The position numbers and the translations under genes are program-made. The notes under the pieces are model-generated. The model worked only from the letters and a program-made list of their open reading frames with translations, searched no databases and was not told the DNA's origin. A stretch of DNA of 64,000 nt from Promethearchaeota archaeon (lineage in GTDB: Archaea > Asgardarchaeota > Lokiarchaeia > Sigyniarchaeales > SOKP01): the NCBI GenBank assembly GCA_016839585.1, contig JAEOTZ010000058.1, forward strand, positions 32,001 to 96,000, read 5' to 3'. Below are positions 1-64,000 of this stretch, in pieces (the first letter of the stretch is position 1; each line of letters opens with the position of its first letter).

Positions 1-2
1 CC

Positions 3-521
3 TTACTTCCCGACACTTCCGGTGGGGGAAGAGAAAATGTGTTGGAACTCATTGATTTAGCTATTAGCGTACCAAAACCTTATTTTCACCATAAAATTTG
101 TTATGATCCCTACAAACATTATAGCCATATTCCAGAATTCATTGAAGCATGGAAAGAAGCAGATCTGGAAAATATGATTACCGTATTTCCTATGGCTCTC
201 GAAAGAAAGACAAATAGACTTGTTGGAATGTTAATCGGAGTCCTTGATTATTACCAGTATTGGAATGGCAATTATATATCTCGAGTAAATGTTCATACTG
301 CTATGGTACGAAAAGGATATAATGGAATGGGGATCTTTTCTTCCTTAAACAATTTTGGACAGGCAACCAATAGGTCTATGTGGGGGCTAACATATTATGA
401 AGGAACGGCAATTTGGTCTAAAAATTCGAAGGGTGTCAATAATGATAAGGCCATAAGTTCAATATTCCCTCACTGTAAGCCAATTAGAAGGCATGTGGTA
501 TTTGAAAAACGCCTTAAGTAA
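3..521 (+). CDS. GNAT-like acetyltransferase, C-terminal part (5'-truncated by window edge)
   Basis: Frame is open from position 3; GNAT motif-A-like segment VHTAMVRKGYNGMGIFSSL. Confidence 0.6.
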   Translation, partial: LLPDTSGGGRENVLELIDLAISVPKPYFHHKICYDPYKHYSHIPEFIEAWKEADLENMITVFPMALERKTNRLVGMLIGVLDYYQYWNGNYISRVNVHTAMVRKGYNGMGIFSSLNNFGQATNRSMWGLTYYEGTAIWSKNSKGVNNDKAISSIFPHCKPIRRHVVFEKRLK

Positions 522-659
522 ATTATTCTTTAAGAAGAAAAATAAAATTTATTTTTATAAAATTTAAAATAATCTCATTTTTTCTCTTTTTCTTTAAATA
601 TGCTGAATTGAAAATAATAATAATAATAATTCTAATTACAGATTTAAATTTGACATTTT

Positions 660-812
660 ATGACCGAAAGCAGGCATATTGAATATGATATCCCTTGGAA
701 ATGGAGTGAAGAACAAATAAAAGAGAAAATAAGAAAAAACAAGGTTGTTAACAAAATTCGAAACGATCTACTGAAAACAAGATTAGTGAAAAATGATGGC
801 AGGATTAGATAG
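660..812 (+). CDS. small hypothetical protein (50 aa)
   Basis: ATG-started ORF MTESRHIEYDIPWKWSEEQ..., overlaps start of next ORF; below ORF-track cutoff. Confidence 0.3.
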   Translation: MTESRHIEYDIPWKWSEEQIKEKIRKNKVVNKIRNDLLKTRLVKNDGRIR

Positions 813-1197
813 AATGTATGATGCTCAGGCAGATATTCAAGGCTATATCGAAAAAAGTATTAGAGAACTATTAGAAGAGGATATGAATGAATTACAAGAT
901 CCTAATTGGGTGCAAGCAGCAACACTTTTTGGGCATGTGGTTATCCCATGTGAGTCGTATATAAGGGATTATTGGTATGATTTAGCAAAAGATATTGTAA
1001 AGAAAGCAGAACAGCATGATAATCGAGTTGTGTATCAAGATATTTCTCCTAGGTTGTATAATCAAGAAGTAATCGATTCTCATTCCGTCGATGTGAACAA
1101 TTTACCTGATGGTGCTAATGTGGTGGAGTATGGGAATCTCATTGAAAAGATCAAGAAATGGATGACCAATTTTAAAAAGACTATGGCTCAATTTTAA
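793..1197 (+). CDS. hypothetical protein (134 aa, acidic)
   Basis: ORF track; protein-like composition, no recognised motif. Confidence 0.65.
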   Translation: MMAGLDRMYDAQADIQGYIEKSIRELLEEDMNELQDPNWVQAATLFGHVVIPCESYIRDYWYDLAKDIVKKAEQHDNRVVYQDISPRLYNQEVIDSHSVDVNNLPDGANVVEYGNLIEKIKKWMTNFKKTMAQF

Positions 1198-1219
1198 AAC
1201 TTTTTAAAAAGGTAACAAT

Positions 1220-1468
1220 TTATTTTATATGTCGAATCAAGAATTCTTCAAGTTCCTTTATTAAATCATCTTTACATTGAGGATTCGACCAATCCCCTTT
1301 ATTAAATAGATCCTCCTCTGTTGCTTTACGTTGTAATCCTAATTTGGCAATTACATAATAAACATGGCGATAAAAATCGCTAAATTCGTCCTCAGAACAG
1401 ATCTCATCTAAAGCTAACTGGAACAATAGCTTTCTTGCTTGCTCAATTTTTTTATTCTCTGCATTCAT
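1220..1468 (-). CDS. hypothetical small helical protein (82 aa)
   Basis: ORF track; no recognised motif. Confidence 0.55.
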   Translation of the reverse strand: MNAENKKIEQARKLLFQLALDEICSEDEFSDFYRHVYYVIAKLGLQRKATEEDLFNKGDWSNPQCKDDLIKELEEFLIRHIK

Positions 1469-1577
1469 TTATCGTATAAAGAGAATAAAGAATGATTAAA
1501 AACGAAGAGTCTACAGAAATTTTTTATAAAATTCAGATTTATTATCGGAATTTAGCTAAATTTAGCAAAAATATTAA

Positions 1578-1820
1578 AATGCAAATGATAGCTGTCACAT
1601 CAATTATATTTCGAATTATTGCTTTTTCTTTAACTATCTTTATTCCACTAAGTTATTAAAAGTGATTTATGATGATGTGGATTTCTTAGATAACTATAAT
1701 CCTTTAAAGAATTTGAAATGGAGCGAAAAAGATAAGAGATGGATGAATCAGAAGTTATTTAATGAGAAATTTGAACCAGTACACCCCCCATTAATCCCTG
1801 AAGAAGCGGACGAGAGTTAA
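1578..1820 (+). pseudogene. probable gene remnant / small hypothetical
   Basis: Open frame ...KVIYDDVDFLDNYNPLKNLKWSEKDKRWMNQKLFNEKFEPVHPPLIPEEADES*; only start is GTG at 1662. Confidence 0.3.
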
Positions 1821-2101
1821 ATATTATTATGTGATATGTCTAAACAAATCTTTATCTAAGAGATAATATTATTATCTATTTAAAAATTAAATCTATAAGA
1901 TTGATGAACTTATTCACCAGACTTTAATAATTCCTCATATCTTCTTTTTGCTTTTAGATATGCCCTTAAAAAAAGCAATCCTATGAAAGGAAAATAAGGG
2001 TAATTATCGGGATAATCCAGAATGTTCTTTACTTCTTATTTTGAACTTATATAATACTTATATAAAATTTTTAAAAAAAAAAATTAAATTTAGATTTTTA
2101 A

Positions 2102-2506
2102 TTATTCTTGAATACTCCGAGATCTTCTGATAAAAATTGCAATAGTAGATACTGCCGCTGCTAACGATATGAATCCTATCAGTAAAATCGGAACCCAATT
2201 AATTTCTGATGGTTTAGAGATTGTAGGTTCTCCAATTGTAAACACATAGTCGTTCTCATCATACCCACTCCCACCAAACCCATCGTCAACAGTCACCCTA
2301 ATTAATACCGTATCGCAAAAGTCTATACCGCTAATATCCCAATCATAATAATTCCCACTAACACTAGTTTCTATCAAACGCCATCCAGTATTGGCAAGAT
2401 TATATGCAATTGTAAACGTAAGATTATCGCCATCAGGATCCAAAGCAGACCATTCGATTCTCAAGGTATTTTCGAAAACTTCATTTCCATTCGGCTTGTA
2501 ATGAGT
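2102..2506 (-). pseudogene. C-terminal fragment of a membrane-anchored surface protein (Ig-like domain + TM tail)
   Basis: KPNGNE...IEWSALDPDGD...YYDWDIS...IRVTVDDG beta-sandwich pattern and C-terminal TM plus basic tail; in-frame TAG just upstream, no signal peptide. Confidence 0.6.
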
Positions 2507-2759
2507 CTAGTTTTTTAATTTCATTAGTAAATTCAGTAAAAACTTCAGCAAATGTTATTGATAATCGTATAAAAACTAAATAATCGAATATCTCGAAAAA
2601 GAAATTCAATATATTCTTTAGATTTCAAATGTTCAAATAAAAAGGTGCCCTTTAAATATTCAGGAGAAAAACAAAAAGTAATAGTTTGATCACTATTTTT
2701 CTCTATTTTTTAAGAGAATATAATGGAAGGATTTTTAGTTGTAGCATACTATTTCTCTC

Positions 2760-5700
2760 ATGCCTTCCATTTTTCTCTCATCATTAAATTTTATAATTTT
2801 TGAACTCTATCGGAGTCATCCTGTGATGCCTCAAATAGTGTTATATAATCCAATTGTATTAAGCGAACAATGGTATAATCAATTACAACCTGATTTAGGT
2901 CATTTAGTTGTACAAGTGCAATGTCCAGAGTGTGCTATCTCATCAGGAATGGGTGCCTATAATATGAGCTATGTGGAGAATCAAGCGGGATATAAGGCAA
3001 AGATTCCTCTGTTCAGTAATGGTTTTGAATATCCAATTAGCCATATATCCATTGATTTTGTAAAGGGTCATCCTCAAGATGGTGTAAGTTATTTTGCTCA
3101 GGATCTTGTTATCAATGAGTCTTATTATTCCATTGATAGTGGTAATCTATATTTCACCATGCCTGTTGAAGAGATTATATCTGAAAAGTATCAATTTTAT
3201 GATGATGTCTTGCATGAAATAAGGATAGGGAGCTATGCTGATTCTAATATTTATTATGATATGCATATCTATTTTGATATTTTTATACCCGACACCACCG
3301 AAGAAACGCATAATTTGGCATTAGCTCAGGCTACCTCTTATGCCATTATGGACTACTTTAATCAATATACCTATGCTGAAATCACGGCTAATATGATTTC
3401 TGAGATTGCCTATACTGAATCAGTTACCTTCTGGTCTACCTTAATTAGTGCCCCCTTAATGTGGTTTGGATCGTGGACTACAAAGGGAACAGAGACTGCC
3501 TTAGGGCAGGCAGGATCGAAGTCAATTGGTGCTGTGATCGCAAAAGGGATGGCGCAGGTAATTACTGCTCCTATTAAGGAAGTATTTGAAGAGATTATTA
3601 AAGATGGCTTCATTGAGGCATTCGCAGAGGGTCTTACTGATATTATGGGCTGGGCTGAAGATGTTGGATTTTGGATATCTTCGATGGCTACTTCTGGTAG
3701 GGAGACGGTGGGATCGTTAGGAAAAATTGCGTTGGGAAAGACTGGTGTAAAAGCTAATTTTAAGAATGCAGTTGCTTTAAGTAGAGCTGTAGCTGCAGGT
3801 GATATGAAGGCAGTGGCTGATATTCAGCAAAAAATTAAGCAAGAGGCACAACAACAACTAGAGCTTGCCCAGCAGAGAGAGCAGGACAAGAGTATGTGGC
3901 AGAAGCTAATAGGATCTAATTTCTTTAAGGGGTTCACAATGATGATGCCAGGCTTGTTTGTTGGAACTTTCGACTTTTTATCATTTGCGGGGCTGAGTAA
4001 TATGCTTGCTGGAGCTATTAATATTGTCCCTAGCGCATATGCACATTATAGGGCAAAGATTCAGGCATATAAGAGTAATAAGATTACAAAGGTTGTGGGG
4101 GATAAGGCACTCTATTCCTATGATATTTTAGTAAAACAGATGAAAAAGCCAGCAGATATCGATGGTGAAGCTCTTAATAATTTATTTAGAGGATTACAAG
4201 AGACGGGTATCATTAATGAACCTGCAATCGATATTTCCGTCCTCTTTAATCCTAATCCAATACAGACTCAGCAGATTGAAATTTTTAGCAAATTTCAAGA
4301 ACTCTCATCAGCTAAAAGTATCCAAGAGAAATTTCAATACAAGAGAGAAGATGAGAAAATGCTAGATGAGGAACAAATTTATAGACCTACTATACATAAG
4401 ACCGAAATTTCTATTGCTGATGAGGAAGGAGTATTCTCTAGTTTTGACAGAGACCTAATAGAATATCTCTATAATGAGTTTTTGTTGCTTGAAGATAGGC
4501 AACCTCAAAAAGCCCCTGATAAGAAGATCTCAAGAATTCCTTTCCCTGTAGATTTACTGAGGGATGCGATTGACATGCTTAGTTCAACATGCTACGATGG
4601 ATTACCAGTTATTGTTGAAAAAGAGCAAGATATTGCTATAAATGATGAGATTTCTAGTAAAATCATCAATAAAATAGAGAGCGGTCTACAAATCAATAAA
4701 CTTGAAAGAATCATTATGGATGTTGGAATCCTCATAGCAGGAGGTTATCAAATTGATGGAAAGGTAAATTCAGAGTCTGATTTCAATGAAAATTCCATTG
4801 AAAAAATTAAGGAAAATCAAGACAAACTGATTGTAGCAAAAGTATTAGGAGTATCAATGTATCCAATATTAAAACCGGGAACAGATGTTCCTATAAAAAC
4901 AATGCCACAAGGCTATAAATACAAAACGGGAGACATCATCGTTTTCAGTAGAGACGGAGTGAATATTATTCATCAAATTATAGATAGTTATGTTTATAAC
5001 GGTAAAATATATTATGTCACAAGTGGTTTAAATCCTGATACAAATCCTTATGTAGATAGTTCAACAATTTCAGAAGAACATATCATTGGGAAGGCTGATA
5101 TCTCTAAAGAAGCATTGGCAGGTATCGATGAACTTGTTAAGCAAGGAAGAGTACATTATATCGGAGCCTTTGGGCTGATTAATTATGGTGATTCAGAGGT
5201 TTATAGATCTGTCTTCGAAGATGGATTCAATAAATTACGTGAGCAAATTGAAACCTTAGATAAATCTTACAAAGAAAAACTATTAAATGAATTCCTAAAA
5301 GAAAATCTATTTGATACTCTTGTAGAATACTCTCAATATAAGGAAAATGAATATAAAGAATATGCTGAAAAAGATGGTGTAATAAAAAGTATCCATAATC
5401 CAACATGGAATAATGATGATAATGCAAAAAGAGTACAACGATTATTATGGGGAATTTTAACTGATTTTCGACATCCACTTACAGGTGAAAAAATAGATAA
5501 TCTTGAGGAATGGTTATCTTTTTCACTTCATCATTGGAGGACATCAGATGGTCAACTAAATAATAAGTATGATTGTAGGTTTTTATCACTTATCCCATTA
5601 CCAAGAGCAGGGGATAAAGGACATTCTCAAATCACTGCTCAAATCAGGATTGATGAGAATAGAGGTCTTTATTGGGAGAATGAAATAAGAAAAGCAATTA

Positions 5701-5855
5701 AATCAATTTTCGAAGGTGAGGCACCAAAAAGCTGGATTCCCTCATCTAAAGATGCCTTTAATACATATGCAAAGTCAATTAAACAAGTGAGAGAATTAAT
5801 AAAAATGTTCATAGCACATGATCCAAATTTTATGAAAGAATTAAAACTAATATAG
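2760..5855 (+). CDS. large multidomain protein, putative polymorphic toxin (Gly/Ala-rich hydrophobic region, S26 peptidase-like domain, C-terminal HNH-like nuclease)
   Basis: GVSMYP..GDIIVF..IIHQII..YVTSGLN..D..IIGKA (S26B signal peptidase pattern, ~4830-5100); SLHHW..NNKYD..LIPL..GHSQI (HNH-like, ~5460-5640). Confidence 0.6.
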   Translation: MPSIFLSSLNFIIFELYRSHPVMPQIVLYNPIVLSEQWYNQLQPDLGHLVVQVQCPECAISSGMGAYNMSYVENQAGYKAKIPLFSNGFEYPISHISIDFVKGHPQDGVSYFAQDLVINESYYSIDSGNLYFTMPVEEIISEKYQFYDDVLHEIRIGSYADSNIYYDMHIYFDIFIPDTTEETHNLALAQATSYAIMDYFNQYTYAEITANMISEIAYTESVTFWSTLISAPLMWFGSWTTKGTETALGQAGSKSIGAVIAKGMAQVITAPIKEVFEEIIKDGFIEAFAEGLTDIMGWAEDVGFWISSMATSGRETVGSLGKIALGKTGVKANFKNAVALSRAVAAGDMKAVADIQQKIKQEAQQQLELAQQREQDKSMWQKLIGSNFFKGFTMMMPGLFVGTFDFLSFAGLSNMLAGAINIVPSAYAHYRAKIQAYKSNKITKVVGDKALYSYDILVKQMKKPADIDGEALNNLFRGLQETGIINEPAIDISVLFNPNPIQTQQIEIFSKFQELSSAKSIQEKFQYKREDEKMLDEEQIYRPTIHKTEISIADEEGVFSSFDRDLIEYLYNEFLLLEDRQPQKAPDKKISRIPFPVDLLRDAIDMLSSTCYDGLPVIVEKEQDIAINDEISSKIINKIESGLQINKLERIIMDVGILIAGGYQIDGKVNSESDFNENSIEKIKENQDKLIVAKVLGVSMYPILKPGTDVPIKTMPQGYKYKTGDIIVFSRDGVNIIHQIIDSYVYNGKIYYVTSGLNPDTNPYVDSSTISEEHIIGKADISKEALAGIDELVKQGRVHYIGAFGLINYGDSEVYRSVFEDGFNKLREQIETLDKSYKEKLLNEFLKENLFDTLVEYSQYKENEYKEYAEKDGVIKSIHNPTWNNDDNAKRVQRLLWGILTDFRHPLTGEKIDNLEEWLSFSLHHWRTSDGQLNNKYDCRFLSLIPLPRAGDKGHSQITAQIRIDENRGLYWENEIRKAIKSIFEGEAPKSWIPSSKDAFNTYAKSIKQVRELIKMFIAHDPNFMKELKLI

Positions 5856-5915
5856 TAATTTAAATATCATTTTTTTTTAATTAAATTAATGAATAAGGAG
5901 ATAAATGTATAAAAT

Positions 5916-6752
5916 ATGTTTTTTGGAGCAGAATTAGGTACAAAACGTAATGGATTGTCTAGTGAAGAACTTGAAATTATTGAGAAAATCGAATTAGGAA
6001 CTGTTGAGAAAACGTACATAAAAGTTAATGATAATTATAAAATAATATCATTAGATATAATGGACAATAAAATCGATCATATACCCGAGGAGATTCATAA
6101 ATTAAAATTTTTAGAAAGATTAACTATAAAAGCGAAAAAATTAAGTGAATTACCTGCTACGATAGGAAGTCTTTCAAATTTAAAGCATTTAATAATTTTT
6201 GAAAGTAATATTACAACTTTACCAAATTCAATAAAAAAATTAACTAATCTTGAAGAGTTGTTATTGAGTAAAAGCAACATAAAATATTTTCCCTTACAAA
6301 TTTCTGAGCTAAATAGTTTAGATTCACTTAGTTTAAATAATAATCAAATAAGAGAACTTCCTGAACTTATTGGAGATTTAATTAATTTACAATATCTATT
6401 TTTAAATGATAATAATATAGAGAATCTTCCCGAATCGATCTGTAACCTTAAAAATATTGACACATTTATTCTTGATAATAATCAAATAGAAGAACTTCCA
6501 GAAGATATTGGTAATATGAGCAATCTTGGAACTCTAAAAGTTAAGAATAATAAATTGAATTCACTTCCTAATTCTTTTATGAATTTGAAATGGTTAAGCG
6601 GTTTAGATTTAAGTGGGAATCGCTTCAAAGAGTTTCCAGAAGTATTAAAGAAGGTAAATCTATATGAACTTGACATTTCAGGAAATCCTATAAAGGAATT
6701 ACCAAAAAAACTTAAGAACATTAGATTAAAGGAAGATGGAAAGTATATTTAG
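5916..6752 (+). CDS. leucine-rich repeat protein (candidate immunity protein)
   Basis: About 9-10 tandem 23-aa LRRs of the type LPxxIgxLxxLxxLxLxxNxI. Confidence 0.9.
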   Translation: MFFGAELGTKRNGLSSEELEIIEKIELGTVEKTYIKVNDNYKIISLDIMDNKIDHIPEEIHKLKFLERLTIKAKKLSELPATIGSLSNLKHLIIFESNITTLPNSIKKLTNLEELLLSKSNIKYFPLQISELNSLDSLSLNNNQIRELPELIGDLINLQYLFLNDNNIENLPESICNLKNIDTFILDNNQIEELPEDIGNMSNLGTLKVKNNKLNSLPNSFMNLKWLSGLDLSGNRFKEFPEVLKKVNLYELDISGNPIKELPKKLKNIRLKEDGKYI

Positions 6753-6896
6753 ACAATTATTTAAAATTCTCCCTCCCCCGTGGTGCCCCCTCCTAAAAAA
6801 GTAAGAGATTTTAAAATTAAGTACTATTTAATTGATAAATGAAATGATACTAAAACCAATCACTCATTTTAGTTTGAGGTTCAAACAAATCTTTCT

Positions 6897-8006
6897 TTAA
6901 ATCCCCGTTTTTATACTCCCTGCTCTAGAATTTGTCATTACTTTATCTTTTTCAGGAATTAAAGCTAAGATATCAATTCTTTTATAATGACTCCCTTTTA
7001 TTCTTTTAACCATTTTTCCCGAGCTAATTTCCCAAATAATGATATCGGATTCACAACTAGTTGCCACATATTTTCCATCTGGGGAAATAGCAAAATGTGA
7101 AAATCATATATTTTCTTCCAGTTTTCCATTAATCGACCTAATAAGATCTCCCGTTTGTATTTTCCATATTTTTAAAGCGTTTTTCTCGTTGGAATATCCC
7201 GCTGAGCTGCTAATTAGTGTTTTATCATCTATAGAAGTTTTAATATCGCCAATTTCGTAAGGATGTTCTTCAATCTTTCTGATAAGCTTTTTATATTTTA
7301 GACTAAAAATAGAAATGGTCTTATCAAACGAACTACAAATTAAAAAATTGCTACTTGGAGATATATGTATATTCGTAATATGTCCGCTATGTGGCAATTT
7401 AATAGTATCCCGTCTAAAAGTCTTAAAATCGTAAATGTTAACCTCCGATCTCCATCCACCTCCAATGACTAAATGTTCGACGTCAGGAGAAATGGCGACA
7501 TGATTTACTTCTCTATTATAATCACTAATAGTTCGCACTAAATCACCTGTTTCAATATCCCAGATTTGAGCATTATTAGCTTTGGGGTTGAATTCACTGC
7601 TCGATCCCACAACTATTTTTTTTCCGTTTTTCGATATTGCAACGGCAGTAAAGGATGATTCTTCCTCATTGTAAATGGTTTGAATAATTTTTCCAGTTCT
7701 TAGTTCCCATACTCTTACGTAATTGTTAGAATACCCTACTACAAGTCTATCATCAGAGGATATAACAAACCCGTTTGAAACACCAGTTAGACCTTCTAAT
7801 GTTCTCACAAAGTTTCCAGTACTGAATTCCCATATCTTTATGGTTTGATCCCATGAACTAGTTAAAAAGTATTTCCCATCATGAGTAAAAGAAATACAGC
7901 AAATTTGTTTATTGTGCCCAAAATTGGAAGTTAAACGGAATCCTTTGATTAAACCTTGCTTTTGTTCCACATATTCCTTAGGATGCTTTAAATATTCTTG
8001 TTGCAT
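6897..8006 (-). pseudogene. WD40-repeat protein with premature in-frame TGA (7104-7106)
   Basis: WD repeats (GH..SWDQTIKIWE); homology continues in frame past the TGA: FSHFAISPDGKYVATSCESDIIIWEISSGK. Confidence 0.8.
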
Positions 8007-8088
8007 AGCGAATTTCTCTTAAGTTTTTTGTCTTATATTTGTATAGGATACTCAAAATTATAAATTATTTTAAATCCTTGAGTGCTGA

Positions 8089-8328
8089 ATTTTTCTGATA
8101 TATATCAATAAACAATTAAATTTTACTTTTTTTAACTTTTCTTGGGCTTCTGAAGAGACAACTAAAATTATACAAGACCTTAATGATAAATGGTGGGAAA
8201 TTGAACGTCCCCTAAGAGCTTCTATAGTTATATGTCCCATATGCAATAGACATAATAAGAATATGGTGTATCATAAGAAATCTAAAACGTGGTTCTGCGA
8301 GGAGCATTATATAGTACAGGTTAGTTAA
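8089..8328 (+). pseudogene. start-less fragment of a Zn-ribbon protein related to 18057-18497
   Basis: Open frame ...RASIVICPICNRHNKNMVYHKKSKTWFCEEHY; no ATG/GTG/TTG upstream of the Cys motif. Confidence 0.5.
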
Positions 8329-8596
8329 GTAGAAATAATGTATGTAGACACAATAGATCATATACTTCCAATAATGAATACAAAATTCCCCTCCAAATAC
8401 CTTACACTTTTTATTTTGTAATTTTATCGCTTTTTTTTCAAGATCAAAATGTCGCCATAGTTAATTTATTGACCAACTGTAAAAAATTATTAATAATAAT
8501 TTTAATAATAATTATAAGAAAATTAATATAATAATTCTCATTGAATTCGTACAATTATTAAAGATATTAAAAAAATTTATAGACGAGGCGTCGATA

Positions 8597-9004
8597 TTGA
8601 AAGACGTTAAAATTATAACTATTGACAATCGTGGTAGAATTGTCATCCCTTTGGTTACTCGTAAAAGTTTAGGTCTTACAACTAATACTCAATTAATGTT
8701 AGTGAGTGACTCAGAAACTAAAGAGATAAAAATAACACCAGTAGGTATTTCAGAGGAAGAGAAGCCAATAAAATTCAGGATCACTATGGAGGATATCCCA
8801 GGAGCTTTAGCTAAAATTGCTACAACTTTTGGAGAGATGGGGATTTCTTTAATATATGGTGAGTCTGTAATTGTAGAGAAGGATAAAATAGCGATTTGGA
8901 CTGTGATTAGTCCCACTCCAAAAGAAATTACTTTGGAGGAACTAAGAGAGAAGTTAATAGAAAACGGAGAAGCGCTTAATGTTGAGGTTCTTCCATTAGA
9001 TTAA
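8597..9004 (+). CDS. AbrB/MazE-SpoVT DNA-binding domain + ACT domain regulator
   Basis: TIDNRGRIVIP (AbrB); MEDIPGALAKIATTFGEMGISL (ACT). Confidence 0.85.
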   Translation: MKDVKIITIDNRGRIVIPLVTRKSLGLTTNTQLMLVSDSETKEIKITPVGISEEEKPIKFRITMEDIPGALAKIATTFGEMGISLIYGESVIVEKDKIAIWTVISPTPKEITLEELREKLIENGEALNVEVLPLD

Positions 9005-9051
9005 ATTAGAAATAATTATAAAGGCTGTATTAGACATAGAGGTTAGTGTAA

Positions 9052-9795
9052 ATGGGTAAAAAGAAAAAAAAAGCACAAAAGAAAGGAAAAATACAAGAAA
9101 AACCCGAACAGGATGCAGAGGTTGCAGGTTATCGATTAGGTAATGCTTTACAATCAGCAAAAAAAACGGAAACAACCTTACAAACTTTATTAAAGGGAGT
9201 ATCTGAAGGAGATGGATTTGTATATCCGAAAAAAGAAACACAAAGGATTAAACCACAGTTATCACATGAGAGTAAAAGAAGAATAGCTGAAACTTATGTA
9301 CTGGAAGATGTTCCTATAACTGAACAACTATTAGTTAAAAAAGGTGCAAGAACTCCAATAACGACGGTAGGTAAACCAACCCAACCTCCTATTACATCAA
9401 CAAAAGTAGAACCTTCCTTTATTAAAAAGGAAAATATCTATAAAAGATTAGCTGAATTTTTCGAAGAATTATTAAATGGGTATACAGAGAGATATAATCG
9501 CTGGGAAAATTCAATATCTGGTATTTTAGGTATAATACGTAAAATGCGTAAAATTACAAAGAAAAATACAGAAGATCTAGTCGAATCAATCAAGAATTTG
9601 TATGAGAAAATTCAGATAAATTTGGAACAGTTCAAAGTAAAACGCAAAGAGGTTGAGAAAGTAGCGGGAGTAGATATTGAATCAATGTCAAATGAATTTA
9701 AACGAGTTTTAGGAATACTTGAATTGCAAATAAAAGAATACCAATTAAAGAAGGTAGTAGATGACTATATACATGAACAAAAACAATTGATTTAG
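9052..9795 (+). CDS. hypothetical protein, basic disordered N-terminus and helical/coiled-coil C-terminus
   Basis: ORF track; GAGGT upstream; composition. Confidence 0.8.
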   Translation: MGKKKKKAQKKGKIQEKPEQDAEVAGYRLGNALQSAKKTETTLQTLLKGVSEGDGFVYPKKETQRIKPQLSHESKRRIAETYVLEDVPITEQLLVKKGARTPITTVGKPTQPPITSTKVEPSFIKKENIYKRLAEFFEELLNGYTERYNRWENSISGILGIIRKMRKITKKNTEDLVESIKNLYEKIQINLEQFKVKRKEVEKVAGVDIESMSNEFKRVLGILELQIKEYQLKKVVDDYIHEQKQLI

Positions 9796-9844
9796 TAAAT
9801 ATATTACCTATACTTTTATAAAATAAAATATTTTAGGATTTCAA

Positions 9845-11044
9845 ATGAATATGTCATCTAAGAGCAATGACCAATTACGTCCATTGATTATTGACATTGG
9901 AAGTAATAGATTTCGCCTTGGATGGGCTGGTGATGACTTTCCTGATATTATTACTCCTAGCGTATATGTCGATATTAATGATTACTTATTTACATCTGAA
10001 GTTATTGATGGATTAGAAGACATTTTTATTGATAAGGAAAATGTTCAGAATCATTTATTCGGAAATGATGCTTTAAAGTATCAAAATATTTTAAAAATTC
10101 ACGAGTTCAAGAAAGTAAATAATTATACTATACTTACCAAATTCTTTTATTATTATTATCAACAATTAGATATATCTGAAGAATATCAATTCAAACAACC
10201 TATTATTATTATTACTCCGTTTTTTATGCCTGAATTGACACAAAACAAATTAAAAGAAATCTTTTTTGATATTTTTGGGTTCCCATCTATTTTGTTTTTA
10301 TCTGAAACTCAGGCAATTCTTTCCACTTTACAAAAAACAAGTGGAGTAGTTTTAAATATGGGGGAATCAAATACGTATATTTCAACAATTTTTCATGGAT
10401 TTACAAATGTAATGGCGAGGGATATTTTTCCAATTTCAGGCAAAGATTTAACAAATCATCTTCTTAACATGATTTTAACAAAAAAGAGTTCTAAAATTAC
10501 CATTTATCTTGATTATATGACAGCTAAAGAGATTAAAGAAAGATTATCATTATGTGTTCTTGATCCGATTGGAGAGATGAAGCGAGTAAAATCTGGATTG
10601 GCAATGTATAATAGAAATGTTAACTTACCAGATGGTTCCAATATAGAGATAAATTTAGAAAGGTTTATGCTTATTGAACCCATATTTGATCCAACATTAA
10701 TTCATATAGATTATATTGGTTTGGGAGAAACAGTATCAAAAGTCATAAAAACATGGGATCGGGAGAATTGGGAAGAGCTAGTGCCAAATATCATTCTCTC
10801 CGGAGGAGGAAGTCTGGTTCCTGGATTAGATAAAAGATTAGAATTAGACCTGTCAAATTATTTTTCAACTAAAATAAGAGATAAGATTAAAGTAACAGCA
10901 GCTTCTGGTAGAGAAAATATGGGCTGGATTGGGGGGAGTATTTTATATTCTCAAGGGAAATTAAAAAAGGGATGGGATGATAATCCAACGTTTAAAACAT
11001 TAAAAGGACAAAATTTAGAAAATAATAATCAAAATCCAAATTAG
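9845..11044 (+). CDS. actin-related protein (divergent Asgard actin homolog)
   Basis: Phosphate-1 IIDIGSNRFRLGWAGDDFP, phosphate-2 GVVLNMGESNT, adenosine motif IILSGGGSLVPG, C-terminal WIGGSIL. Confidence 0.92.
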   Translation: MNMSSKSNDQLRPLIIDIGSNRFRLGWAGDDFPDIITPSVYVDINDYLFTSEVIDGLEDIFIDKENVQNHLFGNDALKYQNILKIHEFKKVNNYTILTKFFYYYYQQLDISEEYQFKQPIIIITPFFMPELTQNKLKEIFFDIFGFPSILFLSETQAILSTLQKTSGVVLNMGESNTYISTIFHGFTNVMARDIFPISGKDLTNHLLNMILTKKSSKITIYLDYMTAKEIKERLSLCVLDPIGEMKRVKSGLAMYNRNVNLPDGSNIEINLERFMLIEPIFDPTLIHIDYIGLGETVSKVIKTWDRENWEELVPNIILSGGGSLVPGLDKRLELDLSNYFSTKIRDKIKVTAASGRENMGWIGGSILYSQGKLKKGWDDNPTFKTLKGQNLENNNQNPN

Positions 11045-11069
11045 AAATAAAAAACTAAAAATTATATAT

Positions 11070-13655
11070 ATGTCTGTTAGTTTAATTGTCAAAAAAGAAT
11101 TTTTAGAGAATTTTCAAAAGAATATTATCCAAGGACGCAGGTTACTTCAATCAGCGAATCATGTGTGGGCTGATCGTTTATTAACTGATTTATATTTTGA
11201 AATCGAAAAGACAGAATGGTTAGATATTCAAAAAAAGCATCAGTTGATAATGGTAATATCAAATTCATGGTGGATATACTTAAATTCACTTACAAAGAGA
11301 GATGAGGAACAGGTTGATATTGATTTAATAAGATATATTGATGCTTATAAAAGATTTTTCTCATTTTTATCTAAACTGAATGATTTTTACTTATTTGATA
11401 GCTTTTGCACAAACTTACTTAAGACATTTATCAATTTGGAGGAGGTATCTCAAGTAGGAATAACCAAATTCATTAATTCTTTTTCAATAAAGTTAAAAGA
11501 AAGAGAAGAATATCTCAAATTAATAGAATTACAGATTTTATTGATGTTTTTAAGAAAATCTGTTATCCCTTCTGAATATTTCCACTTAAGCATGGAAATT
11601 TTAGGTCGAATATTATTTAAACTAGAACCAGCAAAAAGACCTTTATTTTTATATTTCTTTTTAGAAAATATCTGTTTAAAATATCAACTTATGGAGGATT
11701 CAGCTGAATTTGTAAAAATTATAAACAAAATTTTAGTTAATCGCCTTCCAGGATATTTGAAAAATGAATTTAGTAATATAAGTAGGATTTCAATTAATGA
11801 AAGAAGCTTTAATACTATTTTAGTTGACCTTGAAGAGCTTATATATTATTTAAACGATATTGGTGAATATCTGTGGATCATGATAATTATAAGAAATATA
11901 TTTTACAAAATTCAAGAATATCAGTCATTTGGAGATGCTGTCACTTATATTCGAAAATATATTGATTTTTCAATAAATAGAAACCGATTTGAAATTGCTT
12001 ATGAAATATATGATTTTTTAGAAGATTTATTTATGTTTCAAACAGATCTTTCTTATGATAACATATTAATTGAGCTTTGGGTTGAAGCTTGTAAAAAATT
12101 CGTTGATATGAAAGAAAAAAGATATTTACTTCAGTCTTTAGAAAAATTGAATACTCATTTAAAGATGCCTCAAACAAGTGCTCAAATTTTTCATTATTTC
12201 TATACATGTAATCTACTTTGGAAATTTAAATCAATATTCTTTTCTTTAGAACAACGCGATTTCTGGAGAATGATGTTCTATCGAGCATTATTTGAAGAAA
12301 AAAATTATGATCTAGCTCAAAAAATTCTCCTTCATTTAGATGAAAAATTTATTAAAATTATCACCAATTTAAATACATTGTATAATGAGTCTGAACCTTT
12401 AAAAAATCAGATCTATTCATTTGAAGATGAAATTACTCCAATATACCTACAAGATTTTGTTATAAAACAGATAATCATAAGAATAAACTCTAAAGGTATT
12501 ATTAGTTATCGAATGATATCATTAGATAATCAAATTGTTGAGGGATCAATAGTTACCGAATTTTGGAATGATACTCAAATTCTCGAAATATTTAATGAAC
12601 TGTTTTCTGAATCAGAACATAAGAAATATTTTTTTGATTTCACAGAATACGGTCAGTTGTTTTATATTTTTTTACCTAAATTAGTTAGAGATTTTTTTAA
12701 ATCGTTCAAAATTGAAAGTTTGAATTTAGTACCTCAGATATACTTTATATTGGATAATATGACTATTCCTTTTGATTTAATATATGATAATAATTTTTTC
12801 TTGTTAAAATATTCAACAGGTTATAAAATTGGCGAAGCACCTTTAGGTGGTATTGCTTTTGAACAAATTAGTCAAGAAGAGCCAGAATCTGAACCCTCTC
12901 AAAATATTTGTAATGTATTAATTATTGAAGCTATAAATTCAACGGGTCCAAAAAGATGGAATGAAGATATTAAAAATAAGGAACTGATTTTTCCATTTCC
13001 AGCCGGAGCCAATGAACTAAACTATATAATAAATTTTCTTAATGAGAGAGATGAAGTAAATCAAATAACTCATTTAATTGGAGCAGTTTCAACTCGGGAA
13101 ACAATTCTCTCGCATATATCTGATGGAGCATATCATATCATAATTTTTGTTGGAAACATATTTTATTCTAAATGGAGCCCAAATGATAGTTTTTTCATAA
13201 CTAATGATGGCAATATCATAACAATAAACGAGATTAATAAACTTATAAACCAAAATAAAGCAAATTTACAACCTTTTTTATTTTTTAATGTTCAAATCTA
13301 TAATGTTGAGGGAAAAAAATTAAGAAATGTTTTAAGGAAATTAGGTGAAATTGTAGCTCAATTTGATTATGATAGGATTACAGGTATTATCTCTCGTAAT
13401 TACCCTATTTTTAATGATGAAGCAAATGAGATTATAGCAAATTTTTTCACTTATTTATTTCAAGGGGATAGTCAAGGAATAGCCCTTCTTACAGCACGGC
13501 AACAATGCATCTCTGAAAAAATGATTAAACTAGTTGAAAAACAGTTTAAAGATCTAACAACAGATGATGGAAGTAAACATATTGATTTAGAAAGTAGTTT
13601 AGCTTTATCCAGTTACATCTTGTTTGGAAAGCCATGGAAAAAATTAGTATTTTAA
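11070..13655 (+). CDS. helical-repeat protein with C-terminal degenerate CHAT (caspase-like) domain
   Basis: IPFDLIYD, HIIIFVGN (cf. HFAGHG), FLFFNVQ (cf. VFLNAC), GIALLTARQ, SYILFGKP. Confidence 0.7.
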   Translation: MSVSLIVKKEFLENFQKNIIQGRRLLQSANHVWADRLLTDLYFEIEKTEWLDIQKKHQLIMVISNSWWIYLNSLTKRDEEQVDIDLIRYIDAYKRFFSFLSKLNDFYLFDSFCTNLLKTFINLEEVSQVGITKFINSFSIKLKEREEYLKLIELQILLMFLRKSVIPSEYFHLSMEILGRILFKLEPAKRPLFLYFFLENICLKYQLMEDSAEFVKIINKILVNRLPGYLKNEFSNISRISINERSFNTILVDLEELIYYLNDIGEYLWIMIIIRNIFYKIQEYQSFGDAVTYIRKYIDFSINRNRFEIAYEIYDFLEDLFMFQTDLSYDNILIELWVEACKKFVDMKEKRYLLQSLEKLNTHLKMPQTSAQIFHYFYTCNLLWKFKSIFFSLEQRDFWRMMFYRALFEEKNYDLAQKILLHLDEKFIKIITNLNTLYNESEPLKNQIYSFEDEITPIYLQDFVIKQIIIRINSKGIISYRMISLDNQIVEGSIVTEFWNDTQILEIFNELFSESEHKKYFFDFTEYGQLFYIFLPKLVRDFFKSFKIESLNLVPQIYFILDNMTIPFDLIYDNNFFLLKYSTGYKIGEAPLGGIAFEQISQEEPESEPSQNICNVLIIEAINSTGPKRWNEDIKNKELIFPFPAGANELNYIINFLNERDEVNQITHLIGAVSTRETILSHISDGAYHIIIFVGNIFYSKWSPNDSFFITNDGNIITINEINKLINQNKANLQPFLFFNVQIYNVEGKKLRNVLRKLGEIVAQFDYDRITGIISRNYPIFNDEANEIIANFFTYLFQGDSQGIALLTARQQCISEKMIKLVEKQFKDLTTDDGSKHIDLESSLALSSYILFGKPWKKLVF

Positions 13656-13755
13656 ATCATTATTTACTTTAAGAGAGTAGCACACTAACAAATATTTATA
13701 TAAATTTAATTTAGATTATTTATTTATAACAATAAATAAAAATAAGTGGATTCAT

Positions 13756-14295
13756 ATGTCCGACAGATTAACAGAACTTAGAATTAAAAATAAATCACTT
13801 AAAGACCAAGTGCTAAGCTTAGAAGAGAAAGTTTTATCATTAGTAGGAATGATTAGCTTAGAAACCTCAGGAGGCCCAAATAAGAAAAATGTGCTAAATG
13901 ATCAACTAATTAATTTAATTCAAGAAACAAAAGAACAACTAAATATTGTGTCTCCTAAAATTGATAAATTATATACAACAGAGTTAAAGAAAGTTGTGAA
14001 AAGAGGTATACCTGTATTAATAATAACTAATGATAGAGGAGGAATTCCACAAGAATATCATGAATTTTATGATGAGCTTAAAGTCACACCCGGAATAAAC
14101 GTAATAAATAATCCAAATGTGAAATACTTATTAGTATTTAATACAGAATTGGCTATTTATGCAGGAGGGTCCTTGGATAAAGAAGAGTTAGAAAGATCAA
14201 TTTTAATTGTTACAATGGTAAAGGAAACATCAAAGTTAAGACAAATTGCTGAAATTTTTAGTCTAATGCTCCCTTCATTCATGAGAGGCAAATAA
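13756..14295 (+). CDS. coiled-coil + degenerate PLD-like (TrmB C-terminal-like) domain protein
   Basis: LIQETKEQLNIVSPKI, KRGIPVLIIT and AIYAGGSLD fit the PLD fold; HxK motif absent. Confidence 0.6.
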   Translation: MSDRLTELRIKNKSLKDQVLSLEEKVLSLVGMISLETSGGPNKKNVLNDQLINLIQETKEQLNIVSPKIDKLYTTELKKVVKRGIPVLIITNDRGGIPQEYHEFYDELKVTPGINVINNPNVKYLLVFNTELAIYAGGSLDKEELERSILIVTMVKETSKLRQIAEIFSLMLPSFMRGK

Positions 14296-14356
14296 TTCTA
14301 ACTTTTTTTAATATGATATTTCCTTTTAATTTTAATTGAAGAAAAGGTCAACTTTT

Positions 14357-14518
14357 ATGAATAAAGCTTTGAATGAAAAATCTCAAGTTGTTTTGAAACA
14401 TAACAATATAAAAGAAAATAAGGACAAATCAAAAAGAGTAAAAATTATTGTTGATGAAAATTCTGAATTCGATTGGGATTGGATTTTTGATAGAGAATGG
14501 TTGAGGACAAAAAAATAA
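14357..14518 (+). CDS. small hypothetical protein
   Basis: MNKALNEK...FDWDWIFDREWLRTKK; overlaps methylase start. Confidence 0.35.
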   Translation: MNKALNEKSQVVLKHNNIKENKDKSKRVKIIVDENSEFDWDWIFDREWLRTKK

Positions 14519-16692
14519 TTAACTCTAAAGTCATTTTAAACGCTTTTGGATTAAATTCTAGTATTTTTAAAGATTCTTTGAATTTCCTTGAAAAAGAAGC
14601 AGAAATTAATGAAGAAAAATTCCAAAAAAAATTAAAGGTATGGGAATCACTCTTTAAGAGCTTTTATGGAGAAGAAACAGATTCTAAATTATTTATAAAT
14701 CATTCCTATTTTGCTTTAATTTTAAAAATTTTAATTTTGAGTAAATTATGTATCATTCAGAATAAGAATACAGAAGAGATTTACCAATTTATAAAATCTA
14801 ATAACTTTGATGCCTTAAATATTTTTGAGTTTGAATATTTCAACTGGACTCATTTTAATCGATTAATATTTAAAAAAATCTATCATATAATTGAAAAGAC
14901 CAGTTTTGCACGACAAGATTTATTTCAAAGTCTCTATCAACAAATATTTTTAACGCTAATAAGGCATAAAATAGGAGAATTCTATACGTTTCCTAATCTT
15001 GTTAAGAAAATGGTTGATGATTTTTATGAATTTGGGTTAAAAATATTGGATCCATCCTGTGGTTCAGGGAGTTTTCTGATAGATATTGTAATTAGTATTA
15101 TTAATTCGAATAATCCAGATTCCTCAAAAATTGAGGCTATCAATAAAGTCTATGGCTTTGATATAAACCCTTTAGCAACATTAACTGCTAAAGTTAACCT
15201 TTATTTATTATTTTTAGAATATTTTGACTTAAAGAATAATAAATTACCTAAAATTAATATATTTTTATTAGATTCTCTATTTCCTGAACAGTATGAAAAA
15301 AAAATTAATGTAGATATAAAGAAATTATATAATACTTTTGATCTAATTATTGGCAACCCTCCTTGGTTAACTTATAAAGACATACATAGCAAAACCTATC
15401 AAAACAAAATAAGGAGTTTATCAAATAATCTGGGAATTAAACCCCGTAGTCAATATATTACACATATTGAATTAGCAGCCCTATTCTTCTATGCTATTCC
15501 TTTGAAATTCTTAAAAATTAACGGAAAAATATTTTTCGTTATTACTAAAAGTGTTTTAAATGGAGACCATTGCTTTAAATTTAGAGGTTTTTCAATTTTT
15601 AACAATTTAGAAATCTGGGATTTTCCCAAAGATTATTTCTTTAATGTGAACCATGTCTGCTTGAAAGCAAGATATATTAGTAATAATAGTAATATCTCAC
15701 TTTCTGAAAAGTATCCTATTAAAACTAAAATTTTTAATAATAATCTTGAAAATCTAAAAGAAACCTATTATTCAAGCTTGAAAATCGAAAATGATGGTGC
15801 AAAATTATTACTCCCTGAAAAAGAACTAAAAATTATTAGTGAATTATCAAATAGTAAATATAGGAATATGTTTTTCCAAGGAGCTACTTTAGTTCCTCGG
15901 TCATTAGTCTTTTTTCAGATCGAGGGAAAAAAAAATGACTCTCTCGTAATATCTTCAGACCTAGATACGTTATCAAGGGCAAAAAGTAGATGGAAATTTA
16001 CTTTTAAAAATAAAGAAATTGAGAAAATTTTTAGATATAGGACCTTTTTAAATAGAGACCTTGTACCTTTTTGCATAAAAAAATTGAAAAATGTGTTCCT
16101 TCCTATCAATGAGAGTTTTAATTTTGATCAAAAAAATCTTCAGAAATATCCTAAAGCTATGAGTTTCTATAAGGAAATAAACACTCTTTATCAAACGCAT
16201 AAAAAAGAAACTAGTAGCATAAATACTTTATATGAAAATCTAAATTACTGGAATAAATTAAAAAAACAATTCAAATGTAAAAGTTATATTGTTATATACA
16301 ATGCGAGTGGTTCCAATGTTAAAGCAGCTGTTATAAACAATAATAAACAAAGAATTATCATTGGTTCAGAAAATTATTACTATTCAACTGAATCTGAAAA
16401 TGAAGCCTGTTATTTATCAGCTATATTAAATGCTCCTAATTTATCAAAATATATAAAATTAATAAAAAGTTCCAGACATATTCATAAACGACCGTTTATG
16501 TTTCCAATCCCTATATATGATGATAAAAATGAAAACCATAGGTTATTAGCGAAATTAGGGAAAAAATATCATGCTTTTGTTAAAGACCTTGTTGTAAATA
16601 ATCCAAAAATAACTTCAGAAAAAGTTAGAATATTCATTAATCAGAAGTTAATGAAATTAGAACGATTAACTGAAGTTGCTGTTTTTCAATAA
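14497..16692 (+). CDS. N-6 adenine DNA methyltransferase (type IIG-like MTase+TRD, no evident nuclease domain)
   Basis: GEFYT, ILDPSCGSGSF (motif I), IIGNPPW (motif IV), YLSAILNAP in TRD region. Confidence 0.88.
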   Translation: MVEDKKIINSKVILNAFGLNSSIFKDSLNFLEKEAEINEEKFQKKLKVWESLFKSFYGEETDSKLFINHSYFALILKILILSKLCIIQNKNTEEIYQFIKSNNFDALNIFEFEYFNWTHFNRLIFKKIYHIIEKTSFARQDLFQSLYQQIFLTLIRHKIGEFYTFPNLVKKMVDDFYEFGLKILDPSCGSGSFLIDIVISIINSNNPDSSKIEAINKVYGFDINPLATLTAKVNLYLLFLEYFDLKNNKLPKINIFLLDSLFPEQYEKKINVDIKKLYNTFDLIIGNPPWLTYKDIHSKTYQNKIRSLSNNLGIKPRSQYITHIELAALFFYAIPLKFLKINGKIFFVITKSVLNGDHCFKFRGFSIFNNLEIWDFPKDYFFNVNHVCLKARYISNNSNISLSEKYPIKTKIFNNNLENLKETYYSSLKIENDGAKLLLPEKELKIISELSNSKYRNMFFQGATLVPRSLVFFQIEGKKNDSLVISSDLDTLSRAKSRWKFTFKNKEIEKIFRYRTFLNRDLVPFCIKKLKNVFLPINESFNFDQKNLQKYPKAMSFYKEINTLYQTHKKETSSINTLYENLNYWNKLKKQFKCKSYIVIYNASGSNVKAAVINNNKQRIIIGSENYYYSTESENEACYLSAILNAPNLSKYIKLIKSSRHIHKRPFMFPIPIYDDKNENHRLLAKLGKKYHAFVKDLVVNNPKITSEKVRIFINQKLMKLERLTEVAVFQ

Positions 16693-16852
16693 AAAATGTA
16701 TATCGAGTTACAAATTATATAAAAAAAAATGGTAGATTTTTAAAAAAAAAATACAATATTCAATAACATTTTATTAGAAAGGTTTTTCTTTAAAGAAATA
16801 TTTTCTTTATTGAAAAAGTGTGATAATACGATAAATGTAATTGTGAAATAAA

Positions 16853-18001
16853 CTGAAATTTGAAGATTTAGGTATTAATAAAAAAAATATTAGCGTTCTA
16901 AAAAGTTTAAATATAAACTCACCTACCCCTGTCCAGAATAAAGCAATTCCTTTAATTCTGAAGGGCCAAAATATTATGGCTCAGGCAAAGACGGGAAGTG
17001 GTAAGACTTTAGCATTTGTTCTTCCAATTTTTGAGCGCTTAGAAGGTATTAGAAATGAGGTACTTATTTTAGCACCCACAAGAGAACTTGCGAAACAAGT
17101 CAACCAAGTAATTAAAGATTTAGGGAATTCAATTATAAAGTCTATGACTATATATGGGGGTGTTTCAATTAATAATCAGATAAGAAAATTGGATCTGGGA
17201 GTTCACATAATAGTTGGTACACCTGGTCGAATTATCGATCTCTATAAAAGGAAGAACTTAAAATTTAATAATATAAGATTTGTTGTAGTTGATGAAGCTG
17301 ATAGATTGTTTGATATGGGATTTGCTCCTGATGTCAAATATATTTTAGATCAAATCAAAACCAACTACCAATTTCTACTATTTTCTGCGACGCTTCATAA
17401 TAATATTAGAGAATTAGTGAAGAAGTATTCTAAAAATAAATTTCAATTCATTAATTTAAGTAGAGATAATTTAACTGTAAGTAACACTAAACAATTTTAT
17501 TATTTGATTGATCGATTTGAAGAAAAATTTAAAACTTTCCTGAAGATATTAAGAAGAGAAAAACCAAAGCATACTTTAGTATTCGTTAATACAAAAAAAA
17601 CTGCAGATTGGCTAAATAGACGGTTAAAATCAACTCATAATTTTTATTATAAAGTGGATATTATTTCAGGAAATTTATCTCAACATCAACGAGAAAAAAT
17701 CTTAAATTCCTTTAGAAATCATAAAATTAATATGCTCATAGCTACAGATGTTGCCTCAAGAGGTTTGGATATTGAAAATATCTCACATGTAATAAATTAT
17801 GATGTTCCTAAATATCCAGACGTTTATGTTCATCGAATTGGGCGAACTTCACGAATGAATAAACGTGGTGTTGCTATTACATTATGTTTAAAAGATGAGT
17901 ATGAATATTTATGCCATATTGAAGGTCTAATTGATAAAGAAATTAGGCAAAAAACATTACAATATCAGGAACAAGAAAGATATCATAATCCTTTTTATTA
18001 A
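16853..18001 (+). CDS. DEAD-box RNA helicase (probable CTG start)
   Basis: Q motif (KFEDLGI..PTPVQNKAIP) lies in frame upstream of the ATG at 16976; AKTGSGKT, PTRELA, DEAD, SAT, HRIGRTSR. Confidence 0.92.
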   Translation: MKFEDLGINKKNISVLKSLNINSPTPVQNKAIPLILKGQNIMAQAKTGSGKTLAFVLPIFERLEGIRNEVLILAPTRELAKQVNQVIKDLGNSIIKSMTIYGGVSINNQIRKLDLGVHIIVGTPGRIIDLYKRKNLKFNNIRFVVVDEADRLFDMGFAPDVKYILDQIKTNYQFLLFSATLHNNIRELVKKYSKNKFQFINLSRDNLTVSNTKQFYYLIDRFEEKFKTFLKILRREKPKHTLVFVNTKKTADWLNRRLKSTHNFYYKVDIISGNLSQHQREKILNSFRNHKINMLIATDVASRGLDIENISHVINYDVPKYPDVYVHRIGRTSRMNKRGVAITLCLKDEYEYLCHIEGLIDKEIRQKTLQYQEQERYHNPFY

Positions 18002-18056
18002 AAACTAGCTTTAGCATGTAATATTTGGATATTAAAGCTAAATACATTTTTGAAAA

Positions 18057-18497
18057 ATGAGATTAAAAAGTTGGAGACCTATTATCTTAAAAGACTTCCG
18101 TTTGCGGGTAATAAGGGAGAATTTAAGAACTCTTATTAGCTTAGCTGTGGATGCAGAGATTAGTCGATTGAATGAAAAAGAAGATTTATACAGACAAAGA
18201 CGTATTAATCATAGACAGACTCCCTCTCAGTGGAGAAGGGAATTGTCTATTTATGATAAGAAGGAGAGCATTATGAAGACACTAAATAGCTCAATATTGA
18301 GATGCTCCGAAGGTTCGACTTGCAAATCTAGGGAGATAATGCCCTTAACTCAGGATATTTTGACTTTAGATAAAGATATGGTATGGAATCCTCTCCTTAG
18401 ACATTGGATCTGCATAAATTGTTATAATTTTTACTATAAATCAGAATCAGCGAAGAGAAGATTGGAGGAATTCCTTAAGCAAGATGATCTTCAATGA
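18057..18497 (+). CDS. hypothetical Zn-ribbon protein
   Basis: RCSEGSTC...DMVWNPLLRHWICINCY. Confidence 0.7.
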   Translation: MRLKSWRPIILKDFRLRVIRENLRTLISLAVDAEISRLNEKEDLYRQRRINHRQTPSQWRRELSIYDKKESIMKTLNSSILRCSEGSTCKSREIMPLTQDILTLDKDMVWNPLLRHWICINCYNFYYKSESAKRRLEEFLKQDDLQ

Positions 18498-18637
18498 AAT
18501 TTATAATGAAAAAAACCAAAGTTTTTTGGAAAAGATATTTTTATATAAAATAAGTTTTATACTACTATTATTAGGTTTATGTTAAAAAATGGAAATAAAA
18601 AGTGGAAATTTAGTTATGAATCATTTAATTATAAAGC

Positions 18638-18645
18638 GAGGAGGT
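18638..18645 (+). promoter_or_regulatory. Shine-Dalgarno site for the GTPase GTG start
   Basis: GAGGAGGT 9 nt upstream of GTG at 18655. Confidence 0.7.
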
Positions 18646-18654
18646 TGGTAAGAA

Positions 18655-19299
18655 GTGCCCTCACGTAGAGGAGATGGGACTCTCGTCTTTAAAATTTGTT
18701 TTTATGGACCTTCACTCGGAGGAAAGACAACCGCATTGGAATGGGTCTACAACAAGGAAGGACTTGCTTCAGGTGATTTTAGCTCTCGAATCGAGATTTA
18801 GTACCAGATGCAGCAAATCCAAGATCCTACCGGCAGAACCCTATTTTTTGATCGTGTTGTGGCTCGTGTGAGCAATGTTGTATTCCAAGTATACACCGTT
18901 GCTGGCCAGAGACGTCATAAATTTCAACGCCAAACGGTTTTGAAAGGCACAGACGCTTGTATATTTACATGGGATAGCTTAATAGATCAGTGGCAAGAGA
19001 ATGTGTGGTCTTTAAAGGAATTAATGAGATTCTATGGAGATAAACTAATTCCAACTGGACCTGCTGAACCCCCGGCTGTCCCGCTTGTTGTATTGGCTAA
19101 TAAACGTGATTTAGAGGATATTGTTGAGATAGCTAAAATACGTCAAGTATTTGATACAGCTAAATTAAATCATACACTTATTTATGAAACGATAGCCATC
19201 ACAGGGATAAATGTTAAAAGAGCTTTTGTATATGGAGCTCGACAAGCAGTACTTAATCACTACAAGAAATTATCAGGTAAGTCAATGGAAGCTGCTTAA
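18655..19299 (+). CDS. MglA-like small GTPase, split by a putative intron; exons 18655-18777 and 18808-19299 (204 aa spliced)
   Basis: G1 YGPSLGGKTT, G2 GRTLFFD, G3 TVAGQ, G4 NKRD; both halves in the same frame with TAG at 18799-18801 between them. Confidence 0.9.
18778..18807 (+). other. putative 30-nt bulge-helix-bulge (tRNA-endonuclease-type) mRNA intron
   Basis: 4-bp helix GGUG(18772-75)/UACC(18802-05) flanked by 3-nt bulges AUU(18776-78) and AGA(18806-08), plus inner and outer stems; excision is in frame and removes the stop. Confidence 0.85.
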
Positions 19300-19339
19300 A
19301 GTTTACTAACTTATTTTTAAATTACTTGTTATTAGATTT

Positions 19340-19870
19340 TTATAAATAGATAATTTCGAAATTTACATCTTCCTTAGAGATTTTAAGAAATCCGTATGAA
19401 TTTATATCAGTAAATTTTTTATCGGTAGGAGTTCCAGGGCTTATGTATAATTTACCATCTCTCCACTTTTCATTATATGGATGGTGAACATGCCCAAAAA
19501 TAATAACATCATATTTAGATAAGTCAAAATATTTGTTCAATCGTTTAATGATAATATTTGGTCCTCCCATTCCATGAGTCATAAAAATTTTATGACCATA
19601 TAAATCAAATTCAATTTTTTCAGGTAAAATCTTTATCAATTTATAATCGTCCATATTCCCTCGAATTCCAATAACTTTATCTTTTCCAAAAGTCTCTAAT
19701 AGGTCATTATACACTTTAAATTTGGTAAAATCTCCTAAATGAAAAAGATAGTCAATATTTCTTTCTTTAAAATCATTGATTATAATTTTAGGAATTTCAA
19801 GACCTCTTGATGGGATATGAGTATCCCCAATTAGTCCAATAAGTAGCTCATCTTTTTCTGTTTTAATCAT
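19340..19870 (-). CDS. metallophosphoesterase, YfcE/MJ0936/Vps29 family
   Basis: GDTHIP, HLGD, RGNMD, THG, GHVH, SPGTP. Confidence 0.9.
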   Translation of the reverse strand: MIKTEKDELLIGLIGDTHIPSRGLEIPKIIINDFKERNIDYLFHLGDFTKFKVYNDLLETFGKDKVIGIRGNMDDYKLIKILPEKIEFDLYGHKIFMTHGMGGPNIIIKRLNKYFDLSKYDVIIFGHVHHPYNEKWRDGKLYISPGTPTDKKFTDINSYGFLKISKEDVNFEIIYL

Positions 19871-19912
19871 CGTAAGAACTTAAAAATGTTTTTCTGATTT
19901 ACCGAACCCGAT

Positions 19913-20845
19913 CTATTCTTCTTCTTTATTTTTTTCAACTTCTTTTATTCTAATTTTTATCACTCTGAGAGCGAAATTAATTACGTCATCCATATTACTC
20001 CATCTGCCTTCATCAAGCATTTCTTTAATCCAGTAATAGAGATCTTGTTCTATTGGAATAGTCATATAAATTGGTTTATATGTCTGTTCCTCTGTAGACT
20101 GTGCTTTATTTAATAACCAAGAAATCAAATTTGAGACTAATTTAAAATTATCTGCTGCATTGATACCATAGGATTGCTGTAAACTTGAAAATAAAGATAA
20201 ATTACCTAAAGCTACAACTTTTCCTAATCCAAAATGCGTGATACCAATCACAGGAATTTTTTGGACTGGTTCCTCAACCCAATCATTACCATCAAAATAT
20301 TTATGCCGTGACGATTCCTCAGAAGAAAATGCTATTGCTTTAACATCAATTTTCTCATTCTCAATAGATTTATCTATATTTAAAGTACAACCGCTTGAAT
20401 GAATTATTTCTGCTATTTCTTTTGTAATAAAATGTTTTTTAAAATCTTTAATAATTGGATGTGAGCTTTTTTTTGAAAAATTTTTATCATCAAATAACCT
20501 ATCAGAGTTAAAGGTTATGCCAAAATGTTTAGTAAGTTCTGATAAGTTATTTTTATTATCATAATCGCCACCTTTATCGTTTAATAATAAAAGGCTTCCG
20601 CCATCGTTAACATATTTAACTAATGCTTCAATCTCATCAGGATTAAGATTAGAATCTGTAGTAGGAACACCAATAATGAAGATATTATATTTATTCAATT
20701 TTTCATAGCTAATTCCGGCTTCAATTTTTCCAAGTTGAAAGTCAGAATTAAATAAGTATTGGATAAAATCAGTAAAGGTTTCATTTTCAATAACTAATTT
20801 ATTATTATGGGAATAATCAAATCCAATCGCTTTTTCATTCAACAT
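19913..20845 (-). CDS. GldG/IFT52(GIFT)/DUF4350-like domain protein with C-terminal ribbon-helix-helix
   Basis: FDYSHN, EIEALVKYVNDGGSLLL, GLGKVVALGNLSLF, DNFKLVSNLISWL; tail TIPIEQDL..GRWSNMDDVINFAL. Confidence 0.7.
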   Translation of the reverse strand: MLNEKAIGFDYSHNNKLVIENETFTDFIQYLFNSDFQLGKIEAGISYEKLNKYNIFIIGVPTTDSNLNPDEIEALVKYVNDGGSLLLLNDKGGDYDNKNNLSELTKHFGITFNSDRLFDDKNFSKKSSHPIIKDFKKHFITKEIAEIIHSSGCTLNIDKSIENEKIDVKAIAFSSEESSRHKYFDGNDWVEEPVQKIPVIGITHFGLGKVVALGNLSLFSSLQQSYGINAADNFKLVSNLISWLLNKAQSTEEQTYKPIYMTIPIEQDLYYWIKEMLDEGRWSNMDDVINFALRVIKIRIKEVEKNKEEE

Positions 20846-20922
20846 AATATATATTTCTCCGTAAATTCTTATTTAATTTTGTATTAATTTGATATTATCA
20901 TAAACAAATAAATATATAAATT

Positions 20923-21285
20923 ATGCTAAAAAAAAATTATCGAGATGTTCAAGCTAAACCTGCAACCTTAATGGATGGCACTCTAGTAGAAAATGTCTTT
21001 GTAAGATGGCTAATAGATGAACAAACAGGAGCAAAAAATTTTGCTATGAGGCGTTTTGAAATCAAACCCGACACAAAAGTTTCTCTCCATAATCATCCAG
21101 AAGAGCACGAAATTTATATCTTATCTGGAACCGGAAAATTTTATAATGTTAAAGGGCAAGAAGAAATAGCAAGTACGGGAGATTTTTTATATATTCCCCC
21201 TAATGAAAAGCATGGGTTAGACAATATAGGAGAAGATAATCTAATTTTTTTGTGTCTTATTCCGTATCTTAAAAATAGAAATTAA
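20923..21285 (+). CDS. cupin domain protein
   Basis: LHNHPEEHEIYILSG, YIPPNEKHG. Confidence 0.9.
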   Translation: MLKKNYRDVQAKPATLMDGTLVENVFVRWLIDEQTGAKNFAMRRFEIKPDTKVSLHNHPEEHEIYILSGTGKFYNVKGQEEIASTGDFLYIPPNEKHGLDNIGEDNLIFLCLIPYLKNRN

Positions 21286-21289
21286 AATA

Positions 21290-23728
21290 TTAGGTTTCTT
21301 TTTCACATTTTCCAATTGTTACAACTAAGTCTTTTTCATATAGCTTGATAACTCTAACACCCTTAGCAGTTCTATGTGTGATCCTTATCGAATCAACGGG
21401 TACTCTTATAACTTGACCTTGTTCTGTTCCGACTAATAGATCCATGTTTTTTGCTATTTTTATAGCTATTACTTCATCATTTTTTGTTTTATTCAATGTG
21501 ATATTCTTTACACCTTTAGCGGACCTACCAGTTTTACGATATTCTTTAACGTAAGTTCTTTGTCCATACCCATTTTGAGTGAGTGTTAATATTATCTCAT
21601 CATCTGATACAAGAAGGGCATCAATTACTTCATCATTATCTCTTAATTCCGCTCCTTTCACTCCCATAGAATTACGTCCTAACTCACGTAATTCAGATTC
21701 ATCAAACCTAACCGCATATCCCAATTTAGTAGCTATAAAAATATCTTGAAGTTCATTTGAGAGCCTTTTAACACTTACTAACTCATCATCTGCCCTTATT
21801 CTTTGGGCTCTTACTCCAGTGTTCTTAAATTTTGAGAATAGTTTTAAGGGAGTTTTTTTAATAATACCTTTCTTTGTAGTCATAATAAGCATTTCATTAG
21901 TATTGAAGTTATTAATTGGGATCATAGCTGATATATTTTCTCCTGATTGCAGAGGAATAAGATTTATTATTGGTTTTCCTCTAGCAGTACGTTTTTGTAA
22001 AGGAATATCATAACATTTAATCGAATATACTCTTCCTTTCGATGTAAATATTAAAATTGTGTCATGGGTGGTACAAACAAATAAATCTGTAATAAAATCC
22101 TCTTCGCGTATGGTCATACCTTTTTTCCCACGCCCTCCACGTCTTTGAGCTTGGTATTCTTCCAAAGAAATTCTTTTGATATATTGATTTTTTGTGAAAA
22201 TCACAATAGTAGTTTCTTTTTTAATTAAATCTTTCTTTTCAATTTCTTTTACTTCTTGTTGTTCAACCATTTTAATTTCAGTTTTTCTCTCATCTCCATA
22301 TTTTTTGATTAAGTCAAGTAAATCGCTTTTAATCATGCCCAAACGAACATTCTTATCTTCCAGAATTTTATTATATTCCTCAATACTAGATTGTAATGAT
22401 TTTTGTTCATCAACTAACTTTTGTTGTTCCAAATTTGTTAGTCGTGACAAAGGCATACTCAATATAGATTGAACTTGAATATCACTTAGCTCATAAGCTA
22501 CTTTTAATTTATTTTTCGCTTCACTTGTATCTTTCGAATTTTTAATTATTTTTACTACATTATCGATATCATTTAATGCGATTAAAAGCCCTTCAACTCT
22601 ATGAAGTCGATCTTTTGCCTTCTTAAGAAGATATTCGGTTCTTTTATAAATGATAATTAAACGATGTTCAATATATTCATTAATTATCTCCTTTAAATTG
22701 AGAATTTTTGGTTGTTTACCTTCATTAATTAAAACTAGATTAGTTGTGCTAAATGTTGTTAAAAGTCTAGTTCTTTTAAAAAGAATATTTTTTAGTATTA
22801 CTGGTTGAGCATTTCTAGATAAATCTAATACAATTCGCATACCATTCCTATCGGATTCATCTCGCAAATCTCTAATATCTTTAAGGACTCTATCTTTAAT
22901 TAGCTTAGCAATAGATTCAATCAAATCTGTTTTATTAACTAAATATGGAATTTCAGTAATAATTAAACTAGTTTTATTTCCTTTTATTTCAGTCTCAACC
23001 TTTCCACTAATATTTATCGTTCCATTACCGGTAGTATATGCATTGTAGATACCATTTGTATCAGTGATAATACCCCCTGTCGGAAAATCAGGACCTTTAA
23101 TGATTTCCATTAATTCTTCTATAGATATTTTAGGATCATCTATAGCTGCAATAATCCCACTACATACTTCTGTTAAATTATGGGGGGGCATAGATGTTGC
23201 CATTCCTACTGCAATTCCTTTAGTGCCATTTAATAAGATATTAGGAAGTTTTGCAGGTAGATATGTGGGTTCAGAAGTACTGTTATCAAAATTAGGTTGA
23301 AATTCTACAGTTTCTTTATCTAAATCTTCAATCAGTTCATTTGAGATTAGTGATAATTTTGCTTCAGTATATCTATACGCAGCAGGTGGATCTCCATCTA
23401 TAGATCCAAAATTCCCTTGTGGATGAATTAAAGGATATCTTAATGAAAAGTCCTGTCCCATTCTAACTAATGCATTATAAACTGCCAAATCACCGTGTGG
23501 GTGAAAATTCCCTAAAGTCTCGCCTACAATCTTAGCACATTTCACTGTGGAACCTGCATAATTCCAATTATTTGTTGCCATGGCGTAAATAATACGTCTA
23601 TGAACAGGCTTCAGACCATCTCTGACGTCTGGAATGGCTCTTCCAACGACCACGCTCATTGCATAATCGATATAGCTGCTTTGCATTTCTTCTTTTAATA
23701 AAATCTCTTCAATCTGTTCTGAAGTCAA
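21290..23728 (-). CDS. gyrA: DNA gyrase subunit A
   Basis: RAIPDVRDGLKPVHRR, HPHGD, AAYRYTE, GyrA-box QRRGGRG, C-terminal pinwheel repeats. Confidence 0.97.
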   Translation of the reverse strand: MTSEQIEEILLKEEMQSSYIDYAMSVVVGRAIPDVRDGLKPVHRRIIYAMATNNWNYAGSTVKCAKIVGETLGNFHPHGDLAVYNALVRMGQDFSLRYPLIHPQGNFGSIDGDPPAAYRYTEAKLSLISNELIEDLDKETVEFQPNFDNSTSEPTYLPAKLPNILLNGTKGIAVGMATSMPPHNLTEVCSGIIAAIDDPKISIEELMEIIKGPDFPTGGIITDTNGIYNAYTTGNGTINISGKVETEIKGNKTSLIITEIPYLVNKTDLIESIAKLIKDRVLKDIRDLRDESDRNGMRIVLDLSRNAQPVILKNILFKRTRLLTTFSTTNLVLINEGKQPKILNLKEIINEYIEHRLIIIYKRTEYLLKKAKDRLHRVEGLLIALNDIDNVVKIIKNSKDTSEAKNKLKVAYELSDIQVQSILSMPLSRLTNLEQQKLVDEQKSLQSSIEEYNKILEDKNVRLGMIKSDLLDLIKKYGDERKTEIKMVEQQEVKEIEKKDLIKKETTIVIFTKNQYIKRISLEEYQAQRRGGRGKKGMTIREEDFITDLFVCTTHDTILIFTSKGRVYSIKCYDIPLQKRTARGKPIINLIPLQSGENISAMIPINNFNTNEMLIMTTKKGIIKKTPLKLFSKFKNTGVRAQRIRADDELVSVKRLSNELQDIFIATKLGYAVRFDESELRELGRNSMGVKGAELRDNDEVIDALLVSDDEIILTLTQNGYGQRTYVKEYRKTGRSAKGVKNITLNKTKNDEVIAIKIAKNMDLLVGTEQGQVIRVPVDSIRITHRTAKGVRVIKLYEKDLVVTIGKCEKET

Positions 23729-23775
23729 TTATAACACCATTTCTATTTTAAATTATTTAAATTAAATAAGCAGTT

Positions 23776-25800
23776 TTAAATATCTAATATGTTAACTTCA
23801 TCAAAATTACTAATAATAAACTTTTTTCGAGCTTTAACTTCTTTACCCATCAATTTAGTAAAGATTAAATCATTTTCCAGATAATCCTCATAAGTAACTT
23901 TTTTCAGTGTTCTGGTTTCTCTATTCATAGTTGTGTCGTAAAGTTCATTTGGGTTCATCTCCCCGAGACCCTTATAGCGTTGAATTTTTATGGAATCTGT
24001 GTTCTTTAAATTATATTTTGATTTGATGCTTTTAAGCAAACTTTCTTTTTCTATATCTGAATAAACGTATTCTCTCGTTTTTTTGTAAGATACTTTATAT
24101 AAAGGAGGTACAGCAATATATAAATGTCCTTCATCTATTAAAGGTCTCAAATATCTAAAAAAGAAAGTAAGCAATAAAGTTTCGATATGAAATCCATCGA
24201 TATCTGCGTCGCACATGATTATTACCTTATAGTATCTAAGTTTACTCAAATCGAAACTCTCTTCTGCTTCATCTCCATTCTCTTCTAGCTCGCCATTGAC
24301 ACCATTTATTTGATTATCTTCTTGAAATCCAACTCCTAAAGCTTTGATTATAGCTTGGATTTCATTATTTTGCAGTACTTTATCTATTCTAGCTTTTTCA
24401 ACATTGAGAATTTTACCTCTAATTGGAAGAATTGCTTGATAAGTCCTATCTCTTCCTTGTTTTGCAGGACCACCTGCTGAATCTCCTTCTACTATGAAAA
24501 TCTCTACTTTTTCTGGATCATTTGATGAGCAATCAGCAAGTTTTCCAGGCATTCTAGCACTGTCTAATGCTGATTTTCTTCGAATTAATGTTCTCGCTTT
24601 TTGAGCAGCTTCTCTGGCTATCTTTGCATTAATAGTTTTTAAAACAATCCTTTTAGCAGTTTGCGGGTGTTCTTCGAAATACTGAGTTAATTTTTCAGTA
24701 ACAATTTGGCTAACAATTTGTCTGATTTCGGGATTACCTAACTTTATTTTTGTTTGACTTTCAAATTGAGGATCGGGAAGTTTAACAGAGATTACTGCAG
24801 ATAGACCTTCTCTTGTATCACTTCCACTTAATATATGTCCTTTATACTTCTTTTCCATAAAGTTTTCTACATATGAGTTAAATGCCCTTGTTAAAGCGGA
24901 TTTAAAACCAGTTAAATGAACTCCACCTTCAATTGTATTTATAGTATTTGCATAAGAGAGAATAGTCGTTTGATATCCTTGATTATATTGCATCGCAATA
25001 TCGCAAAGTACCACCGATCCATCTTTATCTTTATAAGAGTCGCTTATGTAAATAATATCATTATGTAGTGGTTGTTTATCCTTGTTTAAATATGAGATAA
25101 ATTCTTTAAGACCACCCTCATAATGAAATTCTTCTTTTTCATTTGTATTTTTATCATGAATCTCAAATCTTGCGTGAGGAGTAAGGAAAGCAAGCTCTCG
25201 CATTCTAGTACTAATAGAAGATACATTAAAAAGTGGTTCTTTTGGATCAAATTCAAAAATTTCCTTATCCGGATAAAAAATTATTTTAGTATAAGACTCC
25301 TTTACTTGTGTTTCTTTTATCTCTGGTTCTGATGCTTTTTTACCCTTTGAAAATTTTTGTGTATAACAAAGCCCATCGCGGCACACTTCAACATCCATCC
25401 ACTCAGTTAATGCATTCACAACTGAAAGTCCAACGCCATGCAAACCACCTGATATTTTATAACTTTTATTGTCAAATTTTCCACCAGAATGTAAATATTC
25501 CATAATAACTTCGAGGGCCGGTTTATTGTATTCAGGATGATTATCGATAGGAATACCTCTACCATTATCAAATATTTGGACAGAATTGTTTTTATTTAGG
25601 GTTATTTTTATCTCATCCGCAAACCCGCCCATTGCTTCGTCGACACAATTATCCAAAACTTCAAAAATAAGATGATGGAGGCCCTTCTTTCCTGTGGAGC
25701 CAATATAGAGTGCTGGTCTCTTCCTAACACCTTCTAAACCTTTTAAAACCTTTATGTCCTCAGCCTGATAAGAGTTTTGGTCAGAGGATTTATCATTCAT
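23776..25800 (-). CDS. gyrB: DNA gyrase subunit B
   Basis: EVLDNCVDE, DNGRGIP, GGLHGVG, VEGDSAGG, PIRGKILNV, RYKGLGEMN. Confidence 0.97.
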   Translation of the reverse strand: MNDKSSDQNSYQAEDIKVLKGLEGVRKRPALYIGSTGKKGLHHLIFEVLDNCVDEAMGGFADEIKITLNKNNSVQIFDNGRGIPIDNHPEYNKPALEVIMEYLHSGGKFDNKSYKISGGLHGVGLSVVNALTEWMDVEVCRDGLCYTQKFSKGKKASEPEIKETQVKESYTKIIFYPDKEIFEFDPKEPLFNVSSISTRMRELAFLTPHARFEIHDKNTNEKEEFHYEGGLKEFISYLNKDKQPLHNDIIYISDSYKDKDGSVVLCDIAMQYNQGYQTTILSYANTINTIEGGVHLTGFKSALTRAFNSYVENFMEKKYKGHILSGSDTREGLSAVISVKLPDPQFESQTKIKLGNPEIRQIVSQIVTEKLTQYFEEHPQTAKRIVLKTINAKIAREAAQKARTLIRRKSALDSARMPGKLADCSSNDPEKVEIFIVEGDSAGGPAKQGRDRTYQAILPIRGKILNVEKARIDKVLQNNEIQAIIKALGVGFQEDNQINGVNGELEENGDEAEESFDLSKLRYYKVIIMCDADIDGFHIETLLLTFFFRYLRPLIDEGHLYIAVPPLYKVSYKKTREYVYSDIEKESLLKSIKSKYNLKNTDSIKIQRYKGLGEMNPNELYDTTMNRETRTLKKVTYEDYLENDLIFTKLMGKEVKARKKFIISNFDEVNILDI

Positions 25801-26076
25801 AAGAAAATAACCTGTAGAATTTTAATTTGTAATCATAAAAATATTCAAAATACCATTATATTTTGCTGATTTACATATAATAAATAGTAATACTCAAATT
25901 TAAATATAAGCTCAAATCTTTTTAGCTCAAAAATAACAATATGTCTTAATTATTAACCAGAATTTATATATATCAAAAGTTATAAGAGATTTCCTCAAAT
26001 TTATCCTAATTTTAAAATAGTTCTTTATTTTGGTCCAAATCTTAAGAGATCACAAAAATTAAAAAATGACTATTAT

Positions 26077-26940
26077 TTACTGATATCTTCTAATTTCTTC
26101 AGCCATTTTTACAATGTCTAATAATTGGTTATTCACATCATGAGTTCGAATAATATGAGCACCATTATAAACTGCTATCGCAGTAGAAGAAAGTGTTCCA
26201 TTTAGTCGATTTTCAGGGTCTGGAATATTCAGTGATGTTCCTATAAAAGATTTTCTTGATACAGCAATCAATATGGGTTTATTAAGTTGCCTTAGTTTAT
26301 TCAAATTCCCTATGATTTTTAAATCATATATATGTACTTTTTTTTCAATCCATTTTCCAATTCCAGGATCTAATACAATATTATTCTCAGCATATCCATT
26401 GGTTTCAAGTTTTTTTATAGTTTTTTCAAATTCTTTAATTATTTCTTCAATTGTACATAAATCTCCAGGAACTTTTTTAGACGCCATCAAAATTACAGGA
26501 AGATTATTTTCAATAATAAATTCTTGTAAGGAAGGATCTGTTTTTAAACAGCTTACATCGTTGATTATTATTTTTCTTTTTGATTTAAGAGAGATATCAT
26601 AAGCAATTTGAGCAACATTACTGTACTGTGTATCAACTGATATTATTATATCTTCAGGAATTATTTTACAAACTAATTCCATAGCGGGGGTTAACCGACT
26701 AATCTCTTCTTCGATAGTTATTTTATCTGACCAAGGAGCAGTAGATCGAGCTCCTAAATCAAGCATTTTTGCTCCATTTTTTATCATATCTAAGGTGGCA
26801 TTCTCTATTTCCCTATCGTCAGAATAAACTGATCCTTGGTAAAAGGACTCGGGGCTTAAATTTAAAACACCCATAATCACTGTAGGAAAATCATCTCCAA
26901 TTTCCAAGGAATCATAAATTTTTGAATAGATTTTTTTCAT
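26077..26940 (-). CDS. folP: dihydropteroate synthase
   Basis: MGVLNLSPESF, ISVDT, INDVS, LDPGIG, SRKSF, IIRTHDV. Confidence 0.92.
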   Translation of the reverse strand: MKKIYSKIYDSLEIGDDFPTVIMGVLNLSPESFYQGSVYSDDREIENATLDMIKNGAKMLDLGARSTAPWSDKITIEEEISRLTPAMELVCKIIPEDIIISVDTQYSNVAQIAYDISLKSKRKIIINDVSCLKTDPSLQEFIIENNLPVILMASKKVPGDLCTIEEIIKEFEKTIKKLETNGYAENNIVLDPGIGKWIEKKVHIYDLKIIGNLNKLRQLNKPILIAVSRKSFIGTSLNIPDPENRLNGTLSSTAIAVYNGAHIIRTHDVNNQLLDIVKMAEEIRRYQ

Positions 26941-26996
26941 TCTGCATCAAGAAAAGAAAAAAAGTATATCAAATAAGTTTAATTTTTTTACCCACT

Positions 26997-27776
26997 ATGG
27001 AATTATTTTCAATAAAGCTTCCACTAATTAAAGAGAATGCTCCCCTATTAGACATTATAATAAAAAATATTAAGAAATCTGGGAAATTGTTAAAAGAAAG
27101 AGATATTATAGTAATTGCTGAAAAAGTAATTGCAACATCTCAAGGACGAATAGTCAAATTATCTGAAGTAAAACAGATATCAGAAAAAGCAAAAAATTTT
27201 GCTAATAAATATGATATGGATGAAAGATACGTGGAATTAATTCTTCGAGAAGCCTCAATGATACTGGGAGGAATGAGGCATGTTATATTAGCAAAAGTTA
27301 ATGATTTTCTAATAGCTAATGCCGGAATTGACCAATCTAATGCTGGTCCTGATAATGTTGTTTTATTACCAAAAAATCTTAATGAAGTGGTCTGGGATTA
27401 TTGGAAAGAACTGAAGAAAGTATTTAACATAAATAAATTAGGAGTTATTATATCTGACTCGAGAGTACAACCTCTTAGGAAGGGTACGATTGGAATAGCG
27501 ATAGCTACCGCTGGATTTGAACCAATTGAAGATCTACGTGGTCATCCAGATCTTTTTGGTAGACCTTTAGAGATTACTATGAGAGCCATTGCTGATGATC
27601 TTACAAGTGCGGCTCAATTTCTTTTAAGCGAAGCTGATAAACAAACTCCCGTGGTTATTATTAGAGGTAGTAATGTTGAATTTACTGAAAATCCGAAAAC
27701 TACACCAGAAATACCTCCGGAAGAATGTCTTTATATGAATATTTTTTCTAAATATCTGCTTAAAAAACAAGATTAA
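26997..27776 (+). CDS. cofE: coenzyme F420:L-glutamate ligase (CofE) family protein
   Basis: IAEKVIATSQG, ANAGIDQSN, IISDS, DLRGHPDLFGRPL, ADDLTSAA; start trimmed to ATG 26997. Confidence 0.85.
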   Translation: MELFSIKLPLIKENAPLLDIIIKNIKKSGKLLKERDIIVIAEKVIATSQGRIVKLSEVKQISEKAKNFANKYDMDERYVELILREASMILGGMRHVILAKVNDFLIANAGIDQSNAGPDNVVLLPKNLNEVVWDYWKELKKVFNINKLGVIISDSRVQPLRKGTIGIAIATAGFEPIEDLRGHPDLFGRPLEITMRAIADDLTSAAQFLLSEADKQTPVVIIRGSNVEFTENPKTTPEIPPEECLYMNIFSKYLLKKQD

Positions 27777-28076
27777 TGGCAGAAATTTGACAAATAATTA
27801 ATAATGGTCATCTATTTATTTAAATTGTTTATATAACCTAGAAATTATAGAGATTTTAAAATCATAGTATGGTCAGTCTAGATATTCTAAAACATTTATA
27901 TTTTAATTCCATTTTAAATCTCCCAATATAAAGCCATGGTTTTTTTCTAAACTATGAACATATTGATTTTCTCATTAATTAAGATCACATCTATTATCTT
28001 ATAATTCAGTCAAATTTTTTAGAAATCATTAACTAACTAAGACATACTAATTGTAGACTATTCTTTTAATTCAAAA

Positions 28077-29378
28077 ATGACAGAATCAAAATATACAACT
28101 ATAGAAGAAGCTCTAAATAAGGGTTCTACTGATGTGAATCTAAGAGGTTGGGTATACAGAGAAAGAAAATCAAATAAGTTTGTATTCATTGTTTTACGGG
28201 ATGAATCTGATATAATACAATGTGTTATATCCAATGAAAAAAATCCAAAACTCTTTGAAAGAGCTGAAAAACTGACTATTGAATCTTCAGTTATGATTTC
28301 GGGAGAATTAAAAAAGGATGAAAGAGCTCCCACCGGTTATGAAGTTTCTGTAACTGATTTGGAAATACTCCAAATTGCTGAACCATTTCCAATCACTGAA
28401 CACCAATCACCTGAACTTTTATATGATAATAGACATTTGTGGTTAAGATCAAGGAAATTAAATGCTATCTTAAAAATTAGACACACCATTGTTGGAGCAA
28501 TTCATGAGTTTTTTAGAAGTCATGGATATTATGAGTTCGATGCACCAATCTTCCAACCTAGCCAGTCGGAAGGTGGTGCCACTTTATTCGAAGTTAAATA
28601 CTTTGAAGATAAGACTTATCTAAGCCAAACTTGGCAGTTATATGCTGAAGCAGGGATCTTTTCATTAGGGAAAATTTATAATATGGCACCAACATTTAGA
28701 GCGGAAAGATCAAAAACTTCAAGACATTTAGCAGAATTTTGGATGGCTGAAATGGAAGCTGCATGGATGAAACTTGATGAAGTTACTGAAGTTGCTAAAG
28801 ATGAAATCAGGTATATTGTTCAACAAGTTTTAAAACATAATAGAAGAGAACTTGAAATCTTGGAGAGAGATATAAAGTTACTAGAGCATTATGCAGAAGT
28901 AGAATACCCTACAATAAAATATGCAGAAGCTCTAGACATCCTTAATAAGAAATATAAAATGAATGTTCCATGGGGTAAGGATCTAAGGACCATTGAAGAA
29001 GCAAAAATAGCTGAATATTTTAAAGCTCCTGTGGTTGTGACACACTATCCTACAGAAATAATGGGTTTTTACAAACCGCCCAGTGAGGAAAATCCTCAAG
29101 AAGCATTATGTTTTGATATGTTAGCTCCTGAAGGATACTGTGAAATTGTTGGCGGCTCAGAGAGATCTTTGTTACTCGATGATATGATAAAGAGGCTAGA
29201 AGCTGATGGCGAAGATCCAAAAAATTATGAGTGGTATTTTGAATTAAGACGTTACGGTAGTGTACCTCATTCAGGTTATGGTGTTGGTGTTGAAAGAGTC
29301 GTTATGTGGTTATGTGGAATAGATAATATAAAAGATGCTATTCCTTTCCCTAGAACAATGATAAGAAAAACACCTTAA
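28077..29378 (+). CDS. asnS: asparaginyl-tRNA synthetase
   Basis: OB fold; RHLWLRS, YLSQTWQLY, SRHLAEFWMAE, YGSVPHSGYGVGVER (AsnRS-type rather than AspRS-type motifs). Confidence 0.88.
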   Translation: MTESKYTTIEEALNKGSTDVNLRGWVYRERKSNKFVFIVLRDESDIIQCVISNEKNPKLFERAEKLTIESSVMISGELKKDERAPTGYEVSVTDLEILQIAEPFPITEHQSPELLYDNRHLWLRSRKLNAILKIRHTIVGAIHEFFRSHGYYEFDAPIFQPSQSEGGATLFEVKYFEDKTYLSQTWQLYAEAGIFSLGKIYNMAPTFRAERSKTSRHLAEFWMAEMEAAWMKLDEVTEVAKDEIRYIVQQVLKHNRRELEILERDIKLLEHYAEVEYPTIKYAEALDILNKKYKMNVPWGKDLRTIEEAKIAEYFKAPVVVTHYPTEIMGFYKPPSEENPQEALCFDMLAPEGYCEIVGGSERSLLLDDMIKRLEADGEDPKNYEWYFELRRYGSVPHSGYGVGVERVVMWLCGIDNIKDAIPFPRTMIRKTP

Positions 29379-29491
29379 TAAAAACTAAAAAAAGTAAATT
29401 CTTTTAAATTTTTTAGAAATATAGAATTATTATTGATAAGTTATTTAAGCGATACTAATCCTAATTTATTCAAAAGCGTGGTTTGTTATAA

Positions 29492-30973
29492 ATGGAAATC
29501 TATAATTACATGGGATATGAATTAATCGAAAAAATAAGAAGCAAAGAAATCACAATTCAAGAAGTTATCCAACAGACTTATGAGAGAATTGAAGAAACAG
29601 AGGAACTTTTACATTCTTTCGTTTATTTATCAAAAGAGAGAGCTTTGAAGAGAGCTAAAAATTTAGATGCTCAATTAAAGAATGGTAAAACCACTGGAAA
29701 AGTTCTTGGATTACCAATTGGTGTAAAAGATCTTATATGTATAAAGGATAGCCCTACTACTTGTGGTTCAAAAATATTAGAAGAATATCGACCTCCTTAT
29801 AATGCAACTGTTATAGATTATTTAATTGAAAGGGAAGGAGCTATTTCTGTAGGACGAACAAATATGGATGAATTTGCTATGGGTTCTTCAACAGAAAATA
29901 GCAGTTATGGTCCAACCTATAACCCATGGGATTTAGAGCGAGTTCCTGGAGGATCTAGCGGTGGTTCTAGTTCGTGTGTCGCATCAGGACAGACACCTAT
30001 CTCCTTAGGAAGCGATACTGGTGGTAGTATCAGGTGTCCTGCCGCATATTGTGGAATTGTTGGTATAAAACCCACCTATGGAAGGGTCTCCAGATATGGA
30101 TTAGTATCTTATGCTAACTCCTTAGATCAAATTGGCCCATTAGGGCGATGCGTATATGATGTAGCACTAATACTCGAAATAATCGCAGGGTATGATCCTT
30201 TAGATTCAACAACCGTAGATATAGGAGTTGATGAGTATACAAAAGAACTAAATAGATCTATAGAAAAAAAGACTCTTGGTATCCCGAAGGAATTTTTTGG
30301 AGAGGGTTTACAGAAAGATGTTAAAGAAAAAGTAAAAAAATCAATAAATAAGTTAGAGGGCTTAGGAGCAAATGTAGTGGATCTTTCATTCCCTCACTTA
30401 GAGTATACAATTCCTACATATTATTTAATAGCAATGAGCGAAGCTAGTTCAAATTTAGAACGGTATGATGGATTAAGATATGGAAAGATGAGTGATGATT
30501 TAAAAGGAGATGTATATGAAGTATTTAGTAGAACACGTGGTGAGAGATTTGGATCAGAAGTAAGAAGGCGAATTATCCTTGGTACATATACACTATCAGC
30601 GGGATATTACGATATGTTTTATATTAAGGCATTGAAAGTAAGGACTCTAATTAAGAAGGATTTCCAAAACGCTTTTGAACAATGTGATGCGATAGTATGT
30701 CCAACAATGCCAACTACAGCATTTAAAATAGGAGAATTAGTTGATGATCCTTTGCAAATGTACTTAATGGATGTGTTAACATGTCCGGTAAATCTCGCAG
30801 GATTACCAGGACTCTCCATTCCTTGCGATTATGATAACAAAGGACTTCCTATTGGGTTTCAAATTATTGGAAATTATTTTGATGAAAAGACAATTTTAAA
30901 TATTGGGTATCAACTTGAACAAGAGTTAAATATATATCGTAAGATTCCCCCATTAACAATTAGAGGTAATTAA
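29492..30973 (+). CDS. gatA: Asp/Glu-tRNA amidotransferase subunit A
   Basis: NMDEFAMGSSTE, PGGSSGGS, GSDTGGSIR, EASSNLERYDG. Confidence 0.95.
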   Translation: MEIYNYMGYELIEKIRSKEITIQEVIQQTYERIEETEELLHSFVYLSKERALKRAKNLDAQLKNGKTTGKVLGLPIGVKDLICIKDSPTTCGSKILEEYRPPYNATVIDYLIEREGAISVGRTNMDEFAMGSSTENSSYGPTYNPWDLERVPGGSSGGSSSCVASGQTPISLGSDTGGSIRCPAAYCGIVGIKPTYGRVSRYGLVSYANSLDQIGPLGRCVYDVALILEIIAGYDPLDSTTVDIGVDEYTKELNRSIEKKTLGIPKEFFGEGLQKDVKEKVKKSINKLEGLGANVVDLSFPHLEYTIPTYYLIAMSEASSNLERYDGLRYGKMSDDLKGDVYEVFSRTRGERFGSEVRRRIILGTYTLSAGYYDMFYIKALKVRTLIKKDFQNAFEQCDAIVCPTMPTTAFKIGELVDDPLQMYLMDVLTCPVNLAGLPGLSIPCDYDNKGLPIGFQIIGNYFDEKTILNIGYQLEQELNIYRKIPPLTIRGN

Positions 30974-30974
30974 T

Positions 30975-32438
30975 TTGAGCGATACTCCCCAAGATGTTAT
31001 TATAGGGTTAGAAGTTCATATCCAACTTGCAAATTTGAAAACAAAATTATTCTGTAGTTGTAGCAGTGATTATCGTAGTGCAGAACCGAATACACACGTA
31101 TGCCCTATTTGTCTCGGATTACCTGGTTCACTTCCGGTAATAAATAAAAAATCTATAGAATTTGCTACTAGATTAGCTTTAGCTTTAAACTGCAAAATAA
31201 ATCCTAAATTTTGGTTCTTTAGAAAGAATTATTTTTACGTTGACCTACCGAAGGGATACCAGATTAGCCAGTATAATAAGGCAGGAGGTAAAGCTTTTGC
31301 TGATGGTGGGAAAGTTACGATAAAAATAAACTCCTCTAAGAAAGAGATCCTTTTAAATCGAATACATCTTGAAGAGGATCCGGCAAGATTGGTTCATAAG
31401 GGAAGTATTAGAACATCACCCTATACTTTAGTGGACTATAATCGTTCAGGGATTACTTTAATTGAAACAGTAACAGAACCAGTCCTGAGTTCACCAGCAG
31501 AAGCAAGAGAGTTCCTAAATCAGCTTAAACTGATTGTGCAGTATACTGGAATTTCAGACTTAAGTTTAGAGGGTACTTTGAGAGTAGATGCGAATATTTC
31601 AATCAAAGGACATCCCAGAGCGGAAGTGAAAAATATTACCAGTTTTAAAGAAGTTGAAAGCGCCTTAATATATGAAATAACTAGGCAAAAACATGAAATA
31701 AAAAAAGGAAAAGAGATTATGCAAGAAACAAGACATTGGGATGGAAGAGTTACTATACCATTGAGAACAAAAGAGTTTGAAAAAGATTATAGATATTTTC
31801 CAGAACAAGATTTAGTTCCTATTGTAATCAAGAAAGAATTTATTGACGAAATAAAAGACTATTTGCCAGAAATGCCAAATGAAAGAGTTTTACGCCTTCA
31901 AAAACAATATATGTTATCTGAGTTTGACGCTGAAAATCTAATCCTGGACAAGTATATTGCTGATTTTTATGAAAACGGAGTTAACAAAGACCCTACATTT
32001 GGTCCTGATGAATATAAATTGTATTGCAATTGGCTTATGAATAATATTGTTGGTTGGTTAAATGAAAATAACAAAAAAATCGATGAAACTAAACTAAAAC
32101 CAAGTCACATTATAGATTTAATTTCGAATATTAAAAAGGGAAACATTACTACTAAAATCGCAAAAACTCTCATAGGTGATATGATGAAAGGAAACTCTAT
32201 CTCAAAAATGATTAAAGATAAGGGTAAAAAACGGATTTCAGAAGAAACTATCATTGAGGAATATTCCCGAGAAGTGATTGATGAAAATCCTAGGATTATA
32301 GAAGATTGTCGCAAAAATCCTAAAGCAATAGAAGCTTTAATTGGAAGAGTCATGGGAAAAACTAAAGGGCAGGCAGATCCTAAAATAACAAGAAAGATAA
32401 TGATTATACTTTTAAGGAATATGAGGATTATCGATTAA
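30975..32438 (+). CDS. gatB: Asp/Glu-tRNA amidotransferase subunit B
   Basis: IGLEVHIQL, RKNYFYVDLPKGYQISQ, HLEED, DYRYFPE. Confidence 0.95.
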   Translation: MSDTPQDVIIGLEVHIQLANLKTKLFCSCSSDYRSAEPNTHVCPICLGLPGSLPVINKKSIEFATRLALALNCKINPKFWFFRKNYFYVDLPKGYQISQYNKAGGKAFADGGKVTIKINSSKKEILLNRIHLEEDPARLVHKGSIRTSPYTLVDYNRSGITLIETVTEPVLSSPAEAREFLNQLKLIVQYTGISDLSLEGTLRVDANISIKGHPRAEVKNITSFKEVESALIYEITRQKHEIKKGKEIMQETRHWDGRVTIPLRTKEFEKDYRYFPEQDLVPIVIKKEFIDEIKDYLPEMPNERVLRLQKQYMLSEFDAENLILDKYIADFYENGVNKDPTFGPDEYKLYCNWLMNNIVGWLNENNKKIDETKLKPSHIIDLISNIKKGNITTKIAKTLIGDMMKGNSISKMIKDKGKKRISEETIIEEYSREVIDENPRIIEDCRKNPKAIEALIGRVMGKTKGQADPKITRKIMIILLRNMRIID

Positions 32439-32463
32439 AAAAGAGAAAAAATTTTATTATATA

Positions 32464-32826
32464 CTAAATTAAGCTGCTAAGTGCTTCAGCAGCAGCAGCT
32501 AATTTTAAATTAATTATACCTAATCTTGCATCGACAGTCGCAATTATTGTAAGAATATTTCCTTTAATTTCGCTAAAAAGTATTTTTCCCTTCTCAGATT
32601 CTATTATTGCGCTGTTAAATGATCCTTGTTCTAATTCTTTCGTAGCACGTTGACTTGCTTTTAGGATAAGCGTGACCATTGCAGCCACGGCTTCGGGATC
32701 TACCCATCCTGGTAAAGCACTACCCTTAATCAATCCAAATTTTTCTATAATAGCAGCTCCATGAACTCCTTTTATAGATTTAAGAGAATCTAAAATTTTT
32801 GATATTTGATCACTCATAGAACTCAA
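32464..32826 (-). CDS. roadblock/LC7 domain protein
   Basis: IKGVHGAAII..GLI..S.LP..VDPEAVAAM, ARLGII. Confidence 0.88.
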   Translation of the reverse strand: MSSMSDQISKILDSLKSIKGVHGAAIIEKFGLIKGSALPGWVDPEAVAAMVTLILKASQRATKELEQGSFNSAIIESEKGKILFSEIKGNILTIIATVDARLGIINLKLAAAAEALSSLI

Positions 32827-32932
32827 TTTATTTTATTATATTAAGATAATTAATTCTATAATTATATGTTAGATTTAATATATTTAAGTATTAAAAGTTT
32901 TGAGATTTTGATTAGTTAGGAAAAGGATTCAC

Positions 32933-34078
32933 ATGGGAACCATTATTTATCGTCATTACAAATCTGGGGATGATCAACAATTAGCTAATTTATTTAATAT
33001 TACATTTCAACAGGGAGGTGGTGGTTTTATTAGAACCCCAAAAAGTTGGGCTTGGAGATATATTCAATCACCTGGTTTTGAACCAGAGATGTGTCAAATT
33101 GCAGAAGATATTGACAAGAAAATAATTGTAGGTGCTGTTTACGCTAATCTAATTGAAAAAATTCCTTTAGGTAATAGTGAATATTTGGTAGGAGAAATTA
33201 ATGATGTATCTTGTCATCCAGAGTATGCAAGGAAAGGTATAGCAACTAATTTAATGAAAATGGCAATTGAATATATGCAAAAAAAGGGATGTGATATATC
33301 GATACTATCAACAGGTCTTAAGGGTTTTGCTCGGAAAAAGCTATACAAGAAATTGAATTATAAAGATGTAGATAAAGAAGTAATTTTCATACAACTCCCA
33401 AATATATTAAGGTTAGTACGAGACATATCTGCTTTTGCGATTTTTTTCCCCGCCTTATTGGTTTATTCTTATATTCCACGCTTTATTAACAGAATAAAAA
33501 TAAATTTTCATCCATCTTTTAAGAAATTTACTTTTGAAATTAATCATAATATAAATCATATTGAATATAAGAAAGCTGTAAATAAGATTCTGCCGAAATA
33601 TTATACAGGTTTTCCTAAATATAATAAAGGAAAATTTTTATGGTCGCGAGTTAAGGTTCCTGCTACAAGACATAGACCCACATATGTAATTATAAGAAAT
33701 AAAGGGGTGATTATTGGCGGAGCAGTAATTACGCATCAAAACTTCTATGCGTTTAAATATGGAATAAAAATGCGAATTGGATTAATTCATGAAATTTTTC
33801 TAGATAAGGATCAATTCAAAAATAGAACGGAGATATATTTAGGATATACCTATCTTATTGATAAAATTTTGAAGGCTGCAACGCAACGATTTCTAGGGAT
33901 TATAATTTATGAATCTACATCAAAAGATCATGATTTACATAGAGGTTTTAAATCCATGAATTTCTTAAAATTGGGAAACGACGTATTAATGATGAAAGTA
34001 TTAAATGAAAATACTAAACAACCGAAATTTAAAAAACCAAGTTTTATTTCTCCAAGTGTCTCAATTGGTGTTCCTTAA
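32933..34078 (+). CDS. GNAT family N-acetyltransferase
   Basis: VSCHPEYARKGIATNLM. Confidence 0.85.
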   Translation: MGTIIYRHYKSGDDQQLANLFNITFQQGGGGFIRTPKSWAWRYIQSPGFEPEMCQIAEDIDKKIIVGAVYANLIEKIPLGNSEYLVGEINDVSCHPEYARKGIATNLMKMAIEYMQKKGCDISILSTGLKGFARKKLYKKLNYKDVDKEVIFIQLPNILRLVRDISAFAIFFPALLVYSYIPRFINRIKINFHPSFKKFTFEINHNINHIEYKKAVNKILPKYYTGFPKYNKGKFLWSRVKVPATRHRPTYVIIRNKGVIIGGAVITHQNFYAFKYGIKMRIGLIHEIFLDKDQFKNRTEIYLGYTYLIDKILKAATQRFLGIIIYESTSKDHDLHRGFKSMNFLKLGNDVLMMKVLNENTKQPKFKKPSFISPSVSIGVP

Positions 34079-34099
34079 ATAGTTCTTGGAGTTTAATGA

Positions 34100-34315
34100 A
34101 TGATGAAATCATCTAAAAAACTTAAAGCTGAAATGGAAGAATTTATATATCAAATATGCGAGAAGGTGGGGGGGCCACGTCCACCTTGCAGTAATTTACC
34201 TGAAAATGCAAATGAAGATGTGATTGAAGCAAATCTAGATAAAGGTTTACTGAAAATAAAAATTCCTAAGAAAGAGATAAAAAAGAAGGTAAAGAAAGAA
34301 ATAGAAATTAAATAA
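34100..34315 (+). pseudogene. internally deleted Hsp20/alpha-crystallin remnant
   Basis: C-terminal LPENANEDVIEANLDKGLLKIKIPKK..IEI; domain core missing. Confidence 0.65.
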
Positions 34316-34453
34316 TTTATAAAAGGTTCACATAAATCGTAACAAATATTAAAAATCTTAATAAATAATCTAAAAATGAAATTATTTACATTTTTTTAAA
34401 AATTAAATATTGAGAATATTTAAAAAAAAATTTAAGTATAGAGGTGTGAAATA

Positions 34454-35098
34454 ATGGAAGAAGTTAAAAATGTTGAAAGATTAGCAAATGAAAATTCAAG
34501 TATAGCTATGAGTGAAAAAGAAACAGCAAATGAAATGAAAGCTTTGGTAAAACAAGAATTAAGAAGAGCTAAAGCACGAGAAATGTTAGTTAAAAATGAA
34601 ATTGAACTAGTAAAAATACGAGAACGATTGGCTGAGAAATCTAAGAAATTAGTAGACAAAAAAGAAAAAGTGAAGGATATTTTGAAATTTTCTGAAGGAA
34701 ATTTAAAAGCTGAAAAAAACCAAGCGATTTACAATGAGAAAATTGCTGAAATTCAGACAAAGATTGCTGAAATTCAGCGGAAGGTTGCGAATGTCGAAAC
34801 TGAAGTTGCTGAAGTAAAAGTAAAACTTGTTAATAAGAAGCTTGATGAAGCTAAAGAAAGAGGTAATCTAGCAAAAAAGCAATTTGCTTATGTAAAATTA
34901 GCAAATACTAATGCTCCTAGTGAGAAAATTTTTAGAACAGAGGAAGCATATCTTAGAATTCAGAAAGGTTTAACTAAATTTGAAATTGATGCGATGGATA
35001 TTAATAAAAATATCACAGAAAAACAGAATAAATTAGCTGATCTTAAGATGGAACTCTCAAATAAATTAGCAGAAAGAGAAAAAATCAGGCCTGTATAA
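34454..35098 (+). CDS. long coiled-coil protein
   Basis: K/E-rich heptads; GAGGTG RBS upstream. Confidence 0.8.
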   Translation: MEEVKNVERLANENSSIAMSEKETANEMKALVKQELRRAKAREMLVKNEIELVKIRERLAEKSKKLVDKKEKVKDILKFSEGNLKAEKNQAIYNEKIAEIQTKIAEIQRKVANVETEVAEVKVKLVNKKLDEAKERGNLAKKQFAYVKLANTNAPSEKIFRTEEAYLRIQKGLTKFEIDAMDINKNITEKQNKLADLKMELSNKLAEREKIRPV

Positions 35099-35185
35099 AC
35101 GAGTTCCGAAATAACTAATTAAATTATCTTTTTTTTTATTATATATTAAATTTAGAATATGAATAGGTAAAATTTGATAAAAATT

Positions 35186-35263
35186 ATGTATGATATTGTA
35201 ATAATTTGCGCCGGACCGGGGGGATATCATGCTGCAATTCTTAAAAATAATCCGGAAGGGTAG
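35186..35263 (+). pseudogene. N-terminal remnant of a dihydrolipoamide dehydrogenase-like flavoprotein
   Basis: MYDIVIICAGPGGYHAAI (cf. YDxxxIGAGPGGYxAAI), stop after 25 aa. Confidence 0.65.
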
Positions 35264-35327
35264 GATTATTAATTAAATATTAATATATCTTATTTATTTT
35301 AAAGTACATTTAGTAAGGTGATATGTA

Positions 35328-35564
35328 ATCACTGAAAAAGATACAAAAGCATTCAATATAATATTTGGTTGCGCTATAATTTTAATATCTTTAATAGTTT
35401 TGATATTTTCATCAGCAGCTTTATTAGCTATTATTTTATTATTATCTATTACGTTTATTATATTTGGGATGGGGATATTAACTGATTATTTTTTAGATAA
35501 AGAACTTAATAATTTTCAAGTTATTGCAAGATTCATTAAAGGATTAATCCCGAAGAAAACATAA
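35328..35564 (+). pseudogene. truncated paralog of the HdeD/DUF308 membrane protein at 40020-40574
   Basis: FNIIFGCAIILISLIVLIFSSAALLAIILLLSI aligns with SNIIFGAIIIILAVILIVYTTAAVLTLLFLLSI; AAGGTGA upstream; no ATG at the expected start. Confidence 0.55.
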
Positions 35565-35581
35565 TACAAGTTTAGCGATCT

Positions 35582-36490
35582 TTACATAATTTTATATTTA
35601 TAAATTATATTATAGACATCCTTGGCAAATTTAGGTTGAAAGCCAAAAATTTTTTGTGGACTAAACGTTAATAATCGAAATTTGACTATTATGCTTATAT
35701 TATAATTTACTATATCAAATTGAGGTTTTATTCGAAAGATGTTCTTTTGATTGTATAAATCACATAGTTCAGCCACTTTATTAATGATTACTCGAAATCC
35801 TTTATAAGGAAAAGCCATTCTAAAGGTATAGTTATATAACTTTGGATAGTACTTAGTCGAAAAGGATTCGTATGCTTTTTTTAAATTATCTTCAAATTCT
35901 TTTTTAGAATTCGAAATATCTTCATAAATGTCTTTAAAACCAATATCTTGGGGGGCTAAAATTTTGCTTTTGAAATCTTCAAAAGACTTCTTTTTACCAA
36001 GTTTAATTGTATAATTAACGATTTGTGAAGAAAGAACTTTACTATTAGATTTTTCAATTATAATATTATCAAATGTTTCTAATTTCGTTTTTGTTAAATT
36101 AATTTCACGCACAATTCCTTTATCACCTTCAATTTTAACCAAATCTTCAGCTTCAAAAGGTCTTAATAACATCAAAACAATCCCTGAAATAAAATTTGCG
36201 AATATACCGCTAGATGCAAATGCAATCGCAGTGCTAATTGCTCCAGTAAGTGCTGCTAAGTATGGTAGGTTTTCTTCTTTTGTCATTGAAGGAAACCCTT
36301 CAATGACAAAAAATACTATTATAAGTACTGTAACAATTTTTACAACAAAATTTAAGATAGTTTTTTGCTTTAAAGGTATTTTTTTACTTTTCCCTAATGT
36401 TGAAGAATACAACTTATTTATTAGATAGAAACCAGCCATAATAATTAAAAGATATATTAGTGCTTCTAAATCTGAACTAAATATTGCCAT
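35582..36490 (-). CDS. mechanosensitive ion channel MscS family protein
   Basis: AIAFASSGIFANFISGIVLMLLRPFEAEDLVKI. Confidence 0.88.
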   Translation of the reverse strand: MAIFSSDLEALIYLLIIMAGFYLINKLYSSTLGKSKKIPLKQKTILNFVVKIVTVLIIVFFVIEGFPSMTKEENLPYLAALTGAISTAIAFASSGIFANFISGIVLMLLRPFEAEDLVKIEGDKGIVREINLTKTKLETFDNIIIEKSNSKVLSSQIVNYTIKLGKKKSFEDFKSKILAPQDIGFKDIYEDISNSKKEFEDNLKKAYESFSTKYYPKLYNYTFRMAFPYKGFRVIINKVAELCDLYNQKNIFRIKPQFDIVNYNISIIVKFRLLTFSPQKIFGFQPKFAKDVYNIIYKYKIM

Positions 36491-36492
36491 TT

Positions 36493-37410
36493 TTAATCAA
36501 CCTCTAAGATATTTTTTGACTTATTTGTATCAGAAGAGTTCCATCCATAATTTATATCTGGTTCATAAATTTTAAATAGAAGATCTTTCAATAGGGGATC
36601 CGTATAGGTTAAGATTAATTTTGGATTCTCTGTGATAATTTGTATGGTAATACTTAATCGATTTGTGATCCCACTGACTGTATTATTTGCATAGAAATAT
36701 GGTCTTGTTCCAAAAATGGGCTCATACTTATCAAATATGGGCACTAATAATTCTTCAAGATTCTCTGGATCTATTGTACCTAAAAGTTCAACTACTTTAA
36801 TATAACGTGTAATTTTTTTTTCTCCAGTTATTAGTTTACCGAATTTTTTTACTACTTCCGAAATGTCTATTTTCTTTTCTTTTTTAATAGGTTTGTGAGT
36901 AAAGCGAACTACTGATGAGTTAAAAGCGTTTTTGTTGGGAATATAAGTAATAGAGCCGTCAAAATCTACTAGTTTCAAACTATTTAATGTTACTTCTTTA
37001 ACAATACCTTCAATTCCATTTGTTTCAATCAAATCACCTGCTTCAAAACCTTCTGATGATAAGAGCAATATCCCTGATGCAATGTTATTAATAATATTTT
37101 GAAATGTTAAAGATATTGCAACCACTAAAAATGATATAATTGCTACAAATAAAATCGGTGAAATAATGAAAATCAACCAAAATGGAAATATTAACCATAT
37201 TATGTTTATTATTATCATGGTTATATAACGAATGAGTAAATTTTTAATCAAACTATGAAATACATCATTTAATATTGATCTGACTACAAAAGCAGCCAAA
37301 TTTAAAAGTATTAAATTCAATAATAATTGCTCAAAGCCAAAATAAAAATAAATCAATACAAAAATTCCTATAACTGACATCCATATGATTATTTTATAAA
37401 TTCTTTTCAT
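36493..37410 (-). CDS. mechanosensitive ion channel MscS family protein
   Basis: SLTFQNIINNIASGILL..FEAGDLI..YIPN; start trimmed to ATG 37410. Confidence 0.88.
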   Translation of the reverse strand: MKRIYKIIIWMSVIGIFVLIYFYFGFEQLLLNLILLNLAAFVVRSILNDVFHSLIKNLLIRYITMIIINIIWLIFPFWLIFIISPILFVAIISFLVVAISLTFQNIINNIASGILLLSSEGFEAGDLIETNGIEGIVKEVTLNSLKLVDFDGSITYIPNKNAFNSSVVRFTHKPIKKEKKIDISEVVKKFGKLITGEKKITRYIKVVELLGTIDPENLEELLVPIFDKYEPIFGTRPYFYANNTVSGITNRLSITIQIITENPKLILTYTDPLLKDLLFKIYEPDINYGWNSSDTNKSKNILEVD

Positions 37411-37547
37411 ACGAAAACATATCTCCACAGTTTTTTTATATTGAGAATAAAGATTTTATATAAAAAGAATATAAGAAAACTTTTATTTTAAAAGTTGGTT
37501 TATTAAATTATTAGTTAATATTTACTCTATAGTTTAAGTGAGACAAT

Positions 37548-38639
37548 TTGAGAAGATTTTCTAGACCTTCAAGAAAAGCAATTTCTTCAAGTAAAAAGAA
37601 GAAAAAGGTTGGTCTTCCACCAGGAACTCTAATTTATACAGGAGATAAAGTAAAAGAAGAAACTAAAATTAAAATAACAGATTATACTGAAGATCAATTT
37701 AATTTTCAAGAATTTAAGGAAATTCAGATTGATCTTACTAAAATTGAAAAGCCATTAATTAAATGGATTGATATATATGGTCTTGCACAAGTAAAAGTTA
37801 TTGAAGAGATTGGGCGTCAATTTAGGTTACATCCTCTTGTTTTAGAAGATATTTTGAGCCCAAATCAACGACCTAAATTGGAAGATTATGGGAGCTATAT
37901 TTTTACGGTATTAAAAAAGTTAAGTTGGAATCAAGAACATGAGGATTTTGAATATGAACAAATTAGTTTAATCCTAGGAGAGAATTATGTAATATCATTC
38001 CAAGAGAGAGATACTAACCTTTTTAATCCCATTTACGAAAGGATTCAAGTTCCTAAAGGAAAAGTTCGATATATGGGCGCAGATTATTTATTTTATGTTT
38101 TAATTGATATTATAATTGATAATTATTTTATTGTATTAGAAAAGGTAGGCGAAGATATAGAAAATATTGAGGACATTTTGATTAAGAATCCTGAACCAGA
38201 AACTCTGCAACTTATTTATCGATTGAAAAGATCTTCGATTGATTTAAGAAAATCAATTTGGCCAATAAGAGAAATAATCAATAAATTGCAGCGTGAGCAA
38301 TCAAATCTAATCAAAGATGAATTGCAAATCTATTTAAGAGATCTATATGATCACATTTTTAGGATCAGTGATCTTTTAGAAAATTATCGGGATATCATTT
38401 TTGGGATGTTGGATATGTATTTATCAAGTGTTAGCAATAGGATGAATGATATTATGAAAGTTTTAACGATAATATCAACAATTTTCATACCATTATCATT
38501 TTTAGCAGGTTTTTACGGTATGAACTTCCTTTATATGCCCGAAATATCACAACCAAGTGCATACCCAATCCTAATAACAATAATGGTTGTAATAGTTCTT
38601 GTCATGGTGTATTTCTTTAAAAGAAAAAAATGGATATAA
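37548..38639 (+). CDS. corA: magnesium/cobalt transporter CorA
   Basis: GLPPGTLIYTG, HPLVLEDI, QRPKLE, FYGMNF. Confidence 0.95.
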   Translation: MRRFSRPSRKAISSSKKKKKVGLPPGTLIYTGDKVKEETKIKITDYTEDQFNFQEFKEIQIDLTKIEKPLIKWIDIYGLAQVKVIEEIGRQFRLHPLVLEDILSPNQRPKLEDYGSYIFTVLKKLSWNQEHEDFEYEQISLILGENYVISFQERDTNLFNPIYERIQVPKGKVRYMGADYLFYVLIDIIIDNYFIVLEKVGEDIENIEDILIKNPEPETLQLIYRLKRSSIDLRKSIWPIREIINKLQREQSNLIKDELQIYLRDLYDHIFRISDLLENYRDIIFGMLDMYLSSVSNRMNDIMKVLTIISTIFIPLSFLAGFYGMNFLYMPEISQPSAYPILITIMVVIVLVMVYFFKRKKWI

Positions 38640-38661
38640 AAATCTGTAAAAAATTTTTCTA

Positions 38662-39477
38662 TCAATTAATTTTTTTATGTAAAAGAGGCGTCCTAATATC
38701 TATATTATTTTCCTTACAAGCATCCAATACAGCTTTATGTAAATCAGATTCAATTAGAGGTAAGTCTTTAATATCTTTTATGAAAACATATAATCTATAT
38801 TCAACTGCATAATTCTGGAAGCTATTTATCCAAACATATGGTTTAGGGTCTTTTAATATTTGATGTAATTTATCTACAGCCTTTAATAAAACCTCTTCAA
38901 CTTTATTCCTATCTTCTTCAAATCCAGGTGTTATAGTCACATGTCTTCTGATAATCTCTTTTTTTCCAAAGTCATTAATCTCTTGTGATAACATCATTTG
39001 ATTTGGAACAGAAATCTTAATATTATCAAGGTCAAGCAATGTTGTATATATTAATTTTATTTCAGTAATATCTGCAATTTTTCCGTCATATAAGATTCTA
39101 TCTCCCACAGTAAAAGGTCTACTTACCATTATAATAATACCTGCTATCATATTGCCTAAAGTATTCATAGCAGCAAAACCAATTATGGTGCCCCCTACAA
39201 GAGTAAATAATGCAGTTATAAAGCCTAAACTTTCTGCGAATTGTATGAGAATAGCTGTTAAAATGATAAAAATAATGAGATATTTAATGACTTTAGTTAT
39301 ATTGTTTGCGGTATTTAATTCTAACTTCTCATGATCAACAAGGCTCAAAATTTGTCGTCTAAGAAAAAAATAAATAATATATCCTATTAGAATAGCTAAG
39401 ATGGAAACCACAATAGGCAAAAAATAAATGTTTAACCACTCCATAAATAGATCGAGAACATTTAATAAAATCAACAA
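38662..39477 (-). CDS. small-conductance mechanosensitive channel MscS
   Basis: IGFAAMNTLGNMIAGIIIMVSRPFTVGDRI, ISVPN. Confidence 0.92.
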   Translation of the reverse strand: MLILLNVLDLFMEWLNIYFLPIVVSILAILIGYIIYFFLRRQILSLVDHEKLELNTANNITKVIKYLIIFIILTAILIQFAESLGFITALFTLVGGTIIGFAAMNTLGNMIAGIIIMVSRPFTVGDRILYDGKIADITEIKLIYTTLLDLDNIKISVPNQMMLSQEINDFGKKEIIRRHVTITPGFEEDRNKVEEVLLKAVDKLHQILKDPKPYVWINSFQNYAVEYRLYVFIKDIKDLPLIESDLHKAVLDACKENNIDIRTPLLHKKIN

Positions 39478-39820
39478 ATCACCTGATTTTATTTTTTTTT
39501 AAATATTTAGTAATATTAAATTTAATTATTATAAATTATTCAAATTATTTCGAAAGATCAGCTAATCAAATCCTACTTCTTATCCAATATTAATTTTTTT
39601 AATGACACTTGTAGCGTTTACTATATTAATTTTCTTTAGAGAAAAAAATGACTAACAAATTTCAAATCGTAATTTTTCTTAACAATATATGAAGCTTAAA
39701 GGTAAGTGGATTACAACCTACCAACTAGTTTAGAATATTATGATAACAATAAATATAAGTAGGTTAATTCTGTTAATTTTTATAGTTGAGATTTAATTAA
39801 TTTATCCTAATCTTTGAAGA

Positions 39821-39964
39821 TACCTTAGAAATGCCTTAAACAAACTTGAATATACTTTAAACTTGTTGAAAAATTTTATATAAAAATTATCAGATAAAGA
39901 ATTTGATAAATATGTAAAGGAAATTTATGAAATTATTAGGGAAATTGTTATAAATGTTGGATGA
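39821..39964 (+). repeat. degenerate 144-bp direct duplicate of 41958-42101
   Basis: Both start TACCTTAGAAATGCCTTAAACAAACTTGAATATACTTTAAAC; this copy has an in-frame TAA. Confidence 0.9.
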
Positions 39965-40019
39965 GTTAGATTAGATTACGTCATAATCTTTCATCGGTGA
40001 AAAATAAAAAAAAAAAGAT

Positions 40020-40574
40020 TTATTTCTTAATTCCAAGCAAACCTAAAATAAATCTTGCGATACCACTAAGTAATATAGAAACTGAAAGTATAACTATAGC
40101 TTTTTTATTATTAATTTCCGGAGTAAAAAAGACGATAAGTGATAACACAATCATTACAATTCCTATTAAAGCTAAAAAAATTCGGTATCCTCTAAAATAC
40201 TCTTTAGTTGTTGCTCCTATGTATATCCTTGCAAATCCAATCAATAGTAATAAAATGTTAAATAATAACACTAAAATAGCAATGGCAAATGCCGGTTCTT
40301 CTATTACATTAACCATTACAATAATTCCAAATATCAAAGCAATAATAGCTGTAAGAAATTTTGCTAGTTTTCCACTAGTATCCAATTTATCATTAGAATA
40401 GGCATTAATCAACCTTACTAAACCAATAATAATTATTACGATTGAAAGGAGAAAAAGTAATGTTAAAACAGCAGCAGTTGTGTATACGATAAGAATAACA
40501 GCTAAAATTATAATTATCGCTCCAAATATAATATTAGAATAAGTTAAAATTTTCTCTTTTTTAGTTTCATCCAT
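40020..40574 (-). CDS. HdeD/DUF308 family membrane protein
   Basis: Six TM helices with repeated G..I.G..R pattern. Confidence 0.7.
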   Translation of the reverse strand: MDETKKEKILTYSNIIFGAIIIILAVILIVYTTAAVLTLLFLLSIVIIIIGLVRLINAYSNDKLDTSGKLAKFLTAIIALIFGIIVMVNVIEEPAFAIAILVLLFNILLLLIGFARIYIGATTKEYFRGYRIFLALIGIVMIVLSLIVFFTPEINNKKAIVILSVSILLSGIARFILGLLGIKK

Positions 40575-40767
40575 TTTGATTCACTTTTTTTTGTTATGGA
40601 TTTATTATTCAATTTATAATAAAAGATAAAATAATTTATAAAATTCTAGCTAAAAAGACCCATCCTCTCTTTATAGATAAATTTAATAAGCAATTGAAAG
40701 AATTTTTTTCTGAACAAATAAATTAATTTAAAGAAAAAATATTTATATAATTATCAAACTTCATTTT

Positions 40768-41019
40768 TTGGTGAATTCTTTGCTTTTTCAAACTTCAGGT
40801 CAATTTTTATTATTAATAATCATGTTATTGGGACTCACTTTAATAACATTGATAATATTTATAATAAATTTAATTAATGAATTAAAAGAATCCTCGCTCG
40901 ATCAAATATCATTAATTATGTTAACAGGATCATTGTTAATAATCTTTATACCGTTAAATTATTACTTAATTCGGTCTTTTTTAGAAGATTTTAAATTGGG
41001 ATTTTTTGTATTAGTTTAA
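40768..41019 (+). CDS. small membrane protein
   Basis: Two hydrophobic helices. Confidence 0.4.
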   Translation: MVNSLLFQTSGQFLLLIIMLLGLTLITLIIFIINLINELKESSLDQISLIMLTGSLLIIFIPLNYYLIRSFLEDFKLGFFVLV

Positions 41020-41201
41020 TTTTTCATAGCAATAAAATAAAAAATTAGAATTTTAAAAAAAATTAAAAAGGCAGTTACAAAAGAAAAAGATCTACCGGTG
41101 CAAATAGATAATATAATGAAATAATAACTTTCTTAACTTACTATTTTCTTATTTAATTATTCATATTAAAATTCTATATAGGACTAATTAAAAAAAAATA
41201 A

Positions 41202-41693
41202 GTGATTTATATTCCTTTCATCTCAGATTTAATGAAAAACGCTAGAGAAAGAAATATTGAAGCAGGGATCGTTCTCTTTGCTTTATGTAGCCTTATTATT
41301 TATATACCAACCAGTTTTTTTATTGTTCGACTTATTCTTTTTGCTGATCTTCAACTTTTGATTGGAGCAATCATCGGATTAAGATTTACTTTGAAAAATC
41401 AGGAACCAGAGACGGATACTCTAAAAACTGGTGTTATAACAGGAATTAGTGGCGGTGTTTTATCTGCAGTATTTATAGCTTTTTATGAATGGATTATATT
41501 ATCTATTTTAGAGGGACAAGCTAACATACTTGCTCTTATTTGGTTTATTTTGTACATTCTTATATCAGGATTAGTTATTGGCTTAATAATGGGAGCATTA
41601 ATGAGTACCTTCTCTATGTATAAAGAAGTAAAAAAACCAGATGAAGATAAACATATTGATGAAGATTTCTTTAAAGATTTGATGGAAGATTGA
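41202..41693 (+). CDS. 4-TM hypothetical membrane protein
   Basis: Gly-rich TM helices and acidic tail. Confidence 0.75.
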   Translation: MIYIPFISDLMKNARERNIEAGIVLFALCSLIIYIPTSFFIVRLILFADLQLLIGAIIGLRFTLKNQEPETDTLKTGVITGISGGVLSAVFIAFYEWIILSILEGQANILALIWFILYILISGLVIGLIMGALMSTFSMYKEVKKPDEDKHIDEDFFKDLMED

Positions 41694-41822
41694 TTTCTTA
41701 GCAGAATTTAAGAATATTCTTTTTCACACTTTCTTATTTTTTAAATCAATAATTGGACTCTTTAAGAGATTAATATCTCATTACTTTTTATAACTTAAAA
41801 ATAAACAAAGTGTTTATAAGAA

Positions 41823-42101
41823 ATGAGTAAAGTAATAAAATGGAAATATGCTGATTTTTTTCAATCAAGAAGAGAAAAATTAATTAATCTGCTTTTTAGC
41901 GAGATAATTTTTCTAAAATCTCATATAAACAAATCTAAAATTTTAAATGAGCAACAATACCTTAGAAATGCCTTAAACAAACTTGAATATACTTTAAACT
42001 TTTTGAAAAATTTTGAAAAAGATTTATCAGATAAAGAATTTGATAAATTTGTTAAGATAATTTATGAAATTATTAAGGAAATTGTTATAAATATCGAATG
42101 A
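41823..42101 (+). CDS. hypothetical helical protein (92 aa)
   Basis: ORF track; its 3' half is duplicated upstream. Confidence 0.65.
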   Translation: MSKVIKWKYADFFQSRREKLINLLFSEIIFLKSHINKSKILNEQQYLRNALNKLEYTLNFLKNFEKDLSDKEFDKFVKIIYEIIKEIVINIE

Positions 42102-42150
42102 AAAGGTAAAAATATTTTTAAATAAAAATAAAAAAAATAAATTAACACTA

Positions 42151-43095
42151 TTACATTTTAACCATATCGCCTAAAAGGGCATATAAATTTTCTCTTTTGG
42201 GTGCTCCTTTCATTAATTCTCTAATTCTATCAGCTAACAATTGTGGTGTGAATGGCTTATGATCATTTTTGATTTGATTAACAGTATGCCATCCTTGGAA
42301 TAGCATAACACGATCACCTACGACTCTAAATACTTCTCCATTGATTTTTCTAGCATTGTCTGATGCTAAGAATACAACCATTGGTGCCACATTAGCAGGA
42401 TTGAAAACATCAAGCCCTGTTTCATCAAGTTTACTCATTATATCAATCATTTGCGGAGTAGCATCTGTGGTTAAACGAGTTCTTGCCAAAGGAACGATAC
42501 AATTAACAGTAGCATATTTTTTTAATTCAGCTGCAGCGTTCATAGTAAAAGAAGCAATACCTGCTTTGGCAGCACCATAATTGGTTTGCCCCAGATTTCC
42601 AGTTAAACCAGCATCAGATGCAGTATTAATAACTCTTCCAAAGTTTCCCAAACTTTCATTTGCCTTTACTTGCTCTCTAAAGTAAGCTGCAGCGTGTCGT
42701 GTCATGTTGAAAGTACCTTTTAAATGTACACCAATTACATCATCAAATTCAGCTTCTGTCATATTAAAAAGCATTCTATCCCGTAAAATACCAGCGTTAT
42801 TTACAAGAATATCTAACTTCCCAAATTCTGATATTGCTTGATCGATCATTGCCTTTGCTTTATTAAAATCAGTAACAGAATCATAATTAGCAACAGCTTT
42901 GACTCCTAATTTTTGCACTTCAACCACAACTTCATCTGCGATCTTAGTTTCTTGGCCACTTCCATCAAAAGCAGCTCCTAAGTCGTTGATAACTAAATTA
43001 CATCCTTCTTTTGCCATAGCTAAGGCTTCTTCATGCCCTAAACCACGTCCAGCGCCAGTAATTATGGTAACCTTATCTTTTAACATATTTCCCAT
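42151..43095 (-). CDS. SDR oxidoreductase, MFE-2/(3R)-hydroxyacyl-CoA dehydrogenase-like
   Basis: TGAGRGLG, VINDLG, NNAGILRD, GQTNYGAAK. Confidence 0.9.
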   Translation of the reverse strand: MGNMLKDKVTIITGAGRGLGHEEALAMAKEGCNLVINDLGAAFDGSGQETKIADEVVVEVQKLGVKAVANYDSVTDFNKAKAMIDQAISEFGKLDILVNNAGILRDRMLFNMTEAEFDDVIGVHLKGTFNMTRHAAAYFREQVKANESLGNFGRVINTASDAGLTGNLGQTNYGAAKAGIASFTMNAAAELKKYATVNCIVPLARTRLTTDATPQMIDIMSKLDETGLDVFNPANVAPMVVFLASDNARKINGEVFRVVGDRVMLFQGWHTVNQIKNDHKPFTPQLLADRIRELMKGAPKRENLYALLGDMVKM

Positions 43096-43238
43096 TTTTA
43101 ATACTCACTTTTAACTTTTCTAATCATTTTTAAATTTAACTTATATTGAATAATTAAGAACGATTTTTAAACTTAAAAAATTTTTATAATTTGATTTGAT
43201 AATAATTCTTCTTTTCTAATTTACATAGTGACGGGATT

Positions 43239-43733
43239 ATGAATTTAATTACTCATGTTTTAATTGGTATATTCATTCAAATTTTATGTTTTAAGTTTTT
43301 TACTTTTCCTTTAAACTTTTTACTTACTGTTTTCATTGCTTTTTTATCCCATTTTATAGTTGATGCACTTGCAAAAATTACCTATCATACTCCTGAACCA
43401 CATTGGGATGATAAATTCTGGGTTTCTTGGAATATAACTGTGCGTGTTTCTGGTTATATTGCAATATTTCTTTTCTTTCCTTATTATTTAGGAATGTTAT
43501 TTGCTAATTTACCAGACATTTGGGATTGGGTAATAGTAAGACGAATTCAAAAAAGGAGAAATATAAATGGAAAAACAGATTACCACCATAGCAACTTTTT
43601 CCATAGAATTGTAGATAAAATCAGAGAAAAAACACTCTTTTGGCTCCCAAATTGGAATTATAAAAAGTTTGGAGTCATACCAGAAATTCTTATTGTAATA
43701 AATTTGATAATTGCAATTATTTTACTAAGATAG
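43239..43733 (+). CDS. membrane protein, metal-dependent hydrolase-like
   Basis: ITHVLIG, LSHFIVDA, NLPDIWD, FFHR. Confidence 0.6.
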   Translation: MNLITHVLIGIFIQILCFKFFTFPLNFLLTVFIAFLSHFIVDALAKITYHTPEPHWDDKFWVSWNITVRVSGYIAIFLFFPYYLGMLFANLPDIWDWVIVRRIQKRRNINGKTDYHHSNFFHRIVDKIREKTLFWLPNWNYKKFGVIPEILIVINLIIAIILLR

Positions 43734-44133
43734 TCATTTTATTCGCTAATTCATCAGAATTTTTAAAATAATACAAATGACTTTTGCAATTACAATCAGA
43801 AGATCCGAAATCTTTTATAAAACCATCAGCACTTTCCATTAATTCGTTCGCTATTGTACATTCCCATCTTTTAGTAGATGGAATGAGATATAAGTGACTT
43901 ATCCTTGAATTTATATTAGCTAATAAGTAATCAATATGCCAATGGAATTTTTTATTATTTGTACGAGATAAGTGTCTTTTTACTCTATTCAATAAAGTTG
44001 ATGAATTTGCAGTTCCCATTGCGGAACCTACATAAAAATAAGATCCTTTATTAAATAGAATGTAACCTAAAGAACCAACTCGAATTCTTGAATTTTTACG
44101 TAAAAGAATAACTAAAATATAGGTACCTTTCAT
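43717..44133 (-). CDS. GIY-YIG nuclease, DUF123 family
   Basis: KGTYIL, YFYVGSAMG, RVKRH, HWHIDYL, FGSSDCNCKSHL. Confidence 0.9.
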   Translation of the reverse strand: MKGTYILVILLRKNSRIRVGSLGYILFNKGSYFYVGSAMGTANSSTLLNRVKRHLSRTNNKKFHWHIDYLLANINSRISHLYLIPSTKRWECTIANELMESADGFIKDFGSSDCNCKSHLYYFKNSDELANKMTILVK

Positions 44134-44316
44134 TTATTTGCAATTTTTTTTATGATCATGATAGCATCCATCACATAAATATTCTCCACAATTCTTACAA
44201 ACATTAGCACACATTTCACATATAGAATTCCCACACTCATAACAAGAAAATACTTCATCCTCTACATTTTCACCACAGTTTTCACAGAACTTATAATCTT
44301 CACTCATTTTTACCAC
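44134..44316 (-). CDS. small Cys-rich zinc-binding protein
   Basis: Five CxxC pairs plus HxxxC in 60 aa. Confidence 0.75.
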   Translation of the reverse strand: MVKMSEDYKFCENCGENVEDEVFSCYECGNSICEMCANVCKNCGEYLCDGCYHDHKKNCK

Positions 44317-44421
44317 ATTATTAATAACTTTAAATAAATATATCTAAGTGAGCTTAAAAACATCAATTATTCATTGGTAAATAATTTAATTATCTTTAGG
44401 ATAATCACTATTTATTAGGTT

Positions 44422-44928
44422 TCACCTTGTTTTCAATCTAAATTCATTAATTTTACTCCGAATTATTAATATAATCAAAATTGATTGGAGAAAAATCAAT
44501 GAATAAAGAAATAGATCTATGAATAAACTCGCATGCATACTTATTCCTAGCCATGATTTTATCCAGCAATCAGGATTTCCATCATTATACATTAAGCAAT
44601 CTGTAACTGCTAAATATACAATATGAAATCCTAACGATAAAATAATCACTAAAAGACCTATAACAATCTGAATATAAAAACTTCGTTTTATTCTATTAGG
44701 AGGAAATTGTACATTTTCCTTATCATTTAAAGAAGAATGAAAATCATGATCTTGTTTTTCAAGAATTAAATCTTTTAAAACTTTATTTTCCTCATTTAAC
44801 TGTTGATTTTCATTATGTAATTGATTATATCTTTTGAATAATTCAGTATAATTAGTGTTTTGCTCTTTTAAATTATCGCTTTTTTGTTTAGGTTTCACGC
44901 CGTTATGTTTAATACCTGTATCAATCAT
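44422..44928 (-). CDS. hypothetical protein, coiled coil + 2 TM
   Basis: YNQLHNENQQLNEENKVLK; two hydrophobic helices. Confidence 0.7.
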   Translation of the reverse strand: MIDTGIKHNGVKPKQKSDNLKEQNTNYTELFKRYNQLHNENQQLNEENKVLKDLILEKQDHDFHSSLNDKENVQFPPNRIKRSFYIQIVIGLLVIILSLGFHIVYLAVTDCLMYNDGNPDCWIKSWLGISMHASLFIDLFLYSLIFLQSILIILIIRSKINEFRLKTR

Positions 44929-45199
44929 GATTCTAATCCTGATTTACTACTTGAGACATTTTTGAACAAAAATTAGGAATTTTTCTCAATAAAAAAATCT
45001 CTAAATATTCTATATCTACCTAGTAATGTACTACTAGTTTAATGAATTAACTGTATTAAAAAATAATTAAAATCTGATTAATTCTTTATAGCATTCCCTA
45101 TATCCAATTAAAAAATTATAAAATATAAAAAAAATTTAACTTCAAACCAATTATTAATATTACTTAAAGTAACTCAAAACATAAATAAAGGATGATAAA

Positions 45200-46342
45200 A
45201 TGGATGATATTTTCTTTTCAGTAAAACATCATACTTTACGAAGAGAGATAAGAGAATTCTTATTAAAAGAATTGGAACCATTAAAGGATGATATTAATCT
45301 GAAAAAAGAAATCCCATTATCCATAATTAAAAAAATTGGAGAAAAGGGATTTTTTGGACCACTAATTCCAAAAAAGTATGAAGGATCCGAATTAGGATTG
45401 ATTGCTCATTGTTTAATTACAGAAGAAATTTCAAAAATAAATGTCGCTGTTTCTGTAACACGAACCCCTTGTATATTGAATGGTTATCTTCTCAATAAGT
45501 ACGGTAGTGAACAACAAAAAGGATTGTTTCTTAAAAAGATTGCCACTGGAGAAAAGCTATGTGGTATATGTGTTACCGAGGAAGAAGCAGGATCAAACGT
45601 GGCAGGAATTAAAACAGTGGCCCAAAAAAAGGGAAATATCTATCTTTTAAATGGTTCTAAAAAATTCATAACAAATGCGGGAATCGCAGACTATTATTTT
45701 ATTTGGTGTATAACAAATAAAAATGTCAATCCTCGAAATGGGACAAGTGTATTCTTAGTGGAAAAAGATACACCTGGACTAACAATAGAAAATCCTTATG
45801 GACTAATGGGATTAAATGGAGTATATAACGGTATTATTACTCTTGAAAATGCAGAAATTTCAAAAGATAATCTTATTGGTGAAGAAGGGAGCGGTTTTCA
45901 AAGTTTAATGGATACCTTTAACATAGAAAGAATAACTCTAAGTTCTGAATGCAATGGTATATCTTTAGCAGCTCTAGAAGATTCAAAACGTTATGCAAAA
46001 AACAGAATTCAATTTAATAAACCAATATCGGAGTTTCAACTCATTAAATTAAAAATTGCAGAAATGGCTACAAAACTGCGCGCAGCACGATTATTAACCT
46101 ATAGTGCAGCACAATTAAAGGAAATGAATATAGATATAACCAAAGAAGCTTCAATGGCAAAAACTTTTTCTAGTAGAACGGCAGTAGAAATTACTTCAGA
46201 AGCAGTTCAGATCCATGGTGGAGATGGATACACAGATTGTTATCCTGTTGAGAGATATATGAGGGATGCAAAATTTTTCCAAATTGGAGGAGGAACTTCT
46301 GAAATTCAGAATTTAATTATAGCACGTGAAGAATTAAAATAA
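45200..46342 (+). CDS. acyl-CoA dehydrogenase
   Basis: TEEEAGSNV, LNGSKKFITN, RIQFNKPI, QIHGGDGY, IGGGTSEIQ. Confidence 0.95.
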   Translation: MDDIFFSVKHHTLRREIREFLLKELEPLKDDINLKKEIPLSIIKKIGEKGFFGPLIPKKYEGSELGLIAHCLITEEISKINVAVSVTRTPCILNGYLLNKYGSEQQKGLFLKKIATGEKLCGICVTEEEAGSNVAGIKTVAQKKGNIYLLNGSKKFITNAGIADYYFIWCITNKNVNPRNGTSVFLVEKDTPGLTIENPYGLMGLNGVYNGIITLENAEISKDNLIGEEGSGFQSLMDTFNIERITLSSECNGISLAALEDSKRYAKNRIQFNKPISEFQLIKLKIAEMATKLRAARLLTYSAAQLKEMNIDITKEASMAKTFSSRTAVEITSEAVQIHGGDGYTDCYPVERYMRDAKFFQIGGGTSEIQNLIIAREELK

Positions 46343-46423
46343 AATTAGTTAAATAAGTTTTAAAGAAAATATACTTTTTGCATCTTTAGGTGTTGCCTTA
46401 CGGATTTTTTAGTTCCAAAAATT

Positions 46424-47215
46424 TCACTTTTTTCGAAACTGATTGAAATTTGCTTTTCTTTTCTCTATAAATGCATTCTTTCCTTCTACCGCTTCTTCAG
46501 TACCATAGTAAAGAGATAATCCACCAACTCCTAGTTGAGTAATGCCAGTTACTCCATCAGTTTCAGCCAAAAAAGCATATTTTAGCATCTTCAATGCTGT
46601 TGGGCTCTTTTCTAATAGTTCTTGACACCATTGTTCTACTTCTATATCCAACTTTTCGTAAGGCACAACAGAATTCACTAATCCCATTTCCATACCCTGC
46701 TGTGCTGTGTAACGTCGACAAAGAAACCAAATCTCTTTCGCCCGTTTTATGCCCACTGCACGCATTAAGTCACCAGTTCCATATCCCGGATCAAATGAAC
46801 CTACACGTGGTCCTGCTTGTCCGAACTGTGCATGTTCTGCCGCAATACTGAGATCACAATTAACGTGCCATACATGTCCTCCTCCAATCGCATAACCATT
46901 CACACGAGCTATGACTGGTTTGGGTAATGTACGGATTAGAAATGTTACTCGCTGCCATCCTACTTCCAAAGGCAACATATACTCTCCCGTATAACCGCCC
47001 TTCTCGCGTGTTGTTTGATCACCACCTGTACAAAACGCTTTATCGCCTGCACCAGTAAATACCACAACACCAATTTCATTATCCATGCATCGGTTAAAAG
47101 CGTCAATCAATTCATGGATAGTTCGTAGTGCACATGCATTATAACGTTGAGGTCGATTTATCGTTATTCGAGCAATTCTATCTTTCTTTTCAAATATAAT
47201 ATCTTCATAATCCAT
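46424..47215 (-). CDS. crotonase-family MenB/BadI-like enzyme (DHNA-CoA synthase or 2-ketocyclohexanecarboxyl-CoA hydrolase)
   Basis: AFCTGGDQ, GYAIGGG, GSFDPGYG, KRAKEIWFLCRRY. Confidence 0.85.
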   Translation of the reverse strand: MDYEDIIFEKKDRIARITINRPQRYNACALRTIHELIDAFNRCMDNEIGVVVFTGAGDKAFCTGGDQTTREKGGYTGEYMLPLEVGWQRVTFLIRTLPKPVIARVNGYAIGGGHVWHVNCDLSIAAEHAQFGQAGPRVGSFDPGYGTGDLMRAVGIKRAKEIWFLCRRYTAQQGMEMGLVNSVVPYEKLDIEVEQWCQELLEKSPTALKMLKYAFLAETDGVTGITQLGVGGLSLYYGTEEAVEGKNAFIEKRKANFNQFRKK

Positions 47216-47364
47216 TTTTCTGATTACCTTATGTTTTTAAAATTTCATTTTCAATGATTAATCACTAAAAATGTTCGTAATGTATTTAAAACAAACTATC
47301 TGGTCTGAAAAATATATATATCATTTCAACATAAATATATACTAAACTTATAAAGGTGAGATTT

Positions 47365-47781
47365 TTGGCTAAATTTGAAAGAAAAGTAGAGATCAATTCA
47401 TCTCCAAACAAAATTTATGATATATTGAATGATGAAAATCTTGAGGAAAAGTGGAATATTACAGTAAAAAAATTAACTACAATTGAACCAGATAAATATT
47501 CTGTAAAAACCACAGTGGGAGATATTATTTCAACAGTTACCGAAAGAGATGAAAATAAAAAAATTTCAATGGAAATAGAAGGGGGGCCCTTCAGCAAGAT
47601 GGGATATGTTCTTACTCCAAAAGGAGATTCAACTGAAGTAATGGGGTGGGCAGAATTCGAAAACCCAGAACAAGAGAGCATACTTGGTATGGCTGGTGAT
47701 ATGCTCTTAGAAAGTCTGAAAAAATACGTTGATTTTCTTGAAGGCGGGGGGAATCCTGCTGAATACAACAAAAAGAAATAG
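47365..47781 (+). CDS. SRPBCC/START-domain lipid-binding protein
   Basis: FERKVEINSSPNKIYDIL...W...SLKKYV; TTG start after GGTGA. Confidence 0.75.
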   Translation: MAKFERKVEINSSPNKIYDILNDENLEEKWNITVKKLTTIEPDKYSVKTTVGDIISTVTERDENKKISMEIEGGPFSKMGYVLTPKGDSTEVMGWAEFENPEQESILGMAGDMLLESLKKYVDFLEGGGNPAEYNKKK

Positions 47782-47853
47782 ATTATGAATGAATTTTCAA
47801 ATAAAATTTTTTTTTAATTATTTTTTTGTTTTAAATAATAACTAAATTTTATT

Positions 47854-48738
47854 ATGATCTGGAAGACGAGAATTACTAAAATAACAGGTATTAAGTATCC
47901 CGTTGTTATGGGGGCTTTTGGTGGATGGGGTAAATCAAAATTTGCATCATCTTTTTCAAATGCAGGTGGATTAGGAATCATAGCTGCTTTAAATTTTCCA
48001 AATTTGGAGGATTTTAAAATTGATCTGCAAAATATGAAAAATCTTACTGATAAACCTTTTGGAGTCAATCTTTCATTACCTCATCATACTTTAATGGATA
48101 CTAACGAAGATAAAAAGACAAAAAAGAGGTATTTAGAATATTTAGAAGTAGCTCTTAATGAAAATATTAAGATTTTTACTACTTCTGGCTTTAAAGCAAA
48201 ATTTTTAGGGGATAGAATACATCAAGCAGGAGGATATTGGTTTCATAAATGTGTTTTAATTAAACATGCTGTTGCAGCAGAAAAAGATGGTGCAGATGCA
48301 GTTACATTAGTCGGTTTAGAAGGTACTGGATTTAAAAATCCTTTTTCAAATACAACTTTGATAAATATAACAATGGCTAAAAAACTGCTTAAAATACCTA
48401 TCATTGCTGCCGGGGGGATTGGTGATGCGAGAGGGTATCTTAGTGCTTTAGCATTGGGTGCTGATGCAGTTTGTTTTGGAACCGCATTAATGATCACAAA
48501 AGAATGTCCCGTAGCTTTAAATATTAAAAAAAAATGGCTCAATATGGATATTTTTGATGAAGATTTTTATAATAGGATTTTTCATTATAATGTTAAAAAT
48601 TTTATGTCTCCTTCTATGGCATTAGGACACCGGAAAGAAATTGTGCCGGTTAAAGCGTTTATTGAAGAAATAATCGATGGAGCAGAAAAGATCTTAAAAT
48701 TATGGGGTTTTAAAACAGAAGAATTTAGCACATTATAG
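47854..48738 (+). CDS. nitronate monooxygenase / FabK-like flavoprotein
   Basis: KTRIT..GIKYPVV, SNAGGLG, KPFGVNL, IIAAGGIGD, LGADAV. Confidence 0.9.
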   Translation: MIWKTRITKITGIKYPVVMGAFGGWGKSKFASSFSNAGGLGIIAALNFPNLEDFKIDLQNMKNLTDKPFGVNLSLPHHTLMDTNEDKKTKKRYLEYLEVALNENIKIFTTSGFKAKFLGDRIHQAGGYWFHKCVLIKHAVAAEKDGADAVTLVGLEGTGFKNPFSNTTLINITMAKKLLKIPIIAAGGIGDARGYLSALALGADAVCFGTALMITKECPVALNIKKKWLNMDIFDEDFYNRIFHYNVKNFMSPSMALGHRKEIVPVKAFIEEIIDGAEKILKLWGFKTEEFSTL

Positions 48739-48740
48739 CT

Positions 48741-49652
48741 TTACATGAGGAAGAAGAATATTAAAGAGATGGTACCCAAAATAATCATTGTTGCACCCAT
48801 TCCTCTTCCCATTGCTTTAGCAGATAATCTTTGCACATAATTGGAAACAATAAATCCCGTTAAAAATGAACCAATTCCAAGATAGAGAGTAAATTCCCAA
48901 TTATAATAGAATTGATTTTTAATAGTAAAACCTAAAATTTGGTATATTGAAAATGTAAAGAAACACATGAAGATACTTAGTAGTAATGCTGTACCTACAG
49001 ACTTCTTTATTGGATACCCATAAAGGATTATTAAAACTAAAGTTATAATCAACCCTGAGCTCGCACCAAACATACCTGAATTGATACCGACAAAGAATCC
49101 AAGTATGATTGCTAAAAGATAAAATAATCTTGAATAGGGTTTAATAAATCCTTGGATTTGTTCATTTTCAACAGGATCTAATTCTTTAAAATTATTTTGA
49201 CTTTCATTATTTGTTTTGTTTTTTGTAAATCTCTTAATAATATTATTTACTGTTCTCTGAACTGAATCGGATGTAGGAAAACCTTTTCTAAGAATGGCTA
49301 ATCCTAAACAAATAATAAATATGGGAATCCCCCAACCAAAAACTGACCCTAAAGGAGTTGTCAGTAATATAAAAACTCCAAAAAAGGCGGCAATACTGGC
49401 AATTAGCATTAAAATTAATATGTCCCGACGGAAATAGAATTGCTTTTTTCGGGTATAATTAAAGCCTACTGCGATTGCTGCTATTAAATCATTTAAAACA
49501 CTGATTGCTATTGCTAGAAAAAGATCTCCAGAAATTATTAAAATAAGAGGGACAACGACACCTTGCCCCGTCTGACCAATAAAGCTCATCGAAATTCCTA
49601 CAAGTGCTCCAATAAAAATAAGAAAAATTATCTGATAAATTTCTAAGACCAA
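48741..49652 (-). CDS. sulfite exporter TauE/SafE family protein
   Basis: GQTGQGVVVP; SGMFGASSG..YPIKKSVGT. Confidence 0.85.
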   Translation of the reverse strand: MVLEIYQIIFLIFIGALVGISMSFIGQTGQGVVVPLILIISGDLFLAIAISVLNDLIAAIAVGFNYTRKKQFYFRRDILILMLIASIAAFFGVFILLTTPLGSVFGWGIPIFIICLGLAILRKGFPTSDSVQRTVNNIIKRFTKNKTNNESQNNFKELDPVENEQIQGFIKPYSRLFYLLAIILGFFVGINSGMFGASSGLIITLVLIILYGYPIKKSVGTALLLSIFMCFFTFSIYQILGFTIKNQFYYNWEFTLYLGIGSFLTGFIVSNYVQRLSAKAMGRGMGATMIILGTISLIFFFLM

Positions 49653-49832
49653 AAATAATCAAACCTATATTCTATTATATATATTTCTTAAATAATTAAT
49701 TAAAAATCATTTCACTTTATAATCTTTTGAAACCATCCGTTAATAATCAAAGTAACTATTATGATTTTTATACTAATTAAAAAAAATTAAGAAAAAAAGG
49801 AATAAAAATCTTAGATATCCCTGATATATTTA

Positions 49833-52800
49833 TTATCTTGTGCTTTGAATAAATAGCTGGTCCTTTTTGTGCTCTTTCTCCCATTTTTTACGTTCTGAAC
49901 GTAGCTTGAATAATTCTATATCTTTAAAGATCAAACCTTCTTCTTTTGCAGGTACAATTCGCTCAGTTCGATCCTTTTCCGGTGTATAGATTTGGGATTC
50001 TCCAAATTCACCAATATTTGCAAAAAAACAATATGCATATATAGATCTACGTGCATCAAAATGAGCTGCTTTAAAATCGGCTGTGACTGGTGTAAAAGCG
50101 GGATTCAGAATTATATCAATCGGGGGTTCGAAATTTTTTAACTCCACTCTTAAATCCATGTCAAGAAAGTCTCGACAAATAGCAATAGCGATTCTCCCAT
50201 ATTCTGTATTACAAATGATTGTTTTTCTTGGTAAGCTACTAACATCTATTCCTTCCTTAAAACGATTTCCTTCTCCAAAACTAATAATTGCAGGAATATG
50301 CTTTTCTTGTTCCCAAAGAATCCCTTCGGGCCCGAAAACCATGCAAATGTTCCTTTTTGTTTCTTGGTCATGAAAGGAACCTGGTATTATGTACATCTCG
50401 TATAATTTGGCTAAATCTGCTATCTCTCCGAGACATTGCCCATAATTGAGGTCAATTGTCATTTCTGGGAATAGGAGGATATTGATTCCCTCTTTATGTG
50501 CTCTTTCAATCATTTTTTTAACATTAAATCTGACAGTATTAATCTTATCTTCTCTAAGATTTAAAATACCTGAAGCTCTCATTTCATAAAGTTCATTCAT
50601 AATGTCTCCACTCTTAGAAACTCCTATTTGAGCAATACCAACTCTACATTCTCTTTTTTGAACTTTCGGATATTCTTTAACCAAATCTTTATAGATAAGT
50701 TCATACTTTTTTCGTTCTATTCTCTCCATAGTAACTCGAAGTTCTTCTTCAGTGAACTGACGAGCTTCCCCTAGTCTAGGAGATTGGCTGCTTTCAATAG
50801 GGCAAGAAGGAGCAACTATACCTACAGTACTTCGAGAGATTGATGGTTCTTTTATAGTACTTAAAGCAGAAAAAAGAATGGATTCTTCCTTCTCTACTCG
50901 GTTTAATCTGTCTTGAACCTCAACAACTTTATTTCTATAACCCGCTTTGCTAAATAATTCTAAAGATGACTTTAAATAATTAGATCCAATACCTAATAAC
51001 CTTCCTTTTTCAGTAAAATCTAGTTCTTTATCAGCTTGGATTAAGTGCCAAGCAGCATCAAAATAAATCGAAGAAGCTAAAGCCCAATTTGCTACATTTT
51101 CAAAACCACTTTTACCATAAGAGGAAGCTGCTTTACTTAGCATCAATTTCACTTTAGGATATAAATTCATCTTTATACCAATATCCATGGATTCATCAAA
51201 TTTACAGCTTAACTCAAGAGCTTGGCAAAATGCTGAATTACCTGAAGCTAATAACTTTAACTTCATGTCAACAAAGAGTTCACTAGCTTTTGTAAATAAA
51301 TTTGCAGCATAATCAAACCTTTCTGGTTCTTCAAATTTTTCTGCAAGTTCCATACTTTCCCACGCTCGACATAGATAATATATAGCTTCAAGCTCCTTTC
51401 TTTCTCTCTCCAACTTATATCGTGTGCAAACACCTCTAAATACAGAAGCGGCGATCCCGAATTTTTCTGCTGCTGTGGAATGTTCTCCTTTCTTCCCTAA
51501 CATTATCGCTTCTTCTAGATTTATTCTAGCAGAACAATAATCAATTCTTACTTCTGCGACCTTTTCAAGCTTTTCTATTCGTTCTTTTTCTGGTTGCTCT
51601 GTAGTTTTCACTAAAGCCTCCTTTAGGATGTGTATAGTTTCTTCGAAAGCTTGTATTGTATGTTTATACTGTTTTATAGCTTCCTCTCTTTTTTCCTGCT
51701 TACTTAATAATTCTGCTTCCTCTAACATTGCCCAAGCTGCATTATAAAATCCCTCAAAATTATATTTAGGAATTTTTTTCAAAATTTCACTTGCATTTTC
51801 GTAACACTCCTTTGCTTTCAAGTGGTCTTCATTTTTATGATATGCTTTAGATTTTTCAATTAGATTCCAAGCATTAGCATATTTTATCTTCTCCCTAACT
51901 CTTTCTCTAAGTGGCCTATATTCAATACTTTTTAATGATTCTGAGTGATTTTTTTCGGCTTTCATATAATTCTCAGCAGAAGAAGTGTGGTTACCGAGTC
52001 GATCCTCTAGGCGTGCGATGTATTCATATGTTGTACCTGCATAAGAATAATAACCTTTCTCAAGACTTCCTTTAATAGCATCAAGCAATAACTCTTTTGC
52101 CTCTAATAATCTTTCATTATTTTTAGTTAAAATACCTATCTCTTCATAGAGAAAGGCTAACCTCATTTGAGCAGCTATAATGCCTGAGCGAGACTCTGAA
52201 GCATGCTTTAAATAATTTCTAGATGCATCAGCTGCAGATAACAACATTTCAACTCTTTTTTCTTTTTTTTCTGAAACTTCGGCTAAGGTTTTATAAGCTC
52301 TATTGAGACAATTGTAAGTAAATGCTTGAACTTGCCCTCCTCCATATTTATCCCCAATCCTTTTAATTTCATTTGCATAATGGAACATGTGTTCAATGTT
52401 TGTATCTCGCTCTTCTTTTGTTTCAGAAAAACGAACCAACACAGCATAGCTAATGGTGAGGGATAAAAATGAGAATGAATTTGATATATCATTTACACTA
52501 CAATCTAAAGTTCTCAATGCATATTCAACCCCTTTTTCTGCATAAGATTTTCTTTGATTTGGTGTAAAAAAGCTTAATTGGGCAACATTGGAATAATAAA
52601 ATGCTGGTAAATGATTCGAATAAAAATAGGACGCTTGCATCATCCCTAATGGGAATTGTATTATATTCCCTGCGTCCCTAATCTCCTTAATGTCGTTAAT
52701 AATTCTTTTTTGTAGATACATAAATTTACCGCTAATAAAGGCATATTCATTTATCAAATAGAGACTCCAAACAATCATAATTTTGTTTTTAACTTTTCTT

Positions 52801-53690
52801 GCTAAATCTAAACCCATCTCAAGATATTTTATTCCTTTTTCAAAATAATTTCTCTGCTCTATTTCATCATCAATATGTTTATATCCATACTCAGAGTTTA
52901 TAAAGCCATATGTATGGTATAAAATGGTAAGAACTAAGGGATTATTATATGGTGTAAGAAACTTAATACTTTCTTCACACTTATAAATAATGTCTTTAAA
53001 AGTTTCTATCGATTGTCTCTCCCGTTTGAAATCTTCAATAATAGTTAGTATTTGTACAATCGTACACTCAATATAAAGGGAAAAAACAATATCGTACATA
53101 TTTCTACTTTCCATTGAAAGTTTCCAAATTTTTCCACTTAATTCAATGGTTCTTTTTACAATTTTCTTTAATTCTACTGGCTCCTTACAGAAATTTGCAT
53201 AATTAAACAATGCAAACACGTTAATTATTCTTAACTCGTTTACAATCCTAGGAGGAACTTGCTCATCATTTTTTTTTGAATATCTCTCAAGCAAGTTAGA
53301 ACTTAGCTCTAGAGCTTTATTAGCCATTCTCTCTGCTTCTTCAACAGTATCTGCTGTGAAACATTTATAACAGGTCGAAATTGCTTCTAATTCCAATCTT
53401 TCAAGTTCAAATCCATTCTTTTTACAGAGTCTTGCTCCTTCTTCAAAGAGTTTAACATAATCCTTTAATAATTCCATATATTCTTCTGCTGTTTTGACTG
53501 AACTCTCCAAATAACCATAATATAATTTAATCAAATCATGAAAAATTTCCCTTGCTTTTACTCCTTCTTTTTTATCACTATAAGATTTTGCAGCTTGATA
53601 ATAGAGCTTTGCTGCATTCAAAAAATTGTAATTTCTCTCTTCCTCTCGTGCCTTTTCTACTAGGGATACTTCACTTTCCTCTGAAGTCAT
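49833..53690 (-). CDS. large TPR/helical-repeat protein with C-terminal carbon-nitrogen hydrolase (nitrilase) domain
   Basis: ~960 aa TPR-like region; VGIAQ, LFPEM, QEKHIP, AICRDF (E-K-C triad). Confidence 0.85.
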   Translation of the reverse strand: MTSEESEVSLVEKAREEERNYNFLNAAKLYYQAAKSYSDKKEGVKAREIFHDLIKLYYGYLESSVKTAEEYMELLKDYVKLFEEGARLCKKNGFELERLELEAISTCYKCFTADTVEEAERMANKALELSSNLLERYSKKNDEQVPPRIVNELRIINVFALFNYANFCKEPVELKKIVKRTIELSGKIWKLSMESRNMYDIVFSLYIECTIVQILTIIEDFKRERQSIETFKDIIYKCEESIKFLTPYNNPLVLTILYHTYGFINSEYGYKHIDDEIEQRNYFEKGIKYLEMGLDLARKVKNKIMIVWSLYLINEYAFISGKFMYLQKRIINDIKEIRDAGNIIQFPLGMMQASYFYSNHLPAFYYSNVAQLSFFTPNQRKSYAEKGVEYALRTLDCSVNDISNSFSFLSLTISYAVLVRFSETKEERDTNIEHMFHYANEIKRIGDKYGGGQVQAFTYNCLNRAYKTLAEVSEKKEKRVEMLLSAADASRNYLKHASESRSGIIAAQMRLAFLYEEIGILTKNNERLLEAKELLLDAIKGSLEKGYYSYAGTTYEYIARLEDRLGNHTSSAENYMKAEKNHSESLKSIEYRPLRERVREKIKYANAWNLIEKSKAYHKNEDHLKAKECYENASEILKKIPKYNFEGFYNAAWAMLEEAELLSKQEKREEAIKQYKHTIQAFEETIHILKEALVKTTEQPEKERIEKLEKVAEVRIDYCSARINLEEAIMLGKKGEHSTAAEKFGIAASVFRGVCTRYKLERERKELEAIYYLCRAWESMELAEKFEEPERFDYAANLFTKASELFVDMKLKLLASGNSAFCQALELSCKFDESMDIGIKMNLYPKVKLMLSKAASSYGKSGFENVANWALASSIYFDAAWHLIQADKELDFTEKGRLLGIGSNYLKSSLELFSKAGYRNKVVEVQDRLNRVEKEESILFSALSTIKEPSISRSTVGIVAPSCPIESSQSPRLGEARQFTEEELRVTMERIERKKYELIYKDLVKEYPKVQKRECRVGIAQIGVSKSGDIMNELYEMRASGILNLREDKINTVRFNVKKMIERAHKEGINILLFPEMTIDLNYGQCLGEIADLAKLYEMYIIPGSFHDQETKRNICMVFGPEGILWEQEKHIPAIISFGEGNRFKEGIDVSSLPRKTIICNTEYGRIAIAICRDFLDMDLRVELKNFEPPIDIILNPAFTPVTADFKAAHFDARRSIYAYCFFANIGEFGESQIYTPEKDRTERIVPAKEEGLIFKDIELFKLRSERKKWEKEHKKDQLFIQSTR

Positions 53691-53923
53691 TTAGGATCAA
53701 TTATAGATTTGATTGTGTTCTATTTCGACCTTAACTGTCTAATATTAATTACTTTGAATGATTAATAAACATTCAGTTCAATTTATAATGTTTTACTTTT
53801 TCTAAGAAAAATGATTTCTCTCAAATTCAAAATGTTTTAATGATTTAAGAAATTTTGAGTGATATTATTGCATATTTGAATTAAAAAAAATTTAATAAAA
53901 AATTCGAAATTAAGTGAAAAATT

Positions 53924-56047
53924 ATGGATGTACCATTCATATTAATTGTTGCCTTAATCGCAGGAATAATCTCCATAGCAATGGCTTTATACTTTAGATT
54001 CTTAGTTTTAAAAGAGGATCCTGGAAATGAGAGAATGCAAGAAGTAGCAGGATACATTGAAGAGGGAGCAAAAACATACCTTAAAGTTCAGTATAAGATT
54101 TTAGGACTATTTGTGGGAGTTCTTGCAATTGCTTTGTTATTTTTACCTTCTCCCTTGAAAGATAGCACTACGTATACAAGAATTTTTGAGGATGCATTAA
54201 ATTGGGAGCAAATGGTTGCTTATCTAATTGGTGCTGTAGGTTCAATGATGGCTGGTTGGCTAGGAATGTATGTTGGTGTGAAGGCAAACACCAGAGCAGC
54301 TCAAGGATGTACTATAAGCACAAAAAAAGGTTTTGACATCGCATTTTTCGGAGGTGCCGTTATGGGACTTGCCGTAGTTGGTGTTGCTTTGATTGGGGTC
54401 TCAACCTTATATTGGATTGTGCCAGATCCAATGATAGTACTAGGATTTAGTTTTGGTGCGAGTAGTGTAGCACTATTTATGAAATGTGGTGGAGGAATTT
54501 ATACCAAAACGGCTGATGTTGGAGCAGATTTAGTTGGGAAAGCAGAATATAACCTTCCTGAAGATGATCCACGCAATCCCGCTACTATAGCAGATAATGT
54601 AGGAGATAATGTGGGTGATATTGCAGGGATGGGAAGTGATCTGTTCGATTCTTATGTTGCGTCAATTATAGCAGCAATGATGTTAGCTGCAACATTACCC
54701 TTTCTAGATATTAATTTGTCAGAATATGGAAGATTCATTTATACAATTTACCCAGTTATGTTATGTGCTGCTGGTTTATTATCATCTCTTATTGGTATTT
54801 ATATAATAAAGCGGACTGGATCTGATGAACCAGGTAAAGCTTTGAACACTGGAACATACTTATCAACATTAATATTTGCAGCATTGGCTATTCTGTTTAC
54901 TCTAATAATGGTTATAGGGTTAAATGGAGAAGAAACAACAATGTTGTGGAAATTATCTGCATGTTCTATTATTGGTCTACTTGCTGGTATCGTGCTTGGC
55001 TTTACAAGTGATTACTTCACAAGAGCCGATAGAAAGCCAACAAGAAAGATGGCGGAAGCTGCGCAAGAAGGACACGCTGTAGTTATACTCAGTGGCTTTT
55101 CCTATGGATTACTAAGTGTAATTCCTGCTGCTCTAGGGATCGTGCTTGCAATGGTATTCACTTATCTGTTAGCTGAGGTTTTTGGAGTTGCAATGGCAGC
55201 TGTAGGAATGTTAGCTATTGTAGGAACTATTGTTTCTAATGATGCATATGGTCCTATTGTAGACAATGCTAGAGCTATTGCAGAACAAGGAGACCTTGGA
55301 GAAGATGTAATACGTATAGCGGATCGATTGGATTCAGCAGGAAACACTGCTAAAGCTATTACCAAAGGATTTGCTATAGGAGCAGCAAATTTAACTGTTC
55401 TTGCTTTACTCTTTTCCTATGCTACAGAAGCTAATGATATAAATCCAGGTACAATTGCAGTTATGGATCTATTAAACCTAAATATATTAATAGGCGCTTT
55501 TATAGGAGTTGTTGTACCTGCACTATTCTCTGCTTTATTAATTCTTGCCGTGCAAAGAAATGCAGCAATAATGGTTGATGAAATAAGAAGACAATTTGAA
55601 TCAAATCCTAAAATATTAACTGGTGAGGAAGCAGCTGATTTTAGTAAGACAATCGATATTGCAACTAAAGGTTCGCTAAAAGAATTAATATTACCAAGCA
55701 TTATTTCAATCACCGTTCCTGTTTCAGTAGGAATAATATTCGGGGTATCAGCATTAGGTGCATTCTTAGCAGGTGCAATCTTATCTGGTTTTGTTTTTGC
55801 TATTATGATGTCTAATGCTGGTGGAGCATGGGATAATGCTAAAAAATGGATAGAGGATGGAAATCTTGGAGGAAAAGGTACTGAAGTGCATAAAGCATCA
55901 ATTACGGGAGATACGGTTGGAGACCCATTTAAAGACACTGCAGGTCCAAGTATTAACACCTTATTGGTTGTAATGTCATTAACTGCATCAATTTTCCTTG
56001 GATTCTTAATGCTTTTTGGTAATGGAGCAGGATTAATATCTTTCTAA
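53924..56047 (+). CDS. hppA: membrane-bound cation-translocating pyrophosphatase (K+-independent H+-PPase type)
   Basis: DVGADLVGK, DNVGDNVGD, GNTAKA (Lys at the K+-dependence site), GDTVGDPFKD. Confidence 0.95.
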   Translation: MDVPFILIVALIAGIISIAMALYFRFLVLKEDPGNERMQEVAGYIEEGAKTYLKVQYKILGLFVGVLAIALLFLPSPLKDSTTYTRIFEDALNWEQMVAYLIGAVGSMMAGWLGMYVGVKANTRAAQGCTISTKKGFDIAFFGGAVMGLAVVGVALIGVSTLYWIVPDPMIVLGFSFGASSVALFMKCGGGIYTKTADVGADLVGKAEYNLPEDDPRNPATIADNVGDNVGDIAGMGSDLFDSYVASIIAAMMLAATLPFLDINLSEYGRFIYTIYPVMLCAAGLLSSLIGIYIIKRTGSDEPGKALNTGTYLSTLIFAALAILFTLIMVIGLNGEETTMLWKLSACSIIGLLAGIVLGFTSDYFTRADRKPTRKMAEAAQEGHAVVILSGFSYGLLSVIPAALGIVLAMVFTYLLAEVFGVAMAAVGMLAIVGTIVSNDAYGPIVDNARAIAEQGDLGEDVIRIADRLDSAGNTAKAITKGFAIGAANLTVLALLFSYATEANDINPGTIAVMDLLNLNILIGAFIGVVVPALFSALLILAVQRNAAIMVDEIRRQFESNPKILTGEEAADFSKTIDIATKGSLKELILPSIISITVPVSVGIIFGVSALGAFLAGAILSGFVFAIMMSNAGGAWDNAKKWIEDGNLGGKGTEVHKASITGDTVGDPFKDTAGPSINTLLVVMSLTASIFLGFLMLFGNGAGLISF

Positions 56048-56065
56048 AAAAATTTAACTTTATAC

Positions 56066-56098
56066 TTTTTTATTATTTTTTATTTTTTGCACTTGCTA
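56066..56098 (+). terminator. T-rich archaeal terminator after hppA
   Basis: Several T tracts directly after the stop codon. Confidence 0.4.
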
Positions 56099-56160
56099 TT
56101 TCCTATGAATATCAGTTTTAAAGACAAAAATTTAAATAGTTATTTTTCCTTTTAGAAGAA

Positions 56161-56489
56161 AGACGAGTGAGATATGGAGCTGACGGTGGGTATATCCTGC
56201 TGAGGAACCTCGCCCCACTCTCCAAGCAAGGAGTAGAGAACTACTACGGTGAGAACCGTATTTTAGCTACTGAAACGGTACTGCCTTCTTACAGATATTA
56301 ATGATTTGGATATAAGCTAATGAAATTGTAGGAAGGAATGGTTGAAACGAGCTAAAACCTTGGTGCAAGGCCAAATGAAAGCTATGAGTATTTTGGAGCG
56401 AGCTTTAGGTAGGCCGCTTAGTTTGATGCTCCAACTGCTCTCCGGTGACGGAAACAGTACAGAAGGGCGAGTATATATCTCAAGCGTCT
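56161..56489 (+). ncRNA. rnpB: RNase P RNA
   Basis: GC-rich non-coding island; P1 AGACG..TGAGATAT / ATATCTCA..CGTCT; CR-I CTGAGGAACCTCGCCC pairing with CR-V ACAGAAGGGCGAGT; TGAAAC, GGTGCAAGGCC, GCTTAG. Confidence 0.9.
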
Positions 56490-56563
56490 ATTTACTTAAA
56501 AGTTTTTAAAATTAGTAATCAATCTCTACTTTTTTATTAAATGAAAATTGATGATTATTAACC

Positions 56564-57388
56564 ATGGAGAAAGTTAATCTAATTGAGGGATCTGTTCAAG
56601 AAACAATGTTAGGACCATTGTGGGCTCGAGCAAAATTTAGTAAGTTATATCCTGAAATATTAGACGATCAAAAAGCTTATGAAATAATTGAAAAACTGGA
56701 GTATGATTTTTCAAAAGTACAAGAGTACCTTGGAGAATGGCGAGGGATAGGTCTTTTAGTTAGAGCTAAAAATTTTGATGATGCACTGAAAAAGTATATA
56801 GAAAGATTTCCCAATGCAACAATAGTAAATATTGGAGCAGGTTTAGATACTACATTTTTTCGTGTAGACAATGGTAAAATTAGATGGTATGATTTAGACC
56901 TATCTGATGCTATTGAATTTCGTAGGCAATATATACCAGAAACAAATAGATGTAAGTATATTTCAAAGTCTGCCCTTGATTATTCTTGGTTTGATGAGAT
57001 AGATTTTAGCCATGATGAGGGTATTTTTTTAATTGCCGGAGGATTTATCTATTACTTCCAAGAAAAGGAGATATCTGCATTTTTTAATGCTTTAGCTGGA
57101 AACTACCCTGATGGTGAATTAATTTTTGATTGCATTTCCAATTTAGCTATTAAAGTGGCTCATAAGAGGGCAAAAAAAGCAGGAGTGGAAACACCTTTTT
57201 GGCATATAGGTATTGGTAACCCAATAAAAAAAATAGCAGAGTGGTCTGAAAAAATTATAGTAATTGATTGGTATACTATGTTTTCACGAACAGAACTTAA
57301 TCCAAAATGGAACAAAAAAACTGTAAAAATGGTAAAAATAGCAGAACGATTTAAAACAGCAAAAATAGTCCATGTAAAATTTTTTTAA
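56564..57388 (+). CDS. class I SAM-dependent methyltransferase (LCM/TcmP-like)
   Basis: QETMLGPLWARA, VNIGAGLDT, WYDLDL. Confidence 0.9.
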   Translation: MEKVNLIEGSVQETMLGPLWARAKFSKLYPEILDDQKAYEIIEKLEYDFSKVQEYLGEWRGIGLLVRAKNFDDALKKYIERFPNATIVNIGAGLDTTFFRVDNGKIRWYDLDLSDAIEFRRQYIPETNRCKYISKSALDYSWFDEIDFSHDEGIFLIAGGFIYYFQEKEISAFFNALAGNYPDGELIFDCISNLAIKVAHKRAKKAGVETPFWHIGIGNPIKKIAEWSEKIIVIDWYTMFSRTELNPKWNKKTVKMVKIAERFKTAKIVHVKFF

Positions 57389-57390
57389 GT

Positions 57391-58266
57391 TTAGTAATTA
57401 TCTTTTTTAGGATAACCACAGACAGAACATTTCCAGTCTTGAGGTAAATCTACTTTTTCTTCATTTCCACATTCTAAGCATACCCAAGTAGCTTTTTCTC
57501 TTTTGGAAACTGAAATTCGTTCTTCTTTTGCTTTAGAGGGTTTTCGCTTAAAATATTCTTTAGAACGTTTACAAGATGGGCACTTCCAATTTTCTGGTAA
57601 TTTATCCAATAATACTTCAAATCCACACTCCATGCAAATCCAAATCGTTTTTTCCTTCTTTTTTAGTAAAAGATCTTGATTAGTTAAATCAAAAATTTCT
57701 TTTTTAAAGTATAATTTAAGATGACCACAAACAGGACAACTGAAATCTTCCTCTAATTCGTCAGTCGTTGTTTCATATCCACATTCCATACATTTCCAAA
57801 CAATAATTTTATTCTTCTGAAATATTATATTATCTTGTAGCAATTTTGAAAGAGTTCTAAAACGATATAGATAATTTCTTTTAATTTGGGAAATCTCTTT
57901 TAATCTAATTGCTATATCAGTATATCCTTCCTTATCCGTAATATTAATAATGTCGCGGTATATTGGAATTCCATTATATTCGACTTCTTTAATAGCTGAT
58001 TCCAAATTTTCACCAGTTGTACCATAAGTAATAGGACTATCAATTTCTACCTTTACATTTTCAATAAGCTCTTCCTTTTTGAATTGTTCTAACATAAAAA
58101 AAATCGAATATGCATTTTCCTTTACTTGCTCAGCAATTTCTATAAAAGTTGTAGAAATTAAAGGAAGTTCCTCTTTTTGTGCGATTATAGCAAAAATCTC
58201 ATACTTAGTCCTCTCTTGGGCTTCATGTATAAAAGCTTTCATTAAATTTATAGCAGTATTTTTCAT
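57391..58266 (-). CDS. rubrerythrin-like protein with three rubredoxin-like domains
   Basis: TAINLMKAF, GTTGENLESAI; three WxCxECG..(W/F)xCxxC modules. Confidence 0.8.
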   Translation of the reverse strand: MKNTAINLMKAFIHEAQERTKYEIFAIIAQKEELPLISTTFIEIAEQVKENAYSIFFMLEQFKKEELIENVKVEIDSPITYGTTGENLESAIKEVEYNGIPIYRDIINITDKEGYTDIAIRLKEISQIKRNYLYRFRTLSKLLQDNIIFQKNKIIVWKCMECGYETTTDELEEDFSCPVCGHLKLYFKKEIFDLTNQDLLLKKKEKTIWICMECGFEVLLDKLPENWKCPSCKRSKEYFKRKPSKAKEERISVSKREKATWVCLECGNEEKVDLPQDWKCSVCGYPKKDNY

Positions 58267-58430
58267 AATTTTAAACCATTTTGAAAATTGAGATTCCTAT
58301 CTAAAAACCTTAAAATAAAACGTAGAAGTTCAATTAGAGTTTCTAATATGTGTTTTCATAATTAAAAAATAAAAAATTATATATTATTATTTTCTTTTTT
58401 TGTTGTTATTAATGGATCTTTTTTCTTTCT

Positions 58431-59162
58431 TTATAGTTTTTTTAGTAAGTTTCCAATGTCAGAAGGCATAAAAATTATTATTTTTTGTGATGGTTCATGA
58501 GATATATCTTGAATTGTTTGCAATGTTCTTAATTGAATCGCAGCCGAATTTTGAGCTAACAATTCAGCGGCTGCCGCTATATTTTTCGCAGATTCAAGTT
58601 CGCCTTCTGAGGCGATTATTGAAGCACGCTTTTCTCTTTCTTTTTCAGCCTCAACAGCCATAGCACGTTTCATAGTCTGAGGTAATTCAATTTGTTGTAT
58701 TTTAATTTGACTGATTTCAATACCCCATTCTCTTGTTTCTTCATCTACTACTTTTCGAATTTCTTGTGAAACTCTTTCTCGTTGTGTTAGAATTTCATCT
58801 AATGCCATGCCTCCAATAACATCCCTTAGTGCACCTTGAGTATAGTTGAACACTGCCCTCATAAAATTTTCAATTTTAGTTGTAGCATATTGAGGATTTA
58901 TAACTTTATAAAATACACTTGTATCGGCGGTAATTGGTATATTATCTTTTGTGATAATATCTTGTTTAGAAATATCTAAGGTTTTAATTCTTAAATCAAC
59001 ACTCATTGATTTTTCAATAAGTGGAAATTTATATATGATCCCGGGCCCTACAGTTCTTTTATATCTTCCAAATCGAAATATTATTAAGCGTTTATATTCA
59101 GTCACGGTTCTAAGTCCTGAAAGGACTATGATGGCAACGATAATTAAGAAGAAACCTAACAA
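58431..59162 (-). CDS. SPFH/stomatin (band 7) protein
   Basis: IFRFGR, GPG, VDLR, ITKDN, MKRAMA..AE..RE; true start may be a few codons upstream. Confidence 0.92.
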   Translation of the reverse strand: MLGFFLIIVAIIVLSGLRTVTEYKRLIIFRFGRYKRTVGPGIIYKFPLIEKSMSVDLRIKTLDISKQDIITKDNIPITADTSVFYKVINPQYATTKIENFMRAVFNYTQGALRDVIGGMALDEILTQRERVSQEIRKVVDEETREWGIEISQIKIQQIELPQTMKRAMAVEAEKEREKRASIIASEGELESAKNIAAAAELLAQNSAAIQLRTLQTIQDISHEPSQKIIIFMPSDIGNLLKKL

Positions 59163-59306
59163 TACACCTACTATAATAAATATTTCAGAAATTTCAATCC
59201 CTCCATAAAGATTATTTTAATTAAAGTAACTTTAAGCTAATTATATCTTTTTTCCTTTATAATATTGCTTTTACAAAAATAGAAATTTTGTTATAAGTAT
59301 TCAGAA

Positions 59307-60602
59307 TTAACAATGAAGATATTTTTTTAATTCCCACTGTTTTTCATTGTCGTTTGATTTCGCGATTTCATACCCCTGAAGTTCAGTATATTTTATATCC
59401 AAATAAATTTCTCGGAATTCTTTTCCTAAAACCTTTTTTATAAATTCACTGCCTTCAAATGCGTTTAAAGAATCTTCTAAACTTCCCGGGAGTTTTTTAA
59501 TTCCTAATTTTTCCCTTTCTTCATTAGTTAAATTATCAACATTTTTAATAGTTGGCGTATTCGGTTCGATTTTATTTTTTATTCCCTCTAATCCAGCTGC
59601 AAGTAATATTGCACTACCAAGATATATATTCATAGCTCCATCTCCAGCTCTATATTCAATTCGAGCAGATTTTTCATAACCTGGAACACGTATTAGTGCA
59701 GTTCTATTACCAATTCCCCAAGAAATATATACTGGAGCTTCATGATTAGGAATTAAACGTTTATAAGAGTTAGTAGAAGGATTTAATAGTGCAGAAATTG
59801 AGAATATATGTTTTTGAATTCCTCCAATATAATATCTAAGAATATCACTTATCCCTTTTTCTTTATCAGTAAAAAGATTTTCACCATTTTTAGAAAGGAA
59901 TTGATGAATGTGAAGACCATTACCAGCCATTTCAGGAAATGGTTTTGGCATATAGGTACAAATAAGATCATTATGAAATGCTTTTACTTTTGTAATCAAC
60001 TTTGCTGTTTGAACATTATCCGCTTGGTGTAAAGCATTGTCAGTAGTTAATTCTACTTCTTGTTGACCAGAACCAAATTCATGGTGGAAAGTTTTAACAC
60101 CAATACCCATTTGAATCATTTCATCAATAATTTGACGACGTATATCTTGGAGGGGATCTTTAGGAAGCATATCCATATAGGTACCCATGTCGCCTGGATT
60201 TTTATCTTTTGTAATAAAGTACCATTCTAATTCTGGTCTAGTTTTAAAAGTATATCCCAAAGATTTGGTCTTATCGATAATTTTCCTTAAAATTCCGCGA
60301 GGACATGTTGGATATGGCTTTCCTTTATTATCGGTTAAATCGCAAATAAAGCGCCCCACTCTGGGATTAAATGAGAGTATTGCAAAAGTACTGAAATCAG
60401 GAACAGCACACATATCACTTTGCTCGGTTTTAAGGAATCCAAGAGATGAACCATCTACTCCTGTACCTTCCTGCATCTCATTCCAGATTTTAGTAGGAAA
60501 CTCAACAGCTTTAAATTCACCTAAAATAGTCGAAAACTGGAACTGAATGTAATCTAATCCTTTTTCTTCAAAGATTTTATTAAAATCTGTCATTGTTTTC
60601 AT
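59307..60602 (-). CDS. glnA: glutamine synthetase family protein
   Basis: DGSS, HHEFGSGQQE, YMPKPF..AGNGLHIH, NSYKRL, NRTALIRVP, RIEYR. Confidence 0.9.
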   Translation of the reverse strand: MKTMTDFNKIFEEKGLDYIQFQFSTILGEFKAVEFPTKIWNEMQEGTGVDGSSLGFLKTEQSDMCAVPDFSTFAILSFNPRVGRFICDLTDNKGKPYPTCPRGILRKIIDKTKSLGYTFKTRPELEWYFITKDKNPGDMGTYMDMLPKDPLQDIRRQIIDEMIQMGIGVKTFHHEFGSGQQEVELTTDNALHQADNVQTAKLITKVKAFHNDLICTYMPKPFPEMAGNGLHIHQFLSKNGENLFTDKEKGISDILRYYIGGIQKHIFSISALLNPSTNSYKRLIPNHEAPVYISWGIGNRTALIRVPGYEKSARIEYRAGDGAMNIYLGSAILLAAGLEGIKNKIEPNTPTIKNVDNLTNEEREKLGIKKLPGSLEDSLNAFEGSEFIKKVLGKEFREIYLDIKYTELQGYEIAKSNDNEKQWELKKYLHC

Positions 60603-60632
60603 TAGTTTCTTTTGATTTATTTTTTTTATATT

Positions 60633-60839
60633 TCATTTATTTAGGACTAGTTTCGCAAAATATTCAAAATCTCTATTATATGACTTTTCAGCTTCTTTAG
60701 AGATTTTGGAAAAAATGCATCCCGGCAACTCATTCATCGAAAGATGATATTCTATACATTCGCAACATTTTCCTCTTCTACTGCAATCATAAGTACACGA
60801 ACATCTATTTTTTATTTCTTCTTGTTTACATTCTGTCAT
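60633..60839 (-). CDS. small Cys-rich protein (DUF6485-like)
   Basis: CSCTYDCSRRGKCCECIEYH..ELPGCIF..EAEKSYNR. Confidence 0.75.
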   Translation of the reverse strand: MTECKQEEIKNRCSCTYDCSRRGKCCECIEYHLSMNELPGCIFSKISKEAEKSYNRDFEYFAKLVLNK

Positions 60840-60991
60840 AACTTAATCGATTAATTTGTATATGAGTATAGAAATTATAGAATTTAAATTAATCATACTT
60901 TAAAAAAATTAATTGTATTGGAAAATAGTTGGAATTAATCATTTTAATTTAAAAATTTCGATAAAAAAAAAGAAATTTATTTTAATTGATC

Positions 60992-63106
60992 TTACTTCTT
61001 ATTTACCTTTTTTATTAGTATTATAGAAATTGCGAATATTGCGCCAAATAAAATTAGTACGTTGTATCCAGGAATTAGAGGAGAACCATCGCTAGGAGAT
61101 TGGCTAGACCATCTTAAATCATATTCATTTCCTGCATCGCCCCAACAAATTAAAAGATAGTAGGTTCCACTCGAAGGAACAATAGTGTTAACGGTTTCAT
61201 TATCAGTAGTAGACCAACCTGCCGTTATTAAAGTAAGAGAGGCGTCATAAACATCAATGTCAATATCTCCCGCTGCGTGAGAAAAAGTGAGCTCTATTCT
61301 CAAATGCTCATTTCCTTCTGTAATATAAATTTCATACCAGTCATCATCCGCCTGAACACCAAGTCCATCAATCGTACTCAGCCATATTCCTTCATAGGAT
61401 GAAAGATCATACGCTTGAGTATAATCGTTATTTGGTTCATAATTATCATCAGTGGGACCTGTAGATAGTATATCATCCCACCATAAATCATATTCATTAC
61501 CTAGATTCCCATAATAAACTAAAAGATAGTAGGTACCACTCGAAGGGACAATATAGTTGATATATTCATTATCAGTAACAGACCAACTTCCCGTTATTAA
61601 AGTAAGAGAGGTGTCATAAACATCAAGGTCAATATCACCCTCACTATGAGTAAAAGTCAAATCTACTACCAAGCGTTCATATCCAGGAGTAATATAAATT
61701 TCATACCAATCTTCATCTGACTGAAATCCAGGTCCATCAATCGTACTCAGCCATGTTTGTTCGTCTGATGAAAGGTCATACGCCTGTGTATAATCGTCAT
61801 TTTCTTCATAATTATCATCTGGGAGATTAGCATAATAAGTTAATAGAAATTCATCCCATGACAAATCAGCAGTGAAATTTAATATTGTTTCATAATTACT
61901 ATCGTAATCCCCGATATTTCCTGGATAATAAATGGTAGTTCCATGAAAACCTGGATGGTAAGATCCATGTGCTTCAGCTATCGTCATTGAATTAATAGCA
62001 TTCATAATATCTTGTGCAGCATTCTGAATAACAGTATCTGAAATTCGATTATAAATTTGATATGAAAAATTGTATAAATCAACATAAGTTAAATCATAAT
62101 ATGATGCATCACTCGACCCTCTAGCAGCTCGTATATCAGTTATATACGTGCCAATTTTAGAGGTTAATTCTAGTGCTAGTGATTCGATTGCGGTCGATAA
62201 AGTACTTTCTTGTAATAGATCTACAGCCGATAAAGTTTCAATACCATCAGTGCCATAATATTCGATGTACCTATTTACTATTGTGCTTCCAGTAGAATTT
62301 GGACTCATAGTTGGAGTGCTTGTTAAATCACTTAGAATTGTGTCATAAGGCCATCCGTCTAATGGTATAACTTCCTCAGAAGCGACGCGTACTTGTGCTA
62401 AATTTCTTAGTTGGTAGTCGATTTCTACATTTGCCATTAAACAGGCATCAAAACCAAGTACGTCAATATATACTCCTGCTGTAGAAAGAGCGATTTCTAC
62501 TTCTTGGATTGTAAGATGATCAAAATTAGTGTCATCATAACATACGCCTTTAAAGAGGGGATCATTTTTTTCTTCATGCCCTTTCCAACCAGCTCCATGA
62601 TCCCATAACACTAATGCATAATGGTCTGATGGATAATTTGCAACACCCCAAGTAATAAAATTAGAAAGGGTAGATGACAGTCCCATATTTTGTTCCCCCA
62701 GATCAGATAAGGCATTAGCTGCAGCTGGAGTCATTCCTGGAATGATATAAAATCTTTTTGTTGTTACCCAGTTATCGTAAGATGTGTCATATCCTGAAAT
62801 TCTATCAAATTGTACAACAATATGAATATTAGCATCTGAACCAACAGACGACATTTCTAAAAAGTCACTAATACCATCAGCTTCTAGGTTATTATCTGCA
62901 TCTAAATAGACCAAAAAAGTCCAGTCATTTGGAGATTTACCATTAGTATTCACTATTTTATCTTCTTGAATCAATTGTTCATTTAAATTTCCAACGGTTC
63001 CGTATACTATCGTTGCTACAATATTAAAAATAAGAAGTAATACTAAATATTTTACAATTTTTTTATAGATTTTTGCTGATTTTATAAGATAATTATTGTA
63101 CTTCAA
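60992..63106 (-). CDS. secreted clostripain-family (C11) cysteine peptidase with two PPC-like repeats and C-terminal IPGY+TM sorting tail
   Basis: N-terminal signal/TM; WTFLVYLDADNNL, WDHGAGW, FDACLM; IPGYNVLILFGAIFAISIILIKK. Confidence 0.9.
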   Translation of the reverse strand: MKYNNYLIKSAKIYKKIVKYLVLLLIFNIVATIVYGTVGNLNEQLIQEDKIVNTNGKSPNDWTFLVYLDADNNLEADGISDFLEMSSVGSDANIHIVVQFDRISGYDTSYDNWVTTKRFYIIPGMTPAAANALSDLGEQNMGLSSTLSNFITWGVANYPSDHYALVLWDHGAGWKGHEEKNDPLFKGVCYDDTNFDHLTIQEVEIALSTAGVYIDVLGFDACLMANVEIDYQLRNLAQVRVASEEVIPLDGWPYDTILSDLTSTPTMSPNSTGSTIVNRYIEYYGTDGIETLSAVDLLQESTLSTAIESLALELTSKIGTYITDIRAARGSSDASYYDLTYVDLYNFSYQIYNRISDTVIQNAAQDIMNAINSMTIAEAHGSYHPGFHGTTIYYPGNIGDYDSNYETILNFTADLSWDEFLLTYYANLPDDNYEENDDYTQAYDLSSDEQTWLSTIDGPGFQSDEDWYEIYITPGYERLVVDLTFTHSEGDIDLDVYDTSLTLITGSWSVTDNEYINYIVPSSGTYYLLVYYGNLGNEYDLWWDDILSTGPTDDNYEPNNDYTQAYDLSSYEGIWLSTIDGLGVQADDDWYEIYITEGNEHLRIELTFSHAAGDIDIDVYDASLTLITAGWSTTDNETVNTIVPSSGTYYLLICWGDAGNEYDLRWSSQSPSDGSPLIPGYNVLILFGAIFAISIILIKKVNKK
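61109..61819 (-). repeat. intragenic tandem duplication (2 x 342 bp, 114 aa)
   Basis: Units 61478-61819 and 61109-61450 both read DDNYE.N.DYTQAYDLSS...GNEYDL.W. Confidence 0.9.
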
Positions 63107-63246
63107 AAATATAAATCTAGTATTTTTATTAAAAGTGCAATATTAATTCTTTATAATTGTAGTATTAATTTTCTTATGAGTGATTAATAAAAAGAACTAG
63201 GTGCTTAATTAAACATATTTAGTACGTTTTTTGAGGTAATAGTTTA

Positions 63247-64000
63247 ATGCAAAATGAGATCTTAGAACCTTCTGATTTATTAGATAATAATGGTGAATTA
63301 ATTCAAAAAGGGTGGGCACGTAAACTATTACTTAAGTATGATCGCACAAAAATTAAAGCTGGATGGCTTAGAATCAAAGAATGGGATTATTATGCAATTT
63401 TAAATCCCGAATATGGGGTAACGTTTACCTTTTCAGATTTAGGATATGCTGGGCTAATTGCAGCTGTGTGGTTAGATTTTAAAGAGAGAGTTTTCATACC
63501 TGATGAAATAATAGTCTGGTTCACTAAGGGGCATTTGAATTTACCTAGCTCCTCTGAAACTGGAGATATCAATTTTTCTGAAAAAGGAAATACACTTTTA
63601 ATTAAAAAAGAAGAAGATAGACGTATTATTAACTTTAATTTTCCCAATTTCGACAATGGTCGAGGAATTGAAGCAAGTTTAGTATTATATCAAGATCCTA
63701 ATATGGACACAATGGTAATTGCTACTCCATGGAAAGAAAAACCAACAAGGTTTTACTACAATCAAAAAATCAATTGTATGCCCACTCAGGGATTTGTGCA
63801 ATTAGGTAACCAGAAATACGATTTCACTGATTATAACAGTTTTGGAGTCTTGGATTGGGGGAGAGGAGTATGGACTTATAAAAATACATGGTATTGGGGT
63901 TCTGCTTCAGGAAAATTAGAAGATGGTATTCCAATTGGGTGGAATATAGGATATGGATTTAGTGATAGATCCTATGCTACTGAAAACGTGATTTTTTATG
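63247..64000 (+). CDS. DUF2804 family protein (3'-truncated by window edge; absent from ORF track)
   Basis: MQNEILEPSDLLDNNGELIQKGWAR..RIKEWDYY..FYYNQKINCM..LDWGRGVW..WYWGS; GAGGT RBS. Confidence 0.85.
   Translation, partial: MQNEILEPSDLLDNNGELIQKGWARKLLLKYDRTKIKAGWLRIKEWDYYAILNPEYGVTFTFSDLGYAGLIAAVWLDFKERVFIPDEIIVWFTKGHLNLPSSSETGDINFSEKGNTLLIKKEEDRRIINFNFPNFDNGRGIEASLVLYQDPNMDTMVIATPWKEKPTRFYYNQKINCMPTQGFVQLGNQKYDFTDYNSFGVLDWGRGVWTYKNTWYWGSASGKLEDGIPIGWNIGYGFSDRSYATENVIFY

What the first reader, a model, noticed from the sequence alone, without database searches (positions are those of the whole stretch)
18655..19299. Bulge-helix-bulge (tRNA-type) intron inside the mRNA of an Asgard small GTPase
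Seen in sequence: a GTG-started frame with a good RBS encodes the P-loop (YGPSLGGKTT), hits TAG at 18799-18801, then resumes in the same frame with G2-G4 motifs. The interval folds into a canonical hBHBh' motif. The outer exon-exon stem is GGACUUGCUUCA(18760-71)/UGCAGCAAAUCC(18809-20), 10 of 12 paired. The central 4-bp helix is GGUG(18772-75)/UACC(18802-05), with 3-nt bulges AUU(18776-78) and AGA(18806-08) on opposite strands. The inner hairpin is UUAGCUCUCG-AAU-CGAGAUUUAG. Established knowledge: the archaeal splicing endonuclease EndA cuts after the second nucleotide of each bulge and RtcB ligates the exons; the classic archaeal mRNA intron of this kind is in crenarchaeal cbf5. Applying that rule excises exactly 18778-18807 (30 nt), removes the stop and gives ...LASGD|MQQIQDPTGRTLFFD..., a 204-aa MglA-like GTPase. 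The unspliced mRNA would give a 48-aa dead peptide. Inference: expression of this signalling GTPase depends on non-spliceosomal mRNA splicing, possibly regulated, conceptually similar to eukaryotic HAC1/XBP1 splicing. Gene callers would miss this and annotate a P-loop-less protein.
Basis: partly seen in the sequence, partly recalled or inferred. Interest (0 to 1): 0.96.

Follow-up and report, generated by a model that had tools for sequence, protein, structure and literature searches.

The report
tRNA-type mini-intron in Asgard GTPase gene
A 30-base, stop-bearing insert splits the only MglA-type GTPase gene of this Loki-lineage (Asgard) archaeon and has the shape and boundaries of an intron cut by the tRNA-splicing enzymes; relatives carry similar mini-introns at ten places in the same gene, so messenger-RNA splicing may be common in the archaea closest to eukaryotes.

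Summary
The frame starts at GTG 18655, stops at TAG 18799-18801 and resumes in frame at ATG 18808. Window 18760-18820 folds as a canonical bulge-helix-bulge (BHB) motif.

The intron reading is strongly supported by comparison, but no RNA data exist for it.
- Over 100 intron-less orthologs from Promethearchaeota (Loki) genomes and metagenomes read ...GD|MQQIQ... exactly at the junction the BHB cut rule predicts.
- Thirteen orthologs carry 17 inserts of 29-33 nt at 10 different positions. Every one fits the BHB geometry, and cutting by the rule restores the conserved protein. Two inserts are 29 nt, so they shift the frame.
- The five introns at this site show compensatory base changes.
- Interrupted genes are under strong purifying selection (dN/dS 0.007-0.08).
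- The genome encodes two EndA subunits and RtcB, but no PylD.
- Independent DNA assemblies hold the insert.
- RNase HII and phosphofructokinase genes of the same genome carry the same kind of insert.

The HAC1-like regulation idea has no support, because the intron is sporadic even among the closest relatives. This scan has noted the same class on other DNA, including this genome. In the papers I could search, only cbf5 and one Haloferax 5' UTR are reported.

The parts
18640..18645 (+). Shine-Dalgarno-like GGAGGT, 9 nt upstream of the GTG start
   Evidence: sequence read
18655..18777 (+). Exon 1: 41 codons, from the GTG start through the P-loop (G1, YGPSLGGKTT) to ...EGLASGD
   Evidence: tblastn shows the exon 1 peptide directly abutting exon 2 in intron-less orthologs
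18760..18771 (+). 5' strand of the outer (exon-exon) helix h
   Evidence: pairs with 18809-18820 in 10 of 12 positions; exon-exon complementarity is higher in intron bearers (mean 9.2) than in intron-less orthologs (mean 6.5) out of 12
18772..18775 (+). 5' strand of the 4-bp central helix H (GGUG)
   Evidence: 4 of 4 paired with 18802-18805; 95% of cells paired across the five site-C introns, with a U-A to C-G compensatory change
18776..18778 (+). 5' bulge AUU; predicted EndA cut between 18777 and 18778
   Evidence: the cut rule gives exactly the junction of intron-less orthologs
18778..18807 (+). 30-nt BHB mini-intron, phase 0, with an in-frame TAG
   Evidence: absent from 28 of 30 orthologs first examined and from over 100 in total; present in an identical independent contig (X3) and a diverged one (X6)
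18779..18801 (+). Inner hairpin h' (10-nt arms, 9 pairs, 3-nt loop AAU)
   Evidence: five of its ten pairs show changes on both sides among site-C introns
18799..18801 (+). In-frame TAG that ends the unspliced frame after 48 codons
   Evidence: no PylD in the genome
18802..18805 (+). 3' strand of the central helix H (UACC), inside the intron
18806..18808 (+). 3' bulge AGA; predicted EndA cut between 18807 and 18808
18808..19299 (+). Exon 2: 163 codons plus the stop; holds switch I (TGRTLFFD), G3 TVAGQ and G4 NKRD
   Evidence: recorded in public databases as a 163-aa protein
18809..18820 (+). 3' strand of the outer helix h

Best explanation
Window 18778-18807 is a 30-nt bulge-helix-bulge (tRNA-type) intron in the pre-mRNA of the only MglA-type small GTPase of this Promethearchaeota (Loki-lineage Asgard) archaeon.

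Proposed mechanism:
- The transcript folds so that exon 1 and exon 2 pair with each other (outer helix).
- Four exon-1 bases pair with four intron bases (central helix).
- The intron forms its own hairpin, which leaves two 3-nt bulges on opposite strands.
- The heteromeric splicing endonuclease EndA cuts after the second base of each bulge.
- RtcB joins the exons, removing the TAG and giving a 204-aa protein that reads ...LASGD|MQQIQDPTGR...
- The excised 30-mer is probably circularised or degraded.

What is shown: the structure; the exact match of the boundaries to intron-less orthologs; covariation; selection on both exons; presence of the enzymes; and the same kind of intron at nine other sites of this gene and in other genes.

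What is inferred: cleavage and ligation in vivo.

The intron is most likely a tolerated insertion, one of a dynamic population of such mini-introns, and not a regulatory device.
For: 1. Exact junction. In 28 of 30 orthologs of the same genus and order, exon-1 residue 41 directly abuts exon-2 Met, reading GD|MQQIQDPTGR. The same holds in over 100 of 132 genomic and metagenomic orthologs. A DNA contig in run X5 joins ...GGTGAT to position 18808.

2. Recurrence. Thirteen orthologs hold 17 inserts of 29-33 nt at 10 positions of the 612-nt gene. The central helix pairs 4 of 4 in 13 inserts and 3 of 4 in the other 4. The cut rule restores a full-length, stop-free, ortholog-like protein in every gene scored. 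For 12 of the 13 inserts tested, the best BHB register among 21 shifts is a register that yields the correct mRNA; the chance probability is about 1e-14.

3. Frameshifting inserts. Two inserts are 29 nt (G052 and DZ1M.51). Inserts contain TAG, TAA or TGA, and they sit in all three codon phases.

4. Covariation at this site, from five introns in two clades. 80.8% of cells are paired, against 26-45% when partners are slid. Six pairs change on both sides, against 0-2 in the slid controls. The central helix shows U-A to C-G.

5. Selection. dN/dS is 0.007-0.08 between interrupted genes and their neighbours at dS 0.5-1.9, on both exons. No intact second copy exists in this 99% complete genome; the next paralog is 34% identical.

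6. Machinery. Two EndA-family genes are present, and one best matches the catalytic alpha subunit of the crenarchaeal heterotetramer 3P1Z_B at E = 7e-36. RtcB is present. Published work assigns Asgard archaea the broad-specificity (alpha-beta)2 EndA with the L1 loop (PMC5829648).

7. Not an assembly artefact. The X3 contig is identical across 18423-19500. The X6 contig, from another study, is about 91% identical and holds the insert without gaps.

8. Same class elsewhere in this genome. RNase HII has a 30-nt insert that restores DEAGRGP. Phosphofructokinase has inserts of 31 and 30 nt that restore TGGGDCPGLN and IGGDDTLG. tRNA genes are heavily interrupted: ARAGORN finds 30 tRNAs, 19 of them with introns.
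Against: - No RNA evidence exists. No RNA run holding this organism was listed, so cleavage and ligation are inferred.
- The fold is only modestly more stable than shuffles: z = -1.86, and 9 of 200 shuffles fold as well.
- BHB-like motifs are abundant by chance in this AT-rich genome. A homology-free genome scan could not separate true from mirror-image geometry, so the motif by itself proves nothing.
- Four of the 17 introns have an imperfect central helix. They would need a broad-specificity EndA, which is assumed from the literature and not shown for this organism.
- Exon 2 happens to begin with ATG, so separate translation of a 163-aa fragment cannot be strictly excluded for this one site.
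Confidence: 0.85

Rival explanations
1. Dead gene: a small hairpin element inserted into the GTPase gene and killed it, and the BHB-like fold is coincidental.
For: The insert carries a stop. Hairpin and BHB-like motifs are frequent by chance in this AT-rich genome. The insert is absent from most relatives.
Against: dN/dS is 0.03-0.08 on both exons between interrupted genes at dS of about 0.5-1.9. There are no lesions other than the inserts in 13 interrupted genes. It is the only ortholog in a 99% complete genome. All 17 inserts obey the same cut geometry, and the stems covary.
Confidence: 0.04
2. Split gene: the cell makes a 48-aa P-loop peptide and a separate 163-aa protein from ATG 18808, which may assemble; no splicing is needed.
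For: Exon 2 starts with ATG, and databases list the 163-aa product.
Against: The Met is conserved at this position in intron-less orthologs too, so the ATG is not special to the split form. No Shine-Dalgarno-like sequence precedes 18808. At the other nine sites the downstream exon does not begin with a start codon, and several sites are in phase 1 or 2. The covarying BHB would be unexplained.
Confidence: 0.04
3. Recoding: the TAG is read through (pyrrolysine or suppression), or the ribosome hops over the insert, giving a 214-aa or a bypassed protein.
For: The insert is a multiple of 3 with a single TAG. Some Asgard lineages are reported to encode pyrrolysine (my own recollection, not checked here).
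Against: No PylD scores above the cut-off in the genome. Orthologous inserts carry TAA and TGA, often two stops, and two inserts are 29 nt. MglA structures and more than 100 orthologs have no residues at this position. There is no matching take-off and landing codon pair for a hop in the right frame (sequence).
Confidence: 0.02
4. Real BHB intron that also acts as a regulated on/off switch for the GTPase, an analogue of HAC1/XBP1.
For: Without splicing only a 48-aa peptide is made, so the splicing rate necessarily gates expression.
Against: The intron is missing from the closest relatives (G057, 98% identical protein). It is replaced by introns at other sites in sister lineages. The same kind of intron sits in housekeeping genes such as RNase HII and PFK. 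No sensor nuclease is implied, because EndA is constitutive.
Confidence: 0.08
5. Assembly or binning artefact created the insert.
For: The source is a metagenome-assembled genome of 91 contigs.
Against: An identical 2.7-kb contig comes from another sample, and a diverged contig with the insert comes from another study. Homologous introns occur in G056, G021, G042 and in a metagenome contig.
Confidence: 0.01

Closest known systems
BHB intron in the cbf5 (pseudouridine synthase) pre-mRNA of Crenarchaeota (Watanabe 2002; Yoshinari 2006; Yokobori 2009, PMC2738675)
   Same: It is an intron inside an archaeal coding sequence with hBHBh' geometry. It is removed by a hetero-oligomeric EndA plus a ligase, and it is gained and lost among related species.
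   Different: The lineage is different (Asgard/Promethearchaeota) and so is the gene (an MglA-type GTPase). The size class is uniform and tiny (29-33 nt). Ten alternative positions occur in one 612-nt gene, with up to three introns per gene, and other genes of the same genome are hit too. Splicing is experimentally shown for cbf5 but not here.
BHB intron in the 5' UTR of HVO_1309 mRNA, Haloferax volcanii (PMC7714728)
   Same: It is an mRNA substrate of the archaeal splicing endonuclease outside tRNA and rRNA.
   Different: That intron lies in the untranslated leader and does not interrupt the reading frame. It is a single case in a euryarchaeon with a homodimeric EndA.
[quoted passage not shown]
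   Same: They share the motif, the cut rule and the enzymes. They show repeated, lineage-specific gains at many positions. This genome also has many interrupted tRNA genes.
   Different: The host RNA here is a messenger, so the exon arms of the motif must also encode protein, and synonymous sites appear to carry the outer helix.
HAC1/XBP1 unconventional mRNA splicing in eukaryotes (Ire1 plus tRNA ligase or RtcB)
   Same: Splicing is non-spliceosomal and protein-catalysed, it changes the reading frame or product, and exons are joined by RtcB in metazoa.
   Different: The endonuclease is Ire1, which recognises twin stem-loops, not a BHB. That system is stress-regulated and conserved. Nothing here indicates regulation.

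Membership tests
Archaeal bulge-helix-bulge (EndA/RtcB) intron | A 4-bp central helix flanked by two 3-nt bulges on opposite strands, each bulge 3' of its helix strand | tested here: met
   GGUG 18772-75 pairs with UACC 18802-05; bulges lie at 18776-78 and 18806-08. The handedness equals that of pre-tRNA (established knowledge: the anticodon-intron pair 32:i-3).
Archaeal bulge-helix-bulge (EndA/RtcB) intron | Flanking helices h (exon-exon) and h' (intron hairpin) | tested here: met
   The outer helix pairs 10 of 12 and the inner helix 9 of 10.
Archaeal bulge-helix-bulge (EndA/RtcB) intron | Cutting after the second nucleotide of each bulge yields the functional mature RNA | tested here: met
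   The predicted junction equals the sequence of intron-less orthologs. The same holds for all 17 introns at 10 sites.
Archaeal bulge-helix-bulge (EndA/RtcB) intron | The structure is conserved through compensatory change | tested here: met
   80.8% of cells paired against 26-45% when slid; six pairs have changes on both sides. Only five sequences from two clades were available, so power is limited.
Archaeal bulge-helix-bulge (EndA/RtcB) intron | The host encodes the splicing endonuclease and the RtcB ligase | tested here: met
   There are two PF01974 genes and one PF01139 gene. PDB matches are to EndA subunits.
Archaeal bulge-helix-bulge (EndA/RtcB) intron | The EndA is of the broad-specificity (alpha-beta)2 type with the L1 loop, needed for the relaxed motifs seen at 4 of 17 sites | tested here: inconclusive
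   Two paralogs are present, and one is closest to the crenarchaeal catalytic subunit 3P1Z_B. The L1 loop was not examined. The literature assigns this type to Asgard archaea (PMC5829648).
Archaeal bulge-helix-bulge (EndA/RtcB) intron | Excision and exon ligation observed in RNA | not testable with these tools
   No RNA run was listed for this DNA. No record holds a protein identical to the spliced product.
MglA-type small GTPase (Ras superfamily) | G1 P-loop, switch-I intrinsic Arg (RTLFFD), G3 TxxGQ in place of DxxGQ, and G4 NKxD | tested here: met
   The translation shows YGPSLGGKTT, TGRTLFFD, TVAGQ and NKRD. The best solved relatives are MglA 5YMX, 6H17 and 3T12 at E = 2e-18 to 2e-17. Pfam sees only Arf and Ras.
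MglA-type small GTPase (Ras superfamily) | A partner MglB/Roadblock GAP encoded nearby | tested here: not met
   The neighbours are an unknown 146-aa protein, a Metallophos_2 phosphoesterase and an IFT52-GIFT protein. Adjacency is common but not defining. The genome was not searched for Roadblock genes.
Pyrrolysine-decoded TAG | A Pyl biosynthesis and charging system in the genome | tested here: not met
   The best TIGR03911 (PylD) score is 20 bits against a cut-off of 150. PylS, PylB and PylC were not searched.
HAC1/XBP1-type regulated unconventional splicing | The intron is conserved in orthologs as part of a stress switch and is cut by a dedicated sensor nuclease | tested here: not met
   The intron is absent from most orthologs, including those with 98% identical protein. 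An Ire1-like sensor was not searched.

The most novel reading that the evidence does not exclude
Loki-lineage Asgard archaea may carry a dynamic, still-spreading population of roughly 30-nt BHB mini-introns in protein-coding genes.
- One 612-nt GTPase gene has been hit at 10 positions.
- The same position (site E) holds unrelated intron sequences in different lineages.
- Most 5' exons end in AA.

This pattern would imply an active insertion process with a weak target preference, such as reversal of the EndA/RtcB reaction followed by reverse transcription and recombination, or a DNA-level mechanism. The closest archaeal relatives of eukaryotes would then already live with intron-rich messengers that a protein enzyme must splice before translation.
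Probability: 0.35. Interest if true: 0.95.

Novelty: new variant of a known kind. Interest (0 to 1): 0.85.

Why it matters
In print, splicing of an archaeal coding sequence rests on essentially one gene, cbf5 in Crenarchaeota, plus one 5' UTR in Haloferax. Here a signalling GTPase related to the eukaryotic Ras superfamily is interrupted in the phylum closest to eukaryotes. Across one genus the same small gene carries mini-introns at ten positions, up to three at once. Other genes of the same genome are also affected.

If the introns are spliced as predicted, several things follow:
- Translation of many Asgard genes depends on prior RNA processing, which bears on how transcription and translation are coupled in these cells.
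- Current annotations of Asgard proteomes contain many truncated or split proteins. Here a P-loop-less 163-aa "Arf-like" protein is on record.
- Recurrent intron gain in protein genes can be studied in a prokaryote, which is relevant to debates on how intron-rich genes arose.

Tried and rejected
- **RNA evidence.** No RNA holder was listed for window 14001-24000, so no junction reads could be sought. Only DNA contigs were laid.
- **Exact-sequence look-up.** No record holds a 204-aa protein identical to the spliced product; the nearest differ by 3 residues.
- **Homology-free genome scans.** I scanned G000 for the BHB motif combined with ORF joining. The scan found 132 joins against 104 for random excisions. 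True geometry gave 620 joins against 610 for mirror-image geometry. The motif is too common in a 30% GC genome for this test to discriminate, so I make no genome-wide intron count.
- **Paralog L005.** The "1 TAA inside" flag on G000:C87 was only the end of the match. Its frame is continuous and it has no intron.
- **Common alignment of introns from different sites.** MAFFT misaligned them (39% column identity), so I did not build a structure-only covariance model for a genome search. The result also shows that introns at different sites share no sequence.
- **Alignment artefacts.** Apparent insertions at the C-terminal end of distant orthologs (L168, L220, L226 and the other-family loci L027-L038) were treated as alignment artefacts or ordinary indels.
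- **Ribosomal bypass.** I considered it and rejected it from the sequence. The only GAU near the 3' end (18807-18809) would resume translation in the wrong frame.

Full report
**Observation.**
- A GGAGGT precedes a GTG at 18655.
- The frame encodes YGPSLGGKTT and stops at TAG 18799-18801 after 48 codons.
- An ATG at 18808 opens a 163-codon frame, in the same phase, that ends at 19299.
- Read through, the product hits Pfam Arf and Ras. Its best solved relatives are MglA proteins at E = 2e-18, and that alignment places a gap exactly opposite the ten extra codons.
- The protein has the MglA hallmarks TGRTLFFD, TVAGQ and NKRD.

**Structure.** All pairings hold.
- The outer exon-exon helix (18760-71 with 18809-20) pairs in 10 of 12 positions.
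- The central helix GGUG/UACC pairs in 4 of 4.
- The bulges are AUU and AGA.
- The inner hairpin has 9 of 10 pairs.
- Each bulge lies 3' of its central-helix strand. This is the handedness of pre-tRNA BHB motifs (established knowledge from the anticodon-intron pair).
- An unconstrained fold gives the same architecture, but with a z-score of only -1.86.
- My own scans show that BHB-like motifs are plentiful by chance in this 30% GC genome. The fold alone is therefore not evidence.

**Orthologs settle the boundaries.** The window is contig C47 of a 3.45-Mb, 99% complete genome. Record titles of relatives name them Promethearchaeota, the former Lokiarchaeota.
- In 28 of 30 orthologs from the same genus and order, the exon-1 peptide ends at residue 41 and the exon-2 peptide starts at the next base, reading ...GD|MQQIQDPTGR.
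- Adding 54 genomes of the genus and 80 metagenome contigs, 100 of 132 orthologs have no insertion at all. The remaining differences are mostly ordinary indels in distant families.
- The 30 bases that the BHB cut rule removes are exactly the bases that intron-less genes lack.
- A DNA contig in run X5 joins ...GGTGAT directly to 18808.

**The gene is a hot spot for the same kind of insert.** Thirteen orthologs are interrupted: G000, G056, G021, G042, G052, G043, a second contig of G057, three metagenome contigs, and the MAGs AMARA_1S, Yap2000.bin6.138 and DZ1M.51.
- Together they hold 17 inserts of 29, 30 or 33 nt at ten positions of the 612-nt gene.
- G042 has three inserts, and G052 and AMARA_1S have two each.
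- Every insert fits helix - 4-bp helix - 3-nt bulge - hairpin - 4-bp helix - 3-nt bulge - helix. The central helix pairs 4 of 4 in 13 inserts and 3 of 4 in four.
- Cutting after the second bulge base restores a stop-free protein that aligns without gaps to the reference in the ten genes scored. It restores the conserved local peptide in the three added later.
- For 12 of the 13 inserts tested, the best BHB register among 21 shifts is a register that yields the right mRNA. The chance probability is about 1e-14.
- Two inserts are 29 nt and shift the frame. Inserts contain TAG, TAA or TGA and occupy all three codon phases. This excludes read-through and translated insertions.
- Introns at different sites share no sequence. 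At site E three unrelated introns occupy the same position.

**Covariation at the finding's site.** Five introns from two distant clades align without gaps.
- With the BHB structure imposed, 80.8% of cells pair, against 26-45% when partners are slid by 1-3 columns.
- Six pairs show changes on both sides, against 0-2 in the slid controls.
- The central helix is 95% paired and includes a U-A to C-G change.
- Intron bearers also have more exon-exon complementarity in the outer helix than intron-less orthologs: mean 9.2 against 6.5 of 12. The bearers are not independent lineages, so this difference is only suggestive.

**Not a dead gene and not an artefact.**
- dN/dS between interrupted genes and their neighbours is 0.007-0.08 at dS 0.5-1.9, on both exons.
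- The next paralog in G000 is only 34% identical.
- A contig from another sample (X3) is identical over 18423-19500. A contig from a different study (X6) is about 91% identical and holds the insert without gaps.

**Machinery.**
- G000 has two EndA-family genes. One is closest to the catalytic subunit of the crenarchaeal heterotetramer.
- It has one RtcB and no PylD.
- The literature assigns Asgard archaea the broad-specificity (alpha-beta)2 EndA (PMC5829648). Earlier work linked cbf5 pre-mRNA splicing to hetero-oligomeric EndA (Yoshinari 2006, cited there).
- ARAGORN finds only 30 tRNA genes in this near-complete genome, 19 of them with introns. This fits the heavily interrupted Asgard tRNA genes described in preprint 10.64898/2026.10.13.758758.

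**The same class occurs elsewhere in this genome.** Following earlier notes of this scan, I checked two genes myself.
- RNase HII (C52) has a 30-nt insert with a TAG inside DEAGRGP.
- Phosphofructokinase (C62) has a 31-nt frameshifting insert and a 30-nt insert.
- All three have a long hairpin and a 3-of-4 or 4-of-4 central helix, and the cut rule restores the conserved motifs.
- Other notes of the scan report transcript-level support for this class in other Asgard genes. I did not verify those reports.

**Distribution.** On a gene tree the site-C intron occurs in two separate clades. The clade of G000 and G056 also includes G043 and G057:C1, which lack it but carry a site-E intron. Their sister G057:C27 has no intron at all. 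Other sites are scattered singly. This pattern indicates repeated gain and loss, not a conserved regulatory element, so I do not support the HAC1-like switch idea. Unspliced RNA would of course yield only a 48-aa peptide.

**Literature.** Seven searches found no report of BHB introns in Asgard protein genes. A 2020 paper states that apart from its new Haloferax 5' UTR case, only cbf5 is known (PMC7714728).

**Annotation.** Gene callers do record the truncated protein. This exact 163-aa sequence is on record, and 163-aa relatives are named "ADP-ribosylation factor-like protein".

**Verdict.** What is missing is RNA or enzymatic proof. It is a new variant of a known kind. This scan has met the same class before on other DNA, including other parts of this genome.

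Noticed in passing
window 16847-18001 (+): The DEAD-box helicase domain (PF00270, profile position 1) begins 17 codons upstream of the first ATG/GTG/TTG (16976). The open frame from the stop at 16844-46 encodes the F-x-DLG and PTPVQ (Q-motif) region but has no canonical start codon. Possible causes are a non-canonical start, a sequencing error or another small intron at the 5' end.
   Followed up: partly
window 19340-20845 (-): A two-gene unit converges on the GTPase: an IFT52-GIFT/ABC_transp_aux protein (19913-20845) and a Metallophos_2, YfcE/Vps29-like phosphoesterase (19340-19870).
   Followed up: partly
G000:C52:9077-9706 (-) and G000:C62:42490-43461 (-): The RNase HII and phosphofructokinase genes of the same genome are interrupted by BHB-type mini-introns of 30 nt and of 31 + 30 nt. 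Removing them restores DEAGRGP, TGGGDCPGLN and IGGDDTLG.
   Followed up: yes
L040 (G057:C27) versus L059 (G057:C1): One MAG holds both an intron-less copy and a partial copy with a 33-nt site-E intron (97-98% identical proteins). This is probably strain mixture, and it shows presence/absence polymorphism among very close strains. Run X5 likewise holds both forms.
   Followed up: partly
intron-exon boundaries in L001, L020, L039, L041, L057, L058, L075, L098, L144, L222, L224, L225: At 7 of 10 sites the 5' exon ends in AA, and most introns also end in A-N, so both bulges are A-rich. Several introns are flanked by a 2-nt direct repeat. This could be a requirement of EndA or a footprint of the insertion process.
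   Followed up: no
G000 whole genome: ARAGORN detects only 30 tRNA genes in a 99% complete genome, 19 with introns and several at odd positions. Many tRNA genes are probably too interrupted to be found.
   Followed up: no
first codon of the GTPase orthologs (L001, L010, L020, L040, L057, L058, L059): The aligned first codon varies among GTG, TTG, ATG, CTG, ATT and ATA across species. Either non-canonical starts are used or some starts lie elsewhere.
   Followed up: no
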